Of a stretch of DNA of 64,000 nt, positions 1 to 64,000 are shown piece after piece. The stretch covers positions 89,652,001 to 89,716,000 of the forward strand of contig OX597820.1 of the NCBI GenBank assembly GCA_951406725.2, in the 5' to 3' direction. Within the stretch, counting starts at the first letter, position 1. Every line of letters begins with the position of its first letter. A program made the position numbers and the translations under genes. The DNA comes from Octopus vulgaris. Its lineage: Eukaryota. A model generated the notes under the pieces. It was not told the DNA's origin, ran no database searches, and was given only the letters and a program-made list of their open reading frames with translations.

Positions 1-1014
1 CCCCGTTGGTAAATAAACTTTCAACAAATATGACGTCATCAGCACTGCGTTGCTGGTTCAACAGCTAAATGGTTTTCATGTCGGGGAATAGATGATAGTC
101 AAATGTAGGCAAATCAGAAGAGGGAGGACGATCAACCAGTTCAAAGCCACAGTCACACACAGCAGCCATTCAAGCAAAGGACTGGTGTGCTGGAGTATTG
201 CCTTAGCGAAAGAAAATCCGTTTCGTCAGTTTTCCTGGGTATTTGATCTTCAAGGTTTTGCGAGTCCCTTTCTTTTGAAGATAGTCAATGGACACAACGC
301 ATTTTTCATCCCCCAAAAACTGAAATCATTACCTTCTCTGCAGATGAAACAAACTTAGCCTTCTTTGGAGCAAGAATGTGGTGTGGCGGTGGGGAAGTAT
401 TTCCGCTGCATGGATTGTCTTTCTGTCTCTAGTTCAAAGTGATTAATCCAACATTCAACCATGTCTGATTTTGCCATGCTGTGATAAGTATGCTGTATTT
501 TTGACCAGGTTTCAAAACACTTGACACCCACCGAGCAGAGACCTTCGTCATTCCAAATTCCTTGTGCAAAATATTCTCAACTATCCTACGGATTATGCTA
601 ATAGGATTGGCTATTTGATTTATAGTCAATCTTCAATCCTCCATCAACCATCTTCAAGTCATCTTCGAGACTCTCCCTTCCCCGCCTAAATTCAGCAGCT
701 CACTTTTGCATTGTTGCTAACCAGAAGCGTCATCCCCTAATGCAACAGCCATATCAGCATGAATGTCGTTGGGAGCTAAAACCCTTTCCTGCAGGTACTC
801 GATAACATCACTATGGCAATTTTTGTCCATTTTCAAGTGAAGTTGAAACTAGCTACTTTTGAAGATTTCTTTGAAAAGCAAGATGTCAGTTCACCTGGAA
901 AGAAACAATGCAGTTATTAATAAGAAGGGTTGAAATTAATTCATGCAAGATTTCACAGCTCAAGCAAGATTTTACAGCTCCTTCATAGTCGGCCTATGAA
1001 CTTTCAGCCCACCC
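1..1014 (-). mobile_element. Decayed mariner DNA transposon (3' end runs off the window)
   Basis: Minus-strand ATG at 830 gives MDKNCHSDVIEYLQ..DIHADM..EFRRGRESLEDD. ORF 429-629 contains ILHKEFGMTKVSARWV (WVP motif). Region ~70-200 encodes NTPAH..CDCGFELVD..DYHLFP (decayed catalytic C-terminus). TIR-like end gggtgggctgaaagttcatagg at ~992-1013. Stops, frameshifts and deletions are present. Confidence 0.9.
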
Positions 1015-1263
1015 AATTATTTTCAAACACAGAATACAATAATACAATAATACCTTTTGCGAGACGTATACACTTGATTGATTCTATTTCTCTACATGTC
1101 AACCTTTTATTTTGTTGATCCGAGAGGAAGTAAATTTATATTTGATGTCGATCGTATACGAACTCAGAACATTGGAACGCAACATTAAAACTCACGTTTA
1201 TAATACAGAAATATATAATAGTTTAGCCATCAGACCAGAGAATATTACATCCAGACTAATGTT

Positions 1264-1660
1264 CTCGCCATTGAGGTGGGTGCAAGAGGTTTTGTAGGCA
1301 AATCTGCTGAAGATCTTATGAAGCGGCTCTCAATTTCTGAGAAAAAGAAAACAAGAGCTCTTAAGGCAATGGCAGAAGCAGCTGAGGATAGTTCAGACTG
1401 AATCTAGTCAAGTAGGAATGGAAGTGGATTTATAAGCTATAATTTACCCGCCATTAAATTGGCATCGTCGACTGAGCTGGTTACAATACCCAAAGTACCT
1501 TAGATCTGTCTGGGGCACCTTAACCAACCAGTGCAGACAAAAGTACAAACCGTGGTAGTGGAGGAGTATCCAGGAGTCAATAGCTGGATGCGGTCCGGTT
1601 CACTAAGAGTGTAATGGATGAAACACCTGCATGAGATGGAGCTTCTCTGAAGATCATCAA
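1264..1660 (+). mobile_element. 3' fragment of an RLE-type non-LTR retrotransposon, HERO-like
   Basis: 1264-1420 translates to LAIEVGARGFVGKSAEDLMKRLSISEKKKTRALKAMAEAAEDSSD*I*SSR, matching the HERO-type C-terminal EVGxRGF...AExxSxWxW pattern with both Trp codons mutated to stops. A putative 3' UTR follows. Confidence 0.75.
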
Positions 1661-2585
1661 CTGTTCAGCTCTCCCTAGAGTTTCTTGCTACCGCTTGTTC
1701 TGATCTCTGCCAATTTCTGTCACTCCCTCTTTCATCATAATCTAATTGTCACTGACCCCCTCCCCAGCATCCGATTAACAAACTTGTACAGTATTGTAGC
1801 AGTGACTGTAGTTTGTGGTTCTTAATATTCTAACACAAACGTGTTTGCAGCTCATTTGAAAGACTTTTCTAGATGCATAATATATGTTTATGCCTTTTTC
1901 AAATCACTAATATTACTTCATGTTAAACTCTGCAGGTCCAATAATCAATTTATTCCAACTAGGAACACATAGTTTAATTATTCTCTAACAATATTGATGG
2001 GAAAGTTAATTGCCATGCAAGGTTATAATTAGTCAAAGAATTAAACGATGTCTTTTTGTTGTAATATAAAGCAAAAGAGATGAAAATAATTAAAATAACC
2101 GCGGTTGGCTGCTTCGAAGTAATTAAAGAAAATAGTCACTAATCTATAAGGGATTATCACTAATCATTATTAATACTACTGTGGAAAGGATATAATTTCT
2201 TTTTTTTTTTTTTTGCATTTAGAAATGAGCCGGAGGTTAATGTCAATTAATTTTTAAAAATGAAACGAAAATGTAATGAAACGATTTTTGAATGCAGGTT
2301 TCCCAAAATTTGATTTATTTCTTAGAAGCAAAAGTGATTTAGTTACCTGGCATGATGCATTATGTCTTGATCTGGCCTCACTAAACGGATATCCTCCTGA
2401 AATAACGGAAGATTCGGGAAGAGAATAAAACCAATTTAACATATCGTTGATAATAATCTAATTGGTTCATATCAGAGTGTAAGCATCGTTTGTGGATCAC
2501 AAGTTCGCTTCGCAATCAATTCATCACACTATACAGCATTTTCAATACCATAATCTTGTGTTGAACAATATCTTGGATGTGGAAA

Positions 2586-2978
2586 GGCGGCGAGCTAGCA
2601 GAGACGTTAGCAAGCCGGGCTTAAATGCTTAGCGGTTTTTTGTCTGTTTTTATGTTCTGAGTTCAAGTTCCGCCGAGGTCGATTTTGCCTTTCATCTTTT
2701 CGGAGTCGATGAATTAAGTACCAGTTACGCACTGGCGTCGATATAATCGACTTAATCCGTTTCTCTGTCCTTGTTTGTCCCCTCTAGCCCCTAGTTGGTA
2801 GTAAAGAAATAGGTATTTCGTTTGTCTTTACGTTTTGAGTTCAAATTTCTGCCAAGGTCGACTTCGCCTTTCATCCTTTCGGAGTCGATAATTTAAGTAC
2901 CAGTTGCGTACTGATATCAATCTAATCGACTGGGCTCCTCCCCGCAAATTTCGGGCCTTGTACCTAGAGTACAAAATA
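2586..2978 (+). mobile_element. tRNA-derived SINE family A (full copy plus second partial unit)
   Basis: Head ggcggcgagctagcaga..., B-box-like gagttcaagt, core gtcgattttgcctttcatcttttcggagtcgat..agtaccag repeated twice. Near-identical copies occur at 32658 and 62877. Confidence 0.9.
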
Positions 2979-3124
2979 ATATTTTGTGCGTGAAATTTCA
3001 TTGACGGATACTAGTTAAACCACTCGTGAGGTATTCCCTCTTTTGATGTCCCAGCTGCAATCAACAAAGTTTGCAACGAAATGGCATAGGAGTGCATTTG
3101 GCAATTGGAAAATGGTTTTAATAT

Positions 3125-3240
3125 TGGTTTCAAATTCTGTCACAAGGCCAGCAATTTAGGAGGAGGGGTAAATTGATTGCATCAACCTCTATACTCAATT
3201 GGTATTTATTTTATTAACTGGAACTTATTTTATCGACCGC
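3125..3240 (-). mobile_element. SINE family A 3' fragment, reverse orientation
   Basis: ggtttcaaattctgtcacaaggccagcaattt...ttattttatcgacc is the reverse complement of the family A 3' half (compare 3385-3480). Confidence 0.7.
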
Positions 3241-3276
3241 CGCTTTAATGAATACCATTATTGTAATCATTTTCAA

Positions 3277-3493
3277 GGCGGCGGGCAGGCAGAATCACTA
3301 GCACGACGGACGAAATGTCGTAAAGCATTTTGTTCGTTGTGAGATCAAATTCTGCCGAGGTCGACTTTGCCTTTCATCCTTTCGGAGCTGATAAACTGAG
3401 TACCAGTTGAACACAGGGGTCGATGTATTCGATTTATGCACTCACCCGAAATTGCTAGTCTTGAGCTAAAATTTGAAATCATTATTATTATTA
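3277..3493 (+). mobile_element. SINE family A copy with (att)n tail
   Basis: ggcggcgggcaggcagaatc head, gccgaggtcgactttgcctttcatcctttcgg core, attattattatt tail. Confidence 0.85.
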
Positions 3494-3699
3494 ATTTTGT
3501 TTAATGCTAATGAGTACTTCAGAAAACAATGACACTATTAATTACAGGAAGATCCTCAGACGAGTACTGTGGTTAACACTATCAACTAATTACTGCCCTA
3601 AAATGTACCTGAATAAGAAATCAATGATATTGATTTTGATTAATGCTGAGTAAACATTTTATGAAACAATAATATTTTATTGAGGCTGAACATTTCCTT

Positions 3700-4040
3700 C
3701 AGAGTTGAATCCCTGGCGAAATTAAGTTTAATCTTTCGTTCATCTGGAATCAACAAAATAATCTATCGGTCAAGTACTAGTGTTCATACAATCAAATTTT
3801 CCTTTCTTCCAAATTTCAGATCTTGTGCGTATGTTAGGAATCAGTGTTGGCATTGATAGTAAGATAGAAATATGGTAAGGTTTACAGTCCGTTTAATCGA
3901 ATAATCATTTAACTGGTATACATTTAATCGGCCCTGTAACAGTGGAAATTAAAGACGAGCAGAGCTGGATTAAACGAAGAACGTAAAGGCACTTAGTCGA
4001 ATAGTGAAATATATTTTGTTCTGTACTCCGAATTCTGACA
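3700..4040. mobile_element. Two older, degenerate SINE A-like copies in opposite orientations
   Basis: gagttgaatccctggcgaaattaagtttaatctttcgttcatctgg (+, ~3703-3840), then aactggtatacatttaatcggccctg...gaacgtaaagg (-, ~3845-4040). Confidence 0.5.
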
Positions 4041-5615
4041 CTTTATTTTCTCACACTAGCACTTAGAAAAAAAAATAGTTTAATAATTTGAAGTGATCCA
4101 AGTGAGCATTTAATACTTATTTAACGCAGAGTGACAAAAAGTAAGTTGGATTGTAAGGAATCGAACTCAGATCATTGACGAGCAAAACCAGTATGGTAAC
4201 AACATTTGAAACTTCATACTAACAGTCTCAACTACAAGATAAACGTTTTATGAAAGGATTGAAAATATCAATAGTGAAACTCATCTACCAGAATAATTCT
4301 CTGAAAACTGTTTGTCGAATTGCATATTTGCAAATCTAATCTGGTTTATCTTGGCTGCTCTTAAACTTGTAATGTTATCAACGCAAATGCAAATACATAT
4401 AAAAAGGAGGAAGTAATGATATTTGAGATTGCATTCAACGATTAAAGAGAAAGAAAATATACTTACATTTTTTTTATGGGAATAGAGAGAATAACTCCAA
4501 TGTAAAATTTTCCTGTCTAAAATACAACAATCTACTGAATTACAAAACAATCTACATAATTAAAAAAAACTCATAATATAATTAAAAATAAAATGAAATA
4601 TAAACAATAAATAAATAAAAGTAGCTTCAGCAGGCAAAAAGAATGCATGTTGCTATTATTTACCTTGGACTATCAAATGCATTCTAGTCATGCATTATCC
4701 AATATGTTCTTTGTTTTTCAAAACAGAAGACTATACATAGAAAAATAAAAAAAATGGTTGCTATATCTAGTTTATGGGTATAGCAGACATAGGTTTCTTC
4801 TATTGTAGGATTATGAATAATATTTGTTAAGCAGTAAGTCATATTTTTGCTCAGTCGGCTTTAGTACATTCCAACAAACCCTAAGCCATCTCCTACATTA
4901 TCGTCAAGTCACTACCTCAGTTTAAATCCTTCCTGATATACTTGTTCACCATCCATTCTCTAACACCATATTATTGTTTCATCTCGTTCAGATGAAGGGT
5001 AAAAATCCGAAACGTTATTGTATACATACTTTTGTTGTCATTGAACCAACTCAACCCTTCTTTGAATTCTTCTTTGCCTTAGTTCTTGCTGATGATATAT
5101 CAACAAAGCAACTATATCTTAATTCGACATTTTACCCTATCAGTACACTATGTTAATGATTCCAGAGATCTGAAAAGCAACATTGAAAACATCCTTAAAA
5201 TAATGAATGAAAACCACAAAGAGCCTCAATGTCTAATTTCATGGTACTCAGTTTTATGATCAATTCTACAATCTATAGCTTTACATTTTGCACTTTATTC
5301 GTGCTTTTGACATAGTTATCAACACATACCATGAAAGAAGGGCTATACATATAAGGTTTATATATGATTGTGCGTATATATATATGAGTGTATATATGAA
5401 TTTGCACACATAAATATAATACTTATTTTTAATGAGCCTGCTGGCTATTGGCAACGTCAGCACATAAAAAGTCACTACAACTCTACGATATAAATGTGTG
5501 TGGTTTTACGCACTAAGCATCCATATCAGAAGCCCTCTCAAAGCGAAAAGCACAATATTCGGCGTCCTAACACGAATTTCCCATTTTGGTATTAATACCG
5601 CTTTATCTGTCGTTA

Positions 5616-5618
<3 letters not shown>

Positions 5619-5651
<33 letters not shown>

Positions 5652-5912
5652 TAACGACAGCATAAGGCATGAAGCATATAAAAGAATAAACGCATAAAAG
5701 AATATATATACACACACACGCACACATGTGTATGTGTGTGAGTGTATGCGGGTGTGTGTATATATGAGTTCTTATATAGTCCTATATACACATACATGCG
5801 TATATAAATGTTTGTATAAATATATATATATATATATATATAAATAATATATATAAATGTATACACACACAAACATATATATATATATATATATATAAAC
5901 ATATATATATAT
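5619..5912. repeat. (TA)n/(CA)n/(TG)n compound microsatellite
   Basis: Directly visible dinucleotide runs. Confidence 0.95.
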
Positions 5913-6115
5913 AGTCGATCCCAACAAGAACAAGCAAGAAAAAACAATAACAACGCGAGGACATGGTGCAAGTACTGTGTTATTGGACGCTCAGGAAAGG
6001 AAAGAAAAGAAAGAGCATATCACGTTTCGAGCGGAGCTCTTCATCAGAAATATGGAAAAAGTCCAAAGAAGTGAAGACGGAAAAAGAAAATCGCCAACGA
6101 TACACACGCTGTCAC
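5913..6115 (-). ncRNA. Short microsatellite-embedded repeat carrying a minimal hammerhead-ribozyme core (Penelope-like terminal repeat type)
   Basis: Minus strand of 6022-6047 reads CTGATGA-a-GAGC-tcc-GCTC-GAAA-cgt, i.e. both conserved hammerhead boxes around a 4-bp stem II. The cleavage triplet and stem I look degenerate. Confidence 0.55.
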
Positions 6116-6181
6116 ATACACACAGAGACACAGACACAGGCACACACACACGCACGCATATATATATACATATTATATATA

Positions 6182-7399
6182 CACAGACATGCAGGAAGCA
6201 AACAGACACGTTTAATTTTCAAAATCTTTTATTTAATACGCAAAGCGAACAATTGAAATGCAATCGATAGGTAGGACATCAGTATTTAGTTGACATTCCT
6301 TTTGCAGTTTTTAATTCTGAAAATCCTTTTGCATTGAACTGATAAGCTGTGTGATTATCTCTTGTAGAATTCCTGCCCACTTTTCACGCAACAATCGAAA
6401 CAATTCATCTTTAGATTTAGGTTTCTGTTGAGTTTTTCGTATAGCTCTATCTAGTATGCTCCAAAGATTTTCAATTGAGTTCATGTCAGGAGATTGGCTC
6501 GGCCAAGAAAGCTTTTTTGAACCCATTTTCAGTCAGCCATTGTTGATTCCTTTTCGCTGTGTGGCATGGAGCCCCATCTTCCTTGAATAAAAACTCATTT
6601 TTCGTTATGTTATCGTGTGAATACATCGGAAGTAATCCTTGCTTAAGTATTTCGATGTATTTTTCAGAGTTTGTTGTTCCAACACATTCGTTCAGCTCAG
6701 AACGACCATTGCTAGTGACAGCTCCCCATACCATTACAGAGATACCGCCATGTTTCACAGTTGGTTAGAGTAATTTCAAATCAAATTCTTGATTGTGAAA
6801 CCTCCAGATCCAAACATGTCCACTGTCTGAAAATAATGCGAATCTGGATTCATCTGAGAAAATCACTCTATCCCAAAATGAACTGGACTTTTCTGATATC
6901 TCCTTAGCTCATTTTTTTCTTTTCATTATATTAATTGGTTGAAGGAGAGGTTTTCTTCTAGCTGCTCATCCATAATATCCAAGCTTATGCAGATATGTAA
7001 CACACGTTCTTGGACTAACTTCTAGCTGTTTTGCATTGTCGGAAGCCTTCAAACGGGGTTCATTTTCCACAATTCTCTTCAACAGTCGGCCAGGACAAGA
7101 ATATGTTGATTCTTTTCCTCAGCTTTTGGATTGCACTATAATTCCATTAACAGTAGCATGTAGAATTTGAAGATTTTCCACAATTTTTTGATAGCTAAGA
7201 CCAGCCTCAGATTGCTACCTCTTGGAAAATCTGACAGTTCTGCTGAATATTTTACTCCTCGTAAATGTTTAATATAATGGCACCTGGAATGAAAAAGAAT
7301 AATTACATTGTAAATTTTACACTCCCGAAAACATAGTAAGATGCTTAGATCAGAAATTTTGAAAAGTAAAGGTGTCTATTTACTTCATGCATGTCTGAG
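6182..7399 (-). mobile_element. Tc1-family DNA transposon (DD34E), near full length, decayed
   Basis: TIRs cacagacatgcaggaagcaaacagacacg (from 6182) and ggtgtctatttacttcatgcatgtctgag (to 7399), each flanked by TA. Transposase motifs WDRVIFSDESRF, VKHGG.SVMVWG, FKEDGAPCHTA, WPSQSPDMNSIENLW, with frameshifts. Confidence 0.95.
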
Positions 7400-7562
7400 T
7401 ATATGCTTTGTGCTGGGTGGGGGTACTAACCTCCTCTATTCGAAAATATAAGGACAGATTGTGCGTCGTATAGCTAGCTGGAGACGATGTCTCCTAGGAC
7501 TAAAGAACAGTAGCTTTCGCCCCAAGCGAGACTGCCACATTAGCTGGCAAATAATCATTACT

Positions 7563-7602
<40 letters not shown>

Positions 7603-8228
7603 CATATATATGCGAATGTGTATATGTATATATATGTACACACACACACACACACATATATGTATATATGTACATGTATATATATATATATATAGTGTGC
7701 GTGTGTGTATGTGTATGAATATAAATGTTGTGAGGGTAATTTGAGGACGCTTAATATCATTATGTTGCTCTCTTCGAACAATTTCAAAATTTTTTATTTC
7801 TTTCATATCCCCCATGACAGATAAAATGCAAATACAAGAAATGGAAAGATATGTCGTTATTTTTGATATATGTACGGATCACAGTAATTTAGAAATTGCC
7901 ATCTTTCAAAATGTTTCATGATCTTTTGTATACAAAATTTCGAATGAAATTGAAAGCCTGTATCGAGAATGTTTTAAACATATCAAAGACACAAAACTGT
8001 ATTGACACAACAACGACGTCACTTATATATATATATATATATATATATACAGAGAGAGAGAGAGAGAGAGAGAGAAATGCGTGCGTGGGTGTGTGTATGC
8101 GTGCGTAGGTGTGTGTGCGAGCGTGTATGCGTATGTGTGTGCGTGTAAGTATGTGTGAGTAGTATTATATATATATGCTACACATATATATTATTATATT
8201 ATAAATACGCACATAATAAATGCTATAG

Positions 8229-8294
<66 letters not shown>

Positions 8295-8330
8295 GCATAT
8301 ATACACACACATATATATATATATGTACAT

Positions 8331-8363
<33 letters not shown>

Positions 8364-8407
8364 CACACACACACACATATATATATATATGTACATACAC
8401 ACACACA

Positions 8408-8471
<64 letters not shown>
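7563..8471. repeat. Cluster of (TA)n, (CA)n, (GA)n and (TG)n microsatellites with spacers
   Basis: Visible runs at 7563-7715, 8023-8155 and 8165-8471. Confidence 0.95.
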
Positions 8472-8472
<1 letters not shown>

Positions 8473-8573
8473 GGTGCATCAGCATGGCCACAGCTCTGAG
8501 CTGAAACTAGAAAAAAAAAAAAATAACAATGATAAATCCCAGAGCGAGTTATAAACAGTAGCGGCAACACATC

Positions 8574-8662
8574 GTGACGTATATTTGCCATTTGAATATG
8601 GCTAACCATTGAATATGGCTAACTTAGGGGTTAACCATATTCAAATGGCAAATATACGTCAC
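8574..8662. repeat. 89-bp foldback (34-bp inverted arms, 1 mismatch), probable miniature TIR element
   Basis: gtgacgtatatttgccatttgaatatggctaacc (8574-8607) versus ggttaaccatattcaaatggcaaatatacgtcac (8629-8662), followed by (TA)n. Confidence 0.85.
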
Positions 8663-8689
8663 TATATATATATATATATATATGTTGTT

Positions 8690-10300
8690 ATATTTCGGAA
8701 TGGTCATATTGCCAGTTTAGCCAATTTTCGGTATTGTGCATCGTCCCGTGTACATTTGTGAAAGGGAACAATTTTGAATTTTCCGTACCTGCATATTTTC
8801 AGATGTTACTTAATGGAATCTTGTGCAATTCCTCTTGTTGGATATGTTGTCTGTGGGTTCTTGCACATTGCTAGAAGGAATTATTTGTTTCGCCAATGTA
8901 ATTTTCTTTGCAGTTTGGACAGGTAGTGCAGTATATGAGGTTTTGCATTTTGCATTTCATATCTGCATGTATTTTGAAAAGGGATACGCTCTTGAATTTT
9001 ATGTGGGAACCAGTTTCTAAGTATTTGAAGTTTTTGCATTTTCCACATCTATCTCCACATTCTTTTACAAAGAATTCTGATTGATTCTCCGATTTGAAGT
9101 ACGCTCTTGTGAACTGTTTTTTAAGATTTTTTGGAAGGCGTCTACTATTCCATAAGGTTTTCAATCAGATTTTTCATTTTGGGGATTTGTAGGAGTATAA
9201 GGAAGTTCGATTTTATGACGTGAAAGATGTTGGTTATTCCAGGAGTGTGTGTATTAACGGACGGAATCATGTTTTCATTAACTTTTTCCTTAGGTATCCG
9301 TAGTTAGGTGATATTCAGTTTCTTCGCCTTTTTAATTCTCTCGTTAATTAATCCTAATGGGTATTTCTGCATTGTGAGGAAGTCTTTGAATTCGTTGAGT
9401 CGGTTTTCATATATTTTAGGGTCAGTAACTATAGCACAGATACGTCTTGCAATACTGTATGGGCTGTTTCTTTTGATGTGTGATGGATGTCAAGAGTAGA
9501 AATTTAAACATTGGTGTATATCAGTTTTTTTTTTGTATATGTCTGTTGTGACTGCGGAGTTCTGTATTTTTATGTGGATATTCAGGAATGGTAATTCAGT
9601 GCAACTGGATTCTGTCTTGAATTTGATGGATGGGTGAAGTGTATTCAGTATATTGTTAAATATACTTAGATCTTCATTCAATCAATCCCAGAAGACGAAG
9701 CAATCATCAAGGAAGCGTTTCCATTTTTTAAATGATATATTTCTTGTATTCCTGATCAAAAGTTATTTCTACTTCCTTATCAAGTTTTTCTTCCAAGTAT
9801 CACATAAATAAGTTTGCATATGAGGGCGCAAACTGCGTTCCGTTGATTAAGAAGTTTCTTTCAGAGATGTGGTTTCAAGTAATTTTGTTGTATATCAATT
9901 CTTGCTATTTCCTTGTTGTTATTCGTCTCTGTTGTTAGAGTACTTTGTGTATGGGTATCATTCATAGCTTTATCTGCATTGGTGATGGTGCATTGGTGTC
10001 AAGTCTTGAGACAAGTAAATTCAAGTTAGATATATCTGTGAGAAGTTCTGCATTTTTGGCATTTTCCGGCTGCGAGTTTGATTGTGATCCATTCATTTTG
10101 GCGTCTTGTACATCTAAGGAGGTATGTATACAATGTTAGGTGTAGTGTACAGAAATTGAATATTGAGAAAAAAGTCATCAGAAGTTTGGGAAAAAAATCT
10201 TTTTATTTCTTCATGAGCGCTTTCATTCGTTTCTCGAACATGTCAAATTGTAAAAATTTTGTGAATGTACAAACAGCTTGTTTATTTATATAAAACATGT
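8690..10300 (-). mobile_element. Penelope-like retroelement remnant (RT upstream of a C-terminal GIY-YIG, Cys-rich linker, Neptune-like layout)
   Basis: Minus-strand motifs FAPSYANLFM (~9800-9835), KRFLDDCFVFW (~9687-9722), LPFLNI..TDIYKKKTD, Cys linker CGDRCGKCKN and NLIYCTTCPNCKENYIGET (ORF 8871-9164). Many stops and deletions. Confidence 0.9.
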
Positions 10301-11133
10301 TTTGGGTGGGGGGGATTGTTGAGAAGAACAGAACATTGTTTTTGTTTTTGTGGGTGAGGTTCCATCACAATGGAGATTGATAGATAGAAATATAGGTAGG
10401 TTGATAGGCTGATAGATAGATGGATAAAGAGATAGATAGATAGTCAGGTAGATAGATAGACAGGTAGGGAGAGGGAGGCAGAGAAGGTTGATTCCCCTTC
10501 ATATTCACCATTCATTTATTTATTTAGTCATTTACCATTGTATCGGAATGGTTTAAGGATGGTGACCGCTTAAAATAAACAAAACAAATGTACTCAAATT
10601 AATTATTGTAAAGCTGCGGTAAGAAATCAACAGAAGATTAATTTTGACCCATAATGCCTGCAATAACCTGTGGAAAAACAAATGATTTCGCGTGAGTACT
10701 GTATAAATTTATCCTGTGATTCTATTGAATATATACGCACCTGCGATTTTATTAAATTCATAGAGCACTCAGAATTTACGCACACGCTTTTGAATTTTCA
10801 CTCATATATCTCGGTTGAAAACCCTCCCCTTAAAACTAACGGCCACAACAAGACTATATGTATCAAACTATCACACAATTTTGCAAAACTCAAACTCCCT
10901 TCAGTTTTGAACTACAAATTTCCTCATCAAAGCCGAAAGTTCTGCACTATCATATACATATCATATACATATTTTATCTCCAAGCATCTGTAAATATTTA
11001 TCTCAAATACAAATACAATCTACACTAATTCTTCACTGTTGTAGTATACGTTTCTACACAACTAAACACTAACGCAAAGAGTAAATCAATAATTAACAAA
11101 CAAATATATTAAAAATAAAGCCAAAACTCTAAG

Positions 11134-12717
11134 ATGACTACTCAACAAGAAAAATCTAAGCAAAATTGGTCTGAGAATAAAATAGACCTTCTGATAAATT
11201 CATGGTACTGTCTTACCCAAACGGAGAACATAGGCACATCATGCCGCGACCTAATAGCCAGACGTATAATTCAACTTTTCAGAAACCGCTCCGAGAAGCA
11301 GATTCAAAACAAACTTAAACAAGCTGGAATGGCATTTAAATTGATTAATAGACATTTTGAAAACCTCCAACGTGTTTTCTCTTCAAATACTGGTCATAGC
11401 AACAACAACAACACTCACCACAGTAACAACAATAGCAACCATCACAGCAACAACAACGACCACCTCAGCAAAAACAACAATCACCACAGCAAAAACAACC
11501 TCAACCACAGCAGGAGCAACTGACCCAGCCTCAACATTTAACACTCCTTAATTCAAACACAATTGATGACCTACTTAATGAAACGGTCAACTTCTCAGAC
11601 TCCAGCTGTTCACAGCCAATTTGACCAGAGTTTGTCACCCACCCATCAAGTTTTCAACAGCAGCAACAATTACGGCAATAAGAATCAAAACATCAACAAC
11701 TACAGCTACAGCAACCACCTCAAAAACAGCAACAGTCAGAGCTTCAACTTACTACTATCCCAATTTGTGATCAACCAACTAAATGCTTAATTAAGATCCC
11801 TTAATGTACACAAATTAAAATCTATGCCTCTCACAGCCCTCACACCCCAAAATATACCTATTTCTTTATTACCCACAAGGGGCTAAACAAGGACAGACAT
11901 AGGTATTAAGTCGATTACATCGACCCCAGCGCGTAACTGGTACTTAATTTATCGACCCCGAAAGGATGAAAGGCAAAGTCGACCTCGGCGGAATTTGAAC
12001 TCACATCGTAACGACAGACGAAATACCGGCGAGCCCGGCGTGCTAACGTTTCTGCCAGCTCGCCGCCACAAAATATACCGCTATTCACTACACAAGAGGC
12101 TATGCACTGGCACTGACTGTAAATTCACTCATATACCAGGGACTAGACGCTCAATCCCTACTCACAACAGTCGCTACCATCAAAGTGCAAAATCTAAAAC
12201 AACGCCATTACCACCACCGCCACCAACCTCATCAAATACTAATTCAAATTTTTTAAAACATCACTCATATTACACGGAACCCAACAGTCTGCCGCTATTC
12301 CCAGCGTAACAAATTACGTCTACAGTATAATTGTCCATTTACCCATCTCCCGGCGACTCACCGCTCAAATAAAAAGTCAAATACAAAACCTACAACCACG
12401 AACATTTTCAGTTCTCCAAATAGAATTCTCTTTCAGTCATAATGAATCTCGCAAAAAAGCTGCAAAAAGACATTCTAGCCATCACACAATGCCACTCTCC
12501 ACCGCTACCCATTGTTGCTATTGACAACCAAATCATCAAAACAGTCAAAATCAGTCACCGGTATCGCCTCAACATTTTTGCTCAATGCACAAGGCATCAG
12601 CCGTTCCACCAATGCCCCAAAATGGAAGATCCAATTTATTGATGACTGGGTTGATGGCCACTCACACCATATCCCCTTTTTCTTCCTCACAGAAACGCAT
12701 CTCAATAATTTCCACTT

Positions 12718-12720
<3 letters not shown>
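11134..12720 (+). mobile_element. 5' part of an APE-type LINE: ORF1 (Myb/SANT-like N-terminus, Q/N-rich linker, CCCH-type finger) plus start of the ORF2 endonuclease
   Basis: ORF 11134 has NWSENKIDLLINSW...RSEKQIQNKLK. Removing the SINE restores HPKIYRYSLHKRLCTGTDCKFTHIPGTRR. ORF 12512 has FLLNAQGI...FFFLTETHL (APE motifs I/II). It breaks off in (TA)n at ~12720. Confidence 0.75.
11859..12068 (-). mobile_element. SINE family A inserted in the LINE ORF1, 11-bp TSD
   Basis: Reverse complement of family A. TSD caaaatatacc at 11848-11858 and 12069-12079. Confidence 0.92.
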
Positions 12721-12755
<35 letters not shown>

Positions 12756-13312
12756 CACATATATATATACAGTTTACATCTACTTAATTCCCTCAAAAGT
12801 CATTGGTCGGTAAAGAACATTCCATAAGACACTCAATATACCGATGAGAGACACTGAACGCGAAAACATGTGGTTAGGAATCGAACGTTTTAACCAAGTA
12901 TGGATGTAGTCATGTATGTGTATATCGTTGTTCATAGAAAGAAGTGAAAATTACTAAATGCATGAAATAGAATTCATTATAATAATTACGTGAAACGAAC
13001 TGAGATTTTCACTGCTGTAACTTTGAGTTTTGTGTCTTCACTTATCCAAATCGTCATTATGTTTTCGTTTTATGGAAATTGCTGTTTTCGATTGACACTT
13101 TTTCAACTACCGCACCTTAATAAAAATACATAGTAACTTTCTGGCATGTCTTCCACAAATGCGGTTTCATTTTTGTGATTGTTATTCCCTACTTGTCTCA
13201 TTCCACTCGGTATTAAATCACTTTTGCATTCCCAATGTTGTATAGATTATCAAGTTCACTTTCATTTCCACTCTCTCAGAAATATATCCTCTCTCGACTT
13301 TAGAGTTCATAT

Positions 13313-13460
13313 TGGCGCAGGCATGGTTGTGTGATAAGAGGGTTGCTTCCACATCATGTGGTTTTGCAAACGGTCCCACAGCATGGCAACTTGATTAAGT
13401 GTCAACTCACATTGTTCTGGGCTGACTAAAGCCTTGTGAGTGGATCTGATAGACAGAAAG
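13313..13460 (+). mobile_element. tRNA-derived SINE family B (ggcgcaggcatgg.tgtgtg..aag head)
   Basis: Same head and body as the copy at 59222 (aaagccttgtgagtggat.tg.tagac). Confidence 0.7.
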
Positions 13461-14309
13461 CAGCTCGAAACGTAAAAAACTTTCTCACCTTCGTGAGCTT
13501 CAAACTAATACAACTGCTTATTGTTTATACACCTGTCTCATATTTAAAAGCAAACTTAAAAATATGATACAACATAAATTTTTCCCGCTGCCAGAGAGAA
13601 TTTCGCTATTACCAAATAGCGAATGACACCACCTCCGTTTAAGATGGGGAGATAATTCAAAGAATCAAGAATTGTCTAAAGAAGAAAAGCCAATCTCGAG
13701 TAATGGGGAGTGAAGATTATTGAAGGTATATGGGTATATGTTATATCGAATTTTTGTACGTGTATTTGTTTATATTCCAACTTTTACATGTGTGAGAATG
13801 CCTTTGAAGTTACAGCTTGTCATCGTCAGACAATAAGGTTGTAAATGTTTACTAAGCATATACACTACAAAAGAATATTGAGTACACCTTCAGTTTAATG
13901 CTTAATCATTTTCATATATAACCTGCTATGAAAAGAAACATTAATATTATACATATAAGATATTACATAATATGATTTATATAATGCAATTTATTGCATA
14001 ATATATCATATAACATAACGTATTATATAATGCATTGTATTACATAATGTATCATATACATGATATCCAATATATTATGTAATATGTGTGTGTGAGTGTA
14101 TATGTGTATCACTATCTGCGTGTGTGTATATGTTACCGTTTTAGTAGTTTAGCCATTGGAATGCGTTCCTGATGGGGTTCCGTCTTCAATGCCTCAGTCA
14201 AAAAAATCAATCTCAATGCTAATTTTTAACGTCTGACCGATACTTTTACGCAAGCAATGGTAGTGAAACAAACACAAGCACAAAGATATACATACATTTA
14301 TATACATAT

Positions 14310-14425
14310 ATTTGACGGGCGTCCACACAGTTTCCGTCTGCAAAATTCACTCCCAAGGCTGATGCTGTAATAGAAGGCAATTGCCTACTACGTCATGTAG
14401 TGGGACTGAACCCAAAACCACGAAA
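14310..14425 (-). mobile_element. SINE family B fragment, reverse
   Basis: cagtttccgtctgcaaaattcactcccaaggct...gtgggactgaaccc is the reverse complement of the family B body. Confidence 0.6.
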
Positions 14426-14940
14426 TTTTTCCAGACACCCATATACAGACACATTCGCGCACGCACACACACCTACACAAGCACATTCATGAACTTTCAC
14501 GCTGATCATAGCCGTCATTCATGTTTCTCGCTCTGTACCCAACGGATCATCGACTGTGTGACAGTAGGAAGAAGTTAGTGATTGATCATCATTTCGAATT
14601 AATTTATGATCTTATGATTAATCGCGAGTTCAATAACCTAAGCCTCATGCTGTCTCTCTCCTTCTCTCTCTGGATACATTCATACATACATACATACTTA
14701 CATAGAGATACATGTATATATATATTTATCTCTACACGTATACATACAGTGACATGTGTAAATATTGGGTTAAAACGTCTTATACCTTGAAGTCAAAGCT
14801 TTTTTCTGTCCAAATAGGTTTTAACCTGTTAGAATAGGAAATATTTATATGCTGTTAAGTGTAGCTTTATCCACTTCGAGTTCTATAGTTAAAATAGAAC
14901 TTTTCCCGTCCTCTCGCAGTTTCTAAATTCTTTCGTTATA

Positions 14941-15006
<66 letters not shown>

Positions 15007-15090
15007 TTCGTTTTGGGATTTGTATTTGCTTTGCAAGATTCTTTATATGAGTTCGTGTGTTGAAGCATATTCTGTTGTGTCTGAGGAGAG

Positions 15091-15131
<41 letters not shown>

Positions 15132-15391
15132 TTCATGAGCTAAGTTATTCTGTCCAACGCGCTGTGTTATATCAACATTGACATAGACAACACATTTTTC
15201 TCCCGCCTTAGACATGCAACCACATATTGCTGCAGAAGTTATTACAGAATATAAGGACCCGGGTAGTTGACTGATGATTTTATTGATCTCCCTCCACCCC
15301 ATCCCTCAAGCAAATAGCAAAAGTGACGTGACTAAGCACCAGAAGGTATTGCCAGTCGTGCTTCTTTTTCTACCAGCTTGGTCATCATCGT

Positions 15392-15443
<52 letters not shown>

Positions 15444-15447
15444 AACA

Positions 15448-15511
<64 letters not shown>

Positions 15512-15626
15512 ATAATAATAATGATATTAATACTGCTGCTGCTGTTGCTTCTACTGCTGCTGCTGCTATTACAACAACTACTACTACTACTACTACTACC
15601 CCCCACTACTACTACTACTACTACCC

Positions 15627-15674
<48 letters not shown>

Positions 15675-15965
15675 GATATTTATAAATATATCAAACGTTA
15701 GAAAAATATGATAAATAAAATGATTGTATCCGATTCCTGTGTAGTTTGTATAATTTGGACAGTGTCCAAGAGAAATGGCGTGGAAGCGTTTAGTCCATCG
15801 CTTTAACATAAATTAAGATGCAGAGACAGGAGGGACAGAGAGAAAGATAGAGAAGGACAGTGAACGTGAAAGATAAAGACAGAAAAGATATGAGCATGTA
15901 AAAGAGAGGGAAAGAGAGAGAGAGGGATAGGGAGAGAGAGAGGGAGGGAGAGAGAGAGGGATAGG

Positions 15966-16017
<52 letters not shown>
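15392..16017. repeat. (TAC)n/(CTG)n trinucleotide block (15392-15672) and (GA)n block (15825-16017)
   Basis: Directly visible. These generate the poly-T/Y/S ORFs in the track. Confidence 0.95.
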
Positions 16018-16020
<3 letters not shown>

Positions 16021-16613
16021 AGCCACTGCGCTCTACTGCATGTGACTAGCTTCTATTTCTTGTGTTTCTATGCGCTGACAAAATATTGATGGAACTGAAC
16101 TAAATTCAGTGTGTACACCGTGATATATAGATGGACTTGTGTATAAACACCGCTTATCTACACATATAGGCGTACCTATATATATATGTATGTGTTTGGG
16201 GATGTACAGTGATACACGTTTTATATACGAGTGTCATCTATAATTCATAGTTATCTGTTTGCGTTTATGTCAGTGTGTGTATGTGTATATATGGATGTAT
16301 TTATGCTCACATACACGTATCAGTTAGAGATATTTGCAATGTTCTGTTGATGTTGTGAAGATTTTTTTTTCTAACTCACACAGCCTAATTAGTGTTAAAG
16401 AAAGGTCTTGATGGGAAAGTACGGATGTTATTGACAGTGATGTGACACAAACGAGAGAAAAAATAACAAAAACAAAGTGAAAGCCTTTGATGACGTGAAA
16501 TAATCATGCATCCATACACATTCTCATACAAACACACAAACGCATACGTACACAAGCAGAAGCATACATAAACATATGTATACAAACATATATGCATACA
16601 TATGTACGCAGAT

Positions 16614-16648
<35 letters not shown>

Positions 16649-17119
16649 CACGCAAACATACATAAATATTTATACATACATATATGGATTTATACACACA
16701 TGCACAGATATAAATCAACTAATTTGGATACAAAATATCGCAGGACCCATCACTGTACACATTGTATATATTATATGTCTGTCTGCATGTGTGCATACAT
16801 AAACACATCAGAATTAACTTGTCTTGACATGAAAAATTTCTATTTTAAAGAAATGCGGATATACGTGAAGTGAAATATTGTTTGTGTCATCCAATGGTAC
16901 ATCAACGCAATTCGATGTCAAGAGAAATGGCTTCGATCAGGAACCGAAACATCGCAGCTGCCTTGATAAACGTGACAGACGGCATAAAAATTATCATTTA
17001 TATTTCAGTCTTTGAGATAATTATCTTCAAATTTTGAATATATTTTTCATACCATTATATTTGTACTGGAATAAGCCTGCGAGCTTGTATAACAGTTAGC
17101 ATACAAGGCAAAGAATAGA

Positions 17120-17450
17120 TTTTGAGCTCGAGGTCTCGATTTTGCTTTCCATTCTTTTGGGTGTCGGTAAAATAAGTACCAGTCAAGTATTGGGGTCGAT
17201 ATAACCGACTTTCCCCTCCTCTCAAAAAGTGTTGGCCCTGTGCCAAAATTGGATACCACTTACCGTTAGTACTCCAGACAAAACGCCCAGCTTATTTCGT
17301 CAGTCCTTTTGTTCTGAACACGAAGTTGACTTCGACTTACATCTTTCAGAGAAGATAAAGGAAGTAACAGCTAAGTACTGGGTTTGATGTAATCGACCTC
17401 CCCCTCCCTCAAAAACTGCTGGATCTGCATCAGAATTGAAATCTATTATT
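17120..17450 (+). mobile_element. Two tandem partial SINE A copies
   Basis: cgattttgctttccattcttttgggtgtcggtaaaataagtaccagtc and a second unit gttgacttcgacttacatctttc...gtactgggtttgatgtaatcgac. Confidence 0.65.
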
Positions 17451-17719
17451 TTTGTAACTACAATAAAAGTCTGAGTGATTGATTTAATCGGTTAGCCAGT
17501 TAAGCACTACTATTTCACCACGTTGCCTGTACGTAGGGACTTTTGTTTTGTCGTCTAATTCAAGCCAATTCTCTGGTCTGAATATAAATTTCTCCTTTCG
17601 CTCTACATGCTTCAGAAGCCCTGAAAAACAGCTATGGGTACTACATTTTACCATCTAAGATATTAAAAAATCCTCCACATATAGGTACATGCGTGGCTGT
17701 GTGGTAAGAAGCTTGCTTC

Positions 17720-18830
17720 CGCGCATGCGTTGGTCAGTGTTTTTCTTTGCACTGCTAGGGATCACGTCGCTGTACACCAACGTTGTGAATTATTGAACAA
17801 GTGAAGCACAACTACAAGGTAAGACATTTGTTTTGGGAGGGATTCATTAGGGGTTTGTTGTTCGTGTTTATTTATTTTGTCGAACAAGAAATCTCCACTG
17901 AGTTCCGGGCATTTGTCTGCCTGTAGTCGTGTTTTGGAGTCTCACTTAGCGGTGAGAAGTGTGATTTGGGGGCGTATCTCTACTAAAATAATTGCGAACC
18001 TTGTGCTTATTTTTTACCTATTCTTTGGTGAAATTGTTGTGTGACTGCTTTGTGCCCTGTATTACTAAGTGGACTACCGAGTTGGGCAAGCGTACCAATA
18101 CGACCAGAAGAATAGTTTGCTGTGTTTTTGAATTGTTTTTCTTTTTTTCATCCTTCCTTCATTTTTTAACTCTTTGAACTTTTGTTTTTCTGTGAACTTT
18201 TTCCCCAAAAAACATGGCAAAAAGATGAACAACACTGCGTTGGATTGGGAGATTATTCCACCCACACAGTGGATGAAAGATTTTGAAGAGACGACGGTGG
18301 TGTTGAGAATTTACTCAAAATCGCTCGACACTATCGCCCTCTTAAAAAAGATACAATTGAAAAGAGTTGGCAGAGTATCTGCCGTTTATAAAATTTATTG
18401 CCGGTGGGGTCAAGTATGCAACGGTGTTGTTGCTACTTGACACCCCTGAGGAGACTCACATATTTTTGAGCCAGCCTTTAGAGGGCAAGAGACTTTGTTT
18501 CTTCCCACGTATTGTGGGAAGAAGTTGACAAGAGCTTGGGTCTGCGGGTTGCCGCCTGGGATAGAACCCGAGTGGATAGAAGACACTATACGACGAGGTC
18601 TGGCTGGCAGAGGTTCCAAGCTGCTTAATGTTAAAATATTGCCGGCGGCTGATTGGGTCAGGTCAAAAGCTGTTTTGACCCTGTGGACCCAATCAGCTAA
18701 GAATCTGGTCTTTCCAAATTTTTTTGAATGGCCGGTTGCAGGTATCTAGTGATACTTGAGGGACGCTACTCCAAAGTGTCACCTGTGCCTGAAACCAGGT
18801 CACATTAAAAAGAACTGTTCCTAGGACCAG
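17720..18830 (+). mobile_element. L1/Tx1-like LINE 5' UTR and decayed gag-like ORF1 with CCHC knuckle (ORF1 family copy 1)
   Basis: GVKYATV, LPTYCGKKLTRAWVCGLPPGIEPEW, LVILEGR and CHLCLKPGHIKKNC (18777-18818, CX2CX4HX4C). No ORF2 follows. Begins directly after a truncated SINE B head (17691-17720). The clade call is inference. Confidence 0.7.
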
Positions 18831-19591
18831 AGTTAGTTGAGGAAAAGCTATGTGGCCACGACTTGTGACTGCAGGCAATCCTGCAGTCACTTTGTACATT
18901 GCCTATTTGATGGTGCTACTCTATTATTTGAAAAAAGGGTGTTGATTTTCATATCATGTAAGTTATACAGTTATCAGTATTCACTCAAAACACTCAGCTC
19001 TCATTCATTTAGCCCATCAAACTTAAAATATTTGCTGCAAATGAGTGGCGTGCAAAATAACTGTATTGTTATATCCTGTAAAGATTCGAAATAAGGTGAT
19101 GTCGAAATCCAATCTATCCCTGTGGATTGGTATGGCTAAGTAAAGGACTCGAATTTCTGGTGGGGTTAGTACCATCTAGAAGCTACAAGGAATGATCAGT
19201 CATTAATGCATGACTATGATCAAGAGAGGTAAAACAATCCCCTCAATCAGTCGAGAACTAACGAATTGTCAAATGTGGACTGTCAAAAGGAGAGGAATTG
19301 TTAAAATCTAAAAGGTAGCATTTTTTTCTTCAAATTCAATTTCTCTTTCTCTCACATTTTTTTGTCTCGTCATTCACTAATAAATACTGAGACAAATACT
19401 ATTCAAGCCAACAAAAGAAGCACTACATGGTCTTTCGACTACTTAAAAACAGCAGTCAAGTCTCTCTAAAATTCCGTGTTAAATGATTCTAGGTTAATTG
19501 TACGCAGCGAGAAATGGAATGGTCACGACTAAAAAACATTTTATCTTTAAGCTGAACGCTGATGACCTGAGATTAATGGAAAGCATTCAAG

Positions 19592-19595
<4 letters not shown>

Positions 19596-19687
<92 letters not shown>

Positions 19688-19730
19688 CATATATATGTTT
19701 GTGTGTGTGTGTATGTGTGTGTGTGTGTGT
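19596..19730. repeat. (TA)n-(TG)n microsatellite
   Basis: Directly visible. Confidence 0.95.
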
Positions 19731-20859
19731 AATTTAACTTGTTATAATCTGAAAAAAACAACAAAAAAAAAAAACCTTTGCCAATACAAACAAATGATTA
19801 TACGCCATTGATGAGTTGTATTTCTAACCATGAACAAAGCGCTACATCTGCCTTGGGATACGATCCATTGACGTTTTGGTTGGTAATCTGATAAGATATC
19901 GACTTTCGAATAGCTTCGATGCAGTTACAATATATAGGATTCTTCTGATTCTTACACAATTTTCTGACTGTAATTAATCATCGATAGTTTTTTTTTTTCC
20001 CTCCCGCATGTGAAACTTTGAACTTGACGGTTGCAACTTCTGTGAAATGCAGACATTATTATCAAAAGAAAGAAACAGTTCTCGGAAAAATGTCAAAAAC
20101 ATTCTAAAAGAATATTAGAGACTTTGAATAATCTTTGTTGGTTTTCCTTCATGGAGTTTCTTTTAGTCTTTCTTTCTGTCTTTCTTTCTGTTTTTTTTTT
20201 CTTTTTGACGAATTGATTACCTGAAACCATTTACGTTTGAGACAAAATGACGTGAAAATTGGGTTTGAGTATCGCAATTGGCTGTACAGAGAAAACACAA
20301 CCTTAGGCTCTTATTTTTTTTATAATTCCTACAAAAAGAATATCATTGTTGGAATGCATTAAAAAAGGTACATACACGCGCAAAAAAACACACATATAAT
20401 AATTGGAAATGTAAGATAAGCTAATGCATGGTCTGCTGGTTAGAATGTTTGTCTCGAGATTATGAGATTGTGTGTTCAGTTCTTGGTGTATATATTTTGC
20501 GCGTTTAAGTATTTCATTTCGCGTTGTTAAAGTCTGGTTACGTAAAAATGAATACTAACCGATTGCTGTGTGCAGTCTCAGACTAACACATACTCAATGT
20601 CCCACTAGGTCAAAGGTGACAAGATAAGAGGGTGTTTATGTCTGTTCACGACAACACAAGGAACTAAAATTATTGCTGAAAGCATTGTACATGCAATCAG
20701 ATCATACTTGTCTATAATTCTTTAAAACAATGAATAACTGATGAAAAAATATACTCTACTCGGCTCGCTTAAAGTAAACAAAGTAATTACCCATAGGAGT
20801 TCATTGCTGTTTAAAATATATGACAGCAAAGGTCAGGAGAGTGTAGATAAATAAATATA

Positions 20860-21480
20860 TGAATACGATGCAGCTTTTCTAACGACATATTGTAACGTAA
20901 AGTAAGTCTTATTTGAACAAACAACTTGACTTCGAAGAGAAAAATGTTAAAACTAGCACAGCTAAATTTTTTCTTGCTTTGGTCTTGAATCACTTTCCAA
21001 CAAACAATAAATGCTATGAAATCCTCAAGCGAAACTGTAATCAGCTGAGTTATTCTGGATGTACAAACGTTATTATTTTCACGAACCCTAAACGTCTTCC
21101 TGGAAAAATTTGTTGCATCTTATCACGGCATGGTCAATCCAGAAAAAATTGCTCTCTTCGTGATAGTTACCGGGTGAAATCATTCGTATAATACAGCAAT
21201 GTGTATTTAAGCAAAAAGCAGACCAATATCTTACGTTGAAATGGTTTAACATAATTTTAAAACTTGCATTTTTAAGTGTGCGTTCTCCTTTGATAAACCT
21301 GAATAAAAATTAGCGTCTGTTTTGTTGAAATATATTGAGCTTCTAAGAAAGAAGTAACAGATTACATTCACTATAATATAGTCATCAATGCTTTGCGATT
21401 TCTCTTACCACCATGGAAATTCACGGTCGAACCTCAGCTCTTAAATGTATCTATGTGAAAAGTTGCCTATTTTGTCTCAT
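20860..21480 (+). mobile_element. Highly decayed Penelope-like element C-terminal region (second family)
   Basis: NVKTSTAKFFLALVLNHFPTNNKCYEILKRNCNQLSYSGCTNV resembles the NVKTNIG.FL.L..KHFP...L.KIFNRN..K.SYSC..N motif upstream of GIY-YIG in invertebrate PLEs. It is followed by decayed C.L, FK..SF and EKL.I motifs. Confidence 0.7.
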
Positions 21481-22469
21481 GATTTTATCAAGATTAGAAA
21501 TCTCATTTTCAGGTAAATAGATTCCTAATTATGCATTTGGCCGTTATTAGTCCCCAAATATATCTAACGCGAAAAAATAAATAAATAAAAAAGAGCGATA
21601 AGCAGCGAGATGAGATAAGTTCACAACTGAAATTATTAGTCTGCTAGACGTCCGTTTGGGATTTGTGTCGTTTTCACATTTATCACCATTTTTATCAAAA
21701 ACGACTATATTCAAATCGAAAGTTTTTGTTAAAAACTTTTCAAATTTTCTTTTTATTCCATTTTATTTGTTTTGGAATACTAACTTTTCTATATTCATCA
21801 GCCCAACATTTAAGACTTAGAATCTTATTATTACAATCATCTATCCAAATTTTCCAACAATTGACTGTTTTTCGTACGTATCGCGGTATGATGCAAAAGA
21901 CCTTGGAATTGATTTTATGACTGAGAGAACCATAAAGTTATATAATAGTAAATCTTGTTAGATGTCCTCGTATTATGTACTTTTTACGCGCCATATATCT
22001 ATGAGTGTAATTAATTGTACGAGTGCTGAACCTAAAGTAATAGGAAAATAGACATAACATATTTTATTCACTGAGTTATATCGTTCAAAATAATTTCCAT
22101 CACTGAATCCAGCAAAAATTCTGCTTGAAGACATTAATGTGTGTACTTTTTCACTCAATTTTTCATAGCCATTTTCGCTCCATCTATGTTACCAAACCAT
22201 AGTCGCCGAAAAATATTTCTATTGATCTAGTCAGAAGGCATGAATCACGAACTGAACGGTAGATGGCGTACCACTGACTAACCTAATTTGCCGATTGCTT
22301 GATTTATTATCGTAGTTGTATTTTCTTGCGTATTGTCATAGTGAAAGCGGACTGTTTTCAATTTTTTCTCGATCTCTCCTTCGCAACTTCTCTAAGATCT
22401 TTTAAGTGTCTCAATATATCGCTAGCAGTTCACTGTATAGCCATGTTCCAGAAAACCTAGGTGAATGAT

Positions 22470-23730
22470 GCTCTTGCCGTCCGCCAAAACATTCACCATG
22501 ACCGTTTGCACAGACTGATTCGTGAATCTCTTGGCAGCTTCATAACACCCGAAACTCATTTTCGCCACGTTCACATAGACCTCGTAGAACTCTGGTCTGT
22601 TAGCGACAGATCGTCCTATATTCTAGTTTCTGTTGATCGCTTCATACGGTGGCTGGAAGATATACTGCTAGCTGATATCTCTGCGGAAACCGTAGTGCGA
22701 GCCCTGATAGCGGGTTGGATATCACGTTATGATGTTCCTGCTATTATTACAACAGATCGTGGGCGGTAATTTGGGTCACATCTATTCTCTGAGCTGTCTA
22801 ACATCATCGGCGTTAAGCGCATACACACCAGAAGGTATCATGCAGCTTCTAATAGCATGGTGAAACGATTCTACCGACAATTAAAGGCTGCGCTACGCCG
22901 TTGGAGTGTATTACCTCCCTGTTGTTTTGGGCTGCCGTTCAGCAGTCAAAGAGGGCTTGGAATACTCTCGGGCGGAGCTTTTGCACGGCGCCCTGTTACC
23001 TTTACCTGGACAGATGATTTCTCCAGTCAACCAAGACACTGAAGACCGAACTTTATATGTGAACCGCCTGCCTGCGTACCTCCAGTACATGCCACCCATG
23101 AACCCACGTAGGTAAATCAACAAACCCTTTGTTCCAAAGGACATCACGTCCTGGACACACATTTTCCTGGAGAACGATTCTGTGAGATACCCTCTCACAC
23201 AACCATATGTAGGACCTTATCGTGTCGTTTCCAAAACAGACAAGCATTTTATCATTGATATTCTCTTATCTTCTATCTTAGCACTCCGTCGGTTACGACG
23301 ATGAGGGTTCCGGTTGATGCGAATCAACGGAACAGCCTGCTCGTGAAATTAACGTGTAAGTGGCTGAGCACTCCACAGACACGTGCTCCCTTAACGTAGT
23401 TCTCGGGGATATTCAGCGTGACACAGAGAGTGACAAGGCCGGCCCCTTGAAATACAGGTACAACAGAAACAGGAAGTAAGAGTGAGAGAAAGTTGTGGTG
23501 AAAGAGTACAGCAGGGATCACCACCATCCCCTGCCGGAGTCTCGTGGAGCTTTTAGGTGTTTTCGCTCAATAAACACTCACAACGCCCGGTCTGGGAATC
23601 GAAACCGCGATCCTATGACCGCGAGTCCGCTGCCCTAACCACTGGGCCATTGCGCCTCTACCATTGATATTAATGGTGGACGAGAGGCAGTCTCGCTGGA
23701 TAGACTGGAAAAGACCGTTACAGACGCTTT
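22470..23730 (+). mobile_element. Gypsy integrase remnant with GPY module, interrupted by a SINE
   Basis: FRHVHIDLV..VDRFIRW..WISRYDVPAIITTDRGR*F..YHAASNSMVKRFYRQLKAAL. PYVGPYRVVSKTDKHFIID/INGGREAVSLDRL is rejoined across the SINE. A possible PPT and 3' LTR lie at ~24065-24352 (unconfirmed). Confidence 0.9.
23263..23660 (-). mobile_element. tRNA-derived SINE family C, young full-length copy with TSD
   Basis: Minus strand starts ggcgcaatggcccagtggttagggcagcggactcgcggtcataggatcgcggtttcgattccc (A and B boxes) and ends in a purine-rich tail. TSD cattgatatt at 23253-23262 and 23662-23671. Confidence 0.92.
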
Positions 23731-24618
23731 AATACCAGAGCCATATTCTCCCCAGTCTTACAGTGCATCACCTAAAAAGCAAACACCATCGCAAGCACCA
23801 CAAATCCAATCGCACTAACCTCTTCTCACATTAACATTCGTCACGTGCATTGGTTCAGAAAGCTTTCCAAAACTATATATATATGAACTGGCATGTTAGG
23901 CCTGGTTTGTGTGTTCTTTTCACTTTTGCTTTTTTGTCCGTTTTGCTTTGCATGTTTTTCCCTTTCTTTGTTCATCATATGTTTTTCAAAAATTGTGATT
24001 GTAGTTTTCTCTCGCTTTTGCTTGGCGTGTTGCATTGCCTCTCGGCTGCACCAACCTTCAGTCTGCGGAGAGGTAATGTAGTGAGTAAATGCCAGCAAAT
24101 CTTTATGTCCCTTGACAGAGACAAGTGAGATGGTTCTTGTTGTTTGCCAGATGGCGCTAATGTGTGGCAAAGTATAAACTGAGAGGTTAACAAACAACTT
24201 CAACCAGTCAGCCAGTCTGCAGAAGACCTCGACGCTACGACCATCAGCGAACGAAACTCTGTTCCAATCAGTTTCACACCCAGTAGTCTCTGCTACTGTA
24301 AAGCTCTAATATGCGGAGTTTGTAAGCCTATATATTCTGGCACGTATTTACAATACAGTATACGAAAAGAAACGCAACTAAGTAAATTATGGACACTTTT
24401 TATTACCAATGTTCTACAATAAGAACTTTTCTTGTTCACGAAACGTTTTATTAGCTCCCGTTCAAATAAATGCTGGCTTTCTGTTAAAATTGATGCTTTC
24501 TGATTTTACATTACGTTCATGACGTCTGTTGACAATGTTACACTTCCTTCAACTGCTGATCCACTTCTTTTCAACACATTTTTCAGTAATGCTTTTCTTT
24601 AAATTTCTTTGTATTTCC

Positions 24619-24772
<154 letters not shown>

Positions 24773-24773
24773 A

Positions 24774-24987
24774 GATCGGGGTGCTGAGAAGTTCCTGGCT
24801 ATGGGTTAAAGAAAACACAGAAGAATTTGTTAACTATGATTTTATTCATCATATTCCTCTCTCAATTTCATACAGTTATTGCAGCGCTTTCAGTTTTCCT
24901 ATGCCACGTAAAAGAACTCAAATGTTGGGCTTTCTGCTCGGCCTTTCACGATACCCTTAAAGCCAGGAACTTTTAAGCACCCCATCG
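24774..24987. mobile_element. Mariner-derived MITE (~215 bp)
   Basis: TIRs gatcggggtgctgagaagttcctggct and agccaggaacttttaagcaccccatcg. No coding capacity. Confidence 0.85.
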
Positions 24988-25097
24988 TGTGTGTATGTAT
25001 GTATATATATATATTACACACACATACATATGCTGGATAGAAAGAACAGAATAGGTTAGGAATACACGTAGAATAAAATTAATTTCTTCGTCTAAAC

Positions 25098-25423
25098 AAG
25101 ATGTTCTCAAACTTTTTGGGCCACCGCCCTCCTTATGGCCACATAATACCCTCAGCGCCCCCACCCCTATTTTTATGTATAAATAAATATTTTATATTTT
25201 ACTAATTTATGTATACTATGAATCATTTGATATTTAACATAATATATAATTTGTATACAATTCTACCATAATATTATAAATTCATAGCGTCCCACAATCC
25301 ATTGCTTTCCTCCCAATGTCTCCTTTTTCTCTACCATCCAGCACCACCTCTTTAGATACCAGTGCCAATTGGACCCTCTCAATGTCCACTGGAGGGCGGT
25401 AGTGCCCACTTTGAGAACCTTTG
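25098..25423. mobile_element. hAT (Charlie-like) MITE
   Basis: Ends aagatgttctcaaa and tttgagaacctttg. 8-bp TSD gtctaaac/gtctaaag (7 of 8), resembling the NTCTAGAN Charlie target. Confidence 0.8.
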
Positions 25424-25489
25424 GTCTAAAGCATATGTCTCGCGTCTACTTGTTTCTCCACAAGCCCTTGGTTAGATGACCCGCATTCC

Positions 25490-26294
25490 TAATGGAACAG
25501 GAAGAAGTAACAGATACAAAAGTGATTAGTAATAAAACTTCCCCATTGAGTGGATGGCGTATGAATTAAGGTTGATTCGGAAAGAAAAGTAACTAATTTC
25601 AGAGAGGAGAATAATAACTGAGGTTCTAGCAAATATATTAAATGAAAATAATAGCCAACAACTAATGGGGGACTAGAGGTTACTATAAACCTTGGCATTT
25701 GACTGGTACTTTAATTTATCGGTCGCAGATGGATGAAAGTACGCAACTGTAGAGGTTCCATTTGCATCCGAGGAGACAAAATTCGGTAGCCAGATAAAAT
25801 TCGGTAACCTCCCTGAAATCGGAAGACATTCCCCCGGAGGTAGATGTCGCCTGGCTGGTAGCTGCAATACTGCTGGATGTAGAAGATAAAATAGATGTCC
25901 TCCAAGTAACGGGAACACCACCGAAGAATTGGCAAGGGCAGACCCTGGAGATAACCATCCAAGCTGCCCTAGAGGAACTTGAAAGAATGTTCGACACTAT
26001 AACGGTGGGCGAGGAGGTGGTATTACAAGTTATAGTGGAGGGCAGGAAGCCCCGCTGCTATAAATTTGCCCAGAAGGGCCGCATAAGAAAAGAGTGCCCT
26101 TCATCGACCACAAAGAAACCAGCAGCACTGCAGGCCCGAAGGGAAATCGCACCTCCATCTCCTGCAATGACAAGTGGTGCAGGAAGGAGCTTGGAGGAGC
26201 CCGGGAAGAAGGATGGCAAGGAGGCAAAAATGGAGGAAGAGAAAACAGAAGAATGGAAGACGGGAAACCGGAAAAAGAGAAAAAAGAGAACTCA
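25490..26294 (+). mobile_element. gag-like ORF1 fragment (ORF1 family copy 2), fused to mariner
   Basis: KYATVEV, then an open frame EDIPPEVDVAWLVAAILL...KNWQGQTL...VIVEGRKPRCYKFAQKGRIRKEC (degenerate knuckle) and a K/E-rich tail. Confidence 0.75.
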
Positions 26295-26950
26295 GGGTAT
26301 TGATGTTAGCCAGAAAAGTCATAGCCATTTGCATGCGATCAGAAAATCGAAAAAGCTCGAAAAATGGGCACCACACAATTTGAATGAAAACCAGAAAATA
26401 TGCAGATATGAAACTTGTTCATCGCTTCTTCTCCGTAACCAGACCGGAGTGGTTGGACCAAAATGAAGCACCGAAAACCTTCCCTAAATCCGAGCTCGTC
26501 AAAAATAAGGTTATGATGAATGTTTGGTAGTGTACTTCTGGTCTCATCTACCCAGAAAAACCATTACTGCAAAAAAATATTGCCATGAAATAGCCAAAAT
26601 AAACGAAAAACTGCTACTCCTCCGTCCCAGACCGGTCAACAAAAGAGAGCCAATCATTCTTCATGACAATGCTCGACCAAACGTTTCACCAAAGACGTCC
26701 AGAATTTGAGGGAACTTGACTACGAAGTTCTTCTCCTCCCAACTTATTCCCCTGACCTTTTTCCTACGAACTACCACTTTTCAAGCACCTTGATTGTTTC
26801 CCGCGAGAGAAGGAGTTCAAAAATCAAACCGATACTAAAAGTGCGTTGAAAGAGTTCATCAGCTGCAGACTTCCAGATTTTTATTTTACAGGAATAAACA
26901 AACTTGTAACTCATTGGCAAAAATGTGTTGATTATAATGGTGCTTACTCA
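26295..26950 (+). mobile_element. Hsmar1/cecropia-like mariner transposase fragment
   Basis: KSKKLEKWAPHNLNENQK..CSSLLLRN, WLDQNEAPKTFPK, PIILHDNARP, YSPDL.PTNYH, GINKLVTHWQKCVDYNGAY closely follow the Hsmar1/SETMAR transposase. The first catalytic D is deleted. No TIR seen. Confidence 0.92.
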
Positions 26951-27259
26951 GTCGTAACTACATGATAATGGTGGTACTTTATTAATCCGTTCCTGACGGG
27001 TCTATATATCAGAAAGTCAAAATACACGAATAGCCATTCTGATTAAACTAAAAACCTGTATGGAATTGACATCGCCACATACAAGAATTTCATTGACAAC
27101 TAAGTGACGAATACATATAGAAATTGGTAGAATACTTTAAACAACGTTAACATCTATTGATAATGAATATCTTCCGACAGAACAGCAATACACGAACAAA
27201 ACCATTCAACTATAAGCAATAAGCTTTCAATAAAAACTCATAGATCAAGTTTATCACTC

Positions 27260-28174
27260 TCCCTAAAATAGGCTTCGGCGTTTGGTACCAATTGCTAGCT
27301 TCAGTTTGTGAGCCAGCAAAGCACTGTATTTTGCAATGTCGGTCGTACAACACTTTCTAGGTAATCTTCCAATATAGGCCCTTTTGAGTCTCCAAAAAAG
27401 TGTTAGCATCACCTTTCCTGTGAAAGACTGAGTCTTAGATTTCTTCGTCGCTGGCGAGCCAGTATGATTCCACTCCATACTCTGTCTTTTCGATTCTGCC
27501 TCATAATGAGGGACCCAAATTTTATCTCTTGCGGCGATTCTGCTCAAACATTCCTCGCCCTAATTGTTATAGCTATGGAGTAAACGTTGGCAGACTTCAA
27601 GACGTTTGCGCTTGTACTCTGCAGTAATCTCTCTTGGCATCCATCTTGCACAGACTTTATGGAAGCCGAGTTCATCGTGAATGATTTGATACGTAAAACT
27701 AATCTGCAGAGAAGAGCTACCCCATCGACGATAACGCACTGGTTCATCATTATCATCTCTCGAGCTTGCTGAATCTTCTCGTCAGTGATAGAGTTGACGG
27801 ACATCCTACACCCTCTTCGTGCGTCACGCTTGTCTGGCCACTTTTAAAATTCTCGATCTACTCATACGCACTTCTACGCGTTTGTGCACTGTTCCCGTAT
27901 TGTGCTAAAAGCCTCCGATGAATTTCAGCACCTGACACACTTTCCGATCAGATAAAGCGGATCACTACTCTTTGTTCTTCTTTGGTGCACATTGCTAGTG
28001 GAGCGGCCACATGCTTACGCGGTAAAGCTTGAAAGAAAAATGGCGCGATCCGGCTCAAACTTCGATCACGTGACCACTTGAGTACCAACTGTAAGCACGC
28101 ATGCACATTAGGCAGTGTGACATTAATAAAGATATGTTTTAAGGAAAATGCGGATAAATTTTGACTTACACTCG
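27260..28174 (-). mobile_element. Mariner transposon, 5' two-thirds (irritans-like TIR)
   Basis: TIR cgagtgtaagtcaaaatttatccgcattt from 28174, next to TA. MCTKEEQRVVIRF..AEIHRRL and WVPHYEAESKRQSMEW..GKVMLTLFW. 3' truncated. Confidence 0.9.
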
Positions 28175-28193
28175 TATATATATATATATATAT

Positions 28194-28435
28194 GGGGTTG
28201 GCTAAAGGGTTCGTTCACTTTCCTCCTTTGCGCACGCGTACTCGTTAGGTAGCTGGCAAGCGTAGTTCGACGCACCCTTGCAACAAAACAGGTTGTATTT
28301 TGTGTAATTGAGATCAGCCTGAAAAGGGAGAACCAAAACGAATATTATAGAAGCGTCATACATTTTTTTAAACAGGCAAGATAACAGTGGAAACCTGCAG
28401 GAAGATATTACCGTGTTAGGAGTGGGTGCAATATG
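28194..28435 (+). mobile_element. 5' stub of another mariner, back-to-back with the previous one across (TA)n
   Basis: TIR-like ggggttggctaaagggttcgttcactttc. With frameshifts, ENQNEYYRSVIHFF..GKITVETCRKI..LGVGAI resembles the mariner N-terminal HTH. Confidence 0.6.
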
Positions 28436-29574
28436 CTCTCCTACATGTAGACGAAACCTCAAACAGCTGGATTGTTTCATTCTTCTTTTCTTGATTTTGC
28501 CTCCACTTTCCTCCACTCATTCCATTCTAGACCCTTTTCCGACGACGGAATCGTATAAAAAACACTTTGCATCAAACTAATGATTTTAGTTGTGAACGTA
28601 TTCCGACTGTTTTTAATTTTTTTGAAGTGTGCAGATACGCTACATCTGCATATCTCTATGTTGATTTGCTTGATCTTTTCGTTAATAATTTTTTATACGT
28701 TATCAGAAATGGGCTTTCATCTGTATAGGTATTAATAATTTAATTAAGTCATTTCATTTGTGATTATTAAATGTAATTGTCATATACCAAGATCGAAGCC
28801 ATCACCTCTTCTAAAAGTATTCTTTTGCCAATTATTTCGTTAAAACCAGAGATGAAATATTTACCCCTTACTCTTCTGTTCAATACTTACTAATAAGGTA
28901 AATAGCTAACATAATGCCATTACAGTTATTGATTCCACTTCTCCATCTACTTTACCAACTTCACTGTTTTTACGAATGTTCAATAACACACTGATTTGGC
29001 GTACACAGCTACTGTCATTTAGCCAAAGTTGATACTAAAATAAAAGGAAGAAGATATTTTTTCCAGTTAGTAGCACAAGAATCACATAACCGAGCTACTC
29101 TAAACATTTTCATAATCCATTGTCCTTACACTGGCATCTTGTGGAACGTTCTTCTGGTTCGATGGGATTTCTACAAGTATCAAAAGAAGTTCTGCTTGAA
29201 CATGACGCACGTTAACTCATCAGTATTAAAGACTCGCTCTTCGATGTTATATATTCCGATTAAATTGTATAAAAACAACCCTATTATGACTGTACGCTTT
29301 ATAGTTCTCTTCGTTTTAATACGTTAGCCTGTTTCAGCAACCACAATTAAGGCAAAGTTGGGGTACCATCATTTAATAAGGAATCTTCTTTGTAGTCACA
29401 CAAACTGCCGATAATCTCAGACAATAAAGAAAGGCCAAATTGAATAATGTAAGCCTCGATACAAAATATGATAGGAAGCCTCGATACAAAATATGATGGG
29501 ACATTTTATGATGATAGGTTTACTCGATCAAAGTTCACTGTAGACTAAAGAAAATTATCGGCTATTCTAATAAT

Positions 29575-29790
29575 TTCTTTTTAATTCGACACAAAGCTAG
29601 CAGTCTTGAGTGAAGTGGGGGATGCAAGTCAATTATATCGACCCCAGAACTTGACTAGTTCTTATTTCATTGACTCCGAAAGGATGAAAAAGAGAGTCGG
29701 CCTTAGCGAAATTTAAACTCAGAACGTAAAATCGGAATATATCCCACGAAATATGTTGTCTAGCGTGCTAACGATTCTGACAACTTTCTG
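29575..29790 (-). mobile_element. SINE family A copy, reverse
   Basis: atcgaccccag..gactccgaaaggatgaaa..aactcagaacgtaa..cgtgctaacgattctg. Confidence 0.75.
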
Positions 29791-29899
29791 CTTTATTTAT
29801 TCTGGTAATAATACCAACAACAAAAGGAAGAAAACAACAATACGAACAGTAAAACTATCGTGTTCTCTTAGAGAAGATTTATCAGTTCTTAAATGGTGT

Positions 29900-31700
29900 T
29901 TGAAGCGAATGTAATTCTACCATCTGCACCACACGGCACTATTATGTAGACACTCCTATACCTAACAAAGGTTTCCACAGAATTCATAAATGATGTCTTC
30001 TATGAAGGAATTGGCAGCAACATATTTTCCCTGAAGCAAGCTTTTCGATTTAAGATGAAGCCCTGTTCTACCTATTACTATATGATTTGACATTTTATCT
30101 GAATTAACAATTCCATCCATCCTATCTTGATAAATTTATTAGTTTCCATTTAAAGACTGACATCTTTCTCTCTTCCCATCAACAGGTTCCAATCATTTAA
30201 AGATTTAGTAATTCTTATTATACTTTTAGTATAGATTTTACTAATACTAAAATGTTTCACACTTTCATTTAGTTTTCTCAACTTCATATATATATTTCTC
30301 CCGCACAGGCTGGTATTGTGCTTCCTTCGTCCTATAGACTAGCGTAGCTTTAACTAATTTATAAAGTAGCATTTAATAATTCCTATAATCCATTATTCTC
30401 AAACATCAATTTTCTATAACTTGTTTCATTAATAATATCTTGCTTACATTTAATTTTCGACCTTCAAATATTTTATAGTTCTTAGATATTCATAAATCTT
30501 TCAAGATTTCCAATATCTGTACTGCTTGCTTTTCTTTTATTACTACAACCATTTTTTTCTTTTACTATCCTGCCAATTAGTTTCCTAAAAGACTTTATTA
30601 TATTTCCAATTTTTTTTCTATCTTTTCTAAGAAATAATCTGTGCTGATAGTTCTTTTTCCTTGTAAATTTATTATCCTCGCCTGCTGCATTTATCAATCT
30701 TTGTTGGCAGCATAAAAGAAGCAGTAAATTGTTTGGCATTTTAAGAATCTATTGGTATGTTATAGATGGACTTTACTTATTCAAGATGGTGGGTGATGTA
30801 TTTTGAGGCATTATTATAGAACCAAAATAAGTTGAATAGTTTCCTTTAGTTGTCCGCATATACTACATTTTGGGTGAACATATTTGATAATTTTATGCAT
30901 ATGGAGTTTGATGTAGCTGTGTTTAATTGAACCTCTTGATGTGTTACACAGATCAAAGCTTCCTCTTCGAGTTGTTTTTGCCTAGGCGTCTCCAGAATTC
31001 TTTTCCCATTGATTTCGTACATTCTTTTGTTCATTAAATTATTCGCAATGTTTGGAGTTAAATTCTTTGTTATTCGTAACATTTCCGTTTTTCACTTAAC
31101 ATCAATGATTGTACTTCTTTTATTCAATAAATATTTCTGATCAGTTATTTACATACAAGAACAAATTAATCTCTTCTGTTGTAAGGACTTCTTCTCAACC
31201 TATGAGAATTTTCATCCTCAATCACTGTTGCAAGTATAAATAACTTACTACTCTCATTAGCATTTTATTCATATTTTTAGTTTTTCAGTACTGTATATAA
31301 TGTCACTATTCCAGCTCCATATCACCGAAAACTAATGTACTAAATACCAGTATTTTTTATTCTTTTTCTATAATTAGATTCTAAAACAAATTTAATTTTT
31401 CTAAAATATTATCTCCAAAACATGTCTTTCAAATTTCATGCATATCCTTGAAAATGTCTGAAAGTTTATAATTAAAACCCCATCACCTTTCAATACCTTT
31501 TTTTCTATAAAAGATATAGTTTTTTTTTCTATTAACCATTCAGCTGCAAACTCGTTTTGTTAAGAACGAACAAAAACCTCTTGAAAACAGATTACACCAA
31601 GACGTCAATCGCAAAGAAATTTAACTGGAAATATCTTATTTAGATTAACAATAAAGTTTTTTTTAAATGTCTTATTATAACACTAACCAATGATGGGATT
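29900..31700 (-). mobile_element. Very old APE/RT LINE ORF2 remnant (L1-like?)
   Basis: Minus strand LGVICFQE at ~31578-31601 (APE motif II-like), A-rich coding-like composition, and QGF at ~30057-30065. Otherwise heavily decayed. Confidence 0.35.
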
Positions 31701-32657
31701 ATATTTGCAAAATGTTAATCGTGCCGAAAATATATGTGACAAGCTTTCAACGTAGATTATACCTACTGTGGTAGTCAGGTTCAAAAGATTCATATTTGAT
31801 TTATATTTTTGATATTGTTGTTGCTTAAACTGAAGATCAGCTATTATTAAGCTATATGACTAGATAAGTCATATAAAGTATGTTAAATCATTCTATCTGT
31901 AATAATTCCGTTTTTCGTACTGCAACGATACATCAAAAATTAGATTATGTAGGATATTTTTCATTCCTGGAGTTGGTATGATGCGATTTAGGTAATTTGG
32001 CTGCTATTTCTTGCACATCGAGGTACTAGTTAGAGACTTCATATTTGAAGCATGTGATATTTTCTAAATAACATCAAAAAGTTCCAAACCTAAACAATTG
32101 TGGATTGAATAAAAACATTTCGAGAGGAAAAAGATAGCATTGCTAAGTTTGTATGACGACTTTTAGAGTCTCTCACAGCGATATTTGTAGCTTTATCTTA
32201 TCATCAATTTTACTACTCCAACATTGTTATTCATTCGGTAAACCAGACCAATGAAATGTATTAAGATCTTAAAAGAAAAATGAAAAATCCTGCAGGAATT
32301 TCGACAAGATTGATTTGTATTCATTACGTTTTGTTTGGTTATCTCATTTCATATATCTTTGTATTAAAACTCGTTCATTCAAATATATTCTACATGTTAT
32401 TTGAATGCGTAGAAGATAGGAAAAATATGCAATGGTACAACAATGCTTCCAATCTACCTCTTTAGACTAATACTGATTAGCTCTGAGTGATGTAAGGCAC
32501 GTGATCTTCTGTGGGATTTAAACTCAAACGTAAAGATCCTCAATAAATACCTCAGAACATTTTTTGAGGTGTGTATATGTGTGTGTGTGTGTGATCTGAT
32601 GCTTTAACAGTTCATGCAATACACCATCTTGCCGTTGTCATTATAGACTTTTGTTAA

Positions 32658-33050
32658 GGCGGCGAGCTGGCAGAAACGTTAGCACGCCGGGCGAAATGCT
32701 TAGCGGTATTTCGTCTGCGTTACGTTGTGAGTTCAAATTCCGCCGAGGTCGACTTTGCCTTTCATCCTTTCGGGGTCGATAAATAAAGTACCAGTCACGC
32801 ACTGGGGTCGATGTAATCGACTTAATACCTATGTCTGTCCTTGTTTGTCCCCTCTATGTTTAGCACCTTGTGGGTAATAAAGAAATAGGTATTTAATCGG
32901 CCTTTACATTCTCGGTAGAAATTGCGCCAAAGCTGGCTTTACTTGTCATCATTTAGGGGTCAATAAAATATGTACCAACAAAGCACTGAGTTGATATCTT
33001 CGAATACTTCCACTACCACCCTCGCCCAGATTTCAGGCCTTGTAGCTATA
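32658..33050 (+). mobile_element. SINE family A, young copy plus older partial unit
   Basis: Near-consensus ggcggcgagctggcagaaacgttagcacgccgggcgaaatgcttagcgg...aataaagaaatagg (to ~32890), then a degenerate second core. Confidence 0.92.
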
Positions 33051-33053
33051 GTA

Positions 33054-34240
33054 TCAGGCTGAGTAAAAAGTAAGCGACGGTTTGAAACGCAATATATTTC
33101 AATAATGCGGTAATTTTATTCATCAAAGTAAGTACCATTACAATCAACACATATCTGCCAATGAGTTACAAGTTTATTTTGGCAATTTCATGGCAATATG
33201 TTTCTGCAGTAACGGTTTTTGTGGATTTTAAGAAGTTATAGTGGATGAGACCAGTAGTACTCTATCAAAGAGTCACCATAGCCTTCTTTTTCAAGAGCTC
33301 GGGTTTAGGGAAGGTTTTCGGTGCTTCATTTTGTTCCAACCACTGCGAAGACCGTGCCCCTGCCAATTCTTGTGGGCAGTAAAGTCGCTTGGAGGAACAC
33401 CACGTTCTCCTACAGCGACCACCAGCCAGGACGCACCTATTTCTGGGGGTATGTCTTCTACCTTTAGCCCGGAAGCACGCCTTCCAAGATATATGGGTAG
33501 AAGCACTACCACCTCCGCTTTTGAAGGGGTTGCCGAGTGTAGCCTGGTGGTCACTGCATCTCGGAACCGCACCTCCATAACTGCAAACTTTCGGCCCTCA
33601 TTGAGACAAGCAATCTCTCTCCACAGTGGCTCCAACGCCTCTTCAATTTGGCAACTGTTACTATCTCAAACATCCCGCTCACCAACTGCAAATGTTCTGT
33701 AAATAACTATTTCCCCTTCACCTTGCATTGCTTCTTGGCAACGGGACACCTTCACATTGCATTCGTGCTCCCTCACTATCTCATATCCTCCAATTTCTTG
33801 TAAATCAACTTGTCTTTGGTGGCTTCCGGCCACTGTTGCGAAGTCCATCCCTCTGTCTGCACTGTCCAGGACCTTCATAAGTTCTTCCTCTGAAGAAGAG
33901 AACTCTGAGGAGCCCAAGATCTCGCAATTCATCATCATCTTTTTTCAAACAGCACTGTATCTTCTCAAAATAGGCGAAGAGCGCCAACAAAACTGTCGTA
34001 AGGCAGCAAAAAACAACAATCAACAACAAACACAGCTCAACAATATTTACTAACCCCTGGAACAACGCACAAACATACAGAAACAAGTCGAGATGATTGG
34101 AGAAACGGGGACAAACATATCAATGTTAATTTATTGATGCATATGTCTGTATTAATGTTTAACAAACATTCGGAACTCTGCAAAAATCCGGTACAAATTC
34201 TACATGGTTTAAAACGTTGCTTACTTTTTAATCAACCTGA
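33054..34240 (-). mobile_element. TIR-bounded Hsmar1-like mariner carrying a retrotransposon gag/ORF1 cassette (ORF1 family copy 3)
   Basis: TIRs tcaggctgagtaaaaagtaagcgacggttt (from 33054) and aaaacgttgcttactttttaatcaacctga (to 34240), with TA on both sides. 33054-33350 is the mariner 3' end (QWLEQNEAPKTFPKPEL...HWQICVDCNGTYFDE*). 33350-34080 is ORF1-like (GRKFAVMEV, LPIYLGRRA..VEDIPPEIGASWL, KNWQG). Confidence 0.88.
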
Positions 34241-34683
34241 TAGAAAGGATAACATTTTCTTCAATATTCTATTTTCCATATTTCAGCTTTCCTTCGTTTC
34301 ATTTTCAGTAACGTTATATATTTCTGTTTCATCTGTGCATCTGCATTGTTTTGAGAAACTGATAGAATATCGGGCAGCTGTACTACCATTAATGGTTGTA
34401 CACAGCTCAGTCCTTAGATTTCTGACTTCTAATCCAAGTATGTTTCAAGTTGCCACTTCGCTGTGGAATCAATGAACATTAATTAATTCACATTTATTTC
34501 ATATGCTGGCCATGCGTCATATCGTCACGCACAGAGAGACATGTTTCTTTCGTATGCTTATAGGTTGGAAAACTGGAAATAAGTAGGGTTTCTCTATCTC
34601 CTTGTAATTCGTGGAATAACTATATGACTACCGTTGTGTGTATGTTCGTACATAATACATACATGCGTACGTACATATAAATT

Positions 34684-34904
34684 TGTGTGTGTATATATAT
34701 ATATATGTGTGTGTATGTCTGTATATATATATATATATATATAAAAATATATATATACATATATATGTATATACATATATATTACATATATATATATACA
34801 TATATATATATATACATATATATATATACATATATAGATATATATACACATATATATATATATACATACATATATATATATAAATATATATAAATACATA
34901 CATG

Positions 34905-34978
<74 letters not shown>

Positions 34979-34988
34979 CGTATATATA
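34684..34988. repeat. (TA)n/(CA)n compound microsatellite
   Basis: Directly visible. Confidence 0.95.
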
Positions 34989-35851
34989 GTTTCTTCCCTT
35001 CAACAATCGCAATTATTATTCTTATATATGACATTTCCGACTTTCAGCTCAAGTAGTTTTCTTAAAATATCTACGTTCAGTAGATTAGCGGTGCGGTCGA
35101 GGGAGAGGGTTTTAGCAATGTTGTTAGGATATTAAGCTGAACAATGTTTACTTGAGCATTTATTTTATTGCCTTTGATTCGTTCAAAATTTATTATCAAA
35201 GACCACATTCCCGCTATCATCTTTTTATTCTTCTTGTTAACATTTATTGTGAATTTTCTCATTATTTGTTTTACTGCTTTTGCTTCAAAAACCAACTGAT
35301 AATTTAATTTTCAGTTTGATCCTTCTTAATCTTTAGTCCTTTTATTAATCACATTATACACCCGAATGTCTGTAACTATTTCGATACCTTGGTGATGACT
35401 TTTATCGTGATTCATACGTTTTATCTATTCTTTTTTTTTGTATCAATATAGCGGCAATTATTCATTCATTATTTCTAATTGTTTCATTAAAGAATTTCAA
35501 TACTCCCTCTTTCTTACCGATACTAATATACTCCTCAAATCGAAGCTACTTAACTCTGTGTAACGCAACCAGTAACCATAGGTTAACGTGAGTAGGTGCA
35601 ACTCACATTTGAAAGCAGAAGGAGCTCTTGTCAAAGAGTATTGAATCGGCTTATAGTAATTAATTTTAATTTATCTAATAGGCCTGGAATAGGAAAAAGG
35701 AAACTCTTCAGTGTATTCTTACCGAGACTACGTATCCACAACAGCTTTTCCAGATTATACATCAGTATAAAGTAAAATATAACATTCTCCTCCTCCTCAT
35801 TATCATCATTATCACCGTCATCATAAGCATTATCATCCTCATCCTCATCAT

Positions 35852-35882
<31 letters not shown>

Positions 35883-35904
35883 AGCAGTAGCCGCAGTAGC
35901 AACC

Positions 35905-36483
35905 TATGCATCGTATTCGTACAGAGTTTCAGGATATCAATCGTCTGGAAGTTGTTCAGCGACGTGCAACCAAAAGAATACCCTCCATCAGGCATTTGCC
36001 ATATCCTGAACGCCTTACTTCCCTGGGCATGGACACATTGAAACTCCGACGCCTAGCAGCTGACTTGGCAGACACCCATAAAATTATCAACCATCGTACA
36101 AACAATAACTCTGAGCACCTTTTCAAACTCCACCCATCTAACACCCGTGGACATATTTACAAAGTAAGAAAACAGCACAGCTCCCATGACTTCAGGAAAC
36201 ATTTTTTCCCGCTGAGAGTTGCTGAAGCATGGAACAAACTGCCGGCATCAGTTGTTTGTTGTCGGAGCACTGCATCCTTCAAAACTTCCATGCTTCCTGA
36301 GATTCGCCAACACTACACTTGATTTTCTCCCCTCCATACACACACAAGCATGTATCTGACTCATACATTGTTCGCTTTCCAGACATTTCTACATTACTGC
36401 ATGTACTTTATATGCACTTTCTGACAAGTTGTGGTGCACCTGAGCACTGTATACAATAATTTCATTATTATTATTATTATTAT
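35905..36483 (+). mobile_element. 5'-truncated CR1-type LINE (ORF2 C-terminus, 3' UTR, (ATT)n tail), young
   Basis: Uninterrupted LEVVQRRATKRI..YPERL..L..RR..DL..TRGH..FFPLRV..WNKLP..FK to stop at 36322. Tail attattatt at 36464-36483. Confidence 0.92.
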
Positions 36484-37829
36484 CTATATCAGACCTCTAA
36501 GGGTAGCATTAAATTACCTTGATTATTTCGGTAGCCTTCCAGGCAGATAGGATATGGAGTTACGTACCTCTGAATGAAGAGTTCGAATCAGTTGCAGTAT
36601 ATCTTCTTTTACACTGGTTCTGTATAGTATGTTGCTAATATATTTTGTACACGCCACGATACCGAAACTAAAGAACGGTTTTGTTTTTCTTGTATATTAC
36701 GCCTTCTGTAAATCTAACCGTGCACATAAGACAATACACCCATCATGCTTCGCATTGAAGAATTGATCGAGGGCCCTTCTCATCGTGAAATACATTGGTC
36801 GTGATATTGTTCTTAATCGTCTCTCCTACTCTAAACTATTTTTCTCTATCGCTATTTCTTTACCAAAACTTACCGACACTACTCTAATTGCTCTTGTAAG
36901 AGTTATCAGCCATTTGTTGTCGACGAGTTGACGAAGATCTCTGTTCACGCCCCCGTGGAATTAATTCGTTAATCCAGCATCTGTAAGCTTTCCGCACGAG
37001 GAAAGAGCGTACAGCTTCCAGTAAATGATTTTGTCTCTGAAGTCTATCTAGATCGACTACACAGAGCACAAATTTACGATCTGTGTAGCCGACCCCGTTA
37101 AATGGTGGGTAATCAGCGCTCCCAGTATTTACTTCATAAAACACACATTAGATACGATTCAAATAATCCGATACAGTGTGATCATGTTTATATCAGCGCA
37201 TCGATAAATCTAGGTGGTAGTTATCAAACAGTTGGAAACAATCTCAGCAGAATATTGTTGTTGTTGCTGCTGTTTTTGAGTCATTGGTGCTATGTATTCC
37301 GATGGAGATGTCTGCCAGTATGTTGTTTTTACTTCGTGTAACATGCCGTTGTTGTTTTTGCTGTTCCAGCTATTACGGCAACATAAGTTCACAGTAGGGC
37401 TAGGTAAAGGAGAAGGTGGACAATCCTTTTTTATGCACTGTTCCAACAGCCACCTGTAAGCCCTATTTGTGACCCGAAGTTTCCTTTTGTTTAGAAAATT
37501 ACTGATTAAGTAATTTACAAATTGCGCCCCAAATGACCTAAACAAAACGAAAGTGAACAGTTCTTCCGGGTCTTGGTCAGATTAGCAACACAACAATACA
37601 AAAAAAAAACTTTATTGTAGGCTTTTAAAAATAGAATTAATGAATTAATGTAACAACAATAACACGAACGAACCCCAACAGCTAGAATGAAAATAACAAT
37701 ACTATCAATGTATAACTAAATGTTTGTCCTTGAGTAGAAGCTCTTATTTCCTATTTGCTTACACCTAGGAAGTAATATTTGCTTACCAATAGAAAGCTAA
37801 TATCTCCTTCAAGCTTTGCTTTTGTTATA

Positions 37830-38010
37830 TTTATTCAAGCCCCCAAAGCATAATTCTCAACAAATAGCTGCTTCACCCATTATTCCTACTCATGATCGAC
37901 GATGCACATATTGTCATCCATTAAGGGAAATGTTCAAGTAGTTAAGACCAAACAACTAACAAGCAAATCTGTGGTATTGAGCGGAATATTTGCTATAACA
38001 GTATATCTGC
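37830..38010 (-). repeat. Dispersed copy of the non-coding repeat found at 49992-50560
   Basis: Reverse complement gcaaatattccgctcaataccacagatttgcttg..atatgtgcatc..tgttgagaa matches 50086-50240. Confidence 0.75.
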
Positions 38011-38394
38011 TTCAACGACTCAGCGCTGAATGTGTCTCAGATGTAATGGACAATAAGTCAGTTTCAAAATATTATTGTCCAGGTCACAAAAACAAAGTTT
38101 GAAGGGAATAGTAGTCACTTCCTTTCATTTCTAGATAAAAGCAAACAAGAAATAACACTTGCTGACCAAAGGCAAAAAAAAAAAATCAGTGCTAGACAGG
38201 CTTGGAATATTGAGGAAGAATTATTTAACAGCAAAGAATAAGGGGATTATATAAGGAGCATGGCCATAGAAGACTTCAAATCAATTCTTTTTCATATTGG
38301 TAAAGTGCTCAGATTTTTGTCAGGTAGATTATTTGAGCTCACAAGTATATTTTATAGCATTTTTGTTGCTGCTTATATATTACTATTTTCAATT

Positions 38395-38395
38395 A

Positions 38396-38452
<57 letters not shown>

Positions 38453-38506
38453 ATCATCCTCATCATCATCATCACCATCGTCGTCGTCATCATAATCATC
38501 ATCATC
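38395..38506. repeat. (ATT)n-(CAT)n microsatellite
   Basis: Directly visible. Confidence 0.95.
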
Positions 38507-39184
38507 AGATTATATCTTGATTGTTGTAATAGTTAAGAATCGATATTTTTTATGATCTCACTTTGTTTAATTTCCATCCTCCAGTCATACAATTGTTTAT
38601 ATTATCGAGGGACCTTTACAAAGAGTATTTATAATTTAATGATATCATTATTGGAAGTACAACAATTATCAGTATGATAATCATATTAATTACATCATTT
38701 CTTTCTTGTATCCTTTCCGTATATGAGCTAGATGGCTATATGTCTAAGGTATATGTTTATGTATTTGCGAGGCATGAGTTCAAAATTGTTATAGAAGATT
38801 TCGTTGTTAAAATTGCGGTTTCACTTCATCCAACTCTCGGAAATGTAACAGTATAAATGCAATATTTATTATTACCTATATTTCTGCAGGGAAAATAAAG
38901 AAACTTTGAATGGAAAGCGAATAGTGTAAAAAAAGAGTAAGAATGGAAAAACACGAAACAGTATGCAATAAGATTAATATAAAGTAAAGTTGGTACATTA
39001 TCAGCATGTTAAGAAGAGCAAGAATTCTTAGAGAAAAGTTGAAAGAAAGATAGAAGACGCGCTGTTCTGGGAAACTGACTTAGGGTTTGTTTATAAACAG
39101 ATGACATCTTAATCAGTGTTGTAGAGTGGCTTTTATTAGCCCTGTACTGTAGTCAAATTGGCCACCTTTTTCTTTCGATTGCAG

Positions 39185-39239
<55 letters not shown>

Positions 39240-42200
39240 GTACAGAACCCTCGTTGTACAGTCTGCAAGCACATCACATGCTATGAAACTATTTTTGATG
39301 CGGCAGCAATTATTGTCTGTGTGGTGGAAGAGTTCTTTCCCAAATGCGGTAAGACAATCGCTTTGCATTAATACTCGCAGAGACAATTTTAATATAAGTG
39401 ACCTCAGAGAAATACGAAGACAAGGTGGTAGGTGGTGGCTTTAAGAAATGGCCAGTAGAGAATGTTACTGCTGGTTCTTTTGACGGTGATATATGTCAAG
39501 GAGTGGACCATCCCAGCTTAATACTAATTGCAGGTTCAGAAGGGAATTGAGATTGGTGATGGAAGACAGTACTAAACGTCATTCTTCAATAAAGTGGGAA
39601 CCATATATTGTATTTTTTACAGCTACCAATATAACCACAAAAAGCCCGAAGAAAGTGTATTAGCAACAGCAGCGTCTTCAGAACAGCTCTAATATTTGTC
39701 TTAAATAGACAAACACAAATATTCGCCAATTAGACAAGAAAATGAGGTGGGTGGTACCTGTAGTACAAATAACAACAGCAACAACAGCAATAGTAATAAT
39801 TGTTTGTAATGAAAACACAAGGCCAGAAATTTTGAAGTGGGGACATAAATGGATATCATTGACCAAGCCCCCACTAACAGTAATGGGCTTTATGTTTCTA
39901 GAAAAGTTTCTAGACAAGCGAAAGAAAATTCCCAGACAATTTTGTATCAAGCCATCGCTTATATTGCTGCACAAGCCTAGAACTCTTGTCAGAACGAGCG
40001 TCTTTGCATTAAGATTCAAATATAATCTGTGTCGGAGAGTCATCCGACTTGAGCAAGTTCAACTTCATATGACATATAAAGCTCGTAGTCATTCAGAAAC
40101 ATCTTAACATGAAGGGTCAATCATTTCTAGTACCAGAAAATCAGACTTTAGTTAGTTTGGACTGCCGAGGCAGTCTTGTATTCTTTCAGAAAGAGCATGA
40201 GTGCGTGTTTCTCGGAAAAAAAAAACATGTTTCGCTCAAGGCTACTACATCTAAATTAAGTGATCTGAGTTAATTCAGTCGGCGATCGCACGTCCAGACA
40301 ACTCGTACAGCTTTACTGAAGATGGTTCATATGCACGTGTATTGATTTTTTGCCACCACAAAGTGAATTCCTGCAGCATTTTGTACATTAGAATCTTTTA
40401 AAACTGGACATAGTCCTTTTAAACTAGAAGAGGGCTACATGAGACATATCTCATTATCTACGTAAGATTTTGTTAGGCGTACCACTCAAAAAGTCTCACC
40501 GGCTGCATTTTGCATATGATGGTGTGAAACGGTTGCAATTCCATTGAGAATCATTCTCTCATTATATTCCTAATTTGATCACTGTGAGTACACCCAGTGC
40601 GTATTTTAGGGAGAACATTTCCAGTCTACACTCCAACGTTTTTTTGTGTATTTTTGTTGTTACTACTACTAACTCCATGAGTCCTTTTTTTAACATATAA
40701 CAGAAATTCAAGTTTAATGTTATTGCTGAAGTTGTTTTACTGGTCTTTGTGTTACATTTGTCGTTGTTGATATTGCTGTTTGTATTCTTGTTTTTGTTGT
40801 GATCTTCCTGCTTTCGTTTGTGTTGATATTGTTATTTGCAGTTGCTAATTATCATCTAGCGCGCATGTCACATACATACTTTTCTCTATGCCTTAAGGCT
40901 TTCTAATCTTTCAAGTTTTACACTTCAAAGGATGTGAATGTCTCTAGCTCAATCATATCGCTAGATAAGGTATTCGAGGAATACAGACGTAGCAGAAAGG
41001 CCATGGCTCTCTCATATTTTTGTTACTTGGAGGTGTGCACTCGTCGGAGATGTAAGAGAAATCATTTTTAGCTCTATATTTTACTGTTAATGTTATATTT
41101 ATTGGTGTAATTGACGTTGCTGTTGATGCAGTATTTATTATTGTAAGTTTATTGTTGGCGTTGTTATCGGTGTAATACTTGTTTTCTAGCTACTATTTGA
41201 GAAACAGACAGAAAATATTGAAATGGTTTCCGTCACAGTAATTGAAGTAAGCTGATTTTTATTTTTGCTCTCTGCAATTACTCGTCGTGTTTTTAATGCG
41301 TTCAATATAGAATTGGTCTGCAAATTTTAAAATATCTTCCAATGTAATTAGTAATTGAATTTTCAGCCGAAATCTTAGGCATTTTCCATGAGAGAAGACC
41401 AAAAGTCCATTAACTCCGTATGTTTGTTTTTTGTACTATTGCTACCAAATACTAAGAATTTACGCTTGGTGGAACCATATGGATCGTCGCTTTGGTAGCG
41501 CGACAACCCACAAAGCTACAAAGGTGGGTAATAAATCCGGTTAAGGGGTGCTTTTATTATTGTTCCCCATTTCGTAATAAGATTACCCCGGAAAGATGTT
41601 TTGCTTTTTACAAGAGGATCTACTAAATAGCACTGTGCATACATTTCAGGCAAATTGTTACTATTACATATGAAAAAGTTATTACTTACTTGCTATTTAT
41701 TTATGTACGTGGAGATGACTATACTTCCTTGTCATTATCTGTAAATTTGCTTCATCCTTTGTGAGTATTCTGACTCCAAACCTCTTTATATATCACTCAG
41801 CTCACATTACACTGTCATCCTTTTTAGCTTTAGCTTAGCGTTCCGTCCAAGTGATTCTTAGAAATGAGCAATATTTCTCGGCGGTGTTGATTTTGTTATT
41901 CTAGTTTTAATGTTTTCATTTTTCTTGTTTTTTCCGTCACTGTTTTTCGTGTTTTACATTTGTTGTTCTTATTTTCTGTTTTATTCTCATGATTCATAAT
42001 TTTGGTGTCATATGTTTCATTCGATTTTTCTCTGACATTTCAACCCTTTTGTTGGTCTTGTTTCTATTCATTATAATATTTTTGTTTTCCTTGTTACTGC
42101 TGCTGTTTTTTGTGTTGTTTCTAGTGTTGTTGTTGTTTGTAATACCCGTGCTTTTTTCCGCATCAATGCAACGTTACACAAAAGAATTACTGGTGTTCTT

Positions 42201-42784
42201 AGAGATAACGCCTATACATTTATTATTAAATTTCTTTGAAAAAAATCTTCGGTAAAAGTCACTTTTCCGCTCTGACAAGCACGCCTTTCAAGGTAGCTTT
42301 ATCGTTGCCATTACTCTGACTGTCATGGCTGCCTTCCACGATTCCAATGTTTCCGTAGTCAAACGCTGACATATTTTTTAATAAACTATTCGTCTGCTGA
42401 CAGCAGACAACCGGGAAAAAGACTGTCTCCTTAATTAAATTTTAAAATTCTCTGGAACTGTTATAATTAGGAGGTCCACTGAATAGTTTTAGAACGCCCT
42501 TTTGTTCGAGAATATTTTAAACATTATTAACGACAAAAAATCTTTCAGAAGGGAAATTTATGATACACGGTTTAAACTTAGAGTATCGGTGTATATGATT
42601 AGCGCAACATGATAATGATGATGATGATGATGATGATTATAATAATAATAATAATAATAATGATGATGTGAGTAACTGAGCAAGTTAAGAAACACAAGAT
42701 TTAAAACTTCTCTCTTTTGAGAAAAGACACTTAGTAAAAAGGAAAGAATTTGGGACAGTCATAGAAGAGTTGAAACAGCATATC

Positions 42785-43025
42785 TTTTATATCCTTGCAT
42801 TTGGGTAAATACTACAATGTAACAATGTTACAACACTACAAAAACCAAGTAGGTAACAAACATCTAACAATCTTATATCTCTTCTCATCGACGTCTGCGA
42901 CTGCCTTCACAAATGCGACTGCACACACCACACTGTAATTTGCACTGTCAGTACGCATGTACTTTTATAAGTTTTAGGATAGTTCACTTGCTATCTGACA
43001 GGGGTGTCAGGATTTAACCGCAACA
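42785..43025 (-). repeat. 3' LTR of the Gypsy element
   Basis: Aligns without gaps to 47155-47395, about 55 mismatches in 241 by hand count (~77% identity). Abuts the PPT. Confidence 0.92.
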
Positions 43026-46000
43026 TCTCTCCCTTTTGAGTTTGCCTTTCCTTGGAAATGAATATTTTTCTTTTATTTATTATATATTTATTACAGCTTC
43101 TCCCCACTTTTTTACTTAATTCCCCGGGAAGAAATTGGAGTAATCTTTTCGTTTTGGCTCCATTTGCAAAAGTACTGTTTGTTTTCTTTTCCTACTCGAT
43201 GTACTCGCTGGTTCAATTATTCCTTGAGTTACCTGGACGTCAAAAATGTCATAAAGAAACTCCATTGGTTCTTCATGTCTTATTCTTTCTTCCATAAACC
43301 GTTTTTACAGTTGGTTTAAATGTATTTTGTGTTCCCTCGTATGACATTTTACCATGTACGTCATTCTTCCTAAACGTTTAGTTATTAACCATTCTTCTCA
43401 ACTTTCCTTTCTATTTCTGAATATTTAAAGAAAAAACACCTTGCTACCGATTTTGAAGTATTTTATTCTATTTTCGGTGTTTCTCTCCATTTTTCTTTTC
43501 TTTCTGGCAGTAATTTGACAAACACTGACCTGACTTTCCTGGCGAACATTAGTTCTGCCGGCGACATTCCTGAAGTGTTGTTGGGGTTAGGTGTTATTCA
43601 GTAGACACTTAAGAATTGCATCAATGCAGTATCAGCTAGTAGTTCATTCTTAGATTTTTTCACGTACCCCTCTTAATTGTGTCTACAAAACGTTCCGCTA
43701 GTCCATTCGATCTCGGATGGTATGATGGAGTAGTAATATGCTCCATTACATATATTTTGCAAAAGTTTTAATGTCCTTCGACGTGGACTGTTTTCCGTTA
43801 TTAGATACGATAGTGTCTGGAACGCCACATCGCGTAAAAAGTTCGTCCAGAAATTCCATTGTTTCTCTGGATGTTCGCTTCCTGCATTTACATATTTCCG
43901 GCCATTTCGTGTAACTATTCACAATTATTACCCTCCATTTAACGGTCCTGCGAAGTCTATGTGTAATCTGGATCAAGGTATGTCAGTCTCGGGCCAAGGT
44001 CGTGCTGTTGCTGCCAGGACACAAACCCTGCATACTTTCACCAATTATTCAATATCCTGATGCATATTTGGCCAGTAAACATAGCTCTTCATCAGTGCTT
44101 TCATTCTCGCAATTCCTGGATATCGCATGTGAAATTCTTTCAGCATACGATTTTGCAAAGAAACAGTTATTGCAACCCTCTGAGCGTGCATAAGTACGAC
44201 ATCACATATCGAATACCATTTCGAAACTGTATTACGCTCGAAATCATGAGGTTTTGTATTTGTTTCTGAATTCACTATGTTTTCCATTTTTATTATGAAC
44301 ACACCCTTCTCTGCTTTAATTTTTATTTCCTCTAAAGTGACATGTAGTTCGCGTACTACGTTGCAGAGTATATTTCTATTTCGATTTTACCTTTTAATGT
44401 TACTATTACTGTCTCGTCTAACGGTTCATTGTATTTAGGTATCAATCTTGACAGCCCATTTGCATATCCCAGTTTTATTAATGGTAGAAATTCCCTCTTA
44501 GTGTCATAATTTAGCAAGATCGTCCCCCAGCGCTGTAATCGGTTGGCTGTATGTGCGGGGATATCTTTTTGCGATCCGTAAATTGACAACAATGGGCGGT
44601 GATCTGTCTGAAGACTGACTTTCTTTCCCTGTATGAATTTGTAAAATTGTTTTCACCTCCTTCTCAATTTGGCTTTGAATTTTTCAGCCGCCAAAAATGA
44701 ACGTGAAGCATGAGCGATGGTTTTTAGGCTGCCAGTTTCATACTTGTGTAAAATTACCGCTCATGCACCACTTTCGCTAGCATCTGATACTACTATTTTA
44801 AAACTGAGATCAAAGTGCGATCATGACAATTCTGTTGTTAAAACATTTTAAATTTCTTCGAACGCTTTTTGACACCTCTCCAACCAATACCATTTAACGT
44901 CTTTTTTTTTCATTAGGTTGTTTATGTGTGCTCTTAACTTATGCATATTCGGTATATATGTTTCATAATAGTTTTGAGCCGCAAGAACGCTTGTAACGTT
45001 GTAATATTTTTCGGGGGAGGTATATTTTTTATTGCAATAGATAGTGAAGGATCTGGCCTGCGACCATTTTTATCGATAACTTGCCCAAGATATTTTATTT
45101 CTAACATGAAAAGTTCGCAATGTTCCTCGCTAAGTTTGAATCCATACTCCTTTATTCTTTCAAAGACCCTTTTAACATGTTCCTCATGCTGGCATCGAGA
45201 CTCACTTTTTATGAGTATCTCATCCAAGTAAGCAATAACGAAATCCGTATCCGCAAGCATATTGTCCATCACCTCTTGGAAAATACTAGGTGACATCTTT
45301 ATCTCAAAAAGAAGTCGATTGAATTTATATAAACATTTATTAGTGTTTATCGTTGATAACTTCGAACATTTCTCCTCGACTTGTAACTGTAAATACGCCT
45401 CCGACAAATCCAATTTTGAAAAAGGTTTCCTCCTTTGAGTTTCGCAAACATTTCCTCCGGACTTGGTAATGTGTAATTGTATGTCATCAAGCATTCGTTC
45501 AAGCCTGTTGCAAATCAGTGCATATTCGTATTTTACTATTTTTTCTTCTTTACATAAACAGCATGTGATGCCCATTCTGAATAATCAATTTTTTTATAAC
45601 TCCAAGATTTTCAAGTCTATCCAATTTCTCGTTGACTTGATTCAGCTCACATCGGTTTAAAATACTGGTACAGCGTTTTGTTTCACGTGAAATTTTACTT
45701 TTTTATTGGTGCACCTACCGAACCCTACAGAAAAAAAACACAAGGAAACATCTTTTTTAATTTCCTTTTTTAAATCCACCGACATCTTATTTGAATTGGC
45801 GTAAGAACTGTTTACATTATTACAAAAAATATTTATGGGGAGCTCCCATAAATTAAATAGTTCCATTCACTCTGTACCAAATATGTTTGTTGCATCTTTT
45901 AATACAAAAACGTTGGCCTTCAAAGATTTCCCACGAAATGTCTCCTCACTTATCATTTCACCGCAAAATCGCAATTGTTTCCCTGAAATACAACTCGCAA

Positions 46001-47154
46001 TTTTCGAAGTTTCTTCAATATAGGCTTTCCTGTTATTCTCCATTTATCATCGTTAATTATCGTGATATCACTTCCTGTGTGTAGCTGTCGTCTCGTATTC
46101 ACATTATTTATTTTTATGGAGACAAATTTTCTTTATTGCATCTCCTTTGCACATGTGTTGATAATACTTTTTTCCTCGACTTTTTCGTTCGACTTTTTCG
46201 TTTCACGCAACAGTGTGAATTCGTTTTAGATTTTTAAAAGGACAGTTTCTTTTAAAATGTATTTCTCCACACCCATAACATGACAGTTGTTTTTCTCTCT
46301 TCTTATTTCTTACTGGTCAATACGTATATATATTTGAATTATCTTCTTCAATTTTTCTGCGTCCTGTCGTAAATCTATAATCCTCTGGCATTCTTCAGCC
46401 ACTGTCTGTAGAGTTAGTTTCAAATCTTGTTCTAGTTTTTTCAATATCCGAGCCCGTGTCTCTGCACCTTTGCTTGCAGTTAATCCTTGTATAAAGAGTA
46501 AACATTTAAATATGTCCGGGGTTAATTCGTTTGATTTAAATTTTTCCCATTCTCCGCTTACTATTCCGGCATATATAACGAAATCTTCAATGTTTTTTCA
46601 AATTTTTGCACTCCCAGCGAATATTGAATAGGGAACTTCTTTCACTGAATATTGTAGATGACAGGTTAATTGTTTCCTCGAATCAAATTTCGGATGGTTT
46701 TCTCGGCAATACTGTAATTGCAATAATTTTCATGTTTTGCAGGGAATAATTTCCTTAAAAGATGTCGTAACTTCTTTTCGTCCGTCCAGTTTCTACATTC
46801 TTCTTTGAAGATTCCTTCATACCTTCTGCAGCATGCAGAACACGAAATACCTTCTTCTGGATTATAAGTAAATTCTTCAACTGAATTAGCAATCCTGTCT
46901 CCCGAAAACGAACATGAAGTGTTTTTGGACTGCAACAATAATTCCAACAACTGCTGATTTTGCTGTTGTAGTTGTAGTTGCTGTTCTACCTGTTGTTGTT
47001 GTTTCTTTTGTACTTGTTGTTGCTGTTGTAGTTTCCGTTGCAACAGTTGCTGTTGTTTTTGTTGTTGTAGTTGTCGTTGCAATTGTATCACGGAAGCTAA
47101 TACGTCTTCCATGTTAAGAACGTCCACAGTGAACTTCGAATGTCTCGTCGCCAC

Positions 47155-47395
47155 TATTGAATCCTTGCGTCTGGATATAGACTACACTATAATAGTGTTA
47201 TAACACGAGAAAGAATAAATCAGTAACAAATACTTAACAGACTTATATCTCTTCTCAACGACCTCTACGACTGCCTTCAGAAATGCAACTACACACCCTA
47301 CACCGTACGTCGCTCTGTCAGTAAGCATGCACCTTTATAAAATTTAGGACAGTTCCCTTGCTTTGCCGCAGGGGTGTCAAGATTTCACCACAGCA
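47155..47395 (-). repeat. 5' LTR of the Gypsy element
   Basis: Partner of 42785-43025. Abuts the PBS. Confidence 0.92.
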
Positions 47396-49874
47396 GTATC
47401 ATAGCAGTAGCAGGTAGTCTTCCCAGGTATCAGAGAAGAATAGATCAGTATTAACAGAATAAATTACATGAAACTGACGCTAGGAGATTTTAAACCAAAT
47501 AAATGGTGGAGAAGAAAGTCCGAAGATCATATACCTAATGCAGAAGAAGCTAGAACATTCTGGAATAATATTTGGAATAATATTTGGAATCACAATAGAG
47601 ATGCAGAATGGTTATATAAAGTGAAGGAATAAGAAGTGAATGAGAAGCACCCAGGTCTAAGACTAGCTAGTGCATGAATGAGTAAAGTGTTAGGGAAAAT
47701 GCCGAATTGCAAGGGCCCAAGACCGGATTTAGTTGAAGGGTACTGGTTAAAGAAATTCAATAATTTACATGGGAGGCTGAGAAAACAACTTCAGGGTTAC
47801 TTTAATGGAGGAATAATTCCACATTGGATGAATAGAGGGAAGACAATACTCATTACGAAAGAATAAAAACAATAGTAACAAAGCTAGCAATTATAGACCA
47901 ATCACTTGCTTACTGTGGAAGCTGTTAACAGGAATACTTTCAGAAAGCTTTGAGAACCAGAATTTACGACCAGAAGAACAGAGAGGTTACATGATGAAGG
48001 CTAGAGGAACGCATGATCTATTATACATAAGTAAAGCAGATCTAAATGAAGTAGAAGTTAGAAAGAAAAATATCTAACAATACTATGGATAGATTACACA
48101 AAAGCCTATGACATGATCCTACACTCATATTAAGTGAATGTATGAGTATATTCAGTATAGCAGACAACATAAGAGAATTAATTAGCTTTAGTATGAAGAA
48201 ATGGAAAATAGATATCTACTCAGGTGATACAGTTTTAGGGAAGGTTATTATCAAGGGGGGAATTTTCCAAGGAGACTCGCTATCCCTTTTAATGTTTGTT
48301 TAATATTTGATCCCCTTCAGTTTAGTATTGAATAAGGCAAAGGTAGATTATGAGTTTATAAATTGTAAGCGAAAAATTTAGCCATTTCCTCTACAAGGAT
48401 GATTTGAAGCTTTTTAGTAAGAATGAAAATGAGATAGAGTCCTCAATACAGACTACAGACTCTTCAGCAAACATATAGGCATGGAAGTTGTCATGGATAA
48501 GTGTGCAATATTAGTCATGAAAAGGGGAAAAGTAGTCAACAGTGAAAGCATTCAGTTACCAGATGGCCAGACATTAAAATCATTGAAAGTGTTTTAGGTA
48601 TCTAGAAATATTAAAAACTGAGAGAGTATAACTATAGAAATGAAACGAAAATTGAGCAGGAGTTCATCAGCAGCGTGAGGAAAGTAATTAAGTCAAAGCT
48701 AAATGGTCCGAATCAGTCGAAGGCTTCAAATACTTGGGCTGTATCATTACTTAGATACCTAGAAGCTTTTTTAGATTGGATAAAAACGGAATTAGCAAAA
48801 ATGGAAGGGGGCTAAGACCTGTAGAAGATTACCGGGAGTTAGGTAGAGTAGATATAGATTCCTATGTAGGTAATAGTAAAAAAAATATTAAGAGCTGCTA
48901 GAGTCACACCAAAATATAGGGAAACCAAAAGAATAAACGAAGTTAAAAACCAGAGAACAGAACGAAAGTTATCTGACCGGAGGACAAGGACTTGCATGGT
49001 AGATTCCCAAAGGTAGTTAAAACAAATAGTAGTAATGAGACATGGTGATAGTTGCAGAAAGGAAGGTTCAAAAGGGAAACAAAACGTTTAATAGCAGCAC
49101 AAGATCAAGCATTAAAGTCAAACTGGATAAAAACCAAGGTAGACAAAAACCAAGTACATTTCCAATGTAGGCTATGCAAATCAAGAGGAATATGTTACTG
49201 ATATAGTAAGTGAATGTAGCATTCTGGCACAGAGAGAGTACAAGAAAATACATGAAGAAAATTCTAATTGGACTCCACCTGCAATTGGGAACTCTCCCTA
49301 AAGATTTGTACTGATAGTCAGTGCTGTTTCTTCTGATCAAAATATTGTTAAAAGAGAAGTGGAGAAATTGTTTAAATACAAATACCTCGAAACTGAAGTA
49401 TTCAAAATGTGAAGCATGATGGTAAAAACAATACCAATAATATGTGGAGCAGTGGGCATGATAGAAAATCATATGGATGAAAATATAGAAGCTCTACCTG
49501 GATCCTCAACACTATACACTGTCCAAAAAGTATCCCAACCAGGAACAGCCCACATCCTACGTAAGATACTATCAATCCAATAATACAACCTAAACAAACT
49601 ACATATACAAAACACACTCTAGACAGTATTTACCCAGTGAAATTAGCTCTTAACCAGCAAGCCAGAAAACCAATGGATTACGCACTCAACACAAAGTACA
49701 AGAAGTAACATAAAAAAGACAGCACCACACCTCAAGGGAAATAGGTTAACAATATAGTACGGGTAGTAGTTTGCACACTCCCAACAGCAGAAAATAACAC
49801 AATACCGCCACGGCGATGTAGCTGGTAATGCAGTAGAAATTTGCCTCAATCTACCAAATATTGAACAGTTATAA

Positions 49875-49925
<51 letters not shown>

Positions 49926-49927
49926 TA

Positions 49928-49968
<41 letters not shown>

Positions 49969-49991
49969 ATAATAATAATAATAATAATAAA
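49875..49991. repeat. (AAT)n-(TAC)n-(AAT)n microsatellite
   Basis: Directly visible. Forms the 3' boundary of R4-like copy 1. Confidence 0.95.
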
Positions 49992-50875
49992 ATGCCCTAA
50001 TGCACTACCAGGTGGTGGCTCTAATGACTTCTGATCGTAACTGTTTGGTTAACATTGTTTCGATTTGGTATAAAAGATGGGTTACAGCAAATATTATGCT
50101 TAATACCACAGATTTGCTTGCCAGTTGCTTGAATTTAACCAGATAACTATGTTCCTCGGGGGCTGACGTTATGTGCATCTCTGGTCACCAGCAGAAGTAG
50201 CGGGGAACTTCATAGCCATGTGTTGAGAAGAATTCTTTGGGATTTAAATATTTCCCCTCTGGAAACATGGGTGATCCTTAAACAACACTTATTCAGGGAC
50301 GTTTTGAGCGAGTTTGGCTACTCAACCTGATGGAAATTCTAACTGGGCCTCACCGGCAAGGTCATGCGCTGTTTACCTTGATATAAGATCATCATGTCGC
50401 GCACATGGTTTTGATGCATGTGCATATGGTTGTGACGAATGTGCCTCGTGTACACTTATCAGACGGGTAATCATGATGGGTATATTGGCTTCGAAATCTT
50501 ACCTCAGCGTCACTTTGGTGGATTACGTCGCTTCATCACTCAATAATAGTAATAATAATTAAAATAATAACAATAATAATAAAATATAATAAACATAATG
50601 ATAATAATAATATTACAATAATGAAAAATATTCAGGGGATCTTTTGCGCAGGAAGGGCTACTTGGCCTGTAGAAAATTCTAACTGGACCCCCATCTGCAA
50701 GGTCATGCTGAATATCTTGATATGAGATCACCATGTCGAGCACATATGGTTGTGATGCATTTGCCTGGTGTGTCCTTGTCAGATGCGTAGTCATGATGGG
50801 TATAATGAGCTTCGTGTATTCTACTCCAGCGTCATTTTGATGTCATTCACTCCTCTCTTACTCAGTAATGATAAT
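49992..50875 (+). mobile_element. Two tandem copies (49992-50545 and 5'-truncated 50630-50865) of a non-coding repeat ending in (AAT)n
   Basis: Shared ttcaggg..aaattctaactgg..gcaaggtcatgc..cttgatat.agatca.catgtcg.gcac..gttgtga..tcatgatgggtat..gcttcg..cagcgtca.ttt..actca, each followed by an AAT-type repeat. Confidence 0.8.
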
Positions 50876-53710
50876 AACATGAATTTACTATAAAAAGGCC
50901 TTTGACATCATACCGCATTCACGAATCTTGAAATTGCAGAATATCTTGAAAATTTCTTCTGTGATTTCACACTTTCTCATGTAAAACATAATCTGTAATT
51001 ATACCACTGTAATGCGGGGCTGACCTCAAAATATATTAATTTCATGGAAAAATCTGAGGAAGAGAAATAATCTTCTTAAGATTATAAATCTAGAAAAGTA
51101 CAGGACAAGTTATTACACTTGGAAAAATTCAAGTACAGAACAAGAAAAAATTTACTAACATATTGCAGTTAAGGATAAAATTTCAAATAAAGTATTTAGA
51201 TTAAAAAAATATTATTACTTCTATTTGTTACTACTTGCTACTTGTATTAAAAATGAAAAATACCTCATTTAAAATGTTTTTGACTTTTAAAAAATTCACT
51301 TTCTTAATTATTAATTAATAGAAATTTTAAAATAGGTTATAAAAATGATAGTAGTACATAATTAGTACAATAACTAGACTAACACAAAAATTAGTTTATT
51401 ACAGTAAAATCTACCTATAAGAAAAAAATCGCAGTAAAATTTGCTTGAGTTGTTGCCTAAGTAATTGCCAAGTCTTCACATTTTTGGTCTTGAATAATGC
51501 CTAATTTTTACATAATGAATTTGCCTACCATATACACTATTCTACTTTGCATAAAACTTTAGCGATATTGTTACTTCTGGCTCTCATGTTTAAGTATTCT
51601 AGTGTGTCAATATTTTAACAATATAATGTTAACTTTCTAATTATAATATTACTTTGAAAATTAAAATCAAATAAATTTTAATATTCAAATTTTATTTTTA
51701 ACTGCAATATTTTAAGTAAAAGTTTTCTTGTTCTGTACTTAACCAGATGTAATAACTTGAGTTCAATCATTTAAGATTAATTAAAATATAGTTTGCTTTT
51801 AAAATAAAAAAAAATTTAATTATACTTAAATCCAATTTTAGTTAAGAACTGGATTAGCAAAAAGCTCTGAAAGATGCTGCGCGTGAGATAATTGCGGCCT
51901 TAACAATATTATTCAACTACTACCGTAGTTGAATGGTATCAACTGCAGGATTTTCCTAGGTGAATCACTTTCACCTCTAAATTTTGCATAGCTCTAATAC
52001 TCCTTACTAGTGAATTTAACAGAACAGGGTATGAATATAAAATCGATGACAAGACAATAAGACGTCTATTTTATATGGATGACTTAAAACTCTATGGCAA
52101 ATACGATAATGAGCTTGAAGGACTACTACGTACTGTGAAAGCATTAAGTGAAGATATAGGGATAGAATTTGCTCTTGATAAATGTGCCAAGGCAACTTTC
52201 TAGAAAGGGAAATTGAAATTGAAGACCTCACATTCAGTGGTGTTATATGTCGAAACAGTTATAAAAGACCTTGAGCAGTAACAAATTTACAAGTACCTCA
52301 GAATAGATGAGGTTTCTGGTATTCTGCATGCAAGCATGAAAGATAAATTAGAGAGAAATGTTACAGGAGAGTTTGAGCAGTCCTGACAGCTGTGTTAAAT
52401 GCGCGTAACAAGGTGTTAGCCATAATTTCCTTGGCAGTTTCAGTTGTTATTTATTGTTTCATTGCGTTGAACTTGAATATGAACGAAATATAAAAAATTG
52501 ATAAGAAAATATATAAGCTGCTGACGTTCAATAAGATGCACCACTCAAAGGCAGATGCAGATTGTCTCTTTATCTTCCCAGAGTCAAAGAGTGTAAAGGC
52601 TTGATCCAATTCGAAATCTCTTACAAAATCACTACATACTGGCCAAATGTCTTGAAACATCTAACGACTGGTTGCTAAAGCTCGTTGAAAACCACGAGAT
52701 ACGTAAGAAGCTTCGTTCTGTCATGGAGAGCAAAACATTTGTTAGAAAGTTCATGCATAATACCCAGGTTGAACAGCATGATGGAAGTGTGACAACTGTT
52801 GTTGCAAAAAAGGTGAAATTAATGGCAAAGCAAAAAGCCTATAAACAATTGACTGACAGGTGGGAACAAAAACCTCTGCATGACAAATATGTGACCCGTA
52901 GCAATGAAGCTCATGTAGACGACAAGCACATCCCCATGTGGCTACGGAGCTCAGGATTAAAGGCAGAGACCAAAGCCTTTAGTTTGGCTGATCAAGGCCA
53001 GAGCTCATTGACCGTAACTAGCAAATGTGATGAAAAATGGAGAAGACACAAAGTGCATATGCTGCAACGGTGAATTAAATAGAGTTGACCACTTAAACTC
53101 TGGGTGTAAATTTTAGCGCCTTATAGAGTATAAACAAGACATGACAGAGTTGTCCAATATTTACACTGGTTAATATGTCGGCATTATAACATCAAACCTG
53201 CTGACAAATGGTACAAATACCATCCTGAAGCTGTAAGTGAGGGAGAAAATGTTACGATTCTTTGGGACTTTCTAGTACACACAAACCGAGCTGATTGACA
53301 CCGAAAAATATGGCATCTGATCACGGTTACAATAGTAGTTATTGTAGGAGCACTGGGAATGATCAAACAAGGATCTGAAAGTTATTTGAGGATGATCCCT
53401 GGATTACCATCCATGCAAAGGATTGTTTTAACTGCTACGTCACACTTTTTGAAAAGAACATTGTCGCTATGAAATTTCTTTCCTTTTACCCCTTTATTTT
53501 ATTTATTTTCTTTTATTATATTTTTTCCTATTCTTTTTTTTCTTTCCTTTATTTTCTTTCTTTCTTACGTTTTTTCTATCACACGACTTTGTAATTGAAC
53601 AATCTGGTGTATTTATTTCAATGGTCTATCAATGTGTTCGTTGAGTTTCTTTGCCCTAGGTGGCGGGAAGAAATCCGGATAGAGATAGAAACAAAATTGT
53701 AAGAAGAGGG
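50876..53710 (+). mobile_element. R4/Dong-like RLE non-LTR retrotransposon copy 2 (5'-truncated within RT)
   Basis: YKKAFDIIPHS (~50889), IFLGESLSPL, FYMDDLKLYG (52069-52098), WEQKPLHDKY, WLRSSGLKAET, RHDRVVQYLHW, ILWDF, VGALGMI. (TAA)n tail at 53711-53800. Confidence 0.9.
51000..51936. mobile_element. AT-rich foldback insertion inside R4-like copy 2, family unknown
   Basis: Interrupts the RT between the KAFD and QGD-type motifs. ~80-bp inverted repeat at 51106-51186 versus 51684-51760. Perfect 10-bp-stem hairpin at 51911-51934. Confidence 0.7.
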
Positions 53711-53804
53711 TAATAATAATAATAATAATATTAATAATAATAATAATAATAATAATAGTAATAATAATAATAATAATAATGATGATAATAATAATAATAA
53801 TGGA

Positions 53805-54239
53805 TGCTAATTTTGGCGCAGGGCCAGCAGTTTTTGAATCGACTGGCTCTTATTTTATCAACCCTGAAAGGATGAAAGACAAATTTGACATCGGCGGAAT
53901 ATAAACCGGAACGTAAAAATGCCGCTTATCATTTTGTCCGGCTGGCTAAACAATAACAACATCAATAAAACCAAAAACATAACTGCATATGTCAACCTCA
54001 TTTGGATATCTAGCGGAATACCCAAAAGACTAATACTTCAGATCATAAAAATTAAAAAAAAAAAGTTGCAATAACACACGGGAAGAGAGAAGAAGAGAGA
54101 AGACAACAAGAGTTATGCCTTGTTTCTTGTTTATGATGATCAAAAACTGAGTGCTGCAAACTGTTCTTAGTTTTAGAACCTTCTTAATGTACAGTAGAAA
54201 CTCATACAGAGATGTGAGCAACATGATGACGATGCTGTA

Positions 54240-54282
<43 letters not shown>

Positions 54283-54283
54283 T

Positions 54284-54314
<31 letters not shown>

Positions 54315-54354
54315 GCTACTACTACTACTACTGCTACTACTACTATTACTACTA

Positions 54355-54395
<41 letters not shown>

Positions 54396-55255
54396 TCTGC
54401 TGCTACTATAAACAATAATATTTTCTGATTTAGTCACAAGGCCAACAATTTTAAAGGTATATCATCAATTGCTGTAGTTGATTTGTATTTTATTTTATCG
54501 ACTCGAGGAATGCGCATTAGCGGCAAATCTTGACCTCGGTGAAACTTGAATTCAGAACCCAAAGTGCCGTAACAAATGCTATAAGTTATTTTTCTGATTC
54601 TAATAATGATAAAATACTGGTTTCAAATTTTGGCACAAGGCCAGCAAGTCCGGGGAAGTAGGCTAATCTATTACATCAACCCCAGTATTCAACTGGTAGA
54701 TATTCTATCGACTCCGAAAGTGAAGATGGACGAAATGCCCCAAAGCATTTGGCCCAGTGCGGTAACGATTCTGCCAGCCCACCGCCATAGACAATTCTTT
54801 CTACTATAGGCACAAGGCTTGAAATTTTTGGGGAGGGGATAGCCGATTGCATCGATCCCCTCCCCACCAGTACCCAACTGGTACTTTTGTCATCGATTCA
54901 AAGGATGAAAGACAAAGTCGACCTCGGCGGAATTTGAACTCAGAACGTAAGGACGGACAAAATGCCGCTAAGTATTTTGACCGGCGTGGTAAAACTTCTG
55001 GTAGCTCGCCGCCTAATACCGCCTTAAATAATTATGATAATAATAATTCTTTCTACTATAGGCACAAGGCCTGAAATTAGGGTATGGGGATATCGGGTTA
55101 CAATGACCTCAGGGCTCCAATGGTACTGCTTTCATCGACCCCAAAAGGATGAAAAGCAAAGTCGACCTCGGTGGAATTCGAACTCAGAACGTAAAGACGG
55201 ACGAAATGCCCATAACATTTTGGCCGGCACGCTAATGATTCTGCCAGCTTGCCGT
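53805..55255 (-). mobile_element. Cluster of about five co-oriented reverse SINE A copies around a (CTA)n block
   Basis: Units at ~53805-53945, 54425-54600, 54615-54785, 54795-55013 and 55048-55255, each with ca(c)aagg(c)c..., atcgac..ggatgaaa..gacctcggcggaatttgaactcagaacgtaa. (CTA)n at 54240-54408. Confidence 0.85.
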
Positions 55256-58200
55256 CTTATACTGCCTTATACAATAATGATAATAATAACATTATCTGTA
55301 ACTGTAGCAAATTTGGCAAACACATTTAGCAATCATGTATCATTGATAAGAGTAATGACCAAAAGCTGTGTTTGATACTACATTACACTAAAGTATTCCA
55401 TTTTTCTATACTTCTCTACTGTGTAATTTCATTGTTTTCCTTTGATATATGAAATAAAATGTAATTTGCACGGAATATGGTAATGATTTAATAATTTAAG
55501 TGCGAATGTTGTCAATAGTGATTTGCCGACATTATGTTGCGAGAAGGATATCGAAAACAAGGAATATTAACTTGTTAGGCCATTTAAAAAAAAAAAGAAA
55601 AACATAAATTAGTGTTCTTCTGAAACGTTGGTGACCAGGGTGACACGCTCAAACATTAATTAGTGTAGTTAAAAATTGAATATATATAATGAGTCACATT
55701 ATATAAGTTGCGTAATATCTGAAATATAATTCTGCACTCGATTCTAATGTGTACTTGACTAAATAAATGTTCAGTATGCATGAGCATAATGCGTGAAAAA
55801 TACATCCTGGTGGAGAAGAAATAGTAGCGAGTAGAGTTTATATTCTTTTTTTTTTTTTACTATTTACTTAATATCTCACTTTGAGTTCAAATATTCCAGT
55901 AAATGAGGATTGAAATATTGGGCTAGATTCGATCGATTCCAACCTTCCTTATAAATGTGTGTTCCTGTGCCAAAATTAGAAATAACTTGTATGAATAAAA
56001 GTAGTATGGCGATATCGTTTTCCTCCAGTAATACAATAAATACTTCTTCCGAAACTTCCTAAAAATATAGGAAACCTATCTCTGATCGCTTTTTCTTTAT
56101 TCTTATACAACGCTTAAATTCCAGTGAAAATAACGACTGTGAATCACTCTTACAATTACTTTCTATTGCTTTTTATCTGTAATATGAAATTTCTTCAGTT
56201 CATAATTTTAGTGATTAAATTTGATAAAGACTTGAATGCAAATAATCTAGATATAAGGTTTAAGAATACTCAAACTTCCGATTATTTTCTTGTTCCGCTT
56301 TTGTACTCTATAAATGCTTTTATTTATAAGACATAATTAATCTAGTTTAGATGAATGATTTTCATTGCACAGGAAAAGAAGTGCTTTTACATTTTTATCA
56401 AAAGTTACAATAATGTCTTCATTGCAACATCATTCCAAATTTCTATTTGGAGACATCTTTTCGTTAAGATCTGATAAATACAAGGAAATGAATAAAATAA
56501 GGATATGTGAAGGAAATTATTACATGCAAAAGCTTTTGAAAAAATTATCTTAATTAATCCGACGGCGATTGATTTCGCCGTTCTATCTCTTTACCAACGC
56601 GTAGAATCATATTCAAAGGAATTCTGAAAACGCCAATATCTAATCTTCCCCACCATACTGTAGTGCAGTGTGCTCAGCAACTGCGTAGCTAATTGGCCAA
56701 TTTAGATTGCATATATTAATAGTTCCAGTCCGTAAGTTTTTGAACACAAATCAGATTATTGAATATAAAAATAATAAACAAAAGAATTTTTTTTTATATA
56801 ATTATAAAGGAGAATGACTGGAAACGTTGGAAATAATTCGATAATATATTTATAAGCAACTTAGTCGTAACAGTAGTGCGTTAGTAGAAGCGTGTGTGAT
56901 GTAAAGACAGTTTGTGCTGTGAAAATATATTTAATTCAATGTAAGCGAAATAAGGTTTCCGTTGTTGTTTCAAGACACTTTTATTTATTTTTAATATTTG
57001 TTATATTCTAATATTTCCACATGCATGTTTTTTACATGTTTATATTATTAGCTAAAATATTGAACTGATATAAGTTGCTAATGTTAAATTCTTGTCATTG
57101 ATTTGCAGCATCGATAAAATTGTGTTTTATAACAACAGCCTAATGTCTCCAATTCTTCTTGTTTTACTGCGTAAATAAACTATTGACAATGTCACGAAAT
57201 TCTCTTCCTTTAAAATATAATCGTATATCAATTTAGCTTAAACAATTTCTCTCACTAATTTAATTTTACAATATATACAAAAATATTTAGATTAGACACA
57301 TGGCGTACTTTTCACAATCGTCAATTGAATTTATTCAGTTTATTACAAAATTCTACACCCATGATATTCATTATTTACAATATAACGAAAATGACGTTTA
57401 TTTTAAAAGTATATTCTACAGTACATTTAATAGTTGCTTAGCTTGTAAATATAAACAGTTTATTTTCCCGTCAGACACAATCTCATTTCAACCCAATGAA
57501 GAAAAAAATCTATAAGTAAAAAAAAAAACAACAAAAAACAAACATACAACCAAAAGCATTTAATATCACAACCGTGCTTAGTTTCAGTTTTAGAACCATT
57601 CTCAAACATTTCGAAAAGAGGAATCACAAAAGCATAGGAAAATATCAACACTGTTGCAAATATTTTCAGATTTTTTGTCTTCTAACAAATTCTGTTTAAT
57701 TCAGTATCGACTTCACTTCATATTACCTATACAGTACCTATACTGAATTCAACACAGTGATTTCCGAAAGTTATGAAATATTAATGTGCCAGGGAAGAAT
57801 GAACACTTAACCCAGCAAAACGATCTTTAAGTATTCTTTTTAAGTATTACGTTTTTGAATATACTTTAATGGAAAAGTTATGAAACATTTATATACAAAA
57901 ATGTCTCGGTATCGAAGGTAAAATATATATGTAATAATATCTTTGGCACAAGTATATTTGAAATGGATGCACCAAATCTGATAGGAACGAATAGATAAAA
58001 TCCACCATGTGGTAATTTCAAACAAAGCTAGCAGGTACAACACTCGATGCATGAAATATATCAAATCAATTTTGAAATTCACCTGTTGAAAAACACGAAT
58101 AACTGCCTATAAAAAATGTGAATGCCTATGTAAAGACATATATGTGAGTGTGAGCGTTAAAATGCTACAAACATGGCAGACACGATAACATAGCTAAATT

Positions 58201-58265
58201 GTTTGTGGCTTTAAGGCAACCTAGGTCGTGCTGGCTTTCGCGATACATAGATACAAGCATGTATG

Positions 58266-58353
58266 CACACATACATACATACATATATACATACATACAT
58301 ACATACATACATGCACATGTACATATCTGTTTGCCTGCCAGCTTGCCTGTTTG

Positions 58354-58439
<86 letters not shown>

Positions 58440-58558
58440 CATCCATCCATCCATCCATCCATCTGTCTGTCTATGTCTCTCTCTCTTTCCCCCCTCTCTC
58501 TCTCTAACTATTTGTCAGTCCGTTTGTCTGTCTATCTGTTTCTCTCTCTCCTTCCAAA

Positions 58559-58618
<60 letters not shown>

Positions 58619-58681
58619 GATCGATCTATCTATCTGTCAGACCTCTCTATATCTACCCATCGATCCATCTGTCTATCTGTT

Positions 58682-58720
<39 letters not shown>

Positions 58721-58990
58721 ATCTATCTATCGATCCATCGATCCATCCATTTATGCATCCATCCGTCTATCTGTTTATCTCTGTCTATCTGTCTGTCTGT
58801 CTGTCTGTCTGTTCAATTATCTATATATCTGTGTGTCAGTCTGCGTGTCTATCTTTCTTGCTCTCTCAGTCAATCTCTATCTCTCTATCCATGCATGTAT
58901 GTATGTATGTATGTATGTATGTATGTATGTATGTATGTATGTATGTATGTATGTATATATGTATGCATGTATGTATGCATGAATGCATGC
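58266..58990. repeat. Compound (TACA)n/(TATC)n/(TC)n/(TATG)n microsatellite
   Basis: Directly visible. Source of the 278-aa and 239-aa pseudo-ORFs. Confidence 0.95.
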
Positions 58991-59221
58991 GTGCATTTAG
59001 TTTTATCTGTAGCAATTGGTCTAAGCACGCTACCAACATCACCTTCATCAACTCTTTCACATAATGGTATGACCATTCTTCTGCCCTATGCATCTCTGTA
59101 AATTTGTCTTTATACACAGTTTTAGTTTATGGCTAGCAATGATCACACCTACCAAGTGACTCCTGAAGAACTTTCTGGTGAAACAAAATATGCATTTTGT
59201 TCGACTCATTGTTATTGGTTA

Positions 59222-59356
59222 CTGTGTGGTAAGAAGCTTGCTTCACAACCACATGGTTTCGGGTTTAGTCGTACTGCGTGGCACCTGGGGCAAGTGTCTT
59301 CTACTAAAGCCGCGGGTCGACCAAAACCTTGTGAGTAGATTTGGTAGACGTAAACT
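59222..59356 (+). mobile_element. SINE family B copy
   Basis: ctgtgtggtaagaagcttgcttcacaaccacatggtttcgggtttagtc..gggcaagtgtcttctac..ccttgtgagtagatttggtagacg. Confidence 0.85.
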
Positions 59357-60315
59357 TGGGTGGGGAAACAAGTTTGCTAAACGCCATATTGAATGGACGG
59401 CTGAAAACTGGTCTAAAGTTCTTTGGATCGATGAATCCCGCTGCTGTAACTTTGCATCGGACAGAAAAACTCATGTTAGACGCCGTCCAATTGAAGAATT
59501 CCACCATTTTAAGTGTGTCAAGAAAACAGCGTGAGAGGGAGGTATGTGTGTGGGGGGGAGGGTAATAGTGTGGGCCGCGTTCAGCTTAGGAGTTGGTCCA
59601 ATTGTTAAGGCAGATGGCTGACTGAACAATGTAGGCTATCTGCAATTAGTAAATGAAAATGTGCTGCTATATTTTAATAATCACATGCAACCGGTATCCA
59701 ATTTCCAGCAGGACAACTGCCACGATCATAAGGCGAGGTAAGTTTCGCAAAATTTTGATCGCAGTAATATGGTGGTTATTGAATAACAATCCGCAGAACC
59801 CGGATTTGAATCCGATAGAAAATTTATGGAATTAAGTTTCTAAAAGAGTACAAACCATCAAAATTTGTTTTTAAAAGAGTAAAAAGCATCAAATTTGTTC
59901 CAGTTATATAATTTTATTGAAGAAATATGGTAGAACATTCCAAATGATTTTTGTGCTCATTTGTCGAACTCCATGTCCCGCCGTTGTAAGGCCGTAGTTG
60001 GAAATAATGGCTATCGAACTAGATACTAATGATATATGTTTTTTCGTTGATAATTTGTGCTGTAAATTTTCAATTGAAACAAAATAATGTTGGTAAGGTC
60101 TTCAACTTATTTTGCCGATAATTTTTAATCATTTGAATTAATTGCGCATTAAAATTATTCAAATTGTAGAAAGATATTTAACGCCCATATCTTTGTAAAG
60201 AAAATAATTCTACATAAACTGTAAAATGTAAAATAATATTATACAGTTTTATTAAAAATGAATTAATGAAGGAATAGAACTGTCATCTTCGGTCTTAAAC
60301 CTATTTTGGCCAGTG
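59357..60315 (+). mobile_element. Tc1-family transposon, 3' two-thirds, IR/DR-type right end
   Basis: FAKRHIEWTAENWSKVLWIDESR, VIVWAAFS, FQQDNC, PQNPDLNPIENLW. Outer repeat ggtcttaaacctattttggccagtg+TA (60291-60317) and inner direct repeat ggtcttcaacttattttgccga (~60097-60118). Confidence 0.9.
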
Positions 60316-61139
60316 TATATATATATATATAACAAACGAAATCGAAAACACATGAACGAGATGCGTGTGTTGCTAGTTCGTGGGTCGGCTGCGCTTTAGG
60401 CGTAAGAGAATATGTTCTCAATGTGCCTGTTGTTAAAAACACCTGAAAGTAAGTCATAGGCAAGCGAGACAAGTCACATCAGGGCCATTGTTAGAGCCAC
60501 AGGCATCAAAGTCTCGTCCTTGTTGTGCATTTGCAATGTCTCGTACCGAACTACGCCTGCTGCAAGCTATATCGCCGGCTATGATTATGTGCTAAATGGT
60601 TTAAAAATCATCTGCTGGCATGTCCAAACGTTTCATGCAAGGAAAAAAACCATATGCATATATAGTTAAGAACAAACGAACAAGCATGCACACAAAAATG
60701 CAGTAATTCCAGAATATACTGGAAATCTCACTTTTTATTTAGCTATTTTTTCTATCGGCGATATGACTAATTCAAATCAGTACTAGTCTGTATATGTGTT
60801 GATATGAATTATTTATACTTTGTACTTCATGAAATAGCTCTCTATTTTCCTTTTTCATAGATATTTATACTGAAATAAGCTAAAATGCGCATCTATTGTA
60901 ATATGTAGTCGGACAGACTGTTGGATTGCGGATGGCTGGAGATTCAACAATCAAAACTGCATTGACTCTCATTGTTTCTAGAAGTGCAGTCCCTAAGATC
61001 ATGTTGACATTCTATAATTAATGTAAAACCAGTTTTGGCAAATATAATTCTTGAGGGAAGGCAAAGTTCCCAGAGCGGGACAACAGAATAGTGTAATATT
61101 TTGTAACTAGATATAGTTGAAGTGCGGCAGTAAATGCGA

Positions 61140-61946
61140 TAGAAGAACTAAACCACCAACTTGCCAACACTATATCAACCATAACCGTTCGTCTTTAGCA
61201 CCATAAACCTGGATACTATGGAAGGGTGGCTATTACTAAACCTGTCTTGTCGCTCATCAGCATTGGTAAGTAGAAAAAATGTCGTCTAGACTATCAGAAG
61301 TCCTCTTAGTCACAATATACTTATATCATCTCCGATGAATGATTTTTCACTCGTTTCCTAACACCTGTGCGTGTTTACGTCTGGAGATATTCCCCACCCC
61401 AAATGTTTCAACAATGAACGACGTTTTCTATGAAGCATAGGGGTTGCTCTGTGATGATATGGGCAACCACATCACAGAATTCTCTTGGCACTTTAGCTGC
61501 ACATGTCAGAGTTCAAGTCAATGATTATCCGAGTGTTTTGGATGATTGTGTCCATCTTATGGTACATTGTTTGCTGGTGGTATATTAAACCTCCAGGGCG
61601 ACAATGCGCCGATTCAGACATCTAAAGTGATTCCTAATAGGTACAAAGCGTTCAAAATTGAAGTCGATCACTTCGATTGACTCGCACAATTACCAGATCG
61701 AACATTATCGATGCCTTTGGACCAGCAAGTGACGAGCCTCTTTCCTCTACCATTGTCACTGAAAGATCTAAAAGAGGTTTCACTTGAAGAATGCTTCGAT
61801 ATTCCGTTAATAACCGCTCAGAATTTGTACGATGCAATTTCCCGAGGTATTAAAGGTATGATTGATTCTAGAGTTAGATCAACTATGCATTACATATTTA
61901 AGCTTTTATTTAACAAGATGTTTCCATTGTTTCGTCCAAACTCTAT
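61140..61946 (+). mobile_element. Decayed Tc1-family transposon (different family), 3' part
   Basis: ISTITVR..GYYGRVAITKP, ISDE, SVMIWA, QGDNAPI, AQLPD.NII. TIR-like end gtttccattgtttcgtccaaactct+TA. Confidence 0.8.
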
Positions 61947-62876
61947 ATAAATAATATTATTTATCAAATGTTGAACTTGCATGATTCGCTACTTGGACAC
62001 TTTTGTTTCTGATTCCTGCAAATGAAGTGAGAGAACGCGTTTCCTTACATCACGTACCTTCTATAGCCATAGTCTAAAAAAACACGTTCATCTAAGAAAC
62101 ACATTCACAGCCACCTACCACACTCTAATGCTCAACTCAAAATCACTTTGCACAAACCACCTGTCCGCATAACACACTTCTCTTACGATACAGGTAGACA
62201 TTCATACTTAACCTTGTACTCATACACAAAAACACACACAGGTACACATGCACACACACACACACACACACACAAAACACACAAACACACTTCCTTCAAA
62301 CACAGATGAACGTAAGCATGGTTCACATATATGCTATTTTCCATTACATAACAACCCATTACCCTACACACGTCTCAACGCTACCTGCGATCTACTACAC
62401 TCGAAACGCAGCAACAGTTTTATTTGCTCATTATACACACATTTCTCTTATACTTGTCACAAAGACAAACCTACTTTATACACAGTGAGTCTTTTCTCTC
62501 AGATTTTCCATGCTTATTTTCCTTACTCCTCTTTAGTTTTCTTCCCCAGAAAGAGTACCTTCATTATTTAACTACTCCTGTATGCATTCAAGCATGTTTC
62601 TTCATCGTGCTTTGTTTTCCCTTCATCATCTTATCGTTTTAATATTCCTCCATTCTGATTTAACGAAGAATTTTTCCGAAACGTTATTATTCGTTCCTCT
62701 GTAGCTTTAATTACACTGACTTTGCATTTCCTTCGTTACTTTTGATATTTGCTGCTTCCTTACTCAGATACACACATACATATCTTCTTTGGCTAGAAGA
62801 CGAGTCAAACCTGTACATGTAAATTCGTGCGTTAGTGTAGAATATATTGCAAATTAAACAGGTTACTTGCTCCAAA

Positions 62877-63107
62877 AGGTGGCGAACTGGCAGAAACGTT
62901 AGCACACCGGGCGAAATGTGTAGCCGTATTTCGTCTACCATTAGTTTCTGAGTTCAAATTCCGCCGAGGTCGACTTTGCCTTTCATCCTTTCGCGGTCGA
63001 TAAATTAAGTACCAGTTATGCACTGGGGTCGATGTAATCGACTAAATCCGTTTGTTTGTCCTTGTTTGTCCCCTCTGTGTTTAGCCCCTTGTGGGTAGTA
63101 AAGAAAT
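62877..63107 (+). mobile_element. SINE family A, young full copy with 17-bp TSD
   Basis: TSD aggttacttgctccaaa at 62860-62876 and 63108-63124. Near-consensus body. Confidence 0.95.
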
Positions 63108-63559
63108 AGGTTACTTGCTCCAAACACTGCTTTACTGTATTCACACGCTTCTAATAGCATTATTTTTGGAGTAAAACGTGTTTTACAAATTTGGCTAAAG
63201 TGTTTTATGAAGGAAAGTCAAACTCAGGAAATTTCCGCATTTGAATCTTTTAACCTTAACTTTGATGAGATCAAAATTGTAAAGAATAGAAAATGAATAA
63301 CAAGGTTGGTTTGAATTGTTCTTCAATAAATTTCTATACAGTATTTAAGATGTCAAGAAGTGTCATTTTAAGTTACTTTTAAATGGAAGCGAAGCTTACA
63401 AAAAACATATTTTACTGTTTAGATAAAAAGTTGTGTCTAAATAACTCCACATAAAATCTAGTTAGCTTGATTAGGTCATGTTCTTTCTTTTGTTTTAATA
63501 AAAGAAAAAAGTTCCATGCTGATATGGATATTATAAATCAATTTGTTATTCTCGCGGAT

Positions 63560-63940
63560 GTACTGCAACATATTTTGAAGTCCAGAAGCTAGTGGAGATG
63601 ACGAAGATCTTCATTTCTTTGTCTTCTACAAAGATAATAGGTCTACACTTCAGTAATCAGGTTATACTACAGAAAAGAAAAGATTTCACTCTTGTACACC
63701 TAGAACTACCGTAAGAAGCAAACTCTTAATTATTCAGAAAACAAGACAAAACATGAAGCAACTGCCAATACATTTTAACATTACGCAAATGAAGACAATT
63801 TCCCGGAGAACCATAACAAGAATGTTCGAAGCTGCTGGTTTTCTCGATAATAGAAGAGTAAGGAAGCATTCTTGCCCAAATATGGTAACTATCAAACTGC
63901 TTTCAGAAAATCATCTAGAACGATGAATCAAGATTTAAGC
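63560..63940 (+). mobile_element. Possible Tc1 N-terminal (HTH) remnant
   Basis: PRTTV..ISRRTITRMFEAAGF..RRVRKH resembles the Tc1 second HTH/RKKP region. No catalytic motif or TIR seen. Confidence 0.35.
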
Positions 63941-64000
63941 TTTATATATACCCTTGGACGATACTGTCGTGGGGCTTGCGAGTGAATGCAAGCGGAGCGT

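What the first reader, a model, noticed from the sequence alone, without database searches (positions are those of the whole stretch)
25490..26950. Second, independently diverged ORF1 fused in frame to the same mariner family
Seen: one open frame (~25810-26466) runs from the gag-like region and knuckle into mariner HTH/KWAPH sequence. The mariner part matches 33054-33350 closely (gtggttgga.caaaatgaagcaccgaaaaccttccctaaa.ccgagctc), but the breakpoint differs. The two ORF1s differ at many third-codon positions (att/ata, ccg/cca, gag/gaa, gta/gtg, gca/gct). Inference: they diverged as separate coding lineages rather than by local duplication, so the ORF1-to-mariner architecture appears twice within 8 kb. 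That favours a systematic association.
Basis: partly seen in the sequence, partly recalled or inferred. Interest (0 to 1): 0.72.

Follow-up and report, generated by a model that had tools for sequence, protein, structure and literature searches.

The report
Retrotransposons that home into a mariner
Both stretches are dead mariner transposons, each hit just before its transposase start codon by a small jumping gene that carries only a LINE's first (RNA-binding-type) gene; the "in-frame fusion" comes from a later deletion found only in this copy, and the kind of targeting is already known from crocodilians.

Summary
There is a 222-aa open frame at 25798-26466, the mariner parts match, the ORF1 parts are far more diverged, and the breakpoints differ.

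It is not a fusion architecture. The genome holds a ~1.27 kb mariner family. It also holds a LINE (ORF1, endonuclease, RT, zf-RVT) with ~1.8 kb ORF1-only derivatives. These insert in sense orientation at one fixed 17-nt site (GTTGTTACAATCATCTG) that ends 0-2 nt before the transposase ATG, and they duplicate that site.
- With element-only probes, 16 of 17 element 3' ends and 15 of 15 element 5' ends abut this motif.
- Head-to-tail stacks, 5'-truncated insertions and a full-length LINE occupy the same site.

The window holds two such occupied mariners, with ORF1s from different, deeply separated lineages (dN/dS 0.17-0.31 between lineages). Separate internal deletions then joined ORF1 remnants to transposase remnants.

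The 25k junction was the only full-length match among the 40 places scored in this genome. Its reading frame is not kept in contigs of three other runs.

So the systematic association is real, and it is target-site specificity.

The closest precedent is the crocodilian Tx1-Mar/SINEU families that target Mariner-N4_AMi. Earlier notes of this scan describe ORF1-only elements with other targets in this same genome.

The parts
25726..26308 (+). Remnant of an ORF1-only non-autonomous LINE ('half-LINE', ORF1 clade A). It covers reference positions 719-1342 and lacks its leader, N-terminal part, C-terminal part, 3' UTR and tail.
   Evidence: blastn to reference copy L031: 25726-25826 at 72% and 25821-26308 at 84%. 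Tree placement inside a 24-row clade with support 98*. 41% amino-acid identity to an intact LINE ORF1.
26300..26325 (+). Deletion junction. About 0.9 kb (reference 1342-2237) is missing: the end of ORF1, the 3' UTR, the downstream copy of the target duplication, and the start codon with the first quarter or so of the transposase (its ATG lies at about reference 1972).
   Evidence: Five other copies hold ~900 bp between the two sides. Only the window's own place spans the junction, of 40 scored out of 565 candidates. Contigs of runs X2, X3 and X4 bridge 26265-26446 or 26234-26444.
26325..26948 (+). Mariner remnant (reference 2237-2935): middle and C-terminal transposase region with stops and frameshifts, and a further ~74-bp deletion at 26446/26448. 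No terminal inverted repeat is detectable.
   Evidence: blastn 80% and 79% to L031. The family carries Pfam Transposase_1 (E 3e-19) and HTH_48 (E 6e-17) in unoccupied copy L075.
25798..26466 (+).
   Evidence: No Pfam domain reaches threshold. The frame is not kept in other runs: 7 bases left out at 26324 in X2 and X3, one base put in behind 26278 in X4.
34091..34241 (-). Second copy: mariner left inverted repeat and 5' UTR up to the insertion site (...CAATCATCT). TA lies just outside the repeat.
   Evidence: Match to reference 1-300 across the junction (73%) and the repeat at 87-91%. Junction read.
33355..34090 (-). Second copy: half-LINE remnant of a different lineage (ORF1 clade C). It has the leader (CGACTTGTT...), a diverged stretch, and ORF1 residues ...LKVEDIPPE...KNWQG. 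It is cut at reference 899.
   Evidence: In the tree it sits in clades with support 96* and 100*, away from the 25k copy.
33047..33354 (-). Second copy: mariner remnants (reference 2428-2611 and 2883-3020) including the right inverted repeat, followed by TA.
   Evidence: blastn 87.5% and 83%. Sequence read.

Best explanation
Both loci are decayed copies of a mariner transposon, each carrying an ORF1-only derivative of a LINE inserted at one fixed site of the mariner 5' UTR. The element's own endonuclease and reverse transcriptase, or for ORF1-only copies those of the full-length LINE acting in trans, are inferred to do the inserting.

Shown:
- The element sits in the same orientation as the transposase.
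- It is flanked by a 17-19-nt duplication, GTTGTTACAATCATCTG(AA), that ends 0-2 nt before the transposase ATG.
- A full-length LINE (ORF1, APE endonuclease, RT, zf-RVT) and ~1.8 kb ORF1-only elements occupy the same site. They share the first ~95 nt (leader) and the last ~46 nt (tail).
- Insertions recur independently.
- ORF1 evolved under purifying selection between lineages, and copies decay neutrally after insertion.
- In the window, one mariner received a clade-A element and another a clade-C element. Later internal deletions (reference 1342 to 2237, and 899 to 2428) joined ORF1 remnants to transposase remnants. In the 25k copy the joint happens to stay open for 222 codons.

Inferred:
- Target-primed reverse transcription at a nick made by the LINE's endonuclease.
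- Recognition of the shared 3' tail, which would let ORF1-only copies be mobilised in trans.
- Possible use of the mariner's promoter.
For: Anatomy:
- Reference copy L031 is 3,020 bp with 38-bp inverted repeats at 92%.
- Of the 29 best mariner loci other than L031's own place (L074), 24 have reference 1-179 directly followed by the ATG region and 1973-3020. These are unoccupied ~1.27 kb elements. The mariner probe gave 2,245 first-look candidates.
- The target duplication was read at both junctions.

Site specificity:
- The 3'-junction pattern gives 48 matches (21 forward, 27 reverse) against 0 for the reversed control. Of the 30 fetched, 26 run on into at least 100 nt of mariner.
- Among loci fetched with element-only probes, 16 of 17 unique element 3' ends are followed by the motif and 15 of 15 unique 5' ends are preceded by it (up to 4 errors allowed). 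Five of the 3' ends and six of the 5' ends belong to head-to-tail stacks that sandwich the motif.

Independent insertions:
- L171 has only ~50 nt of the tail, with mariner on both sides and the duplication. L184 has a ~300-nt 5'-truncated LINE 3' UTR with mariner on both sides.
- Copies L032, L034 and L141 share 15-36 derived sites in the element but only 0-4 in their mariner parts, for example 31 of 848 against 0 of 551.
- The careful mariner tree is a star (1 of 44 inner branches starred). Occupied copies need 10 label changes and form one clade in 0 of 200 bootstrap trees.
- The ORF1 tree has deep starred clades, with the 25k and 33k copies in different ones.

Autonomous partner:
- RT, zf-RVT or APE homologues lie directly upstream of the same junction in L172, L176, L179, L180 and L192. 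That is 5 of the 30 junction loci; L184 and L191 gave further short zf-RVT hits.
- L197 is full-length: mariner, the same leader, ORF1, APE, RT, zf-RVT, tail, duplication, mariner.
- Pfam Exo_endo_phos, RVT_1 and zf-RVT are found in a related LINE.

Coding history:
- dN/dS is 0.17-0.31 between ORF1 lineages and 0.43 within clade A.
- Private differences within clade A fall 101:94:91 by codon position.
Against: - The mariner tree has almost no internal signal, so it cannot exclude that some occupied mariners were later copied as DNA transposons. Occupied copies cluster slightly: 10 label changes against a shuffled mean of 14.5, with 3-4 of 500 shuffles as low. AU tests did not reject holding them together (p 0.70, on a poor quick tree).
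- Many occupied copies have internal deletions that keep both element ends (L105, L141, L144, L153). That pattern also fits gap repair after DNA transposition.
- The mariner parts of the two window copies pair with each other (support 81/85 over ~200 shared columns). This is unexplained.
- Not all relatives are mariner-bound. L022 has a 17-nt duplication at a non-mariner site, L025 abuts a SINE, and L151's 3' end lacks the motif.
- No enzyme activity, transcript or unoccupied orthologous site was seen.
- All counts come from the best-scoring subsets that the genome search returns, not from a census.
Confidence: 0.86

Rival explanations
1. Single capture and hitchhiking. One mariner copy acquired an ORF1 segment once, and the 3 kb composite was then amplified by mariner transposase, so the association reflects common descent.
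For: All 30 loci found with the ORF1 DNA probe are colinear with the 3 kb composite. Internal-deletion derivatives that keep both ends are common. Occupied copies cluster slightly on the mariner tree, and AU tests do not reject one clade.
Against: Element subfamily markers are absent from the host mariner parts: 31 of 848 against 0 of 551, and 36 of 1230 against 4 of 538. Three deep ORF1 clades sit at the same site in mariners that are not co-diverged. 5'-truncated insertions carry their own duplications. Stacks sandwich the target. A full LINE with ORF2 occupies the same site. Zero of 200 bootstrap trees show one clade.
Confidence: 0.07
2. A functional chimeric gene: an ORF1 (nucleic-acid-binding) domain fused to a mariner DNA-binding or catalytic remnant, kept by selection.
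For: A 222-codon open frame spans the joint. The same joint is present in contigs from three organism labels.
Against: The joint spans only this locus among the 40 places scored of 565 candidates. The knuckle has lost two of its four metal ligands. The transposase part lacks its N-terminal quarter or so and stops after 55 codons, and the rest is broken. No Pfam domain is detected. Bridging contigs carry a 7-nt or a 1-nt indel that shifts the frame. The eight differences to run X3 inside the ORF fall 3:2:3 by codon position (my count from table 3).
Confidence: 0.02
3. One old local inverted duplication of a single ORF1-mariner chimera, about 8 kb apart.
For: The two copies are inverted and 8 kb apart. 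Their mariner parts are each other's nearest relatives, with weak support (81/85).
Against: ORF1 parts are 72% identical against 88-91% for the mariner parts. The ORF1s sit in different starred clades. No flanking similarity was found beyond the elements. The 33k copy has its own complete inverted repeats with TA on both sides.
Confidence: 0.03

Closest known systems
Tx1-Mar LINEs and SINEU SINEs of crocodilians, which insert preferentially into Mariner-N4_AMi (Kojima 2015, PMC4494074; passages read)
   Same: A LINE lineage and its non-autonomous dependants target one family of mariner DNA transposons. They give ~16-17-nt duplications and tandem insertions that sandwich the duplication. That paper raised the same 'hitchhiking or independent insertion' question and answered it with 5'-truncated copies, as done here.
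   Different: The host is a mollusc-type genome. The dependants here are protein-coding ORF1-only elements, not snRNA-headed SINEs. There is a single site in sense orientation directly before the transposase ATG, whereas the paper reports positions ~240 (antisense) and ~830 (sense). Relatedness of the reverse transcriptases to Tx1-Mar was not tested.
Tx1L of Xenopus laevis, inserted in the DNA transposon Tx1D, and other target-specific Tx1-clade LINEs such as Kibi and Koshi in (TC)n and (TTC)n (as cited in PMC4494074)
   Same: An APE-type LINE with sequence-specific insertion into another repeat. The only LINE named among the 120 listed hits of the RT of a related LINE from this genome is the Xenopus Tx1 149 kDa protein (34% identity, E 1.5e-62). 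That related LINE sits directly behind (TC)n tracts.
   Different: No RT tree with other clades was built, so clade membership is a lead only.
ORF1-only non-autonomous LINEs: HAL1 (from L1), HeT-A, Ag-Sponge. These names come from earlier notes of this scan and from recall; I did not read the cited papers.
   Same: The element keeps the LINE's 5' leader, ORF1 and 3' tail, lacks ORF2, and would depend on a full-length partner. ORF1 is under purifying selection.
   Different: Strict target specificity inherited from the partner. Several deep ORF1 lineages use the same site.

Membership tests
mariner (Tc1/mariner superfamily, Mos1-like) | Transposase with a Mos1-type HTH and the mariner catalytic domain | tested here: met
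   Unoccupied copy L075: Pfam HTH_48 E 5.7e-17 (62 bits, cut-off 24.1) and Transposase_1 E 3.1e-19 (69 bits, cut-off 24).
mariner (Tc1/mariner superfamily, Mos1-like) | Short terminal inverted repeats, TA target duplication, ~1.3 kb length | tested here: met
   38-bp repeats at 92% in L031. Unoccupied copies are ~1.27 kb. TA read next to the repeats of the 33k copy and of L197, so only a few copies were read.
APE-type non-LTR retrotransposon (autonomous partner) | ORF2 with apurinic-type endonuclease and reverse transcriptase, preceded by ORF1 | tested here: met
   Pfam Exo_endo_phos E 1.7e-17, RVT_1 E 4e-28, zf-RVT E 3.9e-9 and ORF1 zf-CCHC E 1e-4 in the related LINE. The homologous ORF1, APE, RT and zf-RVT lie in that order in L197 at the mariner site. 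All copies seen at the mariner site are broken.
Tx1 clade of LINEs | RT groups with Tx1-clade references in a phylogeny | tested here: inconclusive
   Only a best-named-hit result: Xenopus Tx1 149 kDa protein, 34% identity, E 1.5e-62, for the RT of the related (TC)n-associated LINE. No tree with other clades. The O. vulgaris repeat paper lists L1-Tx1 families (PMC13282606, table passage).
Tx1 clade of LINEs | Target-sequence-specific insertion | tested here: met
   (counts in the For line).
ORF1-only non-autonomous LINE (HAL1-like) | Has a LINE ORF1 but no ORF2, shares termini with a full-length LINE, and is flanked by target duplications | tested here: met
   The 1.8 kb element lies between the duplications. 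No APE match was found in the mariner-resident copies probed, while LINE copies gave APE matches. The leader (reference 182-276) and the tail (from reference ~1910) are shared with the LINE.
ORF1-only non-autonomous LINE (HAL1-like) | Mobilised in trans by the partner's ORF2 protein | not testable with these tools
   Inferred from the shared tail and the shared target.
Host gene fusion with a mariner transposase (SETMAR-like; name recalled) | Conserved junction and reading frame under selection | tested here: not met
   The junction spans only this locus among the 40 places scored of 565 candidates. Frame-shifting indels are present in bridging contigs of three runs.

The most novel reading that the evidence does not exclude
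The LINE and its ORF1-only offspring are specialised parasites of the mariner. They land in sense 0-2 nt before the transposase ATG. There they would be transcribed from the mariner's own promoter, would push the transposase ORF ~2-5 kb downstream, and would so both feed on and silence the DNA transposon. The regenerated target lets further copies stack behind the same promoter.
Probability: 0.25. Interest if true: 0.6.

Novelty: new member of a known kind. Interest (0 to 1): 0.38.

Why it matters
It replaces an apparent gene fusion with a cleaner story: one transposon family serving as the landing pad of another. LINE targeting of mariners had been described for crocodilian Tx1-Mar. This looks like an independent case in a cephalopod-type genome, with a single-nucleotide-precise site at the transposase start codon, protein-coding ORF1-only dependants, and a candidate autonomous partner at the same site. 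For annotators, these ~3 kb 'mariners with a gag-like ORF' should be split into two elements and not curated as a new two-gene transposon or as a fusion gene. The fixed 17-nt target and a small endonuclease-bearing LINE also make target choice directly testable.

Tried and rejected
- My first reading was a 3 kb mariner carrying a captured ORF1 as cargo. I dropped it after (unoccupied mariners, target duplication).
- Pfam on the window ORFs gave nothing usable (SGIII E 0.31 is noise). The relative P0001 had only a weak zf-CCHC match (E 0.014).
- The search for homologous proteins with P0001 at near lengths gave 0 of 778 candidates at E <= 0.01.
- The quick tree of mariner parts was a poor search: constrained trees scored higher. 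I replaced it with the careful tree.
- The crude comparison of clade majorities by codon position was uninformative (9/132, 11/127, 10/72). I replaced it with pairwise dN/dS. dS is saturated against the (TC)n-associated LINE ORF1.
- The search for the 17-nt motif (up to 2 substitutions) in divergent copies found none. The junctions were then read by alignment.
- RNA: no RNA holder is listed for 25700-26700. The one run guessed to be RNA (X1) gave no contig across the joint. This is no evidence on expression.
- Our-findings look-ups by place (near) and by sequence returned nothing.
- Literature searches found no paper describing LINE or ORF1-only elements that target a mariner in octopus. Subscription journals and Repbase entries are not covered.
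- No structure prediction, complex prediction, representative search or atlas search was run, because the family assignment did not need them.

Full report
**What is at the coordinates**

The window is G000:C7:89652001-89716000 of a 2.8 Gb animal genome. Earlier notes of this scan call it an octopus genome. I did not verify the species.

The stretch 25798-26466 (+) is open for 222 codons.
- Its first two thirds resemble the RNA-binding first ORF of a LINE and contain a degraded CCHC knuckle.
- Its last 55 codons are mariner transposase sequence.

A second copy lies inverted at 33047-34241. The mariner parts of the two copies match at 88% (160 bases) and 91% (53 bases). The overlapping ORF1 parts match at only 72% (104 bases), with differences of 7:7:15 by codon position.

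**The family behind it**

A search of the genome with the ORF1 DNA (25790-26300) gave 133 first-look candidates and 41 matches. All 30 fetched loci are colinear with one ~3.0 kb unit. The best copy, L031, is 3,020 bp with 38-bp terminal inverted repeats.

In five other copies, ~900 bp separate the ORF1 region from the mariner region. This shows that the window's 'fusion' is an internal deletion from reference position 1342 to 2237. The 33k copy has both inverted repeats and a different deletion, from 899 to 2428.

**Two elements, not one**

A search with the transposase half gave 2,245 first-look candidates. Of the 29 fetched loci other than L031's own place, 24 are ~1.27 kb mariners in which reference 1-179 is directly followed by the ATG region and reference 1973-3020. 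These carry Pfam HTH_48 and Transposase_1.

The extra ~1.8 kb of the 3 kb unit lies between two copies of GTTGTTACAATCATCTG(AA). The downstream copy ends 0-2 nt before the transposase ATG. The extra piece has three parts:
- a leader that is also found at the 5' end of intact LINE copies;
- an ORF1 that is 37-42% identical to intact 440-580-aa ORF1s of a LINE, whose ORF2 begins with an AP endonuclease;
- a 3' UTR that ends ...CAATAAAGAAATC without a poly(A) tail.

It is therefore an ORF1-only retroposon inserted with a target-site duplication.

**One capture or repeated homing?**

Notes from earlier agents reported ORF1-only elements with fixed targets elsewhere in this genome and pointed to Tx1-Mar. 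That changed my working idea, and I tested it with six checks.

1. *Flanks.* With probes from the element alone, 16 of 17 unique 3' ends are followed by the mariner motif and 15 of 15 unique 5' ends are preceded by it. Five 3' ends and six 5' ends belong to head-to-tail stacks that sandwich the motif.
2. *Junction count.* The 3'-junction pattern occurs 48 times, against 0 for the reversed control.
3. *Truncated insertions.* 5'-truncated insertions exist with mariner on both sides: L171 with ~50 nt, and L184 with ~300 nt of a LINE 3' UTR.
4. *Subfamily markers.* Markers of the element are not shared by the host mariners. L034 and L141 share 31 of 848 derived sites in the element and 0 of 551 in the mariner. 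L032 and L034 share 36 of 1230 against 4 of 538.
5. *Trees.*
   - The ORF1 tree has deep, supported clades. The 25k copy is in a 24-row clade (98*), and the 33k copy is in a different clade (96* and 100*).
   - L070, from a third clade, is at the same mariner site with the same leader. L165, L177 and L190 are further divergent ORF1-only copies at that site.
   - The careful tree of mariner parts is a star, in which occupied copies are never one clade in 200 bootstrap trees.
6. *Full LINE at the site.* A LINE with ORF2 uses the same site.
   - RT, zf-RVT or APE homologues lie directly upstream of the junction in 5 of the 30 junction loci.
   - L197 is a full-length, broken copy: mariner, leader, ORF1, APE, RT, zf-RVT, tail, duplication, mariner.
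   - L196 and L199 show stacks of ORF1-only and LINE copies.
   - The ORF1-only elements share the leader (reference 182-276) and the last ~46 nt with this LINE.

**Limits of this test**

The mariner tree has almost no internal signal. Occupied copies cluster slightly (10 label changes against 14.5 expected; 3-4 of 500 shuffles as low). AU tests on a poor quick tree did not reject one clade. Some occupied mariners may therefore also have been copied as DNA transposons. The many internal deletions that keep both ends would fit that.

Some relatives are not in mariners: L022, L025 and L151. All samples are the best-scoring subsets returned by the search tool, not a census.

**Coding history**

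Between ORF1 lineages dN/dS is 0.17-0.31 (dS 0.7-2.2). Within clade A it is 0.43. Private differences within clade A fall evenly on codon positions, 101:94:91. ORF1 was thus under purifying selection in the active lineages, and copies decay neutrally after insertion.

**Is the fused frame a gene?**

No evidence points that way.
- The joint spans only this locus among the 40 places scored.
- The knuckle has lost two metal ligands.
- The transposase part lacks its N-terminal quarter or so.
- Contigs of runs X2, X3 and X4 (three coded organism labels) bridge the same joint. They carry a 7-nt deletion at 26324 (X2, X3) or a 1-nt insertion behind 26278 (X4), and either shifts the frame.

The same result shows that the deletion is old enough to be shared by those samples.

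**Comparison with the known**

Kojima (2015, PMC4494074; passages) described crocodilian Tx1-Mar LINEs and SINEU SINEs that insert into Mariner-N4_AMi. Those show ~16-nt duplications and tandem insertions that sandwich the duplication, and the paper used the same control for hitchhiking.

This case works the same way. It differs in host and in having a single sense-oriented site at the transposase start codon. Its dependants are also protein-coding ORF1-only elements.

Tx1-clade membership is only suggested. The one LINE named among the 120 listed hits for the related LINE's RT is Xenopus Tx1, at 34% identity and E 1.5e-62. The domain order APE, RVT_1, zf-RVT also fits.

Four literature searches found no description of this in octopus. 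A 2026 O. vulgaris repeat paper lists L1-Tx1 and Tc1-Mariner families but has no word on nesting (PMC13282606, passages).

**Verdict**

This is a real and systematic association, caused by target-specific retrotransposition of a LINE and its ORF1-only derivatives into a mariner 5' UTR. The in-frame fusion is a deletion artefact seen only at this locus. It is a new member of a known kind and of moderate interest.

Noticed in passing
L047, L056, L059, L061 (G000 loci); L194, L195: A related LINE has intact 440-580-aa ORF1s followed by an APE-RT-zf-RVT ORF2. It sits directly behind (TC)n tracts at its 5' end, like the (TC)n-specific Kibi elements named in PMC4494074. The ORF1 protein probe gave 14,359 first-look candidates, and many of the 150 scored matches lie in open frames without stops. 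Two copies differ by dS 0.086, so the family may be young.
   Followed up: partly
L022 and L025 (G000 loci): ORF1-only relatives outside mariners. L022 is flanked by a 17-nt duplication (CTGACAGACAACCAGAA) at an unrelated site. L025 begins right after the end of an abundant SINE. Target choice seems to differ between lineages.
   Followed up: partly
window 26445-26948 and 33047-33355: The mariner parts of the two window copies are each other's nearest relatives (89% over 202 columns; support 81/85), although their inserted elements belong to different ORF1 clades. This could be chance or an old relation of the two host mariners.
   Followed up: no
window 32600-32860, 25700-25739, 62980-63016: Copies or fragments of an abundant SINE-like repeat (...GACTGGTACTTTATTTATCGACCCCGAAAGGATGAAAGG...). 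One lies about 190 bases beyond the right end of the 33k mariner, and a 40-nt fragment lies at the 5' edge of the 25k copy.
   Followed up: no
window 27263-27843 (-): Open frames with transposase-like sequence of another Tc1/mariner-type family (e.g. ...KIWVPHYEAESKRQSMEWNH...GKVMLTLFW), about 300 bp downstream of the 25k copy.
   Followed up: no
window 24590-24790: Long tetranucleotide microsatellite, read as (YLSI)n in three frames.
   Followed up: no
window 26324 and 26278: Indel differences between the window and contigs of other runs at the same locus: 7 bases left out at 26324 in X2 and X3, and one G put in behind 26278 in X4.
   Followed up: partly
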